A stretch of DNA of 59,160 nucleotides, filler included. It is 7 parts of 7 records of this genome, joined end to end, with 100 filler letters (N's around TTAATTAATTAA, not from the genome) between each part and the next. Parts side by side here need not be neighbours in the genome. Positions count along the whole stretch, not along the records: positions 32,060 to 39,617 come from SRR31147125_41537; 6 more parts are not named here. One strand, 5' to 3'. The notes under the pieces are model-generated. The model was not told the origin of the DNA and ran no database searches. It worked only from the letters and a program-made list of their open reading frames with translations. A program made the position numbers and the translations under genes. Positions 1 to 59,160 of the stretch are shown here, piece by piece (the first letter of the stretch is position 1; each line of letters opens with the position of its first letter).

Positions 1-23
1 AAAAAGTTTGCAGCAGAACCTCA

Positions 24-1007
24 TTATGTATATTCTAATCTGACAGCTTTATCGAAAGCTTCGGATAACATATAGTTCATGAACTCATTTTTTCGTATTA
101 TTTGATATGGAATCGATACTCTAGTTAAATTATTGTTAGCAAAAGCAAATATACCCACCTGATTTAGACTACTCGGTATAACAACTTTAGTCAGTTTATT
201 ATTCATAAATGCCCGCGAATTAACAATCTCGACATTATTTGGTATTGTGACATCACTTAATTGATTATCACTAAATGCATTATGTCCTATAAATCTAACT
301 GTGTTTGGAATATCAACGCTTTCTATACCTTTGTCACGGAATGCCTCATTACCTATCGCTTCAATTCTTTTGCCGTCAATTTCAGCTGGAATTACAATGT
401 GCTTTGAATCGCCAAGGTATTCGCTAATTGATATGCATCCCTCGTTACTTGTGTTTTCATATTTATAATCCTTGGCTTCATCGCTGTCTTGAGTTTGAGT
501 ATTTACATTTTTACGTACAGTAATTTGTACGCTATTGTCAAATGATCCGATATCAAGTATTTCTTTTGACAATATAGATGCTTTTTTGATTTGATTCCCA
601 TTGAAAGCATATTCGCCTATATATGTAACACTGTCCGGAATGCTAATCTCTGTGAGTTTATTTTTTTTAAATGCTCCATGTCCGATATTTGTAAGGCTGG
701 CCGGGATTTCAAGTTGACTCAATTGATTACTTGCAAATGCTGCTATTCCTATGGCTTGCAATCCTTTCGGCAGAATCACATTTTTAAGATTATTATCCTC
801 AAAAGCTCTGCCACCGATTTCCTTAACAGTGCTAGGCATAGTTACACTTGCAATGTTCTTATTTGCAAAAGAACGTATTCCAATCTTTGTTACCTTTACT
901 CCATCAATTTCTTCTGGAATTACTACACTAGTCTCTGTTCCCAGATAAGAAATTATTTCTCCATTATTAAACTCGAACATTTTGTCTTCTATTCTTTTAA
1001 ACATCAT
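24..1007 (-). CDS. BspA/TpLRR-type leucine-rich repeat protein
   Basis: Many LxxVxIPxxVxxIGxxAFxxNxL repeats in two blocks, each capped by a 'YLG..xVIPxEIDGxxVxxIG' motif. Confidence 0.9.
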   Translation of the reverse strand: MMFKRIEDKMFEFNNGEIISYLGTETSVVIPEEIDGVKVTKIGIRSFANKNIASVTMPSTVKEIGGRAFEDNNLKNVILPKGLQAIGIAAFASNQLSQLEIPASLTNIGHGAFKKNKLTEISIPDSVTYIGEYAFNGNQIKKASILSKEILDIGSFDNSVQITVRKNVNTQTQDSDEAKDYKYENTSNEGCISISEYLGDSKHIVIPAEIDGKRIEAIGNEAFRDKGIESVDIPNTVRFIGHNAFSDNQLSDVTIPNNVEIVNSRAFMNNKLTKVVIPSSLNQVGIFAFANNNLTRVSIPYQIIRKNEFMNYMLSEAFDKAVRLEYT

Positions 1008-1078
1008 TTTAATCTCCTTTATGTTTTCTAGTTTTCTAAATAAACAGTGAAATTTGTTTTTTATTCTCTATTTCCTTG

Positions 1079-1520
1079 CTAATTTCTGCCTATTACTATT
1101 ACGATTATGCGGAATATAAACATTGCTGCTGCACCAATTCTATCGCCGCCTAGCGTAAGTAATATCCAAAGCACCAGTACTTCCCAAACAATACCTATAA
1201 TAATCATTATTATTCCTATTGCTCTTTTTATCATATTTCTTCTTACTATCTTTTTGAGCAAGCTCAGCGCACTCTTTGTTTAGGTTTTGAATTGCAGTAA
1301 AATCATCTTTTTTAATCTGTCCAAACATTCCTAATGTCATTGTTCCGTTCATCAATAGAGTGCAATACTCCGACAAGCTATTTCTCTTGTTGCTGGCTTT
1401 GTTGATTCGTTCAATCAAATCATCAATAACAAAACCGCTGCTGGAGTTTTGGTTTTTAATGCGTGTCAATTCATTGATAATTTTTTCTTTCATTTCCAAT
1501 GTCTTTTCATTGTTTTTCAT
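1079..1520 (-). CDS. Hypothetical membrane protein (helical N-terminus plus 2 TM), apparently frameshifted
   Basis: ORFs 1140-1520 and 1079-1261 join if one A is removed at AAGAAGAAATATG (~1237), giving ...KDSKKNMIKRAIGIIMII; RBS AGGA upstream of 1520. Confidence 0.55.
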
Positions 1521-1535
1521 TGTTTTATCTCCTAT

Positions 1536-1841
1536 TTAATTTATTGAGTTCTGTCCCAGCATTGCTAATAAATCATTTATTGATGATTTTAGTAAAGTAT
1601 TATTTACTATGCTTTTTTCTGTCCACGTCTCCAGATGCACTTTATCATCAAGTATGTTTATAGTAAGTAGGGTTTTGGTACTACCCTCATCCAATGCGAA
1701 ACAATACACCAAGTCTTCAGAGCCTATTTGCCGTGGAAGTATGCTCTCTATAAAGCCTGAATTTTGTGCCCAGCTTTCAATAATTTTTTCTATTTTGGGA
1801 TTGGCTTCAAAATCCCGTATTGTTTTTATGTCGTGTTGCAT
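1536..1841 (-). CDS. Small hypothetical protein, paralog of the C-terminal domain of the upstream gene
   Basis: Shares IRDF..IE.II..WA..S.F, YC, DDKVH.E.W and DLL..L.Q with 1883-2653. Confidence 0.75.
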   Translation of the reverse strand: MQHDIKTIRDFEANPKIEKIIESWAQNSGFIESILPRQIGSEDLVYCFALDEGSTKTLLTINILDDKVHLETWTEKSIVNNTLLKSSINDLLAMLGQNSIN

Positions 1842-1882
1842 AGTTGTTCCCTTTTATATCAATTATTACTGCAGTGTTTTTC

Positions 1883-2653
1883 TCACAGCTTTTCTTGACT
1901 TAATGCTTCTAGAAGATCAGATACTTTTCCTTTGGATGATAGTCTAGCGCCTAGTCCAATTGGAGATTTTGCATCTAATCTCTGCTGTTTCGGTACAATA
2001 AAAATAGTAAGCAGCCGCAAAATAAAATCATATTCTATCCAAGATTCCATATGTACTTTATCATCTGCGATGTTAACTGTAATATAAGTGCAGGAGTTTA
2101 CATTAAGCGAATGATAACAGTAGGTGATATTTTCTATATCCATTGTTTCTTTCATTAAAGGGTTTCCTTTTGAAAAATCTGATTTTTTTGCCCAATTCTG
2201 AATTATTTCTTCAATATTTTCTACAGTGTCAAAATCTCTGATTATTTTCTTAGAATTTATTTCTTTTTCATCTTTTGAACCCTTTGCAGTTAAGCAAAGT
2301 ATGCCCGCTGCTAAAATAAATACATCTGGTAGGTTTATAATCAAAAGTGTTAGGGAAAAAGTAGTTGACAAAACATAAATATGTCCAATTATATTGTACA
2401 AACCTAAGACAACTAATATTATTCCAGCGGCACCAAGATTTTTCTTTGAAATAAATGCAGCAATTAGAGGTACAATGTTAAAGACCATCGGAAGTATTAC
2501 AACATACATAATAAATTCTTCAGCTAAAGCAGGATTAATAATAAAAACACTTACTACTCCAATAGTCCCCATTACTACAACTATAATGCCTACTACAAAC
2601 GTAAATACAATTGCTGTTTTCTTTCTGTTGCTTCTTTCATTTACCATAATCAT
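1883..2653 (-). CDS. Hypothetical protein, 4 TM helices plus soluble C-terminal domain
   Basis: Four hydrophobic segments; AAGGAGAG RBS upstream. Confidence 0.75.
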   Translation of the reverse strand: MIMVNERSNRKKTAIVFTFVVGIIVVVMGTIGVVSVFIINPALAEEFIMYVVILPMVFNIVPLIAAFISKKNLGAAGIILVVLGLYNIIGHIYVLSTTFSLTLLIINLPDVFILAAGILCLTAKGSKDEKEINSKKIIRDFDTVENIEEIIQNWAKKSDFSKGNPLMKETMDIENITYCYHSLNVNSCTYITVNIADDKVHMESWIEYDFILRLLTIFIVPKQQRLDAKSPIGLGARLSSKGKVSDLLEALSQEKL

Positions 2654-2697
2654 CTCTCCTTACTAACTTAATAAATAAAGAATACCAGCAGTTTTAT

Positions 2698-2728
2698 AAA
2701 AAGAATAGAGAGCGCTCAGCTCCCTATT
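2698..2728 (-). terminator. Intrinsic terminator-like hairpin
   Basis: Minus strand AATAGGGAGC-TGAGC-GCTCTCTATT followed by CTTTTT. Confidence 0.6.
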
Positions 2729-3151
2729 AATTTCTGTGCTGTGCAACCGTATCTCTTTCAAAATAGTTTGCACAGTCATTTAAATGTTTTTAGTATTCTC
2801 AGCCACCTTAATTGTTTTTGTTTTGCTCCTTGTCTAAATAAGAACTTCTTTCTTGCCAGAATCGTGATATCCCGGACTTAAGAATACGGGTTCTGTTGCA
2901 AAAATCCAATTGCCAGTAGCGTCACTTTCTACCAGTTTTGCCACCAGTGTCTCGAGTATCAAGTCAGTTGTTAGATGAATGTTAGATTCCAGTGAATATA
3001 AATGTTAGACGAGTGTATGCCACATCCCTCCACATTAGTAAACACAGTTACTCCTTTACATAAATTTGCTACTAATATTTCCATATCCATTTTTTCAATT
3101 AAGTCTACTTCTTGGAGAAGAACCAGTCTATCTAATATCAATTTAAATTTC

Positions 3152-5635
3152 TCACAACAAGATATTCTTTATGCATCCCCCTGCTAATCCATTTGGTGTA
3201 TACGCATTGATGACAACCCTAACGTTCTTTGATATATTTTCATATGAGTATGCCTCATAGTTATAAATTTCAGGATAATTTTCTGTATTTAATATTAGTA
3301 TATATTCACCACTTTCCTTTCTTTCAAAATTATAATATTTGAATTTATTTGGAATTACTCTCATGTTTATTTTTGCATCATCGATTTTATTCATGTTGCT
3401 ATCGCAAGCTGATACAATAAATTTTGCATGTCCTTTAGCTTTTTCCACTGACAATTTTAAATATATCGAATCCATTAAGCTATTTGCTAAGACAAAGTTT
3501 TTCTCCAATTTCATATTATGAGCTTCTACTTTAATCAAAGCTTCATAAGCATCTTTATATGAATCTACATCATACCTTTCTCTTTCCAAAACTTGATAAG
3601 CATTAATTGCATTTTCTACTTTAGATTCCATATCAAATTCTTCAATATCAGGATAAATCCAAATTGCTTTTGTTTCATTTGCCGGCAAATTAATTTGAAC
3701 TGATTTGTCTTGCCCTATTATAGATTTTCCCATAACATCATAATAACTAAATCTTTTATATTCTGATTCTTCCAGCATTTTTTTGTTTGGACAAAAATCA
3801 AAATTCATCTCCTTACTTGAATTATTAATCAATATATACATTAACGAAGTTCTATCAGTTAACGTATATACATTCATGTCACTCAAATCTAATCTGTTTG
3901 TGGAGCTAAGTTTTGCCGGTCTAATTATGCAGTTTACCTCAGTATCCTTTATTGACTTTTCAACCTTTTCAATTTCTACTGGAAAATATTCATGATGTAC
4001 TTTGAATGATCCTTCAATATGTGATAAAAACTCATTAGTTAACTTTCTCTTTTCGCTTTTATGACAATTATCTAAAATCACAAGGTTGTTATGATTCATT
4101 AATCTATTGTGTATTACTACATCGACATTCTCACAGTTTTCATCAATAATTGCCAATTTTCCTATTACGATTATTCTGCCTCCTGAATTTAAATATGATA
4201 ATAATTTTGGGACTGTTTTTTCTTTTACTCGATTATTATCAATACTAATTATCACAGGAATTCTATCCACTAAATTTGTTGATAATTGTTCATCGACAAC
4301 TGTCGTTAAATTCCAGTGAGCAGACTGTGAGTCCTGAAAAAAACCTGTCAGTTTAGGGTTCCATTTTTCCATCCAGGTAGTATTGCTAATAAACATACCT
4401 ACCTGTGCTTGTAATTTTGTCATGGAGTTTAGTATCGGTGCAGCTTCAATTATTTCATCAAATACTTTTCTACATTCATCTTCTGCTGGCGTACCCTTAA
4501 TAAACCATTCTCCATCGTGTAATATACTTCTCCAATGTATAGGTGCGATGTGGGATATACCCATGCCTAAGCACTCATATACCAATCTTCTCATCATAAC
4601 AGGCGTAAAGGATCTTCCTAAGCCTTGTGCTGTAAAATCAATTGTTCTATTCCCCAACCTCGGTACAATAACCGGTGCACCAAATGATGTAAAATGCATA
4701 ACACTTAAGGTATTTACTCTTTCATCATCATCATCGATAGAAATATGCCCCATTTCCAAACCATCGCATGCACCTGCCATATTACATGGAGGTTGTCCCA
4801 GTCTCCATCTTGTGTTACTACAAAACAAATTACCATGCGTAGGATAAAAAATTGGTTGCTTCACTTCGCATTCTAAGAATTTTTTCGAAAAATAGCTTGC
4901 CCTATCTGCCATAGCTTGTTCTCGGAATCTCATCCATGCAAACCATTCTTTGTTTATTACATCTACTTGAATATCTTCTTTGTTGATGTTACAATCCTTG
5001 CCTTCGCTTTTTAGCCATGCTTTAAAATGCATTATGGAACCTTCTCTAAAGTCTCCAAAAGGTAATGCAAAATATTCAGGATAGCTTTCTTCAGAACCTG
5101 CAATCCATCCTTTTACTTTAGTATTGTCTTTTAAAACCTTAGTTGCATTTTCTATATTATCAGCTGAAAACTTTAAAATATGTAAATCATCCACCGCAGG
5201 CATAGCAACGGCTTCACCATCTCTTATCGTTGAATCATGCAAACAGATTAGCTCTCCGTTTTTATCCTGCATAAAGGAATATGGATACTTTTCCTGCATT
5301 TCCTTGGGGAACGTTGGGAACTACGGATTATTCCTATATCCTGCAAATACATTTGCCAGCATTTTCTTTTCATTTAGCAGCTTTGCCACACGTTGTGCTT
5401 GAGCAGTCCCTTTTTCAACACTACCATTACCATACTCGAAGGAGTCTGTTCCCTCGTTATAGAATATTCTACTATAAGCTCCTGTTAGGATGGAATTGCA
5501 ATGTGTCTTTTCTTTGCAATTTGGAAAGTCAGTTTCATTGTCTAATATACTTAACATTTCTCCAGGATATTTTATCCATTTTAAAAAGGCTACATTCAGC
5601 TCTGATTTAAACATCTTATTCTCCATTTCATCCAC
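3152..5635 (-). CDS. GH42/beta-galactosidase-like glycoside hydrolase, interrupted by one in-frame TAG (5321-5323)
   Basis: ORFs 5321-5635 and 3152-5299 are in the same frame, joined by TAG plus 7 codons (FPTFPKE); WxxFR motif and 'LLSYLNSGGRII' trimerisation-domain-like segment. Confidence 0.55.
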
Positions 5636-5657
5636 GATTCACCCAAAAACAAAATTT

Positions 5658-5691
5658 CCTTTCCTCATAATAGTTATAGTATGAGGAAAGG
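5658..5691 (-). terminator. Hairpin downstream of the GH43-like gene
   Basis: CCTTTCCTCATA...TATGAGGAAAGG inverted repeat. Confidence 0.6.
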
Positions 5692-5718
5692 ATTCGCTAT
5701 AGTTTTATACTTTTGTTT

Positions 5719-7296
5719 TTAAGGTAGTTTTACTAGCTCCCACTGTTGATCCGTACCGCCATCATATGTTGAAGCATATACATTTGATCCATCAGTTGTA
5801 CCAACGCTCTCCAGTGCTAATCCACTTTTTCTGTTAATTACCTTATAATAACCATCTCCGATTCCTATAATTTCCCACTGTTGGTCCACTCCGCTTACAT
5901 AATCCCATGTGTAGACATCCGAGCCGTCAGTCAAATCATAGCAGTCTAGCGCATTGCTTATCCATCTATTTACCAGTTTATAGTATCCGCTCCCGATATC
6001 GGTCACATACCACTGTTGGTTATGCACTCCTGTCCAATCCCAAGTATATGCACTAGAACCATTTGAAGAATCCCAGCAGTCTACCACTTTATCTGTCTGT
6101 CTGTTGATTAGTTTATACAAGGAACCTGAATCAATAGGTGCTGATGTAGCTGTTGGTGTTGGTGTCGGTGTCGGTGTACTTGTAGGTGCTGGTGTATCTG
6201 TAGGTACAGGGTCATCTACCAAATCAGACTTATGTGCACCGTATATTCTGTATGTCCATAACCCATTGCTAGCGCCAGTCATTGAGCCTGTAAACGCCAT
6301 TTCATATCCGGTCGCTCCGCCTGTAAGCCCGCCATACTGGTTTGTCAATAATGTTGCGTTATGGTTTCTATCTTTTCCTGAGACAGTTGGTGTAATATGC
6401 CCTTCGACTGTCCATGTGCCGCTATTGCTCCACAACTCTGTGCCTGATGTATATGCAACCTGAAGCTGTGCATCAATAAACGTAGGTGCTGTTGATGGTG
6501 CTGGTCCTCTGTCACGTATTATGTAAAATCTATCCGTTACATTATCATATGCCACACCTGCATTATGGACGTGAAGTGTGCTGCCATCAGCAGAAGATAA
6601 TCCATTTTCAAATACCCTGTATTCTGTTCCAATATCCAGAGATGACATATCTGATATATCAATTTGCCTTCTGTAAATACCTGACATGCTTGCATCTGTC
6701 CAGCTTTCGCCTTTTGTATAAAACAGCAGCATCTCACCTTCTCCATCGATTGATGTTGCACTGGGCTGTCCTACTCCCCATTGGGTTGTATCGGAATAAG
6801 ATATTAATGGATTCCCGCTATACTTTACCCAAGGTCCTTCCGGACTGTCAGAAAATGCTACTCCTATTTGGTTGTGACTATTATCTAATTGATCACACCC
6901 TAGATAGAACATTGCATATGAGTACGTATGATTATTGTACGTAAAAGAACCTGCTTTTACATCTGGATCACAAACATGTTCATCGTCCCATCCTGAGCTG
7001 GATACTTCAAGTGCTATATTTTGGCTTCCCCATGTCCACGTTGACCCATTTAAAGTAGCCTTTCTCCAGTATATTGTGTCGACAATAGTACCGCTATTTT
7101 GATTTTTGCAATAATAAATATATCGCTCGGTTGATGACATTTGAATGTATGAAGGGCAATAATTATAAAAATTCCCGCTGCTATCATCAAACAATTGCTG
7201 GGTTGCCGCTAGTGCTTCGTTTGAGTAATTTGCAATAGTAAACACTATTACACTTAGTATTAGAATCGTAACTAAAACCATTGATAACTTTTTCAC
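5719..7296 (-). CDS. Secreted five-bladed beta-propeller glycoside hydrolase (GH43-like) with Pro/Thr linker and C-terminal ricin-B/CBM13 module
   Basis: Signal peptide; 'HVCDPDV', 'IGVAFSDSPEGPW..Y..NPLI', 'WGVGQPS'; PTPTPT linker; three QQW ricin repeats; GTG start after AAGGAG. Confidence 0.85.
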   Translation of the reverse strand: MKKLSMVLVTILILSVIVFTIANYSNEALAATQQLFDDSSGNFYNYCPSYIQMSSTERYIYYCKNQNSGTIVDTIYWRKATLNGSTWTWGSQNIALEVSSSGWDDEHVCDPDVKAGSFTYNNHTYSYAMFYLGCDQLDNSHNQIGVAFSDSPEGPWVKYSGNPLISYSDTTQWGVGQPSATSIDGEGEMLLFYTKGESWTDASMSGIYRRQIDISDMSSLDIGTEYRVFENGLSSADGSTLHVHNAGVAYDNVTDRFYIIRDRGPAPSTAPTFIDAQLQVAYTSGTELWSNSGTWTVEGHITPTVSGKDRNHNATLLTNQYGGLTGGATGYEMAFTGSMTGASNGLWTYRIYGAHKSDLVDDPVPTDTPAPTSTPTPTPTPTATSAPIDSGSLYKLINRQTDKVVDCWDSSNGSSAYTWDWTGVHNQQWYVTDIGSGYYKLVNRWISNALDCYDLTDGSDVYTWDYVSGVDQQWEIIGIGDGYYKVINRKSGLALESVGTTDGSNVYASTYDGGTDQQWELVKLP

Positions 7297-7325
7297 TTAT
7301 AATCTCCTTTTCTATCCGTAGTCTA

Positions 7326-7369
7326 TTAACGTTAAGTTGACTTGGTAAGGATTTGCTATGAAATTATAC
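7326..7369 (-). promoter_or_regulatory. Possible -10 box (TATAAT) and CG-centred palindrome TTAACGTTAA upstream of the GH43-like gene
   Basis: TATAAT on the minus strand near 7364-7369; perfect 10-bp palindrome at 7326-7335 resembling a LacI-family operator core. Confidence 0.3.
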
Positions 7370-7386
7370 TTAAATAATTGTGTTTT

Positions 7387-8286
7387 TTAGTTAGCTAATT
7401 TATCAAACAAATCCTGCATTAATTTGTCTCTATTTATGTGATAAACATATTTAATAAAATGTCGTGTATCATTAAAAGAATAAGTATTATTATATTCAGG
7501 AATAGGACATCTTACTATCTTATCTAAAGTAAAATCATTTCCTAATAACCATGCAATAGCAGTGACATCCCATATTGCTCTGCTCCATGTTTTTTCTTTA
7601 TGATGAGTCTCTCCTTCATTACATGTTCTTTTCACAAGATAATCACACAATTTATTTTTGCCTTTTAACCAGTGAATAATTTCTGGTTTAGTAGTTGTGA
7701 ATGCAGATACAACACCCATGCAAGGTAATTGTATAAAAGGCACCTTGCTATTAAACACTACTCGTGCCGCTGCCACATCCTGTTTAATATTAAATTCATA
7801 ATTATCAGGCCAATGATGCGAATTGCCGCCTAGCCAAACTACAACAATTCGCTCTACTATTTTAGAATCAAGCAAGATTGCTGAAGCTATGTTTGTAATT
7901 GCACCTATCGCTACTACATAAAGCGGATTCTCATTACCATATTCCTTTGATCTTTCTACTAAATCTTTAGCAGCAGATGAAATAACTGGAGTTTTTTCAT
8001 CTTCTAGAAAACTTTCTGATCCTTTATAAACAATCTCCGTTAATGCATCTTCATCCATTAGCTTCAAAATACTAATAATCTCATCATAGCTTTTTTCCAT
8101 TCCATCTCCTGGAGACGAAGATTTCTCGTTGTCAAATGGAGCTGAATAAATCGCTTTAGTTTTAAGCTTTTGACTTGATTTTAACAAATAGGCTATGGCA
8201 TATTGGTCGTCAATTTCATTAAATGCATCGGTATCAAGTACAACATCGATTATTCCACTAGGTCTTTCTAGACGGCTTATATCCAT
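7387..8286 (-). CDS. Nucleoside hydrolase (IU-NH family)
   Basis: DTDAFNEIDD Asp motif, GAITNIA, EFN..QD..AA, WDVTA. Confidence 0.9.
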   Translation of the reverse strand: MDISRLERPSGIIDVVLDTDAFNEIDDQYAIAYLLKSSQKLKTKAIYSAPFDNEKSSSPGDGMEKSYDEIISILKLMDEDALTEIVYKGSESFLEDEKTPVISSAAKDLVERSKEYGNENPLYVVAIGAITNIASAILLDSKIVERIVVVWLGGNSHHWPDNYEFNIKQDVAAARVVFNSKVPFIQLPCMGVVSAFTTTKPEIIHWLKGKNKLCDYLVKRTCNEGETHHKEKTWSRAIWDVTAIAWLLGNDFTLDKIVRCPIPEYNNTYSFNDTRHFIKYVYHINRDKLMQDLFDKLAN

Positions 8287-8305
8287 TTGTTTTCTCCTTT
8301 GTTTT

Positions 8306-8707
8306 TCAAAATGCTACACCAACTTTGAATATACAGTTCGCAAACGGTGTAAACTCACCACTTCTAATTACACCTTTACAATCCGAAATATTCATCTTAA
8401 ATTCATCATGATTTATGTATACTATCTCAATATTACTTGCATTAAATAAACTAATAAATTCATCATGTATCTGTTTGCTCTTTGTTTTCATATCTTCAGA
8501 CAAAATTACTTTTTCTATATATATATTATCTTTTATCAACTCACAAACTTCAAGCCATTTTGGATTACCTTTTATCCATGCCAAGTCTATTCTCTCAACA
8601 TTCCTTGGAATAGGAAAACCAGCATCACAAATACAAAGTGTATCTGTGTGTCCAAGCTCACTTATCAACTTATTAATTTGTGGGTTTAAACATTTGCCCT
8701 TATACAT
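8306..8707 (-). CDS. rbsD: D-ribose pyranase
   Basis: LGHTD..ICDAGFPIP, RIDLA, RSGEFTPFANCI..GVAF; start reassigned to MYKG after the GGAAGGGA RBS. Confidence 0.92.
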   Translation of the reverse strand: MYKGKCLNPQINKLISELGHTDTLCICDAGFPIPRNVERIDLAWIKGNPKWLEVCELIKDNIYIEKVILSEDMKTKSKQIHDEFISLFNASNIEIVYINHDEFKMNISDCKGVIRSGEFTPFANCIFKVGVAF

Positions 8708-8734
8708 TGTATTGTCCCTTCCATATATAAAAAC

Positions 8735-8764
8735 ATGCCATGATTCCATCTGAAATCATGGCAT
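8735..8764 (-). terminator. Hairpin after the SBP gene (terminator or mRNA-stabilising stem)
   Basis: ATGCCATGATT...AATCATGGCAT inverted repeat. Confidence 0.6.
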
Positions 8765-8777
8765 ATCATACTACTAA

Positions 8778-10460
8778 TTAATCGTTTCTTGTTGCATAAC
8801 TTCTTTCAATGCCTAAAGCTTCTTTTGCTGCTTGGAAGTATTTGTTGTTGAATTCTTTTAATTCTTCTAAGCCCAAAGCTTCAAGTTCTGCCAATGTTTC
8901 TTGATACAATGTTTCAAATTCTTCAGTTGTTGGCGCTACAATTATTTGTGCAATATATCTTTTGCGCAATTCATCCATTTTAGTAGACATATCATTGATA
9001 TCGTCAAGTTGCGAATCACTTGGATCAATTTTTAGTGAGCTTGCATTAAAATCATAAGTATACTGCTCAAGTCCTGCTTTAAGTGTCGCTTCACTTGTTG
9101 CAACAGAGCGAGCATCGTCTGCAGGAATTTCCCATTTGCGTCTTAATGCCCAGTTATCAAGCATCATCATAGCACCTAATGCATAGTCTTTTGTGTCACC
9201 ACTTGCTGATGCTTCAAGGTACATATCAGTCATCTTTATCTTTGTTCCATCTTCGGTAAATTCGAAAGTTTCTCCTTCAATACCGTATGCTGCATCTCTT
9301 TGACCTTCTTCACTTAATAGATATTCGAATAGTTGTATTATTCTTTCTGGTTGTTCTGCATTCTTTGTTATTGCCGTATTCAACCATCCAAAACCTCTGA
9401 TGTCTTGCAATACAGGTTCATCGTCATTATAGTTTTTAACTGCCATTGGCATATAAACTGCATTATTGTCCGAATCATACAAAGTCTGAATAGGTGTAAT
9501 AAAGTCTTGAGGTGATACTATTGCGGCGAAAACTCGACCACTTGCAATCTTTTCATTAATCAAATCCCTTGTATCAGAGAAGTTTGCATCTATTATTAAG
9601 TCTCTATTATATGCATCGTTCAGGAATTTTAGTGCATCTTTATAATTATCTTGTTCAAAGTCATATACCCAATTTCCGTCTGCATCTTCATAAGGAGTTG
9701 CAAAGAACTGTGATAGCCAAAGCATTGAGTTCCCAACGCCTTCATACAATTGCAATGGAATAATATCTTGTCCTTCATATTGTCCTAATTCACTTTTTAC
9801 TTTTTCACATGCTGCTAAGAATCCTTCAGCGGTAGACATATCAGGGCTGCCAATAGCTTCCCACATATCTTTTCTAACAATAATAGCACCATTTGGCATT
9901 AGTCTCTCGCCTGAATCCAAGTCTTTGACACCATATGAATAATTTTGAAGTAAGTATGTGTTACCGTCACTCTCTGCATGCCAGTTAAACATATCCATTC
10001 TTATTTCATCCCACATTGATGGTGCATATTGCTCAATCAACTCATTATACGACCATAGATAGCCTTCCATTGCTAGTTGATTAGTTAATAATCTTTTTTC
10101 TGAGCTCCACCAGCCCTCAACTGTAATAACATCTGGCAAATCTCCTGATGCTATCATACCTGACAATTGTTCTCCGCCGTCCGTTGCAGGAATAATAAAG
10201 TTAATGGTTACACCAGTTTTCTCTTGAATGATTTTTGATGTCATATCAAGTCCCCAGCCATTACCATTCCAGCTCCACCAAGGCAAATCAACGTACCAGT
10301 CGATTTCGTATGGTGTTGTGTCACGCTCTCCTTCTACTACTGTTTCTTGTGCATCTGATACCTGAGGTTGCTCTGTAGGCTCGTCTGTCTTTTCTGCTGT
10401 ACATGAAATCATTGATAAAATCATTATTAGTACAACTGCTAGTGAAATAGCTTTTTTCAT
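8778..10460 (-). CDS. ABC transporter oligosaccharide-binding lipoprotein (LplA-like)
   Basis: Lipobox MISC; 'IQEKTGV', 'MIASGDLPD', 'YGIEGETF'. Confidence 0.9.
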   Translation of the reverse strand: MKKAISLAVVLIMILSMISCTAEKTDEPTEQPQVSDAQETVVEGERDTTPYEIDWYVDLPWWSWNGNGWGLDMTSKIIQEKTGVTINFIIPATDGGEQLSGMIASGDLPDVITVEGWWSSEKRLLTNQLAMEGYLWSYNELIEQYAPSMWDEIRMDMFNWHAESDGNTYLLQNYSYGVKDLDSGERLMPNGAIIVRKDMWEAIGSPDMSTAEGFLAACEKVKSELGQYEGQDIIPLQLYEGVGNSMLWLSQFFATPYEDADGNWVYDFEQDNYKDALKFLNDAYNRDLIIDANFSDTRDLINEKIASGRVFAAIVSPQDFITPIQTLYDSDNNAVYMPMAVKNYNDDEPVLQDIRGFGWLNTAITKNAEQPERIIQLFEYLLSEEGQRDAAYGIEGETFEFTEDGTKIKMTDMYLEASASGDTKDYALGAMMMLDNWALRRKWEIPADDARSVATSEATLKAGLEQYTYDFNASSLKIDPSDSQLDDINDMSTKMDELRKRYIAQIIVAPTTEEFETLYQETLAELEALGLEELKEFNNKYFQAAKEALGIERSYATRND

Positions 10461-10502
10461 TAGTATTTTTCCTCCATTCCTTTTGACTTTTTATTATAAA
10501 GG

Positions 10503-11423
10503 TTAACCTTTTACTGAGCCAACCATTATACCTTTAATTAAATATCTTTGCATAAACGGATATACTGCCAATATTGGTATGGTGCTAACAACAATAGCTG
10601 CATATCTTATTGTAGTTATACTAGTAGTCCTTACAACTTGAGCAGGTACTCTTGTAGCAGCTTCTCCTTGCGCAAATGATGCTTCTTTAATTAGTTTTAC
10701 CAAAAAGTATTGTAATGTCTGCAAATCTGCATTAGTAGTAAATACCATTGAATCAAAAAATGAATTCCAATGGAAAACTCCAATCCATAGTGCTATTGTC
10801 GCAATTATAGGCTTACTTATTGGTAAGTATAATTTTAGAAAAATTCTGAACTCACCTGCACCGTCAACTATTGCTGATTCGTGTATTTCTTCTGGTACAT
10901 CTTTAAAATAATTCTGTAGTATTATCATGTTAAACACTGAATACAAGTAGGGTATTATATAAACCCAGAAATTATTCAGTAGATTTAAGTATTTTAGAAC
11001 CATGAAATACGGTATAAGACCTCCATTGAAAAACAATGTGAAAATATTAAACCTATTAATTGCTTTTCTAAATGGTAAATCTTTTCGCGACATTGCATAG
11101 GCTACCATAGCTGTAAAGAATGTTCCTGTTACAACACCTATAACAGTTCTTGCAATTGTATTTTTAAATCCTGTAAATAACCTATTGTCATTAAATATCA
11201 TTGTGTAGTTATCCATAGAAAATACTCTAGGCCAAAAATATACACCACCGCGCATATAATCCATTCCTTCATTTAGCGAACCAACAAACACATATATAAA
11301 TGGATAAAGTGCCAAGAAAGCAAACAAAAGTAGAAATAAATAATTTGCATAATCAAACCAGTTAAATTTTTGTATTCCTAGTTTTCGTTTTATTTTTAAT
11401 AGGGCATTTTTAGTTTTCTCCAT
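10503..11423 (-). CDS. Carbohydrate ABC permease (LplC/YtcP-like)
   Basis: FNGGLIP, EAA loop ESAIVDGA, YPFMQRY..KG..VGSVKG. Confidence 0.92.
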   Translation of the reverse strand: MEKTKNALLKIKRKLGIQKFNWFDYANYLFLLLFAFLALYPFIYVFVGSLNEGMDYMRGGVYFWPRVFSMDNYTMIFNDNRLFTGFKNTIARTVIGVVTGTFFTAMVAYAMSRKDLPFRKAINRFNIFTLFFNGGLIPYFMVLKYLNLLNNFWVYIIPYLYSVFNMIILQNYFKDVPEEIHESAIVDGAGEFRIFLKLYLPISKPIIATIALWIGVFHWNSFFDSMVFTTNADLQTLQYFLVKLIKEASFAQGEAATRVPAQVVRTTSITTIRYAAIVVSTIPILAVYPFMQRYLIKGIMVGSVKG

Positions 11424-11424
11424 A

Positions 11425-12342
11425 TTAGTACAGCCCCCTTCCCAAATACTTCTTAGAAATTGTGTTGCTTAGCGTAAGAAGGATAATTGCGATAACTGAT
11501 TTAAATAATCCCACTGCTGTTGTAAATGAGTATTTCATTTGTGCAATACCAATTTTATATACATATGTATCTATAACTTCACTCCTTGCATAATTTAATG
11601 AATTCTGTAGTACGTAAATTTGGTCAAAATTAGATACAAGCAAGTTACTAATATTCAATAATAAGAATATTATAATAGTACCGCTAATACTCGGTAATGT
11701 GATATGCAGCATCTTTTGAAACCTATTTGCCCCATCTATTACTGCCGATTCGTATTGGCTTTGATCAACACTGTTTATAGCAGCTAAATAGATAACAGTA
11801 CCCCAACCAATACCTTTTAGCATTCCACTAGCTATTACTATTGTCCAAAAATATTCAGGCTTAGATATGAATGGAATTGGTTTTTCAATTATGTTCAAGC
11901 TAACTAAAACATTATTAATAAGTCCGCCATCAGAAGATAGCATTCCAATTATAATACCTCCGAAAACAACCCATGAAATAAAATATGGCATATAAGTAAT
12001 CGTTTGAACCGCTTTTTTAAATCTAGTATGCGCTACTTCGTTTAACAATAAGGCAAAAATTATGGGAGCCGGGAACCCAATAATTAACTGCAATAAATTC
12101 ATTCCTAAAGTATTTAGCATAATATTTACGAATTCTTTATCCTGCAAAAATGCTTTAAAGTTTTCTAATCCAACAAACGGCTTTTCAATTAATGCTTTAG
12201 TAATGTTTAGAACTCGATCCATATCCTTAAACGCTACAACTATTCCAACCATGGGTAAATAATTGAAAACTATTAGAAAAACTACTCCGCACATAGCCAT
12301 TATGAATATCGTAGTATTAAATCTTTTTCTCTTGCTTTTCAT
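11425..12342 (-). CDS. Carbohydrate ABC permease (LplB/YteP-like)
   Basis: YMPYFISWVV, YESAVIDGANR, VIDTYVY. Confidence 0.92.
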   Translation of the reverse strand: MKSKRKRFNTTIFIMAMCGVVFLIVFNYLPMVGIVVAFKDMDRVLNITKALIEKPFVGLENFKAFLQDKEFVNIMLNTLGMNLLQLIIGFPAPIIFALLLNEVAHTRFKKAVQTITYMPYFISWVVFGGIIIGMLSSDGGLINNVLVSLNIIEKPIPFISKPEYFWTIVIASGMLKGIGWGTVIYLAAINSVDQSQYESAVIDGANRFQKMLHITLPSISGTIIIFLLLNISNLLVSNFDQIYVLQNSLNYARSEVIDTYVYKIGIAQMKYSFTTAVGLFKSVIAIILLTLSNTISKKYLGRGLY

Positions 12343-12379
12343 TCCTTCTCCTAAATAAATATACTTTATCGTTCTTTAA

Positions 12380-13048
12380 TTACTTACGTTTTGTTCCATT
12401 AAATTTTTCTACCATTTCCAAATTAGGAATTGAAACTTGTGCTCCTAATTTACCTACTGTTATCGCTGCAACTTTTATAGCAAATTCAATAGCTTCGTTT
12501 ATTTTATTTCCTTTGCTCAATGCTGTTGCCAGTGCACCAATAAAACTATCTCCTGCTGCTGTTGTGTCAACTGCATTAATATCGTAGCTTCTATATTGAA
12601 TTAACTCGTTGTCTTTCCCAAAATATTTTACGCCATTTTCTCCTAGTGTAATTATTATTTCCTTTATTCCTCTACTTTTAAGGTAATCAACTCCAGCTTT
12701 CACATTTTTATCATTTGAAATCTTATATCCAGTAAGTATCTCAAACTCTGTCTCATTTGGTATAAGTAAATCAACTTTTTTCAATAAACTCTCAGGAATT
12801 TCCTGTGCAGGTGCAGGATTTAAAATCGTGTATAAATTAGCCGATTTAGCTTTGTCAAATGTATATTCTATGACTTCCATAGGAATTTCCATCTGAGCAA
12901 CTACTATATCAAAGCTTTTAATATCTATTTCCTCTATCATGCTTTTCTTTAGTTCATTATTAGCTCCGGCAACTACTACTATTGTATTATTTCCATTATC
13001 ATTAATCATTATGAAAGCTAGCCCTGTGCCCGAACCCAAACTTTTTTT
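12380..13048 (-). CDS. rbsK: Ribokinase (PfkB family), 5' truncated at contig end
   Basis: ILNPAPA, PNETE, VDTTAAGDSFIG PfkB signature; rbsD nearby. Confidence 0.9.
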   Translation of the reverse strand, partial: KKSLGSGTGLAFIMINDNGNNTIVVVAGANNELKKSMIEEIDIKSFDIVVAQMEIPMEVIEYTFDKAKSANLYTILNPAPAQEIPESLLKKVDLLIPNETEFEILTGYKISNDKNVKAGVDYLKSRGIKEIIITLGENGVKYFGKDNELIQYRSYDINAVDTTAAGDSFIGALATALSKGNKINEAIEFAIKVAAITVGKLGAQVSIPNLEMVEKFNGTKRK

Positions 13049-13148
13049 NNNNNNNNNNNNNNNNNNNNNNNNNNNNNNNNNNNNNNNNNNNNTTAATTAA
13101 TTAANNNNNNNNNNNNNNNNNNNNNNNNNNNNNNNNNNNNNNNNNNNN
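13049..13148. other. Artificial contig spacer
   Basis: N-run, TTAATTAATTAA (stops in all frames), N-run; composition changes across it. Confidence 0.98.
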
Positions 13149-13211
13149 AATTACAATGGTTAATGCCGATATACAATTAAATAGGCTTTAGGAGCGAAGC
13201 GAACTAAAGGC

Positions 13212-14663
13212 TCATTTCAATTGATAATCGGTATTATCTTTTGCTCGTTGGCTCAAAAACATTTCGTGCAATTGTTTCGCTTTTTCAGGATTAGCTGCTG
13301 CTACATTGTTTTCTTCTTTTGGATCGTTAGCTAAATTATACAATTCCCAGTCTTCCGTTTTTTGCGGCTCGTCGGTTCCGTATTTTACAATTTTCCAGCC
13401 GTCGTATTGTAAAGCCCATCGATTGGTTTTCGGATTCCAAATCCAGTATAAATCGCGTGTGGCAATTTGGTTGTTTTCAAAAAGAACCGGGGCTAAATCT
13501 ACACCATCTAAATTATAGCTTGCATATTCTTCGTGTCCTATAAGGTTGGCAAGGGTGGGGAACCAGTCGATAATATGAACCGGATCGTTTACTTTTTTCG
13601 CCTGTAATTTCCCTTTCCAGTAAATAAAGCCCGGAACATGAATTCCGCCTTCCCAAACATCGAGTTTCGAACCGCGCATTGGCAGTGGCTGGTTAAAGTC
13701 GGTAAGATGCAAATCATCGGGATATGCATTTCCGGCCCAGTTTACCTGCGGTCCATTGTCAGAAGAAAACATGATTATTGTATTCTCCAGTTTTCCTTCG
13801 TCTTCAAGCGTTTTTAGTATTCCACCAATAGCATTGTCTAAATGATGAACTGCAGCTAATAACAGTCGTTTTTCAGGATCGGGCTCGCTTTGTATTTTTC
13901 CCGCAGGGTCGTTAAACCACTTAATTTTATCTTCATTTAGCCAGCGTGTCGAATCATTTGGGGCGAGTTGAGTGGGTGTGTCTACAAAGTCGCCACGTTC
14001 GTCGAGCGGTGTGTGTGGTGCATGAAATGTTGTAAAAACAAAAAACGGCTCGTCCTCATTTTTAATAATATTTTGTACCTCCCCCGAAATTAAATCGGTA
14101 GCATGCGTTCCATCTTCATTTCCCTGAATTGGTTTATGATTTCGGTGCCAGGCATCGTAATACTTTCCTTTCCGATATCGGTGGTCGTACATGCCAACAG
14201 CACCGGCCATCGAGCCATAACTTTCGTCGAAACCATGATTATTAGGCCCATTAATGGTATCAGAGCCCATGTGCCATTTGCCACAAATGTAAGTGTGGTA
14301 CCCCTCGGCTTTAAACATGCGAGCCAGGTTTGGCGTTCCCACCGGAAAAACTTTATCGTTTGTGGCTTGTAAACCGGTTCTGCCAAATCGGCCCGGATAA
14401 CGACCGGTAAACGTGGCAACGCGCGTGGGCGTGCATTGTGGCATTACATAATGTTTGGTAAAAACCACTCCGTTTTCTGCCAAGCGGTCGAGGTTGGGAG
14501 TATATGCTTTTGCCGGGTTGTTGTAGCCAATATCGGCCCAGCCCATATCGTCGGCTAAAATTACAATTACGTTGGGTTTTTCGTTCTTCGTTTCAGTTGG
14601 CTTGCAACCTACAAATACCATTGCAAATAAAACAATACAAAACAGGAATAATCTGGTTTTCAT
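13212..14663 (-). CDS. Arylsulfatase (Cys-type S1 sulfatase), lipoprotein
   Basis: PNVIVILADD, CTPTR formylglycine motif, GKWHMG, SSDNG, EGGIHVP; lipobox FVGC. Confidence 0.93.
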   Translation of the reverse strand: MKTRLFLFCIVLFAMVFVGCKPTETKNEKPNVIVILADDMGWADIGYNNPAKAYTPNLDRLAENGVVFTKHYVMPQCTPTRVATFTGRYPGRFGRTGLQATNDKVFPVGTPNLARMFKAEGYHTYICGKWHMGSDTINGPNNHGFDESYGSMAGAVGMYDHRYRKGKYYDAWHRNHKPIQGNEDGTHATDLISGEVQNIIKNEDEPFFVFTTFHAPHTPLDERGDFVDTPTQLAPNDSTRWLNEDKIKWFNDPAGKIQSEPDPEKRLLLAAVHHLDNAIGGILKTLEDEGKLENTIIMFSSDNGPQVNWAGNAYPDDLHLTDFNQPLPMRGSKLDVWEGGIHVPGFIYWKGKLQAKKVNDPVHIIDWFPTLANLIGHEEYASYNLDGVDLAPVLFENNQIATRDLYWIWNPKTNRWALQYDGWKIVKYGTDEPQKTEDWELYNLANDPKEENNVAAANPEKAKQLHEMFLSQRAKDNTDYQLK

Positions 14664-14892
14664 GATTCGATAAATTTTACAATGGCAAAATTAAAAGGGT
14701 ATAGGTTTTATTGGCTGTAATATTTTTGCAAGATGTGATTCTATTTTTGCAATAGTTTGCCTTGTGGCAATATTCTCAAATTAAACGAGGGGTATTGAGG
14801 GCAGTTTTAATCAAGAGAATTCCCCGAGCATATATTCTCCCCTGAAATTCAGAGGAGAGCTCATTCGCCAATTGGCGAATTTTCTTTATTTG

Positions 14893-15429
14893 TTAATTAA
14901 CCAGTTTATTTGTTTCAATAATTTCAGAAAAATATTTCATGCCCGATTTTTCCATAGAATATTCAATGTTTACATGAATGAGATTATCGCTGCATTCTAC
15001 TGCAACCGGATAATAAAATGTTTGGCTGGTATTGCCATCAATCCAAAAATCAAGCGTTTTAATTTTTCGGGGAAATTCATCAAGTATATTGTTTTTCTCA
15101 TCTTTTGCCCGGTACTTTTTTATAATCTTATTCGAGAAGTACAGCATCTTTTTTTCCTCAATCGATTTTACAACATCATCGTCCTTAAAAGTATTTATAC
15201 TTAAAAGAATTTCCTTCATGTATTTACGAACCTGGCTTTTGTTATTTATTTTAATCTTAATATCGAGCAGAAACTTATTTTGCCCCAAAGGATAAGCCTG
15301 GATATTGAGGCTATCTTCGGTTTTCGATTTATTTTTTCTGAAAAGAAAATACTCGTAAATACCATAAATAACTCCGCATATCAGAATTACATCTTTAATT
15401 AAATTGATTGTTGCTCCCATTGTTTCCAT
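14893..15429 (-). CDS. Hypothetical protein with N-terminal TM anchor
   Basis: 178-aa ORF overlapping the 3' end of the UDG gene; one hydrophobic helix. Confidence 0.6.
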   Translation of the reverse strand: METMGATINLIKDVILICGVIYGIYEYFLFRKNKSKTEDSLNIQAYPLGQNKFLLDIKIKINNKSQVRKYMKEILLSINTFKDDDVVKSIEEKKMLYFSNKIIKKYRAKDEKNNILDEFPRKIKTLDFWIDGNTSQTFYYPVAVECSDNLIHVNIEYSMEKSGMKYFSEIIETNKLVN

Positions 15430-16070
15430 TGTTGGTTTAAAAGAAGTATTGTTTCAGCAATTTTATGTATTATTTCGGGTCGTTTAATAACAGCACTTGC
15501 CGGCGAAGGATGTGGAAAACAAAGCACTGTATAATTATTCCATTTTAAAAAGTGCCCAATTTTATGTTCGAGTGGAGAATTTTTATGTTCAGGGAAAAAC
15601 CAGTCTATCGATTGTTTTCCTATGGGAATAATTATTTCAGGAGCTACCAGTTCTATTTGTTTTTTGAGGAAAGGTTCGCAGAGTTTTATTTCTTTGGCGC
15701 CCGGTTTTCTGTCGTTTCCCCTGTATCTGCCGGGGTAGCATTTAGTAAGCGAAGTAATTAGCGAATTTTTCAGAATAGGAATATAATCGATATTTGCATC
15801 GGTAAACCATTGTTTAAATTGTTTGCCGGCCCTGCCCGAGAATGGAATTTTAACCTTTGTTCCATCGTTTTTCTGAATCGATTCACCATGTTTCTTTTCC
15901 GTAATTCCCGGAGCCTGGCCCACTATTATTGCCCATTTTTTTATGTGCGAAGGCTTCTTATTTTCGTCCCATTCGGGTTGAACACGGTGTATTTCTTTCC
16001 CAATTTCTTTACACAAAACACAATTAAAAATAGCCTGGTGAAGCGCTTTGTATTCCTTTTGTGTATTCAT
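15399..16070 (-). CDS. Uracil-DNA glycosylase superfamily protein
   Basis: N-terminal CxxC, GQAPG motif A, PFSGRAG, KCYPG...DRKP...C, HPSPA motif B. Confidence 0.88.
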   Translation of the reverse strand: MNTQKEYKALHQAIFNCVLCKEIGKEIHRVQPEWDENKKPSHIKKWAIIVGQAPGITEKKHGESIQKNDGTKVKIPFSGRAGKQFKQWFTDANIDYIPILKNSLITSLTKCYPGRYRGNDRKPGAKEIKLCEPFLKKQIELVAPEIIIPIGKQSIDWFFPEHKNSPLEHKIGHFLKWNNYTVLCFPHPSPASAVIKRPEIIHKIAETILLLNQQWKQWEQQSI

Positions 16071-16216
16071 AACTCTCTTTTTTTAGATAAACGATTATTT
16101 GAAAATGGATAATACGTACTTTCCAACTTATTGTTTGGTTAATTCGGATATTCTAAGATTCTGTTTTGTTTGCGTTAACGGGAGATACAACCATTTGACA
16201 TCTAAATAAATTGATG

Positions 16217-16333
16217 AATCCAGAGGATTCAAATGTTTATAGAAATAAACCAATAAGGCTTTGGTACGACTCCGGCCGAAGTCGAATGTTTTTTCAATTT
16301 CAGGATTCTATAAATATGCGATGCCGCTGGCAT
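16217..16333. repeat. REP-like nested palindromic intergenic element
   Basis: GAATCCAGAGGATTC hairpin; TGTTTATAGAA...TTCTATAAATA arms around CGACTCCGGCCGAAGTCG; terminal GATGCCGCTGGCATC hairpin. Confidence 0.55.
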
Positions 16334-16401
16334 CGGGTTTTTACAAGGCGATACAATCTCCTGAGTGCTTTTCTTTATCCTTTACTTTAACAATCATTCA
16401 T

Positions 16402-17102
16402 CTAATTATTTCCCTTTTTTGTAGTTACTATTACTACTCCATTTGCGCCTCTCGAACCATAAACCGAGGAAGAACCATCTTTCATAACGTCGATGGTGCT
16501 GACATCAATAGGCGAAATATTTTCAAGTTCGTTTGAACTAACAATTATCCCATCAATTACAACTAAAGCGGCATCGCCTTGCGAGCCATAAAGTGTAGAT
16601 GTTCCTCTAACCACAACCTGCCCGTTTTGTACCGATACTCCCGGAAACTGTCCCTGTATTGCATCCAGCAGGTTGTCGTATTTCGAAAAATCAATATCGT
16701 TGTGATGGGCGCTTGAAATTGCATAAAGTAATTCCCGGGAATTAACGTAACCGTATCCAACATTTACATATCGCTCAGCCCGGTCGAGGTTATTATTCCC
16801 TTTTTTAGTGTCAGGTTTACCAGAATCATGCGAATATCATCTTCAACCTTAACCTTTTGCGAATAAAAACCATCGGCTTCAACGTTTAATTTATCTTTTG
16901 GATTGCAAAAAAGCTGGAATCTTCCTAGCGAATCAGTTTGCACCACCTTACCTGTGCTTTTAATCTCAATATTTACACCAATTAGAGGTATGCTATCGAA
17001 AGTAGTTATTTTTCCAACCAGCGTTTTGTCTTGTGCTAAAACGGAAAAAGTGGAGGCCACAAGAAATATTACGACCGTGAAGAATAAAATTTTGGTTTTC
17101 AT
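16402..17102 (-). CDS. Short SusC-like protein (carboxypeptidase-regulatory-like N-domain plus TonB plug, no barrel), two frameshifts
   Basis: Signal peptide, PLIGVNI, TDSLGRF; C-terminal VRG..., 'IDVMKDGSSSVYGSRGANGVVIVTTKKG' then stop; split over three ORFs. Confidence 0.75.
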
Positions 17103-17256
17103 TACTATTGATTTTAGGTAGTTCTTAACTTTTTAAAGCTTACTGTTTCGCGGCACAAATTGTTTCTTGTTTTATTGTGTTTTCCGCGCTCATTACGTAG
17201 TTCTAACGTATAATTCGGGTTAAATTTAGCTGAACAACAGAATTTTAAAATGAAAC

Positions 17257-17285
17257 AAGCGCCATTCCTTCAAGAATGGCGCTTT
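17257..17285 (-). terminator. Terminator after susD
   Basis: AAGCGCCATTC-CTTCAA-GAATGGCGCTT hairpin. Confidence 0.7.
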
Positions 17286-17354
17286 CAAATCAAACCTAAC
17301 TAAACATTACATTCAGCGGAATGTAAAACCTATGTGATTTCGTAAAATAAATTT

Positions 17355-18395
17355 TTATTCACTTTCAGGAAGTCCAACAAGAGTACCTTCTCCTTCACCG
17401 TCTTGCCAGTAAACTGGTTCGCGATAGTTTTCTTCGCCCGGGTAACCTTTGTTTTGGTTAATTACACCCAAGGTATTGGCGTTAATAGCAGATGCAGGAA
17501 TAGGCCAAAGTGCAATCCAAGCAGCAGCACGGTAGGTATAGTGAGGAGCTACCACGTTATCACGGTAATACTCGTTTTTCTCAATTACACGGTCGTACCA
17601 GAAATTGTTTTCCGAGAAATTGCTCATGCTATACGTTTTACCGTTGTAGCAAGTTGCACCACTTTCGGCCAACATAAATGCCATACGGGTAATCTCTGTT
17701 TTCCGAGGCTCTTCATAAAATAATTCACGAGCACGCTCATCGAGGATAGTTCCCAGGTTAATATCGCCTGCTGAATATGGGGCACAGTTAGCACGCGTAC
17801 GAACTGCATTTACATCGTCGGCAGCTTGCTGGGTTTGTCCTTTCCAGAAATAAGCTTCGGCACGTAGCAAGTAAGTTTCTGCCAGGCGGTAGCAGTACCA
17901 GTCGCCGTTACCTCCGTCGGGAGTTAAGTCGGTTGGGTCAGCTACATATAATTTGTAGTGAGGCCAGCCGTACCAAGAGCGGATGGTATCGGTACAAAGA
18001 ATACCACCGTTTTCGTCGTACAAACGAAGTGGTTGTGCGTACCATGCGTCTCCTTGTGCTTTTAACTGAGGATCGTTATAAACAAGATCCTCCATGTTCA
18101 TCCAGTTTCCCGGAGCATGACGGTAATCATTTGGGTCTGTCCATATTTTAGTATGGTGATAAGGAACCTGGCGGCAACGGCCAATTCCACGTCCGTATTT
18201 TGTTACCTGGTCAATTTCTACAGGATATCCTCCAACATTCTGACCAAGTGGTTTATCTGTCACACCTCCTTTTCCTGATGGTGTTTTATTTTTGCTACCA
18301 CTTCCCCAGAAAGGAACACACTGACGCATCATTGAAATACGTTCACTCGCTCCGTCTTCGGTTAACTCTTCGCGCGAAGTGAACAAGTAAATCCT
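17355..18395 (-). CDS. RagB/SusD family outer-membrane glycan-binding protein, 5' truncated
   Basis: [39 protein letters not shown]...NQNKGY. Confidence 0.92.
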
Positions 18396-18495
18396 NNNNN
18401 NNNNNNNNNNNNNNNNNNNNNNNNNNNNNNNNNNNNNNNTTAATTAATTAANNNNNNNNNNNNNNNNNNNNNNNNNNNNNNNNNNNNNNNNNNNN
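18396..18495. other. Artificial contig spacer
   Basis: N-run, TTAATTAATTAA, N-run. Confidence 0.98.
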
Positions 18496-19457
18496 TTTTC
18501 TGGAGGAGATAAAGGCGTCTGCGGATCTGCTTGTCAGAACAAGAGCCGTATTCGCGGTATACATGTTCATCCGGAACGTACGGAAACTGCTGAAACGTTT
18601 TGAGCCCGTAATCTGGGAAGGGATGGAAAAAAGCTGTCGCGCTACAGCGCCCCCTGTCACAGCTGACCGAAGCTCTGGAAACCCTTGATCCGGCCAGGGA
18701 ACTCCCCGGAGAGGAGGAACTCAAGCCCCGCCTGGACGAGATGATCAACCTGGCAAGGACCCTAGTTCCCGCCGTTCCGTCCGCCACTCCGATAGACCAG
18801 ATCAGGAATATCAGCAAATGGGCCCATCTGACCAGTTCCGGTTCCGCCAAAATTGTGATTCTAGAGCGGGCGGACCGGCTGCTCGAAAGCGCCAGCAACT
18901 CCCTGCTGAAGATTCTGGAAGAACCGCCCCACCATGTAACGTTCATCCTCCTGACCGAACGGAAAGGGGGCATCATGCCCACAATCCAGTCCCGGGTCAG
19001 GAATTTTGATTTTATTCCCCGGACGAAGACCGTGACGACACAGATCCTTGAAAAACTGTTCAGAACGGAAGAACAGGATCTGTTTCTCTATGAGTTCTTT
19101 CAGCGATGGAGCGATACGGATTTTCATTTTCTGAGCGAACATGTCAAGAACTTCACCGACACGGCACTGACAGGCGGCTCCATTACGGACCTGGAAGAAC
19201 TCTTTCAGTTTTTTGACAAGACCAGGAATAAAATGATTCTGCAAAATTTCCTGCGTTTGCTGTCCGACGAGATCCGGAAGCGTTTCCGGGAAGATCACGA
19301 ATTGATGGGTACGGTCAGGGGGCAGCATACCACTGCCCGGATCATGAAGCTGATCAACCAGTGTCATACCAACTCGGATATTTACAATCAGAATTCACTT
19401 TTTCTCCTGGAAAGCTTATTTTATAATACAAGAGAAATTTATGAGGCACTTTGTTAA
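18496..19457 (+). CDS. DNA polymerase III clamp-loader subunit (delta'/gamma-tau-like), 5' truncated
   Basis: IDQIR, KIVILERADRL..SASNSLLKILEEPP, PTIQSR. Confidence 0.8.
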
Positions 19458-20610
19458 GAAAGCAATACAGGCGCTCCCCAGACTGGACAGCCATCAGATA
19501 AAGAATCTGATAGACGTACTGGCCGAGGAAGTGGAAGACATCGAACTGCTCGAAACAGTCCTGTCTTCCCTTCCCATCGGTGTTATAGTTGCCAAACCGG
19601 ATCACCATATCCAGTTCCTCAACATCCCCGTGCGGCGGATGCTGCCCATGAAACAGGACGACTGGGAGAACCGGCTCCCCTGGGAAATCATACTGGACCG
19701 AGACATCTCGGCCTTCGTCAAAGAATCCCTGCATGATGCGGGTACGATCAAACCCCGGGATTTCACGCTGGAAACCCCGTCAAGGGATACCACCCTCGCC
19801 ATCGGCGTCATGCCCCTGGTGAATGAAGGGAGAATCCAGGGGGATTTTATCTATGTGGAGGATGTCACAGACAAACGGGCGGAAGAAGCCCGCCTCCGCC
19901 GGGCCGAAAGCCTGGCGTCACTGACCACCATGGCGGCGGGAGTGGCTCACGAGATAAAGAATCCTCTGGGCAGCATCAGCATCCATCTTCAGCTGATGCA
20001 GAAGCTTCTGAACACGGAAGGGGAGACCTGCCGGGAAGATATGGACGAGTATCTTAATATTATCAGCGAAGAGGTGGAACGCCTGAATGCCATCGTGGTG
20101 GATTATCTCTTTGCCGTCCGTCCCATGGATACTCATCCTGCCATGGGCAGCCTGAACGACGTGATCCATGAGCTGATAACCTTTGTCCAGTATGAACTGA
20201 TGGATGGAGGAGTGGAGCTTAAAGAAGATCTGAGCCCGAATCTGCCCGAAATCAGAATCGATGAAAAACTGATCAAACAGGCTCTGCTCAATATCGTGAA
20301 GAATGCTCTGGCGGCCATGCCAGGAGGTGGGACCCTGACCATATCAACGGTCAACAAGAGGGATACGGTACTCCTGCGGATCTCCGATACGGGGATCGGC
20401 ATTCCCGAAGAGAGCATAAGAAAGATATTCGAACCCTATTTCACAACCAAGGATCACGGTTCCGGCCTGGGACTGACTCTGGTCTACAAGGTCATCAAAG
20501 AACATGGCGGTGAAATTCAGGTTCATTCCCGGGAAAACATGGGTACGACCTTCACCCTTCAGTTCAAGGTGCCGCAGAAAGAGAAAAAACTCCTCAGCTG
20601 GGAGGGATAA
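19441..20610 (+). CDS. PAS-domain sensor histidine kinase (spirochaete Hk2/NtrB-like)
   Basis: PAS-like region; AHEIKNPL H-box; N, G1 (DTGIG), F (FEPYFTTK) and G2 (GSGLGL) boxes. Confidence 0.92.
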   Translation: MRHFVKKAIQALPRLDSHQIKNLIDVLAEEVEDIELLETVLSSLPIGVIVAKPDHHIQFLNIPVRRMLPMKQDDWENRLPWEIILDRDISAFVKESLHDAGTIKPRDFTLETPSRDTTLAIGVMPLVNEGRIQGDFIYVEDVTDKRAEEARLRRAESLASLTTMAAGVAHEIKNPLGSISIHLQLMQKLLNTEGETCREDMDEYLNIISEEVERLNAIVVDYLFAVRPMDTHPAMGSLNDVIHELITFVQYELMDGGVELKEDLSPNLPEIRIDEKLIKQALLNIVKNALAAMPGGGTLTISTVNKRDTVLLRISDTGIGIPEESIRKIFEPYFTTKDHGSGLGLTLVYKVIKEHGGEIQVHSRENMGTTFTLQFKVPQKEKKLLSWEG

Positions 20611-20614
20611 AAGG

Positions 20615-22006
20615 ATGAACTTTAATATTCTTGTCGTAGACGACGAAAAAAATATCCGTATGGGCCTCGGTAAAGCCCTGGAACTGGACGGATACAATGT
20701 GTTCCTGGCGGAAGACGGCAGTGAGGCCATGAAAGTTATGGTCCGGGCGGATATCGATCTGGTTCTGACCGACCTGCGGATGCCCAGAGTTTCGGGAGAG
20801 GAGCTGCTGAAAAAAATATCCTCCTCCTATCCCACAGTCCCGGTCATCATACTCACCGGCCACGGTACGGTGGAGAACGCCGTCAATGCCATGCGTGACG
20901 GCGCCTATGATTTCCTGACGAAGCCCCTGAATCTGGACAGACTCTCCCTGCTGGTAAAAAGGGCTCTCTCCTCCCGGGAACTGGTCCTGAAACACCGGGA
21001 ACTTCAGGAAGAGGTCGCCCGTCTGGAACAGAAACGGGACACGGCCAACTTCATCGGGAAAAGCAGCCAGATGCAGAAGGTATTTGAGCTGATCTCCCAG
21101 GTGGCGGCGACCAAAGCCTCCGTCCTGATCACCGGAGAAAGCGGAGTCGGCAAGGAACTGGTGGCCGATGCCATCCACAAACAGTCCCAGAGAAAGGGCA
21201 AACCCTTTATCAAAGTTCACTGTGCGGCACTGTCTGAATCACTCCTGGAAAGCGAGTTGTTCGGTCATGAGAAAGGGGCGTTCACCGGTGCGACAGGTCA
21301 GAAGAAGGGCCGTTTCGAACTGTCCGACGGGGGGTCCATCTTCCTGGACGAGATTGGAGAGATCAACCAGTCCATTCAGATAAAAATCCTCCGGGTTCTT
21401 CAGGAACGGGAATTCGAGCGGGTGGGAGGGGTCTCATCCGTCCGGATAGATACCCGGCTTGTCGCCGCAACCAACAGAGACCTGATGGAAGAGATCAGGA
21501 AAGGGAATTTCCGCGAAGACCTCTATTACCGCCTGAATGTAGTCAATATTCATATCCCGCCCCTGAGGGAACGCCGTGAGGATATCCCTCTTCTGGCCAG
21601 CGCCTTCCTGAAGGAATTCAACGAAGAGAACGGAAAAAGTATCGAAGGAATTGACAGTAAGGCGGCTATGGCTTTATATAACTACTCCTGGCCCGGCAAT
21701 GTCCGGGAACTCAGAAACTGCATGGAAAGTGCAGTGGTTCTCTGCAGGGGACATTTCATCATGCCCGAGGACCTGCCCCCGAGCGTATCGGCCGGTGCCG
21801 ATGAAGAAGGGTATATTAAAATCAAGCTGGGTTCCAATATGGCTGAATCGGAAAAAACCATCATCCGGTCGACCCTGAACTATGCGAGGGGCAACAAAAG
21901 CCGGACCGCAGAGATCCTGGGGATCGGGCGAAAAACACTCCACAGAAAGATCCATGACTACGGACTGGAACAGGAATTTTTAAAGAAGGAGGCATCCGAT
22001 GGATGA
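20615..22006 (+). CDS. Sigma54-dependent response regulator (Rrp2/NtrC-like)
   Basis: Receiver ILVVDDE/DLRMP; GESGVGKE; GAFTGA; LDEIGE; Fis-type HTH; start reassigned to MNFNIL. Confidence 0.94.
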   Translation: MNFNILVVDDEKNIRMGLGKALELDGYNVFLAEDGSEAMKVMVRADIDLVLTDLRMPRVSGEELLKKISSSYPTVPVIILTGHGTVENAVNAMRDGAYDFLTKPLNLDRLSLLVKRALSSRELVLKHRELQEEVARLEQKRDTANFIGKSSQMQKVFELISQVAATKASVLITGESGVGKELVADAIHKQSQRKGKPFIKVHCAALSESLLESELFGHEKGAFTGATGQKKGRFELSDGGSIFLDEIGEINQSIQIKILRVLQEREFERVGGVSSVRIDTRLVAATNRDLMEEIRKGNFREDLYYRLNVVNIHIPPLRERREDIPLLASAFLKEFNEENGKSIEGIDSKAAMALYNYSWPGNVRELRNCMESAVVLCRGHFIMPEDLPPSVSAGADEEGYIKIKLGSNMAESEKTIIRSTLNYARGNKSRTAEILGIGRKTLHRKIHDYGLEQEFLKKEASDG

Positions 22007-22319
22007 CCGCAAAGCAATACATGAACTCTCTTCCGCCCTGGCATCCTGCGGGGATGAAGAGCTTATATACGATTTCCTCTACAGCCTGCTGACGGAAAAC
22101 GAGACTCACGAGATAGCTACACGCTGGGCCCTCGTCAGACTGATAAAAGAGGGGATGTCCCAGAGAAAAATTGCCGACAAGCTGGGACTCAGTCTCTGCA
22201 AAATAACCCGGGGCTCAAAGGAACTGAAAAAAGAGGAATCGTCATTCAACAAAATGATCGAAATCTTCGACAGCCTGAACCGCCGGGCACTGCCTGAAGA
22301 GAGTCCGGCGAATCAATAG
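21999..22319 (+). CDS. trpR: Trp repressor family regulator
   Basis: LLT..E...IATRW, MSQRKIA..LGLSLCKITRGS..LK. Confidence 0.8.
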   Translation: MDDRKAIHELSSALASCGDEELIYDFLYSLLTENETHEIATRWALVRLIKEGMSQRKIADKLGLSLCKITRGSKELKKEESSFNKMIEIFDSLNRRALPEESPANQ

Positions 22320-22813
22320 AACTGGACCTTTGAATCAGTCATTGTTTCTCCGTCAAAGGTAAACCACCCGCGAAATCTGCGGCCCTCCAGAGCTTGAGGC
22401 AGCCAGAGAAGATCATCATCCCACATTCTATCATAGGGTATATCACGGACAGGACACCAGAAGGGTGCCGCTTCATCAGTCTCTATCAGTTCTCCCTGAA
22501 AGGAGTCGCAGAGGAAGACGGTCCCTTTCAGGTTTAGTCCGTCGGAGAAGTGGAAATGCAGTTCTCCGGAGAACCGGAGGTGGTCCGTATCCAGCCCCAC
22601 CTCTTCCTTTGTTTCCCGTACGGCAGCTTCAAGAGGCGTTTCGCCCGGTTCTATATGGCCTCCCGGAGCATTGACCTTTCCGGCTCCGAGCCCCGTTTTT
22701 TTGTGAATCAGAAGTACTTCATCGCCCTTCAGTATATAGGTGATGACGGCCTTTTCTCCCGGTATCCATTCATTCCAGTCAATGTTTTCTACAGATATAT
22801 GTTTTTTATTCAC
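22313..22813 (-). CDS. NUDIX hydrolase (MTH1/8-oxo-dGTPase-like)
   Basis: GGHIEPGETPLEAAVRETKEEVG Nudix box; IPYDRMWDDD..WLP. Confidence 0.88.
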   Translation of the reverse strand: MNKKHISVENIDWNEWIPGEKAVITYILKGDEVLLIHKKTGLGAGKVNAPGGHIEPGETPLEAAVRETKEEVGLDTDHLRFSGELHFHFSDGLNLKGTVFLCDSFQGELIETDEAAPFWCPVRDIPYDRMWDDDLLWLPQALEGRRFRGWFTFDGETMTDSKVQFY

Positions 22814-22815
22814 GG

Positions 22816-24154
22816 TTATTCCTGTTTAAGATTGTTTATATGCAGAGAAACCCCTGCACCAGGGGCGTCAGTTTTTTGGGGAAATCCACCATAATCCGCC
22901 TGGTCTGTACCGATCCCCCTTTGACCGGAGGAAGTCCGGGAGAAACGAATTCAACCGGCCTTCGACGGAGCTCCCGGCTCTCACCGTCATACCACCGGAC
23001 AGTCAGATCCAGGGCATCCAGAGATTCGGCACCCCTGTTCTGAACCCTTATCTCCTGAAAGAGATACGTCCTGTCGTATCCCTCGATCATACTCCAGGGA
23101 CGGGATTCAAAGGAAAGATAGGCTCCTTCGGAAACCGGGATATCCCAGAACGGTTCCAGGGAGGACCATTCGGGAGGGAGTTCATCGTCCAGCCATTTTT
23201 CCTTTTTTTCAGACTGACCGACATGGTGCCGGCAGCAGGATCAAACTCGGTCATATGAAAAGAGGCGAAAAAGGGAAGAGACTCCCCCGGAGCCAGCGGC
23301 GACTGACCCTCGCCGAGTATCTCCAGATCTTTCTCCAGAACGGGAGAGAGGGGATCACCCATGCTCAGTTTCAGGACAAGAGCACTCAGGGGCCCCTTAA
23401 CCGTTTCGGCATACCCCTGCAGGGAGACCGCATACCCTCCCGAACGGCGGGTTACAACCGATTCCGCAATATCCAGAGAGATCGTATCAGTGAGAGAATC
23501 GGCAATCCGGAGATCAAGATCACGGACCTCCCAGTCCGTTTCCATCCCGGCGAGATCTCCTGCGGCTCCCGATTCTTCCGTGTCGGTAGAACTGAAAAAC
23601 CGGAAAATGTAGCCGTACCGGGGGATCAGGGCAATAACGATGACCAGAAGAGAGATAAGAAAGAACGGGATGATTTTCCTGTTCTGGTCCTTTCCGTTCA
23701 GCATTCGGTTCAGCTGCTGGAGCTCTTTCTGCATTTTCCTGGCATTCCGGTGTCCCGGCTGCAGGATCAGGCTCTCCCGGATCTTTTCCTCCGACCGTAG
23801 AAGATCCTTTTCAAGAAAACCGTACTGTTCGCTTCTCCTGAGGTAGAGTTCCGCCAGGTCCAGCCTCAGGTCCGCATCCAGCGGAGAGAACAGAAGCGCC
23901 CGTTCTGTTTCAACAATCGCTGTATCCCACCGCTCCTGCTGACGGGACTGTCCCGCCCGCACCAGATGCCGGTCTACCAGCATTTGGAGCTTTTCCTTAT
24001 CCGGAGGGGTCAGGGGGTACTTGTCAAGAAGCTGATCCATATCCTTTCGGGTTATAAGGATATGATCCTGCTTCTCCACCAGTTCTCTGAGAAAATCACT
24101 CAGGCGGCTGTCCTCCCCCAGGACTTTTTCTTCTTCTGTTGTCTGATCTGCCAT
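22816..24154 (-). CDS. Hypothetical TPR-like membrane-anchored protein, frameshifted
   Basis: TPR-like helices (ERALLFSPLD, ESLILQPGH), one TM, then an extracytoplasmic region continuing in ORF 22836-23090; shifts lie near A/T runs; ends approximate. Confidence 0.5.
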
Positions 24155-24258
24155 AACTTCCCACAATTTTACAGAGACACTTAACTTTTGACCATACCGG
24201 CCCGATAAAGAAATGAGGAAAACCATTATTCCAAGAATGCGGAGAGACGCCCCGATTC

Positions 24259-25161
24259 ATGAAGATATCAATTTTCTGTTCACCTGAGAGAAAAAATGTT
24301 CTGCTGGAGCTGATGCCCCTTTTTGATGAGCTGTTCATAGAGTCCTATGCCTGTTTTTTCCAGAGCATATGGAATAAGGAGATCATCACATCCCTGGACT
24401 CCGGGCTGTCGCGAAGCGAATGCTACCTTCTGATACCATCGGATGACGCACTCGATTCCCGGTGGATGAGCTATATCCTGGGATTCACCTGCCACAATCG
24501 GAAGAACTGCCTGATCTATCTGAAGGACGAACCGCCGGAAGCAGCGGGTCTTCCCTGGGAGGATCTGTACGACTGGTGCGCCGGAATGGACGAACTGCGA
24601 AGCCATCTGGAAACGATCCTGCCCGTATGGCAGGATGAGGCGGCAACCATGCTGGCCACCCGGACTCTGGAATCCCGCCTTGAAGAACACACCTTTCAGG
24701 ATTTTGCCCTTTCGGTGGAGAAAGGTGACCGGTTTATGGCCGGGGTCTTCCTGGAAGCCGGTTTTGATGTCAACAAACAATCCCACAAAAGTGTCACCCT
24801 CCTGGGACTTGCCGCCCGGAAAGGGTATCAGGAGATCGCCCGCATCCTGATTGCCGCCGGCGCGGATGCGAACCAGATCAGCTCGGACCGGCATAACACA
24901 CCTCTGATGGACGCAGCATCGGAAGGGCATCTTGATCTGGTCCGTTATTTCGTAGAAAATGGAGCGGATCTTGAGATCAAAAGCAAGAGCGGCCAGACAG
25001 CTCTGATTCTGGCGGCGGGAAACAAAAATGTCGAATGCGCTTCCTACCTGATCGATGCGGGAGCGGATTTTGACATCAAGGACAACCTGGGTCTGTCAGC
25101 AAGGAAATACGCCGAACTGTACCAGATGGGAGACCTCCTGAATCGAATGAACCGAGTATAA
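24259..25161 (+). CDS. Ankyrin-repeat protein with N-terminal TIR-like domain
   Basis: Ankyrin repeats (TLLGLAARKG, TPLMDAASEG, TALILAAGN); N-terminus resembles the TIR betaC-alphaC segment. Confidence 0.8.
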   Translation: MKISIFCSPERKNVLLELMPLFDELFIESYACFFQSIWNKEIITSLDSGLSRSECYLLIPSDDALDSRWMSYILGFTCHNRKNCLIYLKDEPPEAAGLPWEDLYDWCAGMDELRSHLETILPVWQDEAATMLATRTLESRLEEHTFQDFALSVEKGDRFMAGVFLEAGFDVNKQSHKSVTLLGLAARKGYQEIARILIAAGADANQISSDRHNTPLMDAASEGHLDLVRYFVENGADLEIKSKSGQTALILAAGNKNVECASYLIDAGADFDIKDNLGLSARKYAELYQMGDLLNRMNRV

Positions 25162-25171
25162 GGACAGGAAA

Positions 25172-25900
25172 TTGAAAGAAAGAAAGATATATTTTATCCA
25201 CTGGAACAACCACAGACAGTTTCTGAATGACCGGTACGGCAAGACGGACCTGATGAATCACCTCGAAGAGGAGAATATCCGCGGATATTACGGTTCAGCT
25301 CCGGCTCCCGAAGACATGACGGCTTTTCAGACGGATTTTCAGGTAAAAGCCGATATGGCCGTAAACCGCTGGATCAACGACTCCCGGTTCATCCTGCACT
25401 TCCTTATGGCGACAGGAATCTTCCTGGTTTCCTTTTATTTCCTTTCCTATGTCGTCCGGGATCCGCTGCCCCTGGTGGATGAAATTGTAATCTCTCTGAT
25501 CCTGGGATTCCTCGGATGGCACCGGCTGAACAACCAGAATATCCAGTCGGAAAAAGCGAACCGGAAAAAACTGGAGCTGAAGCAGTACGTCAACAGAATA
25601 CCATTTGAACAGTCCGAATTCCTCAGCCAGGTGGAACTCTATCTGGAAAAGATCAGCGAAATGAAAGAGGGTGATGTTCATACCATGCTGAGGGAAGGGT
25701 CTGTCCCTCTGTTTTTTACCACATCGGGAACAGAACTGATGGATTTTCATCAGTGTCTCGAAAACAGCCTCGGAAAAAGACGCGGATTTTCTCAGCTTTT
25801 TTCCGGAAAAATGAAGAAGAACGGAAGTTCCGCCCCGGTGAGCGGAGAACTTCTTATACTGTCCCGTCAACTATCGGATTATCTGAAAACCCGGGTGTGA
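25172..25900 (+). CDS. Hypothetical membrane protein (2 TM)
   Basis: Two TM helices around RDPLPLVDE; TTG start after an RBS-like GGACAGGA. Confidence 0.65.
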   Translation: MKERKIYFIHWNNHRQFLNDRYGKTDLMNHLEEENIRGYYGSAPAPEDMTAFQTDFQVKADMAVNRWINDSRFILHFLMATGIFLVSFYFLSYVVRDPLPLVDEIVISLILGFLGWHRLNNQNIQSEKANRKKLELKQYVNRIPFEQSEFLSQVELYLEKISEMKEGDVHTMLREGSVPLFFTTSGTELMDFHQCLENSLGKRRGFSQLFSGKMKKNGSSAPVSGELLILSRQLSDYLKTRV

Positions 25901-25906
25901 TCCGGT

Positions 25907-26217
25907 TTACTCCTCGACTGTCTGATTCTCCTGAATGATTTCATTCAGTTCCTGGGTTGTCCTGGCGGTCTCGATCATTTCCAGGGCGGGAGTGAAATCA
26001 TCCCTGTAAGTCAGACACTCCTCCCATAAATCGATCGCTTCATCAATCCGCCCGTTTGCGTAGGCTTCCAGCCCCTGGAGATAGAGGAGCTGGGCCTTTT
26101 CATTCCGGGTCATTCTCCCGAAATCGCCCAGATTCAGCTTCAGGGCCAGGCTGAACCGGTCCAGTGTTTTGACCTGAGTCGTCAGGTCGAGGGTATAATT
26201 GGCAGTCAGGCTGAATT
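25907..26217 (-). CDS. C-terminal part of a UPF0164-like spirochaete outer-membrane protein with terminal TPR, 5' truncated
   Basis: Open frame from the contig edge: ANYTLDLTTQ..DRFSLALKLNLGDFGR, then TPR YLQGLEAYANG..AI..WEE.L. Confidence 0.6.
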
Positions 26218-26317
26218 NNNNNNNNNNNNNNNNNNNNNNNNNNNNNNNNNNNNNNNNNNNNTTAATTAATTAANNNNNNNNNNNNNNNNNNNNNNNNNNN
26301 NNNNNNNNNNNNNNNNN
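26218..26317. other. Artificial contig spacer
   Basis: N-run, TTAATTAATTAA, N-run. Confidence 0.98.
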
Positions 26318-27562
26318 AAAAGAAAAGGCAAACCAGAGATAGAGCCGTTGTATACAGTTCAAGATGCTCTAAACAGTTTAGATTGCTTTGAAGGATTGGT
26401 ATATGGGCAAAAGACGAGTGTTTCCTCTGATGTAGAAGTTAGATTTAGAGACGCAGGTCATCTTTTAGGGTCAGCAAGCATCGAAATTTGGGCAAAGACT
26501 GATGGAAAAGAAGAAAAAATCGTATTTTCAGGTGATATTGGAAATAACGATAAACCAATTATCAAAGATCCAACTTATCTTGAGCAAGCGGATTTGGTGG
26601 TTATGGAATCAACTTATGGAGACAGACAGCATAAGGAGACTGCAAAACCGACGGATCAATTAAGGCGTGTATTTAAGGATGCTATAAAAAGAGGCGGGAA
26701 TATTGTTATTCCTTCGTTTGCAATTGGAAGAACTCAAGAAGTCCTCTATGATATCAGCAAATTCATTAATGATGGATCTGTCCCTGGGTTGGAAAAAATC
26801 CCAGTTTATATCGACAGTCCTCTTGGTATTAGAGCCACAGAAATATTTGAAGAAAATTATGCAGGATACTATGACAAAGAAGCTATGGATCTTGTAAGAG
26901 AAGGCGTAGAGTTTTTAAATTTTAGAACATTAAATGTTGCTATGTCTCCTGATGAAAGTAAAGCTATTAACTTTATTGAGGAGCCTGTGATAATAATTTC
27001 TTCTAGTGGCATGTGTGATGCGGGTAGAATTAAGCATCATTTAAAACACAATATTTGGAGAAACGACAGCACAATAATTTTTGTAGGCTACCAAGCATAT
27101 GGTACTCTTGGAAGAAGAATATTGGATGGAGCAGATGAAATAAAGATTTTTGGCGATGAGATCTTGGTTAATGCTAAAATTGAAAGAGTAGAAGGTTTTT
27201 CTGGTCATGCTGATAAAGATGGATTAATAAAATGGATTGACGAATTCCATGAGAAGCCTCAAAAAATATTTATAACGCATGGTGAAGAATCTGTTGCACT
27301 TGGTTTTGCAGATACACTAAGCCAAAAGGGTTATAATGTTGTTGTTCCAAACTTTGGTCAATACTTCGACACCTCAAGTCAAAGTTTTGAAACCGATATG
27401 GACTTTAAGGAATCTGACTTTGATAGAGAAGATAAAACTTATAAACAAATCAAAGGCATTACGAGTGAAATTTTGCGACATGCAGAGTATAACAAAGCTA
27501 AATCTGATGATTTGCTTGCAAAACTAAAGCAGATTATGGATGAAGTGAAAGCTGCAAAATAA
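26318..27562 (+). CDS. Metallo-beta-lactamase/beta-CASP ribonuclease, 5' truncated
   Basis: AGHLLGS, FSGDIG, MESTYG, PSFAIGRTQE, SSGMC..GRI.HH, FSGHAD, HGE. Confidence 0.92.
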   Translation, partial: KRKGKPEIEPLYTVQDALNSLDCFEGLVYGQKTSVSSDVEVRFRDAGHLLGSASIEIWAKTDGKEEKIVFSGDIGNNDKPIIKDPTYLEQADLVVMESTYGDRQHKETAKPTDQLRRVFKDAIKRGGNIVIPSFAIGRTQEVLYDISKFINDGSVPGLEKIPVYIDSPLGIRATEIFEENYAGYYDKEAMDLVREGVEFLNFRTLNVAMSPDESKAINFIEEPVIIISSSGMCDAGRIKHHLKHNIWRNDSTIIFVGYQAYGTLGRRILDGADEIKIFGDEILVNAKIERVEGFSGHADKDGLIKWIDEFHEKPQKIFITHGEESVALGFADTLSQKGYNVVVPNFGQYFDTSSQSFETDMDFKESDFDREDKTYKQIKGITSEILRHAEYNKAKSDDLLAKLKQIMDEVKAAK

Positions 27563-27577
27563 ACCTAATAGTAATTA

Positions 27578-27629
27578 AAGGCAGTAGATAAAATGTAAAG
27601 TTTTTATGTCGTCTATTGCCTTATCTTTT
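27578..27629 (+). terminator. Terminator-like hairpin
   Basis: AAGGCAGTAGA...TCTATTGCCTT followed by a T-rich tract. Confidence 0.55.
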
Positions 27630-27763
27630 AGTTTGTGACATAATTGCATATGGTTAAGGGATAAAGAATGAATATAAATCATGTATAATTATTTGTATAA
27701 ATCGAATGGACGTTATCTTTAAGATATAAACGTTTGATGCATTATAAATTTGGAGAGTTATTT

Positions 27764-29467
27764 ATGGCGAAACTGACAAGAAGAACAGGAAAAGGTACAG
27801 GTTCAACTAGAACTTCATCATCAATAAAAAGACCTATTTCTTCTGCACCAAAAAAACAATATACTTACAAACCAAAAACTGTAAGAAAAAATAAAGTTAA
27901 AAATACTACTCAAAAAGTAAAAAGGACTTCCTATAAACAACCTAACAGAAAGGTTTCTGCATCTAAAAGAGCAGCGGTTGGCTCTATGGGTACGTTCCAA
28001 TTGAGGCTTAAAATAATTAAAGCTATGTTTTTAAAATATAAAACAATAGTTATAATTGTTTTATGTAGCTTAATTGTACTATCAGGTTTGGCGTTTAGCT
28101 ATTTTAAGTTTTTTGCAAATAAGGATAAAGAAAATGAGAGCGATGCCGAAAATGAGGGAGTTGTTGAGGAACTGGCTGAAGATGCTGGTGATCAACCAAT
28201 GTTAACCGAGGGTGATGATCCTTTAGCACAGCAAAGTGTTAGCCAAGTAGATGATGATGAGTTAGTTGCTGTAATAGAAAAAGAAGTGTATATTGCTATT
28301 ACAATAGGTGACCCAACTCCATATGAAGAAAAACTACTTCAAAAGATGGAGGAAGCTATAAATTCGGAATATAAAAACGGTACTCTTGGAGGCGAATGTA
28401 TTCCTTATGATTCGAAAAGAGATATAAACCAACAGATTCAAGATATGAGAAGTATTGCAAATATTGATGCAAAAGCAATAATTGTATGCTCTACAGGTGT
28501 TGATGATTATATTGCAATAACTGATATGGCAAGAGACAACGGTATAAAAGTTGTAGCGGTGGATGCTCCTATTGACAGCGGATATGATGTTAACATTGTA
28601 ACTGACTATACCGAGTTTGGAAAGGCTAATGCTAAGTTTGTTTCGGATAATATCGGTAAAGGAAACATTGTTCAGTTTATTGATACGGATGAGAGCTTGG
28701 GTAATGACAAGACGCTTAATGCATTCAATACCGCGGCTGCTGAGTATTCTAATATAAATATAAATGCTTCGGCTAATATGAATGAAATATCGAGAATCAG
28801 CAAAGCATATGATAGTTTAAGTGAACAAGGTACCATTGAAGCTATCTATGCGGAAAACGGTTATGCTCTTAATGTATTGAATGAAGTTATTGAGCGTGAG
28901 CAAATTCCTAAAGTGTTTATTGGGGATGGTACTGCTGGTTTTATTAAAAAATGGTACGAGCTTATAAATACGGGTGTTAAAATAGAAAAAGAAGATCCGG
29001 ATGATGAAGATGAAAAGATAGAAGTTACCGTTGAAGCTCCAAGTGCAGAAATATATGCGAGACCAGCACCGTATGGTGCGGCAGCAGCAGCGGTTAAGTT
29101 TGCAATAAGGCTTGCAGAAGGGTTAGAGCTTAAACCACAGATGTTTTCTGGAGATAAAACATATTACTATAAAGGCAGTATAGCTATTATAGAAGAAGTT
29201 TTGCCTTATTACTATGAGATGGTTAAGGATAAAGAGGATAATTTTGTACTTAACGATTGGCCTTCCGACTATGAGATAGACCAATACTTTGAAGGTGCTG
29301 TTGGATCGTACTATGATACATCAGAATTGCGTGTTACACTACAAGTAGAAGAAGAGCCAGAAGTATCCTCTGATCAAGAATCTGAAACTGAAAATGAAGA
29401 TGAAACCGAAGGCGGCGACGAAAGCAAAGATGATGAAGAGGCAGAAGACGAGACGAAAACTGAATAG
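27764..29467 (+). CDS. Membrane-anchored RbsB-like sugar-binding-fold protein with basic N-terminal tail and acidic C-terminal tail
   Basis: QQIQDMRS, AIIV, GIKVVAVD periplasmic-binding-protein pattern; TM near residue 95-115; GGAGAG RBS before ATG 27764. Confidence 0.7.
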   Translation: MAKLTRRTGKGTGSTRTSSSIKRPISSAPKKQYTYKPKTVRKNKVKNTTQKVKRTSYKQPNRKVSASKRAAVGSMGTFQLRLKIIKAMFLKYKTIVIIVLCSLIVLSGLAFSYFKFFANKDKENESDAENEGVVEELAEDAGDQPMLTEGDDPLAQQSVSQVDDDELVAVIEKEVYIAITIGDPTPYEEKLLQKMEEAINSEYKNGTLGGECIPYDSKRDINQQIQDMRSIANIDAKAIIVCSTGVDDYIAITDMARDNGIKVVAVDAPIDSGYDVNIVTDYTEFGKANAKFVSDNIGKGNIVQFIDTDESLGNDKTLNAFNTAAAEYSNININASANMNEISRISKAYDSLSEQGTIEAIYAENGYALNVLNEVIEREQIPKVFIGDGTAGFIKKWYELINTGVKIEKEDPDDEDEKIEVTVEAPSAEIYARPAPYGAAAAAVKFAIRLAEGLELKPQMFSGDKTYYYKGSIAIIEEVLPYYYEMVKDKEDNFVLNDWPSDYEIDQYFEGAVGSYYDTSELRVTLQVEEEPEVSSDQESETENEDETEGGDESKDDEEAEDETKTE

Positions 29468-29495
29468 TTAATATAAAAATAATGATCATTAAATT

Positions 29496-29546
29496 CACAA
29501 ATCAGATGTGCGAAATTATAAAATAAGCATTTGGTTTGTGTTTTTT
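29496..29546. terminator. Terminator between convergent genes
   Basis: CACAAATCAGATG...CATTTGGTTTGTG then TTTTTT. Confidence 0.6.
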
Positions 29547-29576
29547 ATTTGGCTTTTTTAAAAGTGATATGAAATA

Positions 29577-31199
29577 TTATTCTTTTAAGGCTTTATTAAC
29601 AAAAGCGGTAGTTTTTTTAAGATGCTTGTTCAAATACATCTCGTAATCCGCGTGTGCAATTAAATCTTCGGATTTTTTGCTGTTATCAGATTCAACAATT
29701 CCATAACTGAAATCTACGTTAATTGTTTTATCCTTTATTATTAATGGAGATTTATTTAGATAAGATTTTATACGGCTGATAATGGCTTTTGATTGTATCT
29801 TTGATTTGTTTTTTAACAAAACAAAAAATTCATCACCGCCGTACCTTGTAATAACACTATCTTCATCAAAGAATTCTTTAAGAGCATTGGAAAGCTTCAA
29901 TATATATTTATCACCATTAACATGACCATGACTATCGTTGATTTTCTTTAAATTATCAAGATCAATAGCTATCAAAGTTAAATCTATAACCTTGTCAAAA
30001 GAGAGTATTTCTTCAAAAATATTATTAAAACACCTTCTATTATAAAGTCCAGTAAGACTGTCTCTATTTTTTAGATTATCGTTATCAGTAAGCAAATTAG
30101 AAAAGCTAATAAGCTTGGAGATTTCGACTGATAATATTTCTATAAGCTTAAAGTCAGAATGGTTAAAGGTAGTGTTTTCGTGGCTGTCTATAGTAACGAT
30201 ACCCCAAATTTTGTCATCTAGCTGAATGGGTGATGTCAGTGATGTTGAACTGTAGTGAAAACCAGCACTATTAAATTGGTCTATATTATAACTTTTCTTA
30301 AGTATATCAAACTCATCAATTAGTATAGTTTTATCCATTTTTCCATTGGTTAAATGATAAAGATGTGATTTGGAAATAGGCATTTTAATTTTATTAAGCA
30401 TATCAATATCGTACCCAGAAACACAAATAAATTCACATATACCATCAACATTTTTTATAATAGAACCCTTTGCAGCAAAGTCAATAATATCTATTATCTC
30501 GTTTAAAATATAGTCCAGAATCGATTCAATATCATTATCTTTTGAAGCGAGATAAGTTAAGTTTAATAGCATGTTATTTAACTTTGAATCTCTCTTTAAC
30601 TGTTTGTTTAGCCTGTCGACATTTAAAATGCTTCGGTTATAATGATAAAATAAAACAACGAGAATTAAAGTTATACAAGTCAACATGATAGGCTGAAAAA
30701 GCAAAGCATCGCTTCTGTGTGCAAAAATGCCAGAAAAGAGAAGCGGGTATTTTGCATTTATAAAAATCAAAATTAAGTATTCAACAAGACACACGCTGCA
30801 AACAATAGCAGAAAACTTAGGGTCCATTAAAGACAGAATAAGATATGAAAAAAGCAAAATGAATATTATCGTATGGTATTCAGGATTGTTATTAATAATT
30901 AAGGTAAATGGTAAAACAAAAAACAAAGCATAAAATACAAGTGATACTCTAGCAAAATATTTTTTTGTATTTTTACACGTGCATAAGCCGATGAAAGAAA
31001 GCACAAGCGAAATGACTTTATCTGCTATTGCAAAAATGCCTGATTTGTTATATAAGCTAATGATTAAAAAAATCAGCGAAAAAGCAAAAATCAAATGTAA
31101 GCTTAATATATATAAAAACTTAGAAATATTCTTATATTTGTTTTTGGAACTAAAAATATTATTTAATATTTTCATTATAAACCTTTTCATGATACTCAA
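29577..31199 (-). CDS. Membrane-bound GAF-GGDEF diguanylate cyclase
   Basis: About 6 TM helices, GAF (SPIQLDDKIWGIV), DSLTGLYNRR, KKINDSHGH, RYGGDEF; no RxxD I-site. Confidence 0.9.
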   Translation of the reverse strand: MSIMKRFIMKILNNIFSSKNKYKNISKFLYILSLHLIFAFSLIFLIISLYNKSGIFAIADKVISLVLSFIGLCTCKNTKKYFARVSLVFYALFFVLPFTLIINNNPEYHTIIFILLFSYLILSLMDPKFSAIVCSVCLVEYLILIFINAKYPLLFSGIFAHRSDALLFQPIMLTCITLILVVLFYHYNRSILNVDRLNKQLKRDSKLNNMLLNLTYLASKDNDIESILDYILNEIIDIIDFAAKGSIIKNVDGICEFICVSGYDIDMLNKIKMPISKSHLYHLTNGKMDKTILIDEFDILKKSYNIDQFNSAGFHYSSTSLTSPIQLDDKIWGIVTIDSHENTTFNHSDFKLIEILSVEISKLISFSNLLTDNDNLKNRDSLTGLYNRRCFNNIFEEILSFDKVIDLTLIAIDLDNLKKINDSHGHVNGDKYILKLSNALKEFFDEDSVITRYGGDEFFVLLKNKSKIQSKAIISRIKSYLNKSPLIIKDKTINVDFSYGIVESDNSKKSEDLIAHADYEMYLNKHLKKTTAFVNKALKE

Positions 31200-31449
31200 T
31201 ATGTGCTAAACGTTCCTGCAACATAAATGTTGCTTATTTATATATTGGTATACCATTATACCATAAATATTGTAATTATATAATAGTTTTATGAAGTTAT
31301 TACCAAAACCTGCAGCAAGATGCTAAAATAGTGCAAGTCTAAATTGCTCGCTTATTACTTATATTTTGATGTATTACAATTATCTCTTCCAAAAGTCTAC
31401 GTTTTAATGTATAATGACTGTTGAATTTGGTTTAAGGAGCTAATAATAG

Positions 31450-31959
<510 letters not shown>

Positions 31960-32059
31960 NNNNNNNNNNNNNNNNNNNNNNNNNNNNNNNNNNNNNNNNN
32001 NNNTTAATTAATTAANNNNNNNNNNNNNNNNNNNNNNNNNNNNNNNNNNNNNNNNNNNN
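31960..32059. other. Artificial contig spacer
   Basis: N-run, TTAATTAATTAA, N-run. Confidence 0.98.
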
Positions 32060-32164
32060 TTTTTCTCTTGTAGCAGCTTCATTTCCCTCATAAGAGACTT
32101 GTTCAATCTCGAAGCATCGATCTAAATCGGATTCAGCAACATTACGAATTATATAATCACTCAT
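32060..32164 (-). CDS. GNAT acetyltransferase N-terminus (truncated by contig end; not in ORF track)
   Basis: Manual translation MSDYIIRNVAESDLDRCFEIEQVSYEGNEAATREK; GAAAGG RBS. Confidence 0.65.
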
Positions 32165-32176
32165 TTTAAACCTTTC

Positions 32177-32351
32177 ACATAACGCACAGCTTCACCGGCC
32201 GGAGGATGAATAAAAATGCCTTTTGAAGATATTGAATTAAATGTTTCACAAGTTTTCCAATAAATACTGTTGCCCGCCCGATCCTGAATGAAAGCCGTGA
32301 TTGAACGAAGCCGCGCGGCTTTTTACGTCGGCTGTATTAACTTTGTTAGAT
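32177..32351 (-). mobile_element. Degenerate integron attC remnants
   Basis: Minus strand: ATCTAAC-AAAGTTAATACAGCCGACGTAAAAAGCCGCGCGGCT (R''-side half), and GGTGAAGCTGTGC-GTTATGT just before the GNAT RBS (R'-side half). Confidence 0.55.
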
Positions 32352-32794
32352 TTAATTTCTAAAGATGAATTTTCAGCTTTTACAATATCAATAATTCCGT
32401 GATTTATAAGAAGAGCAGCCCCATTTTCGTAATCCAGAAAGCCATATAAGGTCGGTGAAACTCGCACTAACCGTCCTTTAACAGGTTTCCTGCTACTTCC
32501 AGAAAAATGAACCTCATGGGTATTTGGCCTGTTTGAACTTAGTAATCGCTCTGCTTTCCTAATCCCCTTATCTAATGCCTCGCTGCCTGCAATATTAAAA
32601 AGGATTATTAGGAAAACGAAAAATACTGTGATCCCATACTTTTTGGAATATTCGCTAAATCGAATTATAGCTTTACTGAATAATTCAATTTTTTTACCCA
32701 TTAAAAATAACAAAACGTAAACAGCTGCAAGGATCAATACTAAATAGACGGCTAGAGTTGGGGATTGACCTGACATTACTGTTATAAACCCATC
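32246..32794 (-). pseudogene. Cassette-like membrane protein ORF, 5' end replaced by a palindrome, reading through its broken attC
   Basis: Two TM helices; 'SNKVNTADVKSRAA' is encoded by the attC half; the called start lies inside the palindrome. Confidence 0.5.
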
Positions 32795-32835
32795 GTAAGT
32801 CATGACCACCGGCATAGCCGGTGGTCATGACTTAC
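32795..32835. repeat. Perfect 41-bp palindrome with IS200/IS605-type hairpin core
   Basis: GTAAGTCATGACCACCGGC-ATA-GCCGGTGGTCATGACTTAC. Confidence 0.75.
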
Positions 32836-32890
32836 ATTCACCCCTGTAAATTTTCTGTGGAAGTAGTATTGGATAAAAAAATGACGATTA

Positions 32891-33658
32891 CTACCCCCAG
32901 AGTTCCTGAACCAATTCACGACTCAGATTCAAATATTTGTGTTGCATATTCAAATCATAACAGAAAACTTCCAAGGTAATCGTGCTGTTGTAACCGATTG
33001 CCTTTAATGAATTCACTGCCTTTTTCCAATCCACGGTTCCGATACCCAAGGGCATATGATCATCGGATCTGGATCGGTTATCAGAAAAATGAACGTGCTG
33101 AATGTGTTCTCCCAATTCTTTACAAAACAGCTCATGATCATCGACACCGAAGTTTGAATGCCCAAAATCGAGATGCAGTTTTAAACCCGGCACTTCCGCC
33201 AGTAAGGTCTTAAAAATAGAAACGCGGTCAAAAGGGGCTTTATAGTTTTCAAGTACCAATGAGAGCCCATGTGATGCAGCCATTTCAACAATGGGTTGTA
33301 ATGTCTCTATATGGAATGAGACCAGATCTTTTTTCATAGCCGGCGGAGCAAAATAACAGGGATGAATATTCATAATCTTCGCCCCTAAGGCGGAAAATAT
33401 TTCTGCACATCGCTCCAGTTCCTGCAAGGAAGCGTCTCGGATTCCCTGGATTGGGTACGCATATGGAAGGCAAGGGTCTGTATGCCCCGTGATGAATAGA
33501 CCATAGGAATCGAGGATCGGCTTCAATTTAGCAATATCAACGCTGATGGCCTCAGGCCCTTCGATGGTCAAATCCAGAAAGTCGAAACCGACTTTGCCGC
33601 AAAACTCTGCCTCATCATAGACTGTTTTTGACGGGTTATTCATTATCCCTATTTTCAT
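32891..33658 (-). CDS. Sugar-phosphate isomerase/epimerase (xylose isomerase-like/AP endonuclease 2 TIM barrel)
   Basis: LVLEN, LHLDFGH, HVHFSDN..SDDHMPLGIG, TLEV metal ligands; start MKIG after AAGAGGG. Confidence 0.88.
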   Translation of the reverse strand: MKIGIMNNPSKTVYDEAEFCGKVGFDFLDLTIEGPEAISVDIAKLKPILDSYGLFITGHTDPCLPYAYPIQGIRDASLQELERCAEIFSALGAKIMNIHPCYFAPPAMKKDLVSFHIETLQPIVEMAASHGLSLVLENYKAPFDRVSIFKTLLAEVPGLKLHLDFGHSNFGVDDHELFCKELGEHIQHVHFSDNRSRSDDHMPLGIGTVDWKKAVNSLKAIGYNSTITLEVFCYDLNMQHKYLNLSRELVQELWG

Positions 33659-33866
33659 GGCACCCTCTTTCATTTGATGGATACTCGGTTCGATCCGAAT
33701 ATTACTAATTCCCCACGAAACACATTGTTGTGTTTCAACGGCTTCGATCGGCTTGTCGACAACTTCGAAATTGTTTCCCTATGTTACTGGATGATGACCT
33801 GAAACGCGAGGAAAACTTCATTCATAACGCTCTTTAATCCACTCAGCCCTCCCTTTGAATCAACAA

Positions 33867-35450
33867 TCAACTATTTTTCGCAGTGCGAATTCTATTCAAT
33901 AATTGCTGTTGCCGTCTCTTTGCACCAATGGGATCATTAAGTACATTGTTCATTTTCGGGGCAGTGATAAACGGAACCAGCATGGCGGCTTCGGATAGAG
34001 TCAGCTTTTTATAATCATGCCCGAAATAAGCCATTGAAGCCGCTTTCAAGCCAAAAGCGCCGTTTCCGAAATAGATCATGTCCAAATACATCTCCAGAAT
34101 TTCATTTTTCGTGAAGTTCATTTCGAGCACTTTAGCTATTTTCAACTCCTGAAACTTGTGTTTCAATGTCTTCTGCCGATCTTGGATGAACTGTTTTGCC
34201 AATTGCTGGGTAATCGTGGAACCTCCCTGCCGGTACAGGGGACCTCCCAAACAATATGATTTTAAATTTACCCCTGCTGCACGAATAACGGAGGTGATGG
34301 CCAGCCCCCTATGGTTGTAGAAATTTGAATCTTCGTTTATCAGCAGGGCGGTGATGAAAGGTTGGGGAACCCCTTCAATATCAATTCTTGCTGCTTCAGG
34401 AATTTTCTGCTGATATTCACGCTTGACTTCGGCAAGAATTTCTTTCATTGTTGCGTCATTGGGATTGCCGTAGAGCAACGTGATACCGGCAGTAGCAACA
34501 ACGGCAACGGCAATGAGCAAACCGATCAGCGCTTTTCTTTTCAAAGTGTTCGTGTGCATCAACATTTCGATTCTCTTCCGCAGCTCACTTTTTCGAATCC
34601 ACCCCTGGGTCAACAGCGTCTCGCGGGGATCACCGCCGCCGGCTGCAATGACTGCGGCAGTCTGGATCAGCAGTCGTGTATATTCGAACTTATCAATCTT
34701 GCGGATGGTACGTTGATCACATTCCAATTCCCTCAGAAAGACGCCGCGCCGCCGCAGAATATGCGAAATGGGATTGAACCAGAACATGTAAGCAAGCACT
34801 GTTTCCAGAAGAGACCAGAAGTGATGATGACAACGAAAGTGATTCACCTCATGGCAAATAATCACCTTTTTTTCAAATGCGGTCATGCTCGCCGGAATGA
34901 AAATGCTTTTTCGGATAAACCCTGCCGAAAAGGGAGTCTTGACCCCAATGGATTCGACCAGGTGGTAGCCGCCGCTGATGATCGAAAGGACACCGGTCTG
35001 TTTTAGACGGTGTATACGCCGCATCTGCAAGCGATACCGAATGGCGAATATTAGAAGTCCCAATATGGAAAATTGTCCGATCAGATCGACAAAATAGAAG
35101 CTGACATCCTGTATGATCGGTCGGATATGCTTTACACTGCCCACCCGGCGTGAATCGCTCGCCCCTCCCATATATGGCCCAGGGACGGCTGTTTGGTTGA
35201 GTATCTCTGGCTGATGACGCGACTCTTTTTTCGGGATATGGGCTCCCAAATCATGATCAGCACTGTAGGACATCAGCACCATGGCAACCGGCAGACTCAC
35301 TGCAAGAAGGGTAAAGAGCTTGTGAAAGAGGATGATTGACCTCAGCGATACCTTTTTAAGGCTTAGGCCTAAATAGAGTCCCAACAGAGGGAGCAGAAAA
35401 ATTGATGAAACCAGGTAACTTGAAAAGAACAGTTCATGGAATTCTTTCAT
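33867..35450 (-). CDS. BlaR1/MecR1-type M56 metallopeptidase fused to a GT51 peptidoglycan transglycosylase domain
   Basis: TM helices, TPFSAG, HEVNH, FWFNP, RELECD, LRKRIE, TM, then EDSNFYNHRG, GGSTITQQLAK, KNEILEMYL, IYFGNG, AAS..YFG, LSEAAML. Confidence 0.9.
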   Translation of the reverse strand: MKEFHELFFSSYLVSSIFLLPLLGLYLGLSLKKVSLRSIILFHKLFTLLAVSLPVAMVLMSYSADHDLGAHIPKKESRHQPEILNQTAVPGPYMGGASDSRRVGSVKHIRPIIQDVSFYFVDLIGQFSILGLLIFAIRYRLQMRRIHRLKQTGVLSIISGGYHLVESIGVKTPFSAGFIRKSIFIPASMTAFEKKVIICHEVNHFRCHHHFWSLLETVLAYMFWFNPISHILRRRGVFLRELECDQRTIRKIDKFEYTRLLIQTAAVIAAGGGDPRETLLTQGWIRKSELRKRIEMLMHTNTLKRKALIGLLIAVAVVATAGITLLYGNPNDATMKEILAEVKREYQQKIPEAARIDIEGVPQPFITALLINEDSNFYNHRGLAITSVIRAAGVNLKSYCLGGPLYRQGGSTITQQLAKQFIQDRQKTLKHKFQELKIAKVLEMNFTKNEILEMYLDMIYFGNGAFGLKAASMAYFGHDYKKLTLSEAAMLVPFITAPKMNNVLNDPIGAKRRQQQLLNRIRTAKNS

Positions 35451-35842
35451 TTGTCTTCCTCCTCGCGTTCCTTAGCGGATATGAGCTGTTTAAGCTCTTC
35501 CAGCTCACCGGGACTGAAACTGTTGGAATTCACAAAATACTGGGCAAAAGAAAGTTTGTTTCCGGAAAAAATTCGGTCAATGATCGTATTGAGTCTCTTT
35601 TTGGTAATCTTTTCCTTAGAGATTTTTGGAAAATAAAGATATTTTTTTCCGGCCGGACGATGTCCGACAATGCCCTTTTGTTCCATTTTCTGCAGCGTTT
35701 TTAGAACGGTGGTATATCCGGGGCGTTTTCTCTCCGGCCAGTTTTCCAAAATGGCGTTGACGCTCGATATATCGCCCTGCTCCCAGATTTGTTGCAGGAT
35801 CAATAATTCCAGTTCCGTAACGGCAATATTTTTTTCAGTCAT
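35447..35842 (-). CDS. BlaI/MecI/CopY family repressor
   Basis: ELLILQQIW, YTTVLKTLQKMEQKGIV, KYLYFP, FSGN, EELEELKQLI; 4-nt overlap with the M56 gene. Confidence 0.93.
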   Translation of the reverse strand: MTEKNIAVTELELLILQQIWEQGDISSVNAILENWPERKRPGYTTVLKTLQKMEQKGIVGHRPAGKKYLYFPKISKEKITKKRLNTIIDRIFSGNKLSFAQYFVNSNSFSPGELEELKQLISAKEREEEDK

Positions 35843-35921
35843 TCAATCCTCCCAAACATGGATTAGCCATCCTGCCCCAAGCGGCAGGCGTTAAAATTCA
35901 TATGTCACCATACGGCCATAG

Positions 35922-35971
35922 TTATTACGACAATCGTCGTATGTCAAGCATTATTACGACATTTGTCGTAT
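35922..35971 (-). promoter_or_regulatory. Tandem BlaI-type palindromic operators flanking a -35 TTGACA
   Basis: TACGAC-AATC-GTCGTA (35926-35941) and TACGAC-ATTT-GTCGTA (35955-35970); TTGACA on the minus strand at 35942-35947. Confidence 0.8.
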
Positions 35972-36298
35972 AATAAACCATAGGACATTGCGAGGATTTG
36001 CCCCACAATTAATTATAAAAAATGACCGAGCAACCTTTGCATCGCTCCACAAAGTAAAAGCACCTGGAACAAGTCAGTCCCAGCTTGGACGACCTCAACA
36101 CCTTCCAGACCCTTGCTGAGAAAAGGTTCGCTTCGGTGGTGTGGCGCAGTTCAGGGAGTCGATAATGGAATCGTGATGAGAACAAAAGTGAACGTAAATA
36201 AAAAACTGTGATGGGGCCATCTCGCAGAGAAGGCAAGCCAGAGAGATGGTTGAGGCAAGTGTCGATTTCAATTCAAAGGACGGAGCGGTCCACCGCAT

Positions 36299-36922
36299 TC
36301 ATCTTTTCTCGATGGTTGCCGAGTACAATCCAGCACAAATTAAGCTCAACCCGCCTGTAAGATTGAAGGCTTTTCTGAATTGTAATGATTTAAATAGCTC
36401 ACTTGTTATTGATGCGAGCAAAGAGTAGCTAATGACATTGAATAAAGCCAATAACAAAAAAGTTATTGTCAGCACTCCGAATTGAAAAAGCATGTGATGT
36501 TCAGGGCTTACAAATTGGGGCATGAAAGCAGAGAAGAAAATAATGCCTTTAGGGTTTAACGCATTTACAAGCAAAACCTCTCTGAATACTTCTGTTGAGT
36601 TATATTTTGATACAGAAAGGTGTTGAAATCTCAATTTTGAAGTTGAGAGCATCATCTTTACGCCAAGATACACCAAGTAAACAGCTCCAACATATTTGAT
36701 AACTATAAATGCAGTTGAAAAAATGGACAGCACCGCGCTTAATCCCAGTAGCGAGAGAATAATGCAAATAGCGTCGCCTAATATCACACCAAGTGATAAC
36801 GGTAAACTCGCCTTCCTACCATGATTTAATGACTGTCCCACAACATAAATGATTGTTGGACCTGGAATTACAAGAATCAAAGTTGCTGTAACCGTAAATG
36901 TCAGCCATACGTCTAGAGACAT
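36299..36922 (-). CDS. LysE/RhtB family amino-acid exporter
   Basis: PGP motif, KYVGAVYLVYLG, LNPKGIIFF.AF.PQF; GGAGG RBS. Confidence 0.92.
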   Translation of the reverse strand: MSLDVWLTFTVTATLILVIPGPTIIYVVGQSLNHGRKASLPLSLGVILGDAICIILSLLGLSAVLSIFSTAFIVIKYVGAVYLVYLGVKMMLSTSKLRFQHLSVSKYNSTEVFREVLLVNALNPKGIIFFSAFMPQFVSPEHHMLFQFGVLTITFLLLALFNVISYSLLASITSELFKSLQFRKAFNLTGGLSLICAGLYSATIEKR

Positions 36923-36965
36923 GATTTTCCTCCAATATGATAATGTTGGGCCTTGATTATTACGA

Positions 36966-37095
36966 CTATTCAGTAAACCCTCTTTCCGACATGGATTCCC
37001 GATCGATGAAATATGCCATACCTGTTTTCATTTTTCTAAAACCTTCTTTTCCTGGGGCGGCATACAAAATCACATTCACATCTTTGTAGTTTTGT
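36966..37095 (-). pseudogene. C-terminal remnant of a GNAT acetyltransferase
   Basis: VNVILYAAPGKEGF-RKMKTGMA..GFTE, lacking the usual YxKxGF segment and any N-terminal half. Confidence 0.5.
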
Positions 37096-37310
37096 AAGGA
37101 TTTTTTGAAATCACCTTGTGAAGTAAAAATTATCCGGATGCGCTCGAACCCTATTCTACACTTGACCCCATTCAGCACGGCCGGGATATAAGTTGAGAAT
37201 GCAATTGGATGTCCTTTGGAACTATGCTAATAAGATGCTTCGATTCGAGCTAAAATGAGGCTTCGAATAATTGAACAACTTCAGCATGACATCATCCGTA
37301 AAGAGAGAAC

Positions 37311-38213
37311 ATGACGCATAAAAACATATACGAAATATTAAATCATTCATTTCCGGATCTCATTCAAAAATTAAAAAATATCATAGAGAAATCAGAATTA
37401 GAATATTCTTTAAGATCCGATTCCGACAGTTTCTTGTGGGAACATACGGTTTATGTCAGTGGCATGGCCATGACCCTCTCAAAAAAAGAGGGCATTGATC
37501 CGCGCCTTCCCGTTCTAACGGCTTTATTCCACGACTGCGGCAAATTCATGGATGGCGCTTATCATGAAAATGATATCCCGGAAGAAAAAAACGGTGCGGA
37601 TATTGCCGAAACAATACTCAAAGAAGAGGGATGCCCGGTGGCAGATATAAATGTCGTGGTGAAAGCGCTGCTCGGACTCTACAACGATCAAAAAGGGAAA
37701 AGCGCCATCTCTCAAATTGTCCACGACGCCGATTTTTTAGTGAAATTTGGTTACATGGGATTTGCCAACTTTTTTGAAAAATCGGTCCTTCGAGGGATGA
37801 CCATGAGCCACAGCATTCTGAAAAAACTCAGCAAAGAGCTTACCTATGCCGCCTCCCTTGAAAGCAATATGTTTACGGCTTCCGGAAAAAAGATGGCCCG
37901 CTCAAAAGCTCAAATTACCAGAATGTTGTTTGAAAAATATTTGCAAGAGCTCAAAGAGGCCGGCATTTCAACCTATGAAATCAAAGAGATGGATTTCAAC
38001 TGCTGTGAAGGACCGGACGACGTGATCCCCCTCGTTCTTGTGTTGCCAACCAGTTGCACCCATTGCGGATCAGACATGGATATCGCCTTTGGGCGGGACA
38101 GGGGAATCAAATGTGAAAAGTTAATGGTCGCCATCGGCTGCAAGGGTTGCAACGAGGAAGAGGCGTATGACTTTTCATTCTGCCTGCCGGAGCTGGTCAA
38201 ATCCATAAATTGA
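37311..38213 (+). CDS. HD-domain phosphohydrolase with C-terminal Cys-rich (zinc-ribbon-like) domain
   Basis: WEH...LFHDCGK...HDADFL; C-terminal CTHC, C, CKGC, FSFCLPE. Confidence 0.8.
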   Translation: MTHKNIYEILNHSFPDLIQKLKNIIEKSELEYSLRSDSDSFLWEHTVYVSGMAMTLSKKEGIDPRLPVLTALFHDCGKFMDGAYHENDIPEEKNGADIAETILKEEGCPVADINVVVKALLGLYNDQKGKSAISQIVHDADFLVKFGYMGFANFFEKSVLRGMTMSHSILKKLSKELTYAASLESNMFTASGKKMARSKAQITRMLFEKYLQELKEAGISTYEIKEMDFNCCEGPDDVIPLVLVLPTSCTHCGSDMDIAFGRDRGIKCEKLMVAIGCKGCNEEEAYDFSFCLPELVKSIN

Positions 38214-38886
38214 TCATATACCAGATCATGGGAAGAAAAATTGCCGGAATCATGCTGCCGATACGGATTTTGACAATGCCGAGAACGTTAAACCCAATAG
38301 CCATGATCAAAACACCGCCCACAGCAGACATTTGACTCACCACTTCCGGCTGCAAAAAGGGTTTGATCAGCACTGCAGCCATGGTAATGCTCCCTTGATA
38401 AATAAAGATGGGCAGACTGGAGAACAGGACGCCGAAGCCGAACGAAGAAGTGAGCATAATGGCAATGATTCCGTCAAGTGTGGACTTGGCAAACAGGGTC
38501 TGATGATTGCCGGTAAGACCACTCTCAAGGGCTCCAACAATACCCATGGACCCCACACCGAAAATCAGTGTGGCGGTAATGAATCCTTTATAAAACCCAC
38601 CTTCTTCTTCCTGTTTTGCAAATTTTTTTTCAAGGGCGCGCCCAAAAGCCTCCAACCCCTCTTCAATACGCATGGCCTCCCCCAGAAAACTTCCAAGAGC
38701 CAGACTGAAAATGACAATGAGCAGCGCATCACTTCCCAAAGCCCCTTTCATGCCGATAACAACAACGGCAAGGGAAAGCGCCTGCATGATCGTGGTATTA
38801 TACTTTTCCGGAATCCCGCCCCTGAAGATCAGTCCAACCAGACTACCGGAAATGATGGCGATGGCATTCACAACGGTTCCAAGCAA
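38197..38886 (-). CDS. DUF554 (YqgA/YdfK-like) membrane protein
   Basis: MLGTVVN, VGSMGIVG, KSTLDG, YQGSIT, GGVLI.AIG. Confidence 0.88.
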   Translation of the reverse strand: MLGTVVNAIAIISGSLVGLIFRGGIPEKYNTTIMQALSLAVVVIGMKGALGSDALLIVIFSLALGSFLGEAMRIEEGLEAFGRALEKKFAKQEEEGGFYKGFITATLIFGVGSMGIVGALESGLTGNHQTLFAKSTLDGIIAIMLTSSFGFGVLFSSLPIFIYQGSITMAAVLIKPFLQPEVVSQMSAVGGVLIMAIGFNVLGIVKIRIGSMIPAIFLPMIWYMINLWI

Positions 38887-38891
38887 CTTTT

Positions 38892-39617
38892 TTACCTGTA
38901 ATCTTTATAATCTATGCCGTATTTTCCTGCTTTATAGGAAAACTTTCTCACGGTAGTGTCGATCTGTTTTGCAGCGTTTTTGATGTTTCCCCTGGTGTTC
39001 TTTAAGGAATCGATGAGCATCTCCTTTTCCAGGTTGGCCACCGCTTCCTCAAGGGTAATGGGAGCAAGGGTATGGGACTCTTTTCCGGTCTGAAGGCTGG
39101 GAGGAAGATGATAGCTGTGGATGGCCCCTTCGTTACAAAGAAGAATCGCTCGTTCGATACAGTTTTCAAGCTCCCGCACATTCCCCGGCCAATGATAGCC
39201 CATGAGCATGTCTATGGCCGGTGTGGAGAGGCGCTTTACATCCTTGAAGTGCTCTTTTGCATATTTTTCAAGAAAGAAATCAGCCAACAAAATGATATCG
39301 GTCTTCCGCATGCGAAGGCTCGGCATGTAAATGGGAAAGACATTGAGCCGGAAATAGAGATCGTCCCTGAACCCCCTTTTTCCACCATCTCTTCGAGATT
39401 GGCGTTGGTTGCGGCAATGATCCGGACATCCGCCTTGATGGTTTGGTGTCCGCCTACCCGCTCGAACTCCTTTTCCTGGAGAACACGAAGCAGCTTCACC
39501 TGTACCCCCAGATCCATGGTGCCGATCTCATCTAAGAAGAGTGTTCCCTGATGGGCCAGCTCGAACTTCCCCTTTTTCTGATGAAGTGCACCGGTAAAGG
39601 CCCCTTTTTCATGGCCA
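38892..39617 (-). CDS. Sigma54-dependent (NifA-like) activator, 5' truncated, one frameshift in a G-run
   Basis: [43 protein letters not shown] near 39372-39376 is one base short of FRDDLYFRL. Confidence 0.88.
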
Positions 39618-39717
39618 NNNNNNNNNNNNNNNNNNNNNNNNNNNNNNNNNNNNNNNNNNNNTTAATTAATTAANNNNNNNNNNNNNNNNNNNNNNNNNNN
39701 NNNNNNNNNNNNNNNNN
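39618..39717. other. Artificial contig spacer
   Basis: N-run, TTAATTAATTAA, N-run. Confidence 0.98.
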
Positions 39718-40289
39718 AAGGGGATTCGGAAGTCGGTGTCACCATCATGCAGATGGACAAGGGAATGGACACCGGCGACATCCTGGTGAAGGCCTCCCTG
39801 TCAACGAATCCGGGGGAAACTGCAGGAAGCCTGTTTCCGAAAATCGCCCGGCTTGGCAGTCATGCTCTGATGGATACCATGGACATGCTGTCCCATGGGG
39901 GACTTGCAATGATCCAGCAGGACCATGAGCAGGCCACCCACGCACCGATGCTCACGAAACGTGACGGTCTCATAGACTGGCACAAGTCCGCAGAAGAGGT
40001 CGATTGTCTTATCAGAGGACTTGACCCCTGGCCGACTGCCTATTCCTTTCTCGACAACAAGAAGCTGCAGTTATTCAAGCCGGAAGTCGTTTACCAGAGC
40101 ACGACGAGGAGCCCGGGCACCCTGCTCCGTGCCGACCGCGAGGGGTTGCTGATCGCCACTGGAGAGTCATGTCTTCTGGTCACCGAAATCAAAATGGAGG
40201 GGAAACGACGCATGAGCGTCGCTGATCTCCTCAACGGCTGGCCGCTTGAACCAGGATGCATCTTCAACGCCGGGGACAACCGGAAATGA
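39718..40289 (+). CDS. fmt: Methionyl-tRNA formyltransferase, 5' truncated
   Basis: GVTIMQMDKGMDTGD, IDW, IRGLDPWP.AY, EGKRRM. Confidence 0.93.
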
Positions 40290-41462
40290 GTGCATCGCAA
40301 CCTATCGCCTACCTCGACTGCTTCTCGGGCATCAGCGGTGACATGCTGCTCGGGGCCCTGCTCGACTGCGGGCTGTCCGAAGAAGCACTTCGCAACGAGC
40401 TGGGCAAGCTTGAGCTGGACCCATACGAGTTGACGGTTTCGACACAGCTGCGTAAATCCATTTCCGCCCGCTCTGTCCAGATCAATTCCCTGAGCGAGCA
40501 ACGATTCAGGAACCTGAGGACAATCACCGACCTGCTTTCCGCCAGCACGCTGGATCCTGAAATATCAGACGTATCGCTGCGGGTATTTCGCAGGCTGGCC
40601 GAAGCGGAGGCGAAAATCCACGGTAAATCGGTCGAGGAAATCCATTTCCACGAGGTTGGAGCGCTCGATACCATCATCGATGTGGTTGGTGTTGTCGCCG
40701 GGTTTCGACTGCTTGGCATCACGGACATAACCTGTTCACCACTCCCGATCGGCCGTGGATTCGTGAAGTGTGCTCACGGCACCCTGCCGCTTCCCGCTCC
40801 TGCGGTCTGCGAGTTGCTCACGGGCGTTCCGATAATCGGTGACGACGCCGACATGGAGCTGGTAACGCCAACCGGCGCAGCCTTGGCCGTTGAACTGGCC
40901 AACAAGTTCGGACCGCTTCCGCCTATGACAATAACCGGAACGGGCTACGGAGCAGGCGATGCGCCCGGCACCGGCAACCGCCCCAACTTGTTGCGCCTGA
41001 TCACCGGAGAAAAGAGTCCGTTACCGAAAGCCAGGAGGTGGAGGTTATCGAAACCCACCTCGACGATTGGAACCCGGAAGGATATCCGCTGCTCTGTTCG
41101 CGGCTGCTCGGCGCCGGAGCCCTGGATGTGAGCCTGACGCCGATCCAGATGAAAAGGGAAGACCGGGCTTCCGCCTCACCGTCCTTGGAAAGAAAACGGA
41201 CAGTCACCCGCTCAAGGAATTGATCCTGGCCGAGACCTCCGCCATCGGATTGCGCTTCAGAACCGAACGGCGCGTAACCCTGCCGCGGGAGATCATCACT
41301 GTCGAGACCCCGTGGGGCGATGTCGAAGCCAAAAAGGTCCGGACCTCGGCTGGAGAGAAAGTGTACCCGGAGTATGAGTCCTGCAGACAGGTAGCCGAAC
41401 AATTCGGCGTACCGCTCGATCGTGTATACCGGGCAGTGCTCGGCAGATTCGGGACCGACTGA
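40286..41462 (+). CDS. larC: Nickel-pincer cofactor biosynthesis cyclometallase, two frameshifts
   Basis: DCFSGISGDMLLGAL, HFHEVGALD, HG.LP.PAPA, ELVTPTGAA, PNLLR, ETHLDD, MKKGRPG (after correction), ETSAIGLR, PEYE. Confidence 0.9.
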
Positions 41463-41464
41463 AA

Positions 41465-41934
41465 ATGGATCGGGTGCTTGTCGCGATAGCGACCGGAATG
41501 TATACCGGGAAGATCCCTGTTGCGCCGGGAACGTGGGGGTCCGTATTCGCCCTCATTCCGTGGTATTTCTGCCGTACCCTGAGCCTTCCCTCCTACCTCC
41601 TGGTTCTGGCCGTGATTTTCATTCTCGGGTTCTTCAGCGCCGGGTCCGTCGAAAAGATCCTCGACAAACCGGACCCCGGATGCATCGTAATAGACGAGAT
41701 CATGGGGGTTTTCGTCACCCTCACGCTCGCCCCGAACCATCCACTGGCCTGGATTATCGGCCTGGTTCTGTTCAGAATATTCGACATTCTCAAACCATTT
41801 CCCGTTTCCTGGTTCGACACCAGGATGCACGGGGGCTCGGCATCATGATGGACGATGTGATGGCCGGGATCTATGCGCTGATTTGTTTACAATTGATCTG
41901 GCTGGTGATCAGCAGATTCTTTATCGGCAGTTGA
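41465..41934 (+). CDS. pgpA: Phosphatidylglycerophosphatase A, frameshift in a G-run near the 3' end
   Basis: APGTWGS, DPG.IVIDE, LFRIFDILKPFP, GG/LGIMMDDVMAG. Confidence 0.92.
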
Positions 41935-42036
41935 TTGTGGCCGGCTGGCCGGATCGCCCGGAGTGAAGAACGGGGCAGACACCCGCTCACGTGCGCAAAG
42001 GTACGTAAAGGCGGGTCAAGACGGTGTGGTACGCAT

Positions 42037-42084
42037 CGGGTTCAGGTCCGGGCAATCGTCAACCCGGACCTGAACCCGTTTTTT
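42037..42084. terminator. Terminator between convergent pgpA and leuD
   Basis: CGGGTTCAGGTCCGGG...CCCGGACCTGAACCCG then TTTTTT. Confidence 0.8.
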
Positions 42085-42085
42085 C

Positions 42086-42689
42086 CTACTGGAATGAAGG
42101 CAAACGACGATGAACCTCTTCGATCACCGCTTCGTTCTGAAGCAGTTCATCAAGTGTGTTCCACATACCGCCAATCAGTGCGGTGCGCGCCGACGGATTC
42201 ATATCGAGACCGATCGTCCTGCCTCCGCAGGTAACTGTTTGCGACGAGGTCGATATCGAATTCTGCATCCGGGTTATCCTGGGTCATCTGCTGGAGTTCC
42301 GCCACGGTCCCTTCGTCTGTCATGCAGACCGGAATACCGATGCTGGTGCAATTGCCGGCAAAAATCTCGCCAAACGACTCACCGATGATTCCCTTGATTC
42401 CAGACCTCATGATTGCCTGGGGCGCGTGTTCACGACTTGATCCACAGCCGAAATTTCGACCGACGATCAGGATGCTCGCCCCTTCATACCTGGCTTCGTT
42501 GAACGGGTGCTCCTTCTGCGACCCATCTTCGTTAAAACGCTCATCCTTGAAGACTTCCGTGCCGAGCCCCTCGAAGGTGACGCTACGCAGATACCGGGCG
42601 GGAATGATACGGTCGGTATCTATATCGTTGCCGGGCAGCGGAATCGCCCGACCCTGAACTTTCGTTATCGCTGCTGGGTTGGTACTCAT
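42086..42689 (-). CDS. leuD: 3-isopropylmalate dehydratase small subunit, frameshift in an A-run near the 3' end
   Basis: DIDTDRIIPARYL, NFGCGSSREHAP, SFGEIFAGN; C-terminus continues in ORF 42086-42268. Confidence 0.93.
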
Positions 42690-42702
42690 ATTCTGATTCC
42701 TT

Positions 42703-44106
42703 CTATATGAAATTTCTGACATCGGCAACTGCACCTTCTACGGCGGCAGCGGCGACCATGGCCGGGCTCATCAACAGGGTGCGTCCCTTCGCGGTTCCCT
42801 GACGCCCAATGAAGTTACGGTTGGATGAACTCGCGCTGAGCTGGCGACCGGTCAGCTTGTCCGGGTTCATCGCAAGGCACATGGAACAGCCGGCCTCACG
42901 CCATTCGAATCCGGCCTCGGTAAATATCTTATCAAGTCCTTCCTCCTCGGCCTGCTGCTTGACTTTCCTCGAACCGGGAACGGCAAGTGCTTTGACATTC
43001 GATGCGACCTTCCGTCCTTTCACGACCTCGGCAGCCGCCCTGAAATCGGAAATACGGCCGTTGGTACAGGAACCGATAAAGGCCACGTCTATTTTCTGGC
43101 CCTCGATCTTCTGTCCCTCTTCAAAGCCCATGTGCTCGTAGGCCTTCTCGGTGATTTCCACTTCGGTTTCATCGAGATCGGCGATAACCGGCATCGCCTC
43201 ATCCACCCCGATCGCCTGACCGGGGGTAATTCCCCAGGTGACCATCGGGCTCATGGATGTAACATCGAGGTTATAGCTGTCATCGTACTCCGCGTCGGCG
43301 TCCGAAGCCATCGACTTCCAGTGCGCAACGGCATCAGCGAAGGAGTCTCCACCCGGTGCAAACGGTCGACCTTCGAGATAGTCGAAGGTGACCTGGTCAG
43401 GGTTCACATAGCCGACCCGGGCTCCACCTTCGATGCTCATGTTGCAGACAGTCATACGCTCTTCCATGGAAAGCGCGTGAATTGCCGGTCCGCCAAATTC
43501 GTAGGCATAACCGAGACCACCCCTCACGCCCAGCTCGGCGATGATCTTCAGGATGATATCCTTGGCGAAAATCCCCTGGGGGATCGAACCCTCTGCGTTA
43601 ATTTTACGCACCTGCAACCGCTCGAAGGCCAGTGTCTGGGTGGCCAGAACATCGCGCACCTGCGAGGTTCCGATGCCGAACGCGATGGCGCCAAATGCAC
43701 CGTGAGTGGAGGTATGGGAGTCGCCGCATGCGATCGTCGTACCCGGCTGGGTAAAACCGTTTTCAGGCCCGATGATATGGACGATTCCCTGAGAATCGGA
43801 GTCCAGGCCGAAAAACCTGATCCCGAAATCCGTGGTATTATGCTCGATCGCCTGGAGCATCTGCTCGGCAAGGTCGTCCTTGTACGGCCTGATCAACTGA
43901 TTCTGGGTCGGGACGATATGGTCCACGGTGGAAACAGTCCGCTCGGGGTATTTCACCTCCAGCCCTCTCTCCCTCAGCGCCTGAAAAGCCTGGGGCGACG
44001 TCACCTCGTGAACCAGGTGAAGCCCGATAAACAGCTGATCGCGCGTTTCAGAAAGGGATGCGACCTTGTGCAGGTCCCACACCTTGTTAAATAGATTTTT
44101 TCCCAT
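42703..44106 (-). CDS. leuC: 3-isopropylmalate dehydratase large subunit
   Basis: [45 protein letters not shown]; start MGKN. Confidence 0.96.
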
Positions 44107-44210
44107 TTCCTCTTCCTCTTGTTTAACTGTCCTGCATGATAGTAAGTCCTGCGAATGGTGACGCCAATTAGTGGCGATCCGGCAACACAACAATCAATTA
44201 GTATAACCAT

Positions 44211-44255
44211 AAAAACAGCAAACGGGAAGACCCTTGCGGATCTTCCCGTTTGCTG
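44211..44255 (-). terminator. Terminator of the cyd operon
   Basis: CAGCAAACGGGAAGA...TCTTCCCGTTTGCTG then TTTTT on the minus strand. Confidence 0.85.
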
Positions 44256-44278
44256 GCGGTACGATGACGGAATTGCTG

Positions 44279-44371
44279 CTACAGCATTCCAGCCTTATCC
44301 AGCGCTTTAACCGAAAGTTTGTATGATGCGATAATCAATACGCCCCAGGTAATAATCAGAAACGGAATCAT
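44279..44371 (-). CDS. 30-aa single-TM small protein, putative cytochrome bd accessory subunit (CydX/CydS-like; not in ORF track)
   Basis: MIPFLIITWGVLIIASYKLSVKALDKAGML*; GGAGG RBS 7 nt upstream; lies between cydB and the terminator. Confidence 0.75.
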   Translation of the reverse strand: MIPFLIITWGVLIIASYKLSVKALDKAGML

Positions 44372-44389
44372 CTGTTTTCCTCCCCGTTC

Positions 44390-45523
44390 TCAGTAGGCTT
44401 TGGTATCGTTGAGGTCTTCCGCCCCGATCTTCTTAGCGTCCATCAGGTACCAGACATAGGCGATGTAGCCCAGGACCAGCGGAATAACCAGCGCGACATA
44501 ACACATTGCCGTCAGCGTATAATGGCTCGACGATGCATTGTAGATAGTCAGACTCGACTGCAGATCCGCTTTGGACGGATAGAACGGCGTGTTGTTGAAT
44601 GCCGAGGTGAAAAATACCGCCAGTCCCACCAGCACCGTCCCCAGGCCGCCAAACCAGATGCCCTTGCTGCCACTCAGGAGACTGGTCGACACGACGCCCC
44701 AGACCACCAGAACCAGTCCGGCAAGGAGCAGACCGAGAACAATCGGCATGGCCAGCAGGTTCTGCAGATATTTTCCGGATACAATACTGACAACACCGCT
44801 CTCATCGAACCCGTATCCTTTCATCAGTAACAGGGCTCCAAGGACGTAGAGCAGGAAAGGCAGCGCACACACGAGGCTGGTCAGGCAGGCCTTGCGCAAC
44901 CGCTGCTCCATCTCGGGCGCCAGCGTGAAATCGATGTTGTTGATCAAATACATCGCCCCAAGCAGACGCGCGTTGAAAACAAGGAACAGTCCCAGGGACA
45001 GGTTGAAGAGCGAAAAGGCCGCCTCCAGGCCGCGCAGCGGATTCGTCCACGTTACCTGGTTGTATTCGTTCAGGACGAAGTTCGAGCCGGTGAAAAATGT
45101 ACCGACGGCGGCACCGATCAGCAGGATGCCGACCGAACCGTTGATAAACAGGAAGAGCTCATACACCCGGGCACCGAGCAGGTTGCCCGGCTTCTTGCGG
45201 TACTCGTAACTGACCGCCTGCACGATAAACGTAAACAGGATCAGCATCCATACCCAGTACGCACCTCCGAAGCTGGTTGCGTAGAATTTAGGAAAAGCGG
45301 CAAAGAGCGCACCACCAAACAGTACCAGCGTCGTGAAAGTCAATTCCCATTTGCGGCCAAGCGAGTTGATGACCAGCGATTTTTCGGTTTCTGTTTTGGC
45401 AACCTGCCAGAGCAGCGTCTGTCCTCCCTGAACAAAAGTCATGAACAGAAAGAGCGAGCCAACGACTGACGCCAGAATCCACCAGATCTGCTGCAGAATT
45501 GCAATATCTAAACTCCCAATCAT
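44390..45523 (-). CDS. cydB: Cytochrome bd oxidase subunit II
   Basis: GRKWE...L.LFGGALFAAFP, SLTIYNASSS.YTL. Confidence 0.93.
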   Translation of the reverse strand: MIGSLDIAILQQIWWILASVVGSLFLFMTFVQGGQTLLWQVAKTETEKSLVINSLGRKWELTFTTLVLFGGALFAAFPKFYATSFGGAYWVWMLILFTFIVQAVSYEYRKKPGNLLGARVYELFLFINGSVGILLIGAAVGTFFTGSNFVLNEYNQVTWTNPLRGLEAAFSLFNLSLGLFLVFNARLLGAMYLINNIDFTLAPEMEQRLRKACLTSLVCALPFLLYVLGALLLMKGYGFDESGVVSIVSGKYLQNLLAMPIVLGLLLAGLVLVVWGVVSTSLLSGSKGIWFGGLGTVLVGLAVFFTSAFNNTPFYPSKADLQSSLTIYNASSSHYTLTAMCYVALVIPLVLGYIAYVWYLMDAKKIGAEDLNDTKAY

Positions 45524-47053
45524 TTATGCGCCCTCCGGTCCTTTTTTGATCTGGTTGAGCATGATCTTGATTTCAGCCAGCAACAGCAGAGTAAAGAGAA
45601 TCGCGAACATCCAGAATGTGGTCATGACATTGCCTGTCGCCAGGTTGCTCGTCGCAACCCCCACCGGCAGCATGTCTTGAATTGCCCAGGGTTGACGACC
45701 GAGTTCGGCAACGACCCAGCCGGACTGGCTGGCGATCATAGCAAGAAAGAAAGAGAGGACCCCGAACGGCAGGAGCCAGCGCTTTTCCTCGATCGTGTCC
45801 TTGATTCCGTAGACCAGGAATGCAAGGCAGATCAGGCCGAAATAAACGGCCAGGAAAACCATGATATGAAATGAGTAGAACGATATCTGGACCGGTGGGA
45901 TACCGGCTTCAGGATTCTCCAGGTAACCATACCCCAGAAATTCCTGATTTTCGTTGAACGCTACGAGCGCAGTCTGCGCCGCCGCATCGTCTCCCGCCTT
46001 CTGGGCTGCCTTGTAGGCTGCGAAATCTGCGATCGCCACCTTGCCTCTTTCTATCTTCACATTGGTGCCGACGATTCCCTGCTCGGCGTTGCCGTAGGTG
46101 AGATCGTTGATACCGGGCACGAAGTCATTGGAGCGGTTGGCGAGCCATGACAGCAGGTAGGGGATCTTCACTTCGAACGAGAATGCATCGCCCTCTTCTC
46201 CCGGCTTCTTCTCAGGGTTCAGGATACCGAACGCGACGATAGCCGCTTTCTCTTCACCGTCCCAAAGCCCCTCGTACGCAGCCAGTTTCATCGGCTGGGT
46301 ATGTGCGTTGGAGTAGGCGGATTCATCGCCGGTCAGGCCAACATACGCGAAAGAGATGAGGCCGAAAACCGAGGCCACCAGGATCGAGCGCTTGGCCATC
46401 ACAACATGTTTTCTTTTCAGCAGATAATAAGAAGAAATCGCGAACACGAACATTACCGCCACGAGAAAGCTCGAGCTTGTGGTGTGGGTGAACTTGGCGA
46501 TCGCCACCGGGGAGAAAAGAACCTCCCAGAAGTTCTGCATCTCGAAACGGGCGGTATCCGGGTTGAACGCCATGCCGACCGGATGCTGCATCCAGCCGTT
46601 GGCAACCAGGATCCACAGTGCCGATAGGTTCGAGCCGATCGCAACCATCCACGTGGAAAAAAGATGGAACCCTTTGGACACCCGGTCCCACCCAAAGAAC
46701 ATCACCGCGAAAAAGGTGGCTTCAAGGAAAAATGCGACAATCCCCTCTATGGCGAGCGGCGCTCCGAAGATGTCTCCCACCATCCACGAGTAGTTTGACC
46801 AGTTGGTACCGAACTCGAATTCGAGAATGATGCCGGTCGCGACACCGATCGCGAAGTTGATACCGAACAAGGTCATCCAGAACCGCGTCAGGTTTCTCCA
46901 CTCCTCATTGCCGGTTTTTACATAAATAGTCTCGTAAAACGCACATAAAAACGACAAGCCGAGTGTCAATGGCACAAACAGCCAGTGATACATTGCAGTC
47001 AGAGCAAATTGAGCCCTGGACCAGTTCACCAGTGCCAGGTCTATCTCACCCAT
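45524..47053 (-). CDS. cydA: Cytochrome bd oxidase subunit I
   Basis: HWLFVPLTLG, EFEFGTNW, QPMKLAA.EG Q-loop, ELGRQPW. Confidence 0.96.
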   Translation of the reverse strand: MGEIDLALVNWSRAQFALTAMYHWLFVPLTLGLSFLCAFYETIYVKTGNEEWRNLTRFWMTLFGINFAIGVATGIILEFEFGTNWSNYSWMVGDIFGAPLAIEGIVAFFLEATFFAVMFFGWDRVSKGFHLFSTWMVAIGSNLSALWILVANGWMQHPVGMAFNPDTARFEMQNFWEVLFSPVAIAKFTHTTSSSFLVAVMFVFAISSYYLLKRKHVVMAKRSILVASVFGLISFAYVGLTGDESAYSNAHTQPMKLAAYEGLWDGEEKAAIVAFGILNPEKKPGEEGDAFSFEVKIPYLLSWLANRSNDFVPGINDLTYGNAEQGIVGTNVKIERGKVAIADFAAYKAAQKAGDDAAAQTALVAFNENQEFLGYGYLENPEAGIPPVQISFYSFHIMVFLAVYFGLICLAFLVYGIKDTIEEKRWLLPFGVLSFFLAMIASQSGWVVAELGRQPWAIQDMLPVGVATSNLATGNVMTTFWMFAILFTLLLLAEIKIMLNQIKKGPEGA

Positions 47054-47063
47054 AATCCCTCCT

Positions 47064-47291
47064 TTAATTCTGGTTCCGGGCAGGTTTGGTGATCTGTTCG
47101 ATCACGTGATCCGCCCGCTGTTCATCTGTTGAAAAATTGGTGGCAAGAAAATCCGGGAAGAAAAACAGTTTCAATACTGCAAACATTACAATCAGTTTGA
47201 CGATAATAATCTTCCAGAGGGTTTTACCCACGGTCATGGACTTGAAACCGTCTCTATAGAACCGAAAAACCCGTGTCACTGCTGACGCCAT
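47064..47291 (-). CDS. DUF4492 family small membrane protein (cyd operon)
   Basis: FYRDGFKSMTVGKTLW.II.VKL..MFAVLK.FFFPDFL. Confidence 0.85.
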   Translation of the reverse strand: MASAVTRVFRFYRDGFKSMTVGKTLWKIIIVKLIVMFAVLKLFFFPDFLATNFSTDEQRADHVIEQITKPARNQN

Positions 47292-47667
47292 TGTTCCACC
47301 GATTGAAGTTTCTCACCGCCTGGTAAACGGTGATCTCTTTCCCCGTCTTTAATCCTACGAAAACCGTTCACATTCTGTCAACAATTCCGTTGCTTCGTTA
47401 AAAAGCCGAACTATATCGGAGGGGGCGAAAACTGTCAATAATAATTACTATTACTACCTGCTGTGTGATAATACCCGCCACCACCCTGGTGCGGCACTGT
47501 GGAAGCGCGGTGCAGCGGTACATTTCACGTCGCCGATCCACGTAAGCCGCGTCTGTGCCGACCGTTTCACCTTCACGATGGTATCAACAGTTTTGTTTTC
47601 TCTATTATTTTCATGAAATTTCAAGTTAATTACCACTCTCATCAGCAATCATCGAGAGGAAACTATT

Positions 47668-48576
47668 TTGTTTATCGGTCCGATTCTGGCGCTTACCACG
47701 GTACTCTGCTGGACGATCAGCGTCCAATTTTTCGAGGCGGCGTCGAAACGCGTCGGGTCCGCTCCGGTCAATATCATTCGTCTCGGCGTGGCGCTGCTCC
47801 TGTTCAGCGGGCTGATGCTTATCCGCAGCGGAACTCTCCTGCCTGTCGATTTCCCCCTGCACGCGTGGATGTACCTCGGCTTATCGGGATTTGTGGGATT
47901 TTTCCTTGGCGACCTGTTCCTGTTCAAGTCACTCGTTCTGCTCGGACCCCGTCTGGCGATGCTGATCCAGAGCCTTGCGGCACCGTCCGCCGCGGTGATT
48001 GGCTGGGTCGTCCTGGGAGAACACTATAGTCCCACCCAATGGCTTGGAATTTGTATTACGTTGTCCGGAGTCGCCCTCGTGATCCTGGAACGAACCCCAA
48101 CAACCCCTCAGAGCGGTCTCCGTAAACCAGTGGTGAGCATTAAAGGGGTGGCGATCGGCATGGTCGCGATGCTCGGGCAGGCTGTTGGGTACCTCCTGTC
48201 CAAGGTGGGCATGCAGACGGAATCCGGCTATCTCGATGCGTTCAGCTCTACCCAGATCAGAGCTGTCGCCGCGTTTACCTGCTTCCTGCTGTTTTTCACC
48301 ATTTCGCGGAAATGGTCTCATGTCGGCCGTGCGCTGCGGGATACCCGGGCGGTCACATACACCTCCATGGGGGCGGTGGCCGGTCCATTCATCGGGGTAT
48401 CACTGTCCCTGCTTATCCTGCACTACCTGAGTGCGGGCGTCGCAGCGACCTTTCTGTCGCTGGTACCCGTCGCGATGATCCCCTTCGCGATCTTCCTGCA
48501 CAAAGAACATGTCTCCCCCAGAGCCATTCTGGGCACCTGCCTCGCGATTTTCGGAATCTATCTGCTGATGACCTGA
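47668..48576 (+). CDS. EamA/DMT family transporter
   Basis: About 10 TM helices in two repeats; LGLSGFVGFFLGD, KEHVS..AILG. Confidence 0.88.
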   Translation: MFIGPILALTTVLCWTISVQFFEAASKRVGSAPVNIIRLGVALLLFSGLMLIRSGTLLPVDFPLHAWMYLGLSGFVGFFLGDLFLFKSLVLLGPRLAMLIQSLAAPSAAVIGWVVLGEHYSPTQWLGICITLSGVALVILERTPTTPQSGLRKPVVSIKGVAIGMVAMLGQAVGYLLSKVGMQTESGYLDAFSSTQIRAVAAFTCFLLFFTISRKWSHVGRALRDTRAVTYTSMGAVAGPFIGVSLSLLILHYLSAGVAATFLSLVPVAMIPFAIFLHKEHVSPRAILGTCLAIFGIYLLMT

Positions 48577-48614
48577 ACGGTCGTGATCACCTGAAACGCT
48601 CTGTATCTATCCGT

Positions 48615-50219
48615 TTATGAGCCATAACCACCCGTGACCTCCCCCTGCCCCGGAAGGCCTCGATCGGGATGACGGCTTTCGCCGTCACTGGTCACGAATA
48701 TGCCACTGCGTCCCGGCAGCGGACACACCGTCTCGCAGATCCCGCAGCCGATACAGAAATCATCCACGACAAAGGGCTGTTTGACACTGCGGAACTGATC
48801 GTGTTCATCTCGAACCTCAACCGTTCGAAACGCGATGGCCTTCTCCGGCGTCGGACAATGCTCCTCACAAACGATGCAGGGAACACCTTTGGCATACGGG
48901 AGGCAGAGATTTTTATCGAACCACGCATGCCCGATCTTAAAGCGATGTTTCTGTTCTCGGGTAAGCGCGGAAAGCGCTCCGGTCGGACACACCTGACCGC
49001 ACAGGGTACAGTTGAACTCACAATAGCCGGTGCGCGCAACCAGATACGGTGAGAACACCCCCTCGATCCCGGCTTTCAACATCACCGGCTGCAATCCGTT
49101 GGTAATGCAGACCTGCATGCATTGCCCGCACCGGACGCAGCGTTGCAGAAACTCCTTTTCAGCCAGAGATCCGGGCGGCCGGATGAGCAGGGGATCCGGC
49201 CTGGCCGCAAGCGTCCGGGTCCCGAGTACCGACGGCAGGACCAGCGCAGCCGAAGCACTGGCGATGAACCTGCGCCGGGACAGCGAGGGAGAAACCGTTC
49301 TGGTTAATGGAAAGGCCGCATCGAAAGAGATAATCTGCTGCGGACAGGCGGTAAAACAGTCCATGCAATAGATGCAGCTGCCGGAGTCGATGTTCCGCTC
49401 CTCATCGATCGCGCCCATGCGGCAGGTGTTGCGGCAGACACGACAGGTGCCGCAGGAATCGTCGCCCCCGTGTCCGCGGAGCAGCCCCCGCCTGGTGATC
49501 CACCCGAGTAACGCCCCGAGCGGGCACAGGTTGCGGCAGAAGAAGCGCTTCTGAGAAAACTCGAGACTGAAAACCAGCAGGAGAACGACAAGGCTGAGCA
49601 TTCCCCATTGATAGAATTTCTGCTCGACCGGCAGGATTGTCGCCTGCAGGAACGCATAGATCGGCTCGGTGAGTGAATTGATCAACGGAGGGGCAGAGTC
49701 GTACGTATAGGTGAAGAAAGAGACGGTAACATCGTTGAGCCCGGGATAGAGCGCCTGGGACAGACCGCGTACGAGGATCGAAAAGGGATCAAGGTATCCC
49801 GCCAACGGCACCCCCAGCAGCGCAGAAACGAGGATGAAAACAAGCAGTGTCGTGGCAAGGTGCGGAAAGCGGGTACTCCCTCCTCCGCCTTTCAGTTTCC
49901 AGATCCGGGACCAGCAGTCGAGGAGAGCTCCCATCGGACAGAGCCACCCGCAAAAGCTTCTACCGGCCGCGACACTCAACCCGACGATGATGATTGCCGG
50001 GAGCATCAACGCAATCAGAGATTTTACCGCCAGCATCGTGACCAGCGCAAGCAGCGGGTCAAGTCTGAAAACAATGTTGACCGCATACTCCAGTGTGTCC
50101 GATCCGGTGTAATCGGTCTTGAAAAACAGAAAGAAGAAGAGCAGGAGCGCGAATCCCTGCACCGCGACCCGAGCCGTTTTCAGCAATCGGTACACCACCT
50201 TCTTCCCGGTGTCGCTCAC
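48615..50219 (-). CDS. Membrane polyferredoxin (NapH/MauN-like fused to NapG/MauM-like)
   Basis: GR.FCGWLCPMG, FCRNLCPLG, several CxxCxxCxxxCP clusters, LSRRRF, RPPG, CVRCGQC. Confidence 0.88.
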   Translation of the reverse strand: MSDTGKKVVYRLLKTARVAVQGFALLLFFFLFFKTDYTGSDTLEYAVNIVFRLDPLLALVTMLAVKSLIALMLPAIIIVGLSVAAGRSFCGWLCPMGALLDCWSRIWKLKGGGGSTRFPHLATTLLVFILVSALLGVPLAGYLDPFSILVRGLSQALYPGLNDVTVSFFTYTYDSAPPLINSLTEPIYAFLQATILPVEQKFYQWGMLSLVVLLLVFSLEFSQKRFFCRNLCPLGALLGWITRRGLLRGHGGDDSCGTCRVCRNTCRMGAIDEERNIDSGSCIYCMDCFTACPQQIISFDAAFPLTRTVSPSLSRRRFIASASAALVLPSVLGTRTLAARPDPLLIRPPGSLAEKEFLQRCVRCGQCMQVCITNGLQPVMLKAGIEGVFSPYLVARTGYCEFNCTLCGQVCPTGALSALTREQKHRFKIGHAWFDKNLCLPYAKGVPCIVCEEHCPTPEKAIAFRTVEVRDEHDQFRSVKQPFVVDDFCIGCGICETVCPLPGRSGIFVTSDGESRHPDRGLPGQGEVTGGYGS

Positions 50220-51130
50220 AGTGCGCGATCCATCACGTTCATTGTATCCGGGTCCATCTCGCCCAGCCCCATGGCATGGGCAGCCACCGTGGATGAAAGA
50301 GCCCGCGGTTCGAGATCGAACAACGTGGTCGCCAGGGCGTCGGCAGCCACGGGGTCAGTGGAGGCGAAAAGCGTGTCGACAGTGCGGACATCGGCGAGGG
50401 AACCTCCCTGGGGTCCGTTTTCGAGCAGGATTCGAGTCGCATCGATGACCGTCAAGGTCGGCCTGATCACCGTGGCGAGATCAGCAAGATTCTGGCCGAG
50501 ATCGTGGTGAAGCCGACCGCGCCGGCCACCGATCACGCCCATCGAATTTTTCAGTCCCAGCGTCAGGCGGCTCAGTCCGTGGTGTTTTGCCACCGGCACG
50601 TTGATGTAGCTGTCCGCCGTCAGCGCCTCCTTGTAAATGGGCCACTCTTTCAGTGATTTCGCATCAGCGATTTTCGTGTCCGTGAATTTCCGCTTATCGA
50701 TATGGGAGAGCTTCACGCGTTTGTCGCCGATAGCCGCAAGGGCGTCGCTGATGCCGCTGTTGGTGTAGCACCTGCGTTTCTCGTTGCAGGTGAAATCAAA
50801 GACCGCAACCTGTTTCGCCCCCGCTTCGCAGGCCATCTCGACAAGCGTTCTAACAACCACCGGATGGGTATTGGCGGCCTGTTCCGGACTCCGGTCCCAG
50901 CCGATATTGGGTTTCACCACCACCCGCTGCCCCGGACTGACGAACCGTTTCATCCCGCCGAGCATATCGATCGTAGTCCGCACCAGCGCTTCATAGTCTT
51001 TTCCTTTCACCCGGGCAATGTCGGGCCTTACGCCGGATTTTTCAGCTGCCACCCCGATACGTGCCAGAGGCGCCAGGCTGAAGCCGGCGATCAGGAGCAG
51101 ACATTGTTTTAATACAATTCGTCTGTTCAT
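50216..51130 (-). CDS. DUF362 family protein with Tat-like signal
   Basis: MNRRIVLK, VVVKPNIGW, NTHP, INVPVAKHH, LKNSMG, DPVAAD; AGGAG RBS. Confidence 0.88.
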   Translation of the reverse strand: MNRRIVLKQCLLLIAGFSLAPLARIGVAAEKSGVRPDIARVKGKDYEALVRTTIDMLGGMKRFVSPGQRVVVKPNIGWDRSPEQAANTHPVVVRTLVEMACEAGAKQVAVFDFTCNEKRRCYTNSGISDALAAIGDKRVKLSHIDKRKFTDTKIADAKSLKEWPIYKEALTADSYINVPVAKHHGLSRLTLGLKNSMGVIGGRRGRLHHDLGQNLADLATVIRPTLTVIDATRILLENGPQGGSLADVRTVDTLFASTDPVAADALATTLFDLEPRALSSTVAAHAMGLGEMDPDTMNVMDRAL

Positions 51131-51370
51131 ACCCATCTCCTGGAAGAAAAGGTTTCTCTCCACTGATCAGTCAGTGTAACACACTCAGGTACAGGCTTCC
51201 ATGCCCGGCCACGCTCATTCGCCAATGCGTCGGCTATGGCACATTGTAGCACATCGAAGATAAATCGCATATGGCGAACTCTGCGGAAAACGTACCAATT
51301 ACTCCTGGCGGCAGGACCAAAAAATGAAAAACCTTTTAAAAAGCACTGTCTTTCCTATATTAATGAGCGT

Positions 51371-52380
51371 ATGAAACAAATATGGACATATACCGATCTG
51401 ATCGATCTGGAATACTGTTTGTCTCTCGATGAAGAGTCCCTTCAGTCGGATCTGCACGAACGTGATCGTGAAATCTTCCTGCACGCCCCGAAGGATATCA
51501 GGGAGGCTGCACAAGAGCATCTCGTCCACCACTGGCTGCGGGGTAGGCGAAGGCAGCTATTCGGAGATGGCAGCGAAAAAAGCCCCGGACAAGTGAGCGC
51601 CGACGCGTTTCGCGCGCTGGCATACTTTATCGGGGCAGCGGGAATTGTTCTCGGCTGGATCGCCGGTTATTCATTTCTCGCCTATTCCGGAACCACGCCG
51701 GTCAATGTCCTCAATTTCCTCTTCATTTTCGTTTTCAGCCAGCTGCTCGTCATGACCGCTGTCACGATAACCGTCCCACTGCGAATCGCCGGTTATTCAG
51801 CACTGCCCGCACCGGTCGTTTCACTCTACGCATTGATCGCGAGTCGGCTCGGTTCCCGACTGGCCCGCGTCGCAGCACCTGCGGCCCATCTGTCGGGGAA
51901 ACAGCGCGCGGCCTGGGGACAGCTTTCCGGCATCTGGAAGAAACAGCAGATACGCTACCGGCAGGCAGCATACTGGCCGCTCTTCGCCCTGTCCCAGTAC
52001 ATGATGACCGGTTTCAATTTCGGCCTGCTGTCGGCAACCGTGTATCGGCTGCTGACCAGTGATATCGCTTTCGGCTGGCAGTCCACCGTTCAATTCAGTG
52101 TCGAATTCATCCACAAAACCGTCACGCTGCTGGCCTTTCCGTGGTCGTGGATCGTCCCCGCTCATTACGCCTGCCCATCCGCTGCAGAAATCGAGGGCAG
52201 CAGGATCATCCTCAAGGACGGGATCTACCACCTGACCACTGGTGACCTGGTTTCCTGGTGGCCGTTTCTGGTTCTCTGCATCATCGTCTACGGGCTGTGT
52301 TTTCGAGGTGTTCTGCTCCTGGTTGGCAGAATCGGCCGTAAACGGGCACTGCAAGCGCTCCGTTTCAACACTCCCGCACT
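51371..52380 (+). CDS. DUF2868-like membrane protein, 3' truncated
   Basis: W..TDLIDLEY, YSGTTPVNV, DIAFGWQST, IEGSR, WWPFL..IIVYG. Confidence 0.7.
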
Positions 52381-52480
52381 NNNNNNNNNNNNNNNNNNNN
52401 NNNNNNNNNNNNNNNNNNNNNNNNTTAATTAATTAANNNNNNNNNNNNNNNNNNNNNNNNNNNNNNNNNNNNNNNNNNNN
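52381..52480. other. Artificial contig spacer
   Basis: N-run, TTAATTAATTAA, N-run. Confidence 0.98.
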
Positions 52481-52753
52481 AACATCTGCGCTGTAGCATA
52501 CCATCTTTAATAATGCTTGCATAACTGTCATCTTCCATCCCTTTTGGCAAGCTTACGCAATTCTATACTCCATATTCAAATCTGCCGATTTGATAATTAG
52601 CTCCTTGCAGAATTTAACCATATCTTCATTAGAGTCAAAAATATTGGTTAAAGAAGATAATATATATTATAGTGATTCAATTAAAGTAAATGTAATTAAT
52701 ACCATAATTTAAGAGTACAGAGTTCTTGCTCCTGTATCACTTATTTCAATAAT

Positions 52754-53701
52754 TCAAAAATGGAAAAATCCCTCTTGTATGCTATAAATATTCCCGTCAT
52801 TTGTATTACAAAGGAGTTTTCCTTTGTAAAAAGCACCGCATTCAATTTCCTCTTCAGCACATTTACAATTTGACAAGTCAACCTTTGCAATGATACATCT
52901 TTTTTCAAGATCAAAAACACGAATACCTATGGGATAATCCTGATTTCCATAGCCGAATGTATAATAAATTTTGTTTTGATATAGTGTACCACCTTGAGTA
53001 AATAAAATATCAAAAGGTGTAGTAAACTGGTCAACTATATCTTCAGCTGTTAAAATAATTCTGTCGTTATTCTCCAAAATCGGAAGATGAAACCGGGTAA
53101 TAATAAATGCATTTTGATCATAGTATTCAAAATACTCTTTTGTAGTACGATAGCGTGCAGATAAAATATAAAATGCTTGATTATCTGAATCTACAAAAAA
53201 GGCTGGAGCACCCCAGCATGGCGATTCCCAATCAACTTCTGAAATGCCCTCATTTTTATATATAATGGTTTGTAAAGTCTCACTTGAGAATATAACTTTC
53301 CCAAAAATACTTTTCGATTTTGTGATGTTTTCCACAGCACATCTATAATAATACCCATCTTTATCCGCTTCACCACTGTTTCCAGTAGTTACATAAAGAA
53401 GCGGAATGGGATTATTCTTATAATAAATATTACTAAACATAGCTTGGTTTGCATGGTTACAATATTCCTTTGATGGTGTTCCCTTATTAAATGAACCTAA
53501 TTTGAACGATGCTATTGGTTTAGAAATCTTGCTTTCTAGATTATATACACTACACATTCCAGTATGGTAAAGCATATAAGCCTCATCCCCATATATTGCC
53601 ATACCTTGAGCTGAATCGTAACTTTTTTTAAAAGTCATATATAGATGACAATATTCACTATCTAGATTTCTATTTTCATTTTGATGTTTAGGCATTATCA
53701 T
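52754..53701 (-). CDS. Hypothetical protein, probable beta-propeller
   Basis: Blade-like repeats SAQGMAIY, HAN..F, TQGGTLYQNKIY, EIECGAFYKGKL. Confidence 0.6.
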   Translation of the reverse strand: MIMPKHQNENRNLDSEYCHLYMTFKKSYDSAQGMAIYGDEAYMLYHTGMCSVYNLESKISKPIASFKLGSFNKGTPSKEYCNHANQAMFSNIYYKNNPIPLLYVTTGNSGEADKDGYYYRCAVENITKSKSIFGKVIFSSETLQTIIYKNEGISEVDWESPCWGAPAFFVDSDNQAFYILSARYRTTKEYFEYYDQNAFIITRFHLPILENNDRIILTAEDIVDQFTTPFDILFTQGGTLYQNKIYYTFGYGNQDYPIGIRVFDLEKRCIIAKVDLSNCKCAEEEIECGAFYKGKLLCNTNDGNIYSIQEGFFHF

Positions 53702-53785
53702 TCTCCATATATGCTATTTTATTTCTTTTCTTTCTATAATAGATTTCACTTTCAAAATTATATATTATTAATCCAATTCCAAAAA

Positions 53786-54613
53786 TCAGCCTTTTACACC
53801 TGCAGTTGCTATTCCTTCTACAAAATATTTTTGACAGAAGATAAATAGAATTACAATCGGAATAATAGCACTAGTAGCTACTGCCATAGTTAATTCATAG
53901 CGTTGCGCTTCATCAAAAAGATAGAATCTAATAGCTTGAGCAATTGTAAATTTATCTTTATTCGGCAGGAATACCAGTGCATTTAAATATGCATTCCAAA
54001 GTTGTATAAAAGCCAATATTACTACTGAGACCATTGCCGGTATCGTTAAGGGCATCATTATCTTGAAAAATATCTTAAAATGACCTGCTCCATCAATTTT
54101 TGCTGCTTCCATTAAATCATCAGGCAATGATATATAAAATTGTCTTAAAAGAAATATCCCAGTGGCACCAAACCATGCAGGTAAAATAAGCGCCCATAAA
54201 TTATTATATAGTCCAACCTCAAAAAACAACATGAACCGTGGAATAATTGTAACCTGATAAGGTATCATCATAGAAGAAAGAAATAACATGAAAATTGCAT
54301 TTTTACCTCGGAAATTAACTTTTGCAAAGGCATATGCAGCAAGCGATGAAATAGTAACCTGTCCCAAACAACCCATTACTACAATTATTATAGAATTTGC
54401 AAAACATCTAGCTATAGAGATTTGCGGATTAGTCCATACCTTTTTATAGTTACTCCATTGCCATACAGAAGGCAACCATTGTTGACTGAAAACTTCATTA
54501 GTACTTTTTAATGATCCTAATATCATCCAAACTAATGGAAAAATAAATAAACAGGCTATAATTGCCAATACGAATGTTTTTATTATTTTTACTTTATATG
54601 ATTTATTCTCCAT
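53786..54613 (-). CDS. Carbohydrate ABC permease (MalG-like)
   Basis: AAYAFAK, EAAKIDGA, QKYFVEGI...GVKG. Confidence 0.92.
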   Translation of the reverse strand: MENKSYKVKIIKTFVLAIIACLFIFPLVWMILGSLKSTNEVFSQQWLPSVWQWSNYKKVWTNPQISIARCFANSIIIVVMGCLGQVTISSLAAYAFAKVNFRGKNAIFMLFLSSMMIPYQVTIIPRFMLFFEVGLYNNLWALILPAWFGATGIFLLRQFYISLPDDLMEAAKIDGAGHFKIFFKIMMPLTIPAMVSVVILAFIQLWNAYLNALVFLPNKDKFTIAQAIRFYLFDEAQRYELTMAVATSAIIPIVILFIFCQKYFVEGIATAGVKG

Positions 54614-54637
54614 ATCTTACTCCTTTATTTCTAACAA

Positions 54638-55522
54638 TTAATAGTGCACCCATTTTTTTTGTCCCCAAAAGTTAATTAAAGTTATAGCAATAATTATTAT
54701 AAATAGTATCATTGCTTCAGCACTTGCATATCCAAACTTATAACTACGAAAAGCATTTTGATATATCTCAACCACAATTGAAGTATTTGAATATGCTGTA
54801 TCACCAAAGTTCATTACTTCAATACTTGAAAATATCTTAAAGCAAGTAATAAATTGTACTATAACAAGATAAAAAGTTGTTGGAGAAATCGAAGGGAATG
54901 TTACACGAAAGAATTTCTGAATTCCATTAGCTCCGTCTAAATCTGCAGCTTCATACAAACTTTTCGGAACGTTTTGCAATGCGGCCATATATATAATTAA
55001 TTCGAATCCTATCTGTACCCATATAACAAATATAATTATTGGTATTTTGTTTAAATTAAAATCAGCAAACCATTGCAGTGGTTCTGCTAACCCGAAAAAT
55101 CTAATTAGTATATTATTTATTGCTCCATCCTCACGAAACAGAGCCTTAAATATCGCTGCCAATGCAACCGCGCTAGATATATAAGGAATAAAGAAAATTA
55201 AGCGTAATATTTTCTTAGCAAAGATATTGCTATTTAGTAAATATGCAAGAATCAAGGAAATACTTATTGATATAGGTACTATTGAAATGGCATATATAAA
55301 TGTATTTTTTAGACCCCAAATAAATCTCTTATCAGCTGTGAGCATTTTTGCAAAGTTATCAAGCCCTACAAACTTAATCCCTTCAATCCCCGATAAGAAA
55401 TTCCACTCAGTAAAAGATAAAATAATTGAGAAAATAAATGGGAAAGCAATAAGAGTTAAGAACACAATTAATGCTGGAGCTACAAACAGATAACCTGCTA
55501 GTGTTTCATTTTTTTTGTCCAT
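54638..55522 (-). CDS. Carbohydrate ABC permease (MalF/UgpA-like)
   Basis: FVGLDNF, LYEAADLDGA, FGYASA. Confidence 0.92.
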   Translation of the reverse strand: MDKKNETLAGYLFVAPALIVFLTLIAFPFIFSIILSFTEWNFLSGIEGIKFVGLDNFAKMLTADKRFIWGLKNTFIYAISIVPISISISLILAYLLNSNIFAKKILRLIFFIPYISSAVALAAIFKALFREDGAINNILIRFFGLAEPLQWFADFNLNKIPIIIFVIWVQIGFELIIYMAALQNVPKSLYEAADLDGANGIQKFFRVTFPSISPTTFYLVIVQFITCFKIFSSIEVMNFGDTAYSNTSIVVEIYQNAFRSYKFGYASAEAMILFIIIIAITLINFWGQKKWVHY

Positions 55523-55547
55523 AATTTAAATACCTTTCAAAATTAGC

Positions 55548-55611
55548 ATATAATCAACCCAACATTCAACCATATATTCTATTAAATAAATAAAAGTTGG
55601 GTCGATTATAT
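55548..55611 (-). terminator. Stem-loop between SBP and permease genes
   Basis: ATATAATCAACCCAAC...GTTGGGTCGATTATAT. Confidence 0.55.
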
Positions 55612-55652
55612 TAAAACTACTTACAAGCAGTTAATAACTGTTCTTTATTTAC

Positions 55653-57104
55653 TCATTGTGCGTCTTCAATTGCGGCATTTGCAAGTTCAGCTGCCTCTGC
55701 TAAAGCTTCCTCAACAGACATCTGTCCATTGTATGCATAAATTACATATTCACTCCATATATCAGTAAGTTCAGCATATGCTGTACTTATTGTATCATAA
55801 GCAGAAGGATTTGATGAAATACCAACAACTGATTTAAAAGTATCTACATCAATTAACTCAGCAGCAGCTTCTTCTGAACCAAATACTAGTTCTATTACAT
55901 CATCGCTTTCAGTACCATTCCATGCAGATTGATGACCTGCTATAGTAAGATATTTTGAACCATATGTAGAATACCATTTCAAGAAAGCCCATGCTGCATC
56001 TTCATCTTGGCAGCCAGTTGCTATACCAGCAAATGAGAAATAATTTACTCCGGACATATAGTTTGTTTGTCCAAGTTCCTTAACTGGATATGGTGCAAAG
56101 GCAGTTACCCAATCAACAGGATACGTTTCAGTATCACGCAAAAAGCGAACTAGGTTTGGAATAACTGTAGATGCACATGTGCCGTCTGTAAATGAAAACC
56201 ATGGTTTATAGTTATCTGCACGGTATGAAGATAATGAATACCAAACTCCTGCTTCCTCTGCAGAAATGTTAGTCTTAATTGTTTCAACAACAAAGTCTGA
56301 ATCAAAGTTTGAAGTACCATCTTCATTGTAGTAACGATTACAGCCTTCAACTTGATATACTGTATCTAACAAGTCGCCTAAAACATGATAGTTAGAACCA
56401 CCATAAACAATTGTATTACCATCAGCATCACGTTGTGTCATAGCTTCACTGGCAGCAATGTACTCATCCCATGTCCATTCAGTTGGGATTTCGCCTAAAC
56501 CTGCTGCGTCCCAAGCAGTTTTATTGATTGCTACATAATAGGATAGTCCACCATTAGGTAATACATAAACTGAATCATTATAATTATAAGCTTCTGTACC
56601 CCAGTTTTGAATTAAATCAATACCTTCTTCAGCAACTTTATCTGACAAGTCCATATATAAACCATTTTGCATTCTAGTCATTAGGTTTACAATTTCAAAA
56701 GATGCTAATACGTCTACTTCACCAGCCATGATAGAAGTATTTACTGCTATGTTGCCTTCTGCTTTATTACTATAAGTATTCAAAGCAACTTCTATGTTTG
56801 GATATACCTCGTTAAAAGCAGCAATCATGTCATCCATGCCTTGAGTGCCAGAAAAAGGTGTCCAGAAATTTACCTTACCTGAAATAGATGTATCCTCTTC
56901 AATAATCCATGAGTAAATATCTCCTTCTTCTACTGTAACTTCTTCTTCAACTGTAACTTCTTCTTCAACTGTTGATTCTGTACTCTCTTCTGCTGACTCT
57001 ACGTTTTCTGCTGACTCTACGTTTTCTGCTGAATCTGCTCCGCATCCTACTAGCACACTAGCAAGCATTGCAAATACAAGTACAAGTACAATAAATTTTT
57101 TCAT
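55653..57104 (-). CDS. ABC sugar-binding lipoprotein
   Basis: Lipobox LVGC; FNEVYPNIEV, PTEWTWDE, AAWAFLKW. Confidence 0.9.
   Translation of the reverse strand: MKKFIVLVLVFAMLASVLVGCGADSAENVESAENVESAEESTESTVEEEVTVEEEVTVEEGDIYSWIIEEDTSISGKVNFWTPFSGTQGMDDMIAAFNEVYPNIEVALNTYSNKAEGNIAVNTSIMAGEVDVLASFEIVNLMTRMQNGLYMDLSDKVAEEGIDLIQNWGTEAYNYNDSVYVLPNGGLSYYVAINKTAWDAAGLGEIPTEWTWDEYIAASEAMTQRDADGNTIVYGGSNYHVLGDLLDTVYQVEGCNRYYNEDGTSNFDSDFVVETIKTNISAEEAGVWYSLSSYRADNYKPWFSFTDGTCASTVIPNLVRFLRDTETYPVDWVTAFAPYPVKELGQTNYMSGVNYFSFAGIATGCQDEDAAWAFLKWYSTYGSKYLTIAGHQSAWNGTESDDVIELVFGSEEAAAELIDVDTFKSVVGISSNPSAYDTISTAYAELTDIWSEYVIYAYNGQMSVEEALAEAAELANAAIEDAQ
56926..57032 (-). repeat. Two in-frame 18-bp tandem repeat blocks in the SBP linker
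   Basis: Encode SAENVE-SAENVE-SAEE and VEEEVT-VEEEVT-VEE. Confidence 0.8.
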
Positions 57105-57143
57105 TACAAATCTCCTTATTTTATTATTTAACGCTATATGCGA

Positions 57144-58504
57144 TTAAACCAATGGTAAAAAAGCCTTATCTCTAACTAATGTTTCTTGTAGTTCTTTAAT
57201 ACTAATGTTTCGAACAAGACAATTTCTCTTAACTGCTAATGCTGCTGTCCCTGCAGCTTGTCCCAATGCCATAACCGGAGGCATTACGCGTATAGCACCG
57301 GCGAAACTGAAACGCTGCGTCCAGCTACTAGCATCTGTTCAACGTCCTCCGGAACCATACATCCATATGGAATACCATAATATTCTCCATTTTCAACAGT
57401 TATATATTCATTGGAACGAGGTCCGGACCGACCATGGATATCTACAGAATTCGCTGCTAAAACTATACTATCAACCGGAACATGTCCTTGTATGATATCT
57501 TCCAACTCCATGCGGTATGAGCCCTTTATATGACGGCTCTCCCTAATCCCTAAGGTAGATCCACTAGCCATCAACTTTGCATCTTCACAGCCGGGAATAT
57601 ATTTTCTAATAAAATTAAATATCTGTTCCATTTGCTTGCGTCCCTCTATTTCACCATGAGTCAGGCTTTCATTATTTGTAGAATCAACACCCATAATGCG
57701 GGAAGTATTAACACACCATTCTCCATTAACACTTTTGAATAAACCTATAGATATGCGTTCCAAAGTCCAATCTACAGCTTTCCGTGCTTCCTCTACACGC
57801 CAATGGAAGCTACGGTAATTAATTCCGTCTTTTCTATAAAAGTTATTAATATTCGCTTTAATATCTGCTTCTACTCGTTCATCATCTACATTGCAGATTC
57901 TAATGGCTGGGTAGACCCTAAACGCTCATTTCCCATTTCAAAAGAAACACCAGCTTGAGCAGCAACATCAGCATCTCCAGAACAATCTATTACTATTTTT
58001 GCTGCTATTATTTCAAATCTAGACTTAGAATAAACTACAATACCTTTCATGATATTCTCATCCTTTATAGATTGAACAAAGGAAGTGTGATAAAGAATCT
58101 GAACTCCTGCTTCTATTAGCATCTCGTCCATAACTAACTTTAAAATTTCAGGATTGAAAGTTACGTGGTCATGCCCAACCTCAATCCATGAAGTATAGAC
58201 CGTTTTTTTTCGTATTTTTGTAGGATGAATAGCACCACCTTTTTCTACCATGCGATTAACCAACTTCTTCAAACAGCCCCTTTATAATCATTCTTTCACC
58301 ACTTTTATCAAAACAGGTCATAAAAGGCCCAACAAGTCACAGCGTTGCCATCCCACCACAGCAGTTTCCTTTTTCAACTAATATAACTTTTACTCCATTT
58401 CTAGCTGCAGACACAGCTGCACAGAACCCTGATGGACCACCAACAACATCATCATCTGTATTATAGTTTGATTCTGCTGCATATATTTCAAAATTAATGT
58501 CCAC
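57144..58504 (-). pseudogene. FAD-dependent oxidoreductase (FAD_oxidored-like), multiply disrupted
   Basis: GGPSG..AA..AARNG, IDCSGDAD, GIRESR.I.G, YGIPY..MVP...LVAGRSVS, MALGQAAG; in-frame TGA, several frameshifts and short deletions. Confidence 0.8.
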
Positions 58505-58633
58505 TGTTGCACCCTTTCTAATGATTTTATTCACAAATTTAGAACGTTCCAAATTGTAGTCAAAAAAAATATTTCTTCTTTAATTACATTTAATATATTT
58601 AAAAATTATTTTTTCAATATTTAAAGCATGAAA

Positions 58634-59160
58634 TTAATATACTCTTTCCTTGACACTTTCTCTGTTAATTAGACGAGGTGAAATCGAAATTTTTTCTACT
58701 GGTCTATCTGTATTTTTTATTCTCTCCACAAGACATCTAGCTGCTCTTTCACCAATAACTTCACGTTGGATATTTATACTTGTTAACTTCAGGAGATGCA
58801 TAACCGCACAATGAAGAATCATCATACGATATGATAGAAATATCATCAGGAATCCTGATTTTCTCTTCGTATAAATATCGAAGAATACCCATAGCAATGT
58901 AATCATTAGCAGTAATTATTCCATCTGGTCGATTACCTTGTTCATAAAACGCCTTGAAAGCATCATAACCGCTTTTACCACTATTATTATCGCTAGCAAT
59001 TATCCAATCATGGTTGAAATCTACACCAGTCTCATAGGCAATTCTGCTAATTTCAGCAGCTCTTGTATAAAAAGAGTGAAAGTTCTTCGGACAACTTATT
59101 AAACAGATTTTCTTTGTGACCTGTTTTTTGCAAGAAACGAAAAGCCATTCCTGTACCCTC
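58634..59160 (-). CDS. LacI family regulator, C-terminal part, 5' truncated and frameshifted
   Basis: PDGIITANDYIAMG, GFLM../YD, LTSI, PRLINRES. Confidence 0.75.

What the first reader, a model, noticed from the sequence alone, without database searches (positions are those of the whole stretch)
33867..35971. BlaI-BlaR1-like signalling module with a peptidoglycan transglycosylase (GT51) domain as the sensor
Seen: operators, then blaI, then (4-nt overlap) a gene with BlaR1 topology: N-terminal TMs, M56 protease (HEVNH..RELECD), last TM, extracytoplasmic domain. That domain carries GT51 motifs. Motif 1 EDSNFYNHRG keeps the catalytic Glu and motif 2 GGSTITQQLAK is intact; motif 3 RKxxE reads HKFQE and motif 4 YLN reads YLD. 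The protein stops with no SxxK transpeptidase domain, and no beta-lactamase is nearby on this contig. Known: BlaR1/MecR1 sense beta-lactams through a penicillin-binding domain and trigger BlaI/MecI cleavage; GT51 binds lipid II and is the moenomycin target. Inference: the other PBP half has been recruited as the sensor, giving a receptor for moenomycin-type phosphoglycolipids, lipid II or nascent glycan. The induced GT51 domain might also act as a decoy or bypass enzyme. I know of no characterised example, but I could not search.
Basis: partly seen in the sequence, partly recalled or inferred. Interest (0 to 1): 0.85.

Follow-up and report, generated by a model that had tools for sequence, protein, structure and literature searches.

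The report
BlaR-type receptor with transglycosylase sensor domain
A repressor gene is paired with a membrane protease of the antibiotic-sensing BlaR1 type that carries a cell-wall-polymerising (GT51) domain where BlaR1 has its penicillin sensor; this probably makes a rare, untested switch that reports on cell-wall building blocks.

Summary
On a 7.5-kb contig (window 32060-39617) a BlaI-type repressor gene (35447-35842, minus strand) overlaps by 4 nt a 527-aa gene (33867-35450). That gene encodes an M56 protease module with four hydrophobic segments, followed by a complete GT51 domain and no transpeptidase domain.

- **Promoter:** two exact TACGAC-N4-GTCGTA dyads flank a TTGACA hexamer upstream. 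The same layout recurs in two metagenome loci.
- **Not truncated or chimeric:** 56 cluster representatives share the architecture. 53 are 507-557 aa, one is a 439-aa fragment, and two carry an extra C-terminal domain. None has a transpeptidase domain.
- **Hosts:** named members are Pseudoteredinibacter, Anaerotruncus rubiinfantis and a Cellulosilyticaceae MAG. The window's contig looks Desulfobacteraceae-like.
- **blaI linkage:** blaI lies directly upstream in 4 of 4 loci examined.
- **New evidence:** the protease zinc-site residues are invariant (56/56). At least one of the two GT51 catalytic glutamates is replaced, mostly by Gln, in 18/56, against 0/202 ordinary GT51 domains. Substrate-binding residues stay invariant.

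This favours a ligand-binding (sensor) role over an obligatory enzymatic one. The ligand (lipid II, nascent glycan or moenomycin-like compounds) and the regulon are unknown. I found no paper describing this architecture. The scan did not find this protein before on other DNA; it had noted a related M56 receptor with a lytic-transglycosylase domain. Verdict: a real, uncharacterised new variant of the BlaIR family, interest about 0.65.

The parts
35955..35970 (-). Operator 1, dyad TACGACAAATGTCGTA, upstream of the -35-like hexamer
   Evidence: exact match. The same position and half-sites occur in L081 and L082.
35942..35947 (-). -35-like hexamer TTGACA between the two operators; a -10 element was not clearly identified
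   Evidence: TTGACA in L081 and TTGACT in L082 at the same place. The consensus promoter scan did not call this promoter.
35926..35941 (-). Operator 2, dyad TACGACGATTGTCGTA, abutting the -35-like hexamer
   Evidence: L082 has TACGACCATTGTCGTA; L081 has GACGACTTTTGTCGTA.
35447..35842 (-). blaI-like repressor gene, 131 aa, winged-helix Penicillinase_R family; GGAGG lies 6 nt before the ATG
   Evidence: (PF03965, E 8.4e-24). Aligns over its whole length with MecI/BlaI structures 1okr and 1sd4. The MecI N101-F102 position aligns with Y-F.
33867..35450 (-). M56-GT51 receptor gene, 527 aa; its start overlaps the blaI stop by 4 nt
34461..35450 (-). Residues 1-330: BlaR1-type membrane and zinc-protease module. 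Hydrophobic segments at about 13-31, 39-57, 119-137 and 308-326; poorly conserved loop 58-118.
   Evidence: hydropathy. (profile matches S. aureus BlaR1 8exs residues 9-337, E 2.5e-12). (8exr_A, TMt 0.55). (loop 65-110 has pLDDT below 50).
34839..34853 (-). HEVNH (H200, E201, H204), zinc-binding HExxH motif
   Evidence: H, E and H are each 56/56.
34716..34730 (-). ELECD (E241...D245), the ExxxD motif that holds the third zinc ligand
   Evidence: E241, C244 and D245 are each 56/56. Motif role taken from PMC9834060 (passages).
33888..34394 (-). Residues 353-521: GT51 peptidoglycan glycosyltransferase domain. Both catalytic Glu are present (E373, E435), with unusual R431H and N457D.
   Evidence: PF00912, 156.9 bits. 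(3nb6: TMt 0.82, rmsd 1.9 A over 167 columns). (R in 214/215 and N in 212/215 comparison domains).
32891..33673 (-). Downstream xylose-isomerase-like TIM-barrel gene, 193 nt after the receptor gene. It may be co-transcribed; whether it belongs to the unit is uncertain.
   Evidence: No terminator-like site on the minus strand in the gap. The gene is not conserved downstream in L082 or G318.

Best explanation
This is a self-repressed two-gene proteolytic switch of the BlaI/BlaR family. BlaI binds two dyads that bracket the operon's own promoter. The membrane protein has the BlaR1 layout: four membrane segments, a cytoplasm-facing HExxH/ExxxD zinc protease, then a last membrane helix that leads outside. 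Where BlaR1 has a penicillin-binding domain, this protein has a GT51 domain. That domain sits on the outer face of the cytoplasmic membrane exactly as in a monofunctional transglycosylase. I propose that the GT51 domain works mainly as a ligand-binding sensor for lipid II, the lipid-linked growing glycan chain, or a mimic of it such as a phosphoglycolipid antibiotic. In this model, occupancy of its cleft shifts the receptor to the protease-active state, BlaI is cut, and the operon is derepressed, together with co-transcribed or distant BlaI targets that I could not see. Shown here: the architecture, its conservation, the blaI linkage, the operators, and the relaxed catalytic but conserved binding residues. 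Inferred: membrane sidedness, ligand identity, BlaI cleavage and the output genes.
For: Architecture and motifs. Fold: the GT51 part matches the Aquifex PBP1a GT domain (3nb6, TMt 0.82) and S. aureus MGT with its membrane helix (3vms/3vmq); the N-terminal part matches BlaR1 (8exr_A TMt 0.55; the profile hits 8exs over residues 13-329, E 2.5e-12). Four hydrophobic segments with K/R-rich loops on the protease side. Conservation: 33 clusters at 90% identity and 26 full-length representatives among the best 150 of 1.84 billion, none with a transpeptidase domain. blaI lies directly upstream in 4 of 4 loci with upstream DNA (window, L081, L082, G318/L099). The same operator-promoter layout occurs in 3 of 3 loci of the main clade. 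Protease site 56/56 invariant. At least one catalytic Glu of GT51 is lost in 18/56 against 0/202 ordinary GT51 domains (Fisher p about 1e-13, not corrected for relatedness), with at least 5-8 separate changes on the tree. D374, G382, Q416, K432 and Y455 stay 56/56. Related M56 modules are fused to other peptidoglycan-binding enzyme domains: M23 in P0157, P0176 and P0219, and SLT in L100 and L101, each with blaI upstream. BlaR1 precedent for signalling by occupancy of an enzyme-derived sensor cleft: PMC9834060 (passages).
Against: In the window's own subclade both Glu are kept in 20 of 22 rows, and the window's protein keeps them, so many members may be active enzymes. Conserved binding residues are expected for an enzyme as well as for a sensor. 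The sister M23 and SLT domains keep their catalytic motifs, so 'an enzyme domain tethered to a protease' is not excluded. No ligand, BlaI cleavage or expression data exist. The regulon is unseen because no genome is held for the window. In the one complete genome examined (G318) an operator-like pattern was found only at the operon's own promoter, so no separate output gene is known. Only 4 loci with context were examined. The controls and family rows are related sequences, so the p-value overstates independence.
Confidence: 0.5

Rival explanations
1. The GT51 domain is the output, not the input. It is an active auxiliary peptidoglycan polymerase whose level is set by the BlaI/BlaR switch, comparable to PBP2a under MecI/MecR1. 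The signal is perceived elsewhere, for example by the membrane module or the 58-118 loop.
For: The operators are seen only at the operon's own promoter, so the operon's own products are the only visible output. Both catalytic Glu are kept in the window's protein and in 38/56 members. The last membrane helix plus the GT51 domain align with a full-length monofunctional transglycosylase (3vmq residues 29-247).
Against: 18/56 members lack a catalytic Glu against 0/202 ordinary GT51 domains, including whole subclades and the G318 and L082 proteins. The window's protein has R431H and N457D at positions that are R in 214/215 and N in 212/215 comparison domains. It scores below NCBI's MtgA equivalog cutoff (106 against 182.65 bits).
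Confidence: 0.2
2. The GT51 domain is a targeting or anchoring module. It docks the protease at sites of wall synthesis or on glycan strands without gating it. The switch is controlled by another cue or only by receptor turnover.
For: Binding residues are conserved while catalysis is dispensable. Two members add a further C-terminal domain (TonB_C or ExbD-like; precomputed Pfam, position), which suggests the GT51 domain can be an internal module. Sister fusions carry other wall-binding domains.
Against: There is no direct evidence. In the characterised BlaR1 the C-terminal domain gates the protease (PMC9834060). The strict 1:1 pairing with blaI (4/4 loci) fits a signalling receptor.
Confidence: 0.15
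3. This is specifically a moenomycin-type antibiotic receptor with a resistance output.
For: The domain superposes on GT51 structures solved with moenomycin (3nb6, 3d3h, 6ftb). Motif 1, 2 and 3 residues are largely conserved. Clostridial members exist without an outer membrane (Anaerotruncus, Cellulosilyticaceae).
Against: Named or inferred hosts of the main clade are diderm bacteria (Pseudoteredinibacter; a Desulfamplus-like neighbour gene). No resistance gene is conserved beside the operon. The architecture was found on 0 of 625 matching plasmid records. The window's protein changes the motif 3 Arg.
Confidence: 0.1
4. Artefact: a chimeric assembly, or a class A PBP truncated after its GT51 domain.
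For: The window is a set of short contigs with very different G+C. The only run that holds the stretch is probably the source sample.
Against: 56 cluster representatives from many assemblies share the same join; 53 are 507-557 aa, one is a 439-aa fragment and two are 638 and 642 aa. Among the named members are five Anaerotruncus RefSeq proteins. The Logan assembly gives one 6574-nt contig across the stretch with no differences. No member has PF00905.
Confidence: 0.02

Closest known systems
BlaR1/BlaI and MecR1/MecI of Staphylococcus aureus and Bacillus licheniformis
   Same: An M56 HExxH/ExxxD zinc protease in a four-segment membrane module. The motifs have nearly the same numbering: H200/E201/H204 and E241/D245 here, against H201EXXH and E242XXXD in BlaR1 (PMC9834060). 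Also shared: an extracytoplasmic enzyme-derived C-terminal domain, an adjacent BlaI-type repressor, dyad operators at the promoter, and a Phe at the position aligned with the P1' residue of BlaI cleavage.
   Different: The sensor is a GT51 glycosyltransferase domain, not a penicillin-binding domain (no PF00905). It scores 49 bits against the 400-bit cutoff of NCBI's blaR1_generic model. No beta-lactamase or PBP2a-type target gene is nearby. The operator half-site is TACGAC. The aligned P1 residue is Tyr, not Asn.
Non-canonical BlaIR-family systems (CenIR of C. difficile; BlaIR of mycobacteria; PvmSR of P. aeruginosa)
   Same: A BlaI-type repressor with an M56 protease that lacks the penicillin-binding domain, and an unknown signal. 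The CenIR paper reports about 15,000 M56 proteins in 254 architectures, about 6% with a transpeptidase domain, and about 96% near a BlaI homolog (PMC13492132, passages; preprint 10.64898/2026.08.03.742534, passages).
   Different: In those systems the C-terminal part is short, disordered or absent. Here it is a well-defined domain with known ligands. Transgly is not among the nine architectures with 100 or more entries named in the passages I read.
Monofunctional peptidoglycan glycosyltransferases (MtgA/MGT) and the GT51 module of class A PBPs
   Same: The Pfam Transgly domain, the fold (3nb6 TMt 0.82; 3vms TMt 0.69), and a membrane helix directly before the domain (3vmq aligns with residues 300-521). 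The window's protein keeps both catalytic Glu.
   Different: It is fused behind a BlaR-type protease. It falls below the MtgA (106 against 182.65) and PBP1A-family (172 against 509) cutoffs. It has R431H and N457D. A third of the family has lost a catalytic Glu.
M56 receptors with other peptidoglycan-enzyme domains (M56-M23, M56-SLT)
   Same: An M56 module with a C-terminal cell-wall enzyme domain, and blaI upstream in L100 and L101. M56-M23: P0157, P0176, P0219. M56-SLT: L100, L101. M56-M23 is mentioned as an architecture in PMC9662197 (passages) and PMC13492132 (passages). M56 with an MltD-like lytic transglycosylase is in earlier scan note e1-4979669.
   Different: Those domains cut peptidoglycan, whereas GT51 builds it and binds the lipid-linked precursor. 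None of them is characterised either.

Membership tests
BlaR1/MecR1 beta-lactam sensor-transducers | M56 zinc-protease motifs HExxH and ExxxD | tested here: met
   H200, E201, H204, E241 and D245 are present and 56/56 invariant in the family. PF05569 scores 74.4 bits against a cutoff of 31.
BlaR1/MecR1 beta-lactam sensor-transducers | Four-segment membrane topology with a cytoplasmic protease and an extracytoplasmic C-terminal domain | tested here: met
   Four hydrophobic segments. The profile aligns with BlaR1 8exs residues 9-337. Sidedness is inferred from charge bias and from BlaR1, not measured.
BlaR1/MecR1 beta-lactam sensor-transducers | C-terminal penicillin-binding (acyl-serine) sensor domain | tested here: not met
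   No PF00905 or other penicillin-binding family matches; the C-terminal domain is PF00912. blaR1_generic scores 49 bits against a cutoff of 400.
BlaR1/MecR1 beta-lactam sensor-transducers | Ligand-induced cleavage of the cognate repressor | not testable with these tools
   Needs an immunoblot or a reconstituted assay.
BlaIR-family regulatory pairs in the wide sense (M56 protease plus BlaI/MecI/CopY-type repressor) | Adjacent, co-oriented repressor and M56 genes | tested here: met
   4-nt overlap in the window. blaI is directly upstream in L081, L082 and G318.
BlaI/MecI repressors | Penicillinase_R winged-helix fold and dyad operators at the regulated promoter | tested here: met
   PF03965 scores 84.6 bits against a cutoff of 22.6. 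Two exact dyads at the promoter, conserved in 3 loci. NCBI's specific BlaI/MecI/CopY models are all below cutoff. No Cys-rich CopY tail is visible in the sequence.
GT51 peptidoglycan glycosyltransferases | Transgly domain and fold | tested here: met
   PF00912 scores 156.9 bits against a cutoff of 27. Foldseek 3nb6: TMt 0.82, rmsd 1.9 A.
GT51 peptidoglycan glycosyltransferases | Full catalytic motif set: two Glu, the motif 3 Arg-Lys, and the motif 4 YLN (motif names recalled from the literature) | tested here: inconclusive
   E373 and E435 are present, but R431 is His and N457 is Asp. These positions are R in 214/215 and N in 212/215 comparison domains. 18/56 family members lack a Glu.
GT51 peptidoglycan glycosyltransferases | Polymerisation of lipid II | not testable with these tools
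   Needs an enzyme assay.
MtgA (monofunctional biosynthetic transglycosylase, TIGR02070) | Score above NCBI's equivalog cutoff | tested here: not met
   106 bits against 182.65.
Class A penicillin-binding proteins | GT51 module followed by a transpeptidase module | tested here: not met
   The protein ends 6 residues after the Transgly match. PBP_1a_fam scores 172 bits against 509. 0 of 56 relatives carry PF00905.

The most novel reading that the evidence does not exclude
The GT51 domain has been turned into a receptor for the lipid-linked peptidoglycan precursor or growing glycan chain. This switch would then let a cell read the state of its own wall polymerisation, or the presence of compounds that occupy the GT51 cleft, and answer by proteolysis of a repressor. 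It would be the first signalling role for a GT51 domain. It would also be one member of a wider set of BlaR-type receptors whose sensors are recruited wall enzymes (transpeptidase, GT51, SLT, M23).
Probability: 0.4. Interest if true: 0.8.

Novelty: new variant of a known kind. Interest (0 to 1): 0.65.

Why it matters
Most BlaR homologs lack a penicillin-binding domain, and no signal is known for any of them (PMC13492132, passages). This variant is unusual because its sensor candidate is a domain whose ligands are well known (lipid II, nascent glycan, moenomycin) and for which assays and crystal structures exist, so the question 'what do non-canonical BlaR proteins sense?' becomes directly testable. 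Nature also supplies Glu-to-Gln versions that should bind without turnover. One member sits in a named species with RefSeq records, Anaerotruncus rubiinfantis. If the sensor reading holds, it would add a new way for bacteria to monitor wall synthesis. It might also serve as a specific reporter for compounds that hit the transglycosylase step.

Tried and rejected
- **Whole genome:** none is held for the window, so the regulon could not be searched there.
- **Metagenome scan:** run with the M56 part, it gave only 2 loci.
- **Region search:** residues 1-340 gave 16 hits: 14 already-known M56-GT51 proteins, plus two weak M56 hits at 55-61 bits (one M56 alone, one with TonB_C). It was no use as a census of sister architectures.
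- **Genome samples:** Gammaproteobacteria, 0 of 400 scored genomes with M56-GT51. Clostridia, 1 of 399 scored. Order of G318, 1 of 102, the same genome. Five loose handles, 0 of 5. These are samples, not proof of absence.
- **Plasmids:** 0 of 625 matching records cover 80% or more of the protein.
- **Sequencing runs:** only the probable source sample holds the stretch, and no RNA holder is listed. Contigs cannot show expression or read-level chimerism.
- **Complex prediction:** GT51 domain (330-527) against the 58-118 loop, to test a BlaR1-like loop-in-cleft arrangement. Verdict 'no answer' (score 0.01); this is no evidence either way.
- **Intergenic fold:** the 193-nt gap after the receptor gene has z = -0.22 and no terminator was found, so co-transcription with the TIM-barrel gene stays open.
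- **G318 operator pattern:** derived from only two arms, it found no further site beyond chance. This is a weak test.
- **-10 element:** I could not identify one convincingly beside the conserved TTGACA.
- **Literature searches:** no paper on an M56-GT51 protein turned up.
Full report
**What is there.** The window is several contigs joined by N blocks with very different G+C. The finding lies on the piece 32060-39617.
- On the minus strand a 131-aa ORF (35447..35842) overlaps by 4 nt a 527-aa ORF (33867..35450).
- Pfam gives Penicillinase_R for the first ORF (E 8.4e-24). For the second it gives Peptidase_M56 (residues 127-297, E 1.1e-20) plus Transgly/GT51 (residues 353-521, E 4.8e-46), and no transpeptidase family.
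- Upstream of blaI lie two exact dyads, TACGACAAATGTCGTA (35970-35955) and TACGACGATTGTCGTA (35941-35926), on either side of a TTGACA hexamer (35947-35942).
- These are the only two exact matches to TACGACNNNNGTCGTA in the window.
- No beta-lactamase family is present on the contig.

**Not an artefact and not a truncated PBP.**
- A search of 5.8 billion clustered proteins found 33 clusters with the same two Pfam domains, 29-61% identical. Thirty are 517-553 aa, one is a 439-aa fragment, and two (638 and 642 aa) carry an extra domain (ExbD-like or TonB_C). The alignment places that extra domain at the C-terminus.
- A filter-free profile search of 1.84 billion representatives listed 26 full-length representatives of 507-642 aa among its best 150. 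Every longer hit matched through the GT51 part only (domains checked for ten of them).
- None of the 56 proteins I assembled has a transpeptidase domain.
- Logan's assembly of the only run that holds the stretch (probably the source sample) gives one 6574-nt contig across it without a difference.

**Anatomy.**
- Hydropathy shows four hydrophobic segments at about 13-31, 39-57, 119-137 and 308-326. The long loop that holds the protease motifs is K/R-rich.
- The family profile aligns with S. aureus BlaR1 (8exs) over residues 13-329 (E 2.5e-12). It aligns with the membrane-anchored S. aureus monofunctional transglycosylase (3vmq) over residues 300-521. The last membrane helix therefore serves both as the BlaR 'TM4' and as the anchor of an MtgA-like enzyme.
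- An AlphaFold2 model (mean pLDDT 74.9, pTM 0.51; loop 65-110 below 50) matches the Aquifex aeolicus GT51 domain (3nb6: TMt 0.82, rmsd 1.9 A, 40% identity). Its N-terminal part matches the BlaR1 membrane/protease domain (8exr_A, TMt 0.55).
- The zinc-site numbering nearly coincides with BlaR1's H201EXXH and E242XXXD (PMC9834060, passages).
- BlaI aligns end to end with MecI and BlaI structures. The residues aligned with the MecI N101-F102 cleavage site are Y-F.

**Linkage and operators.**
- A metagenome scan with the M56 part gave two loci. In both, blaI lies directly upstream: a 4-nt overlap in L081 and a 2-nt gap in L082.
- Both carry the same layout: dyad, 7-8 nt, TTGACA or TTGACT, dyad.
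- In a complete clostridial genome (G318) a more distant M56-GT51 gene (512 aa) again follows a blaI-like gene. It is itself followed, 4 nt later, by a membrane-anchored GDPD phosphodiesterase gene.
- blaI linkage therefore holds in 4 of 4 loci examined.

**Who has it.**
- Named members are uncultured Pseudoteredinibacter sp. (Gammaproteobacteria), Anaerotruncus rubiinfantis and a Cellulosilyticaceae MAG (Clostridia). RefSeq calls them 'transglycosylase domain-containing protein'.
- The best named relatives of the window's DUF554 neighbour are Desulfamplus (77% identity) and other Desulfobacteraceae.
- The architecture is rare and patchy: 1 of 399 Clostridia genomes, 1 of 102 in that genome's order, 0 of 400 Gammaproteobacteria sampled, and 0 of 625 matching plasmid records.
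- On a tree of GT51 domains the main clade (50 rows, support 92) and the clostridial group (5 rows, support 95) are each one side of a branch and are not sisters. A single origin is not excluded.

**The new evidence on function.** I aligned 56 M56-GT51 proteins.

| Residues | M56-GT51 family | Ordinary GT51 domains (PBPs, MGT-like) |
|---|---|---|
| Protease H200, E201, H204, E241, C244, D245 | 56/56 each | not applicable |
| First catalytic Glu (E373) | E 49, Q 5, N 1, K 1 | E in all |
| Second catalytic Glu (E435) | E 44, Q 9, M/I/T 1 each | E or D in all |
| At least one Glu lost | 18/56 | 0/202 |
| D374, G382, Q416, K432, Y455 | 56/56 each | near-invariant |

- The controls are 202 domains from 199 proteins among my hits. 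The Fisher p is about 1e-13, but the rows are related, so it overstates independence.
- A FastTree of 55 rows (the fragment P0023 was left out) needs 8 changes of state, of which 5 are forced by well-supported branches. Whole subclades are Glu-less.
- The L082 protein (second Glu is Gln) and the G318 protein (first Glu is Gln) add two more cases.
- The window's own protein keeps both Glu. It has His for the motif 3 Arg (R in 214/215 comparison domains) and Asp for the motif 4 Asn (N in 212/215).
- Overall, the protease is always kept, the substrate-binding pocket is kept, and catalysis is dispensable. That is what a binding or sensing domain would show.
- The caveat is that in the window's subclade 20 of 22 rows keep both Glu, so many members may also polymerise.

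**Sister architectures.**
- Among the profile hits, three proteins match the N-terminal M56 module and carry a Peptidase_M23 domain instead of GT51 (P0157, P0176, P0219).
- In the Gammaproteobacteria sample, two blaI-linked M56 proteins carry an SLT lytic-transglycosylase domain (L100, L101) and one carries ankyrin repeats (L102).
- The M23 and SLT examples keep their catalytic motifs.

**Output.**
- The only operators seen are at the operon's own promoter. In G318 an operator-like pattern occurs exactly only there, which is a weak test.
- Downstream genes differ between loci: a TIM-barrel gene in the window, with a 193-nt gap and no terminator found; a degenerate second GT51-like gene in L082; and the GDPD gene in G318.
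- The output is therefore either the operon's own products, co-transcribed neighbours, or distant targets that I could not search.

**Mechanism and rivals.**
- Best reading (about 0.5): a BlaR1-like allosteric switch. Occupancy of the GT51 cleft by lipid II, the lipid-linked glycan chain or a mimic activates the cytoplasmic protease, which cuts BlaI and derepresses the autoregulated operon.
- Rivals: the GT51 domain is the induced enzyme and not the sensor (0.2); it is a targeting module (0.15); it is specifically a moenomycin receptor (0.1, a sub-case of the best reading); it is an artefact (0.02).

**Relation to what is known.**
- It is not a member of the BlaR1/MecR1 beta-lactam sensors: there is no penicillin-binding domain, and it scores 49 against a 400-bit cutoff.
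- It is not MtgA (106 against 182.65) and not a class A PBP (172 against 509).
- It does belong to the wide BlaIR family.
- That most M56 proteins lack a transpeptidase domain is in print: about 15,000 proteins, 254 architectures, about 6% with a transpeptidase domain, about 96% near BlaI (PMC13492132, passages). Transgly is not among the nine common architectures named there.
- Six literature searches found no paper on an M56-GT51 protein.

**Limits.** Only four loci with context were examined. No genome is held for the window. The taxon is inferred from one neighbour gene. Sidedness, ligand, cleavage and regulon are all inferred. The statistics are not phylogenetically corrected.

Noticed in passing
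window 1-59160 (N blocks at 13049-13148, 18396-18495, 26218-26317, 31960-32059, 39618-39717, 52381-52480): The window is seven pieces joined by paired 44-N blocks. G+C swings between about 0.30 and 0.58 from piece to piece, so the pieces may not all come from one organism.
   Followed up: partly
L082 4094-4690 (+), 107 nt downstream of the M56-GT51 gene: A second, small membrane-anchored GT51-like ORF (Pfam Transgly, E 1.3e-20; cut by the contig end). Both catalytic Glu positions read Gln (QDPNFWNHKG, RKIKQ) and motif 2 is degenerate. It looks like a non-catalytic GT51 paralog in the same operon-like unit.
   Followed up: partly
L099 5920-6882 (-) in genome G318: A GDPD-family phosphodiesterase with an N-terminal membrane segment starts 4 nt after the clostridial M56-GT51 gene. 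That receptor's first catalytic Glu is Gln. The GDPD gene may be the regulated output there.
   Followed up: partly
L100 782-2769 and L101 836-2775 (Gammaproteobacteria genomes G593, G751): blaI-like genes abut M56 proteins (534 and 518 aa) whose C-terminal domain is an SLT lytic transglycosylase with the catalytic E-S kept. This is the same theme as earlier scan note e1-4979669.
   Followed up: partly
L102 724-2617 (-) in genome G648: A blaI-like gene is followed by a canonical-looking M56 protein (Pfam E 9e-59) that ends in ankyrin repeats. This is an odd sensor candidate.
   Followed up: no
P0004 (638 aa) and P0019 (642 aa): Two close relatives add an ExbD-like or a TonB_C domain behind the GT51 domain. 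Both have Gln for the first catalytic Glu.
   Followed up: partly
window 32891-33673 (-) and 32246-32815 (-): Downstream of the receptor gene lie two genes. One is a xylose-isomerase-like TIM-barrel protein whose weak best NCBIfam hit is the cobamide-remodelling phosphodiesterase CbiR (57 bits against a cutoff of 105). The other is a 189-aa membrane protein with no family match.
   Followed up: partly
window 36028-36083 (-): Two terminator-like hairpins lie between the upstream LysE gene (36299-36922) and the operators. blaI and the receptor gene therefore probably form their own transcription unit.
   Followed up: no
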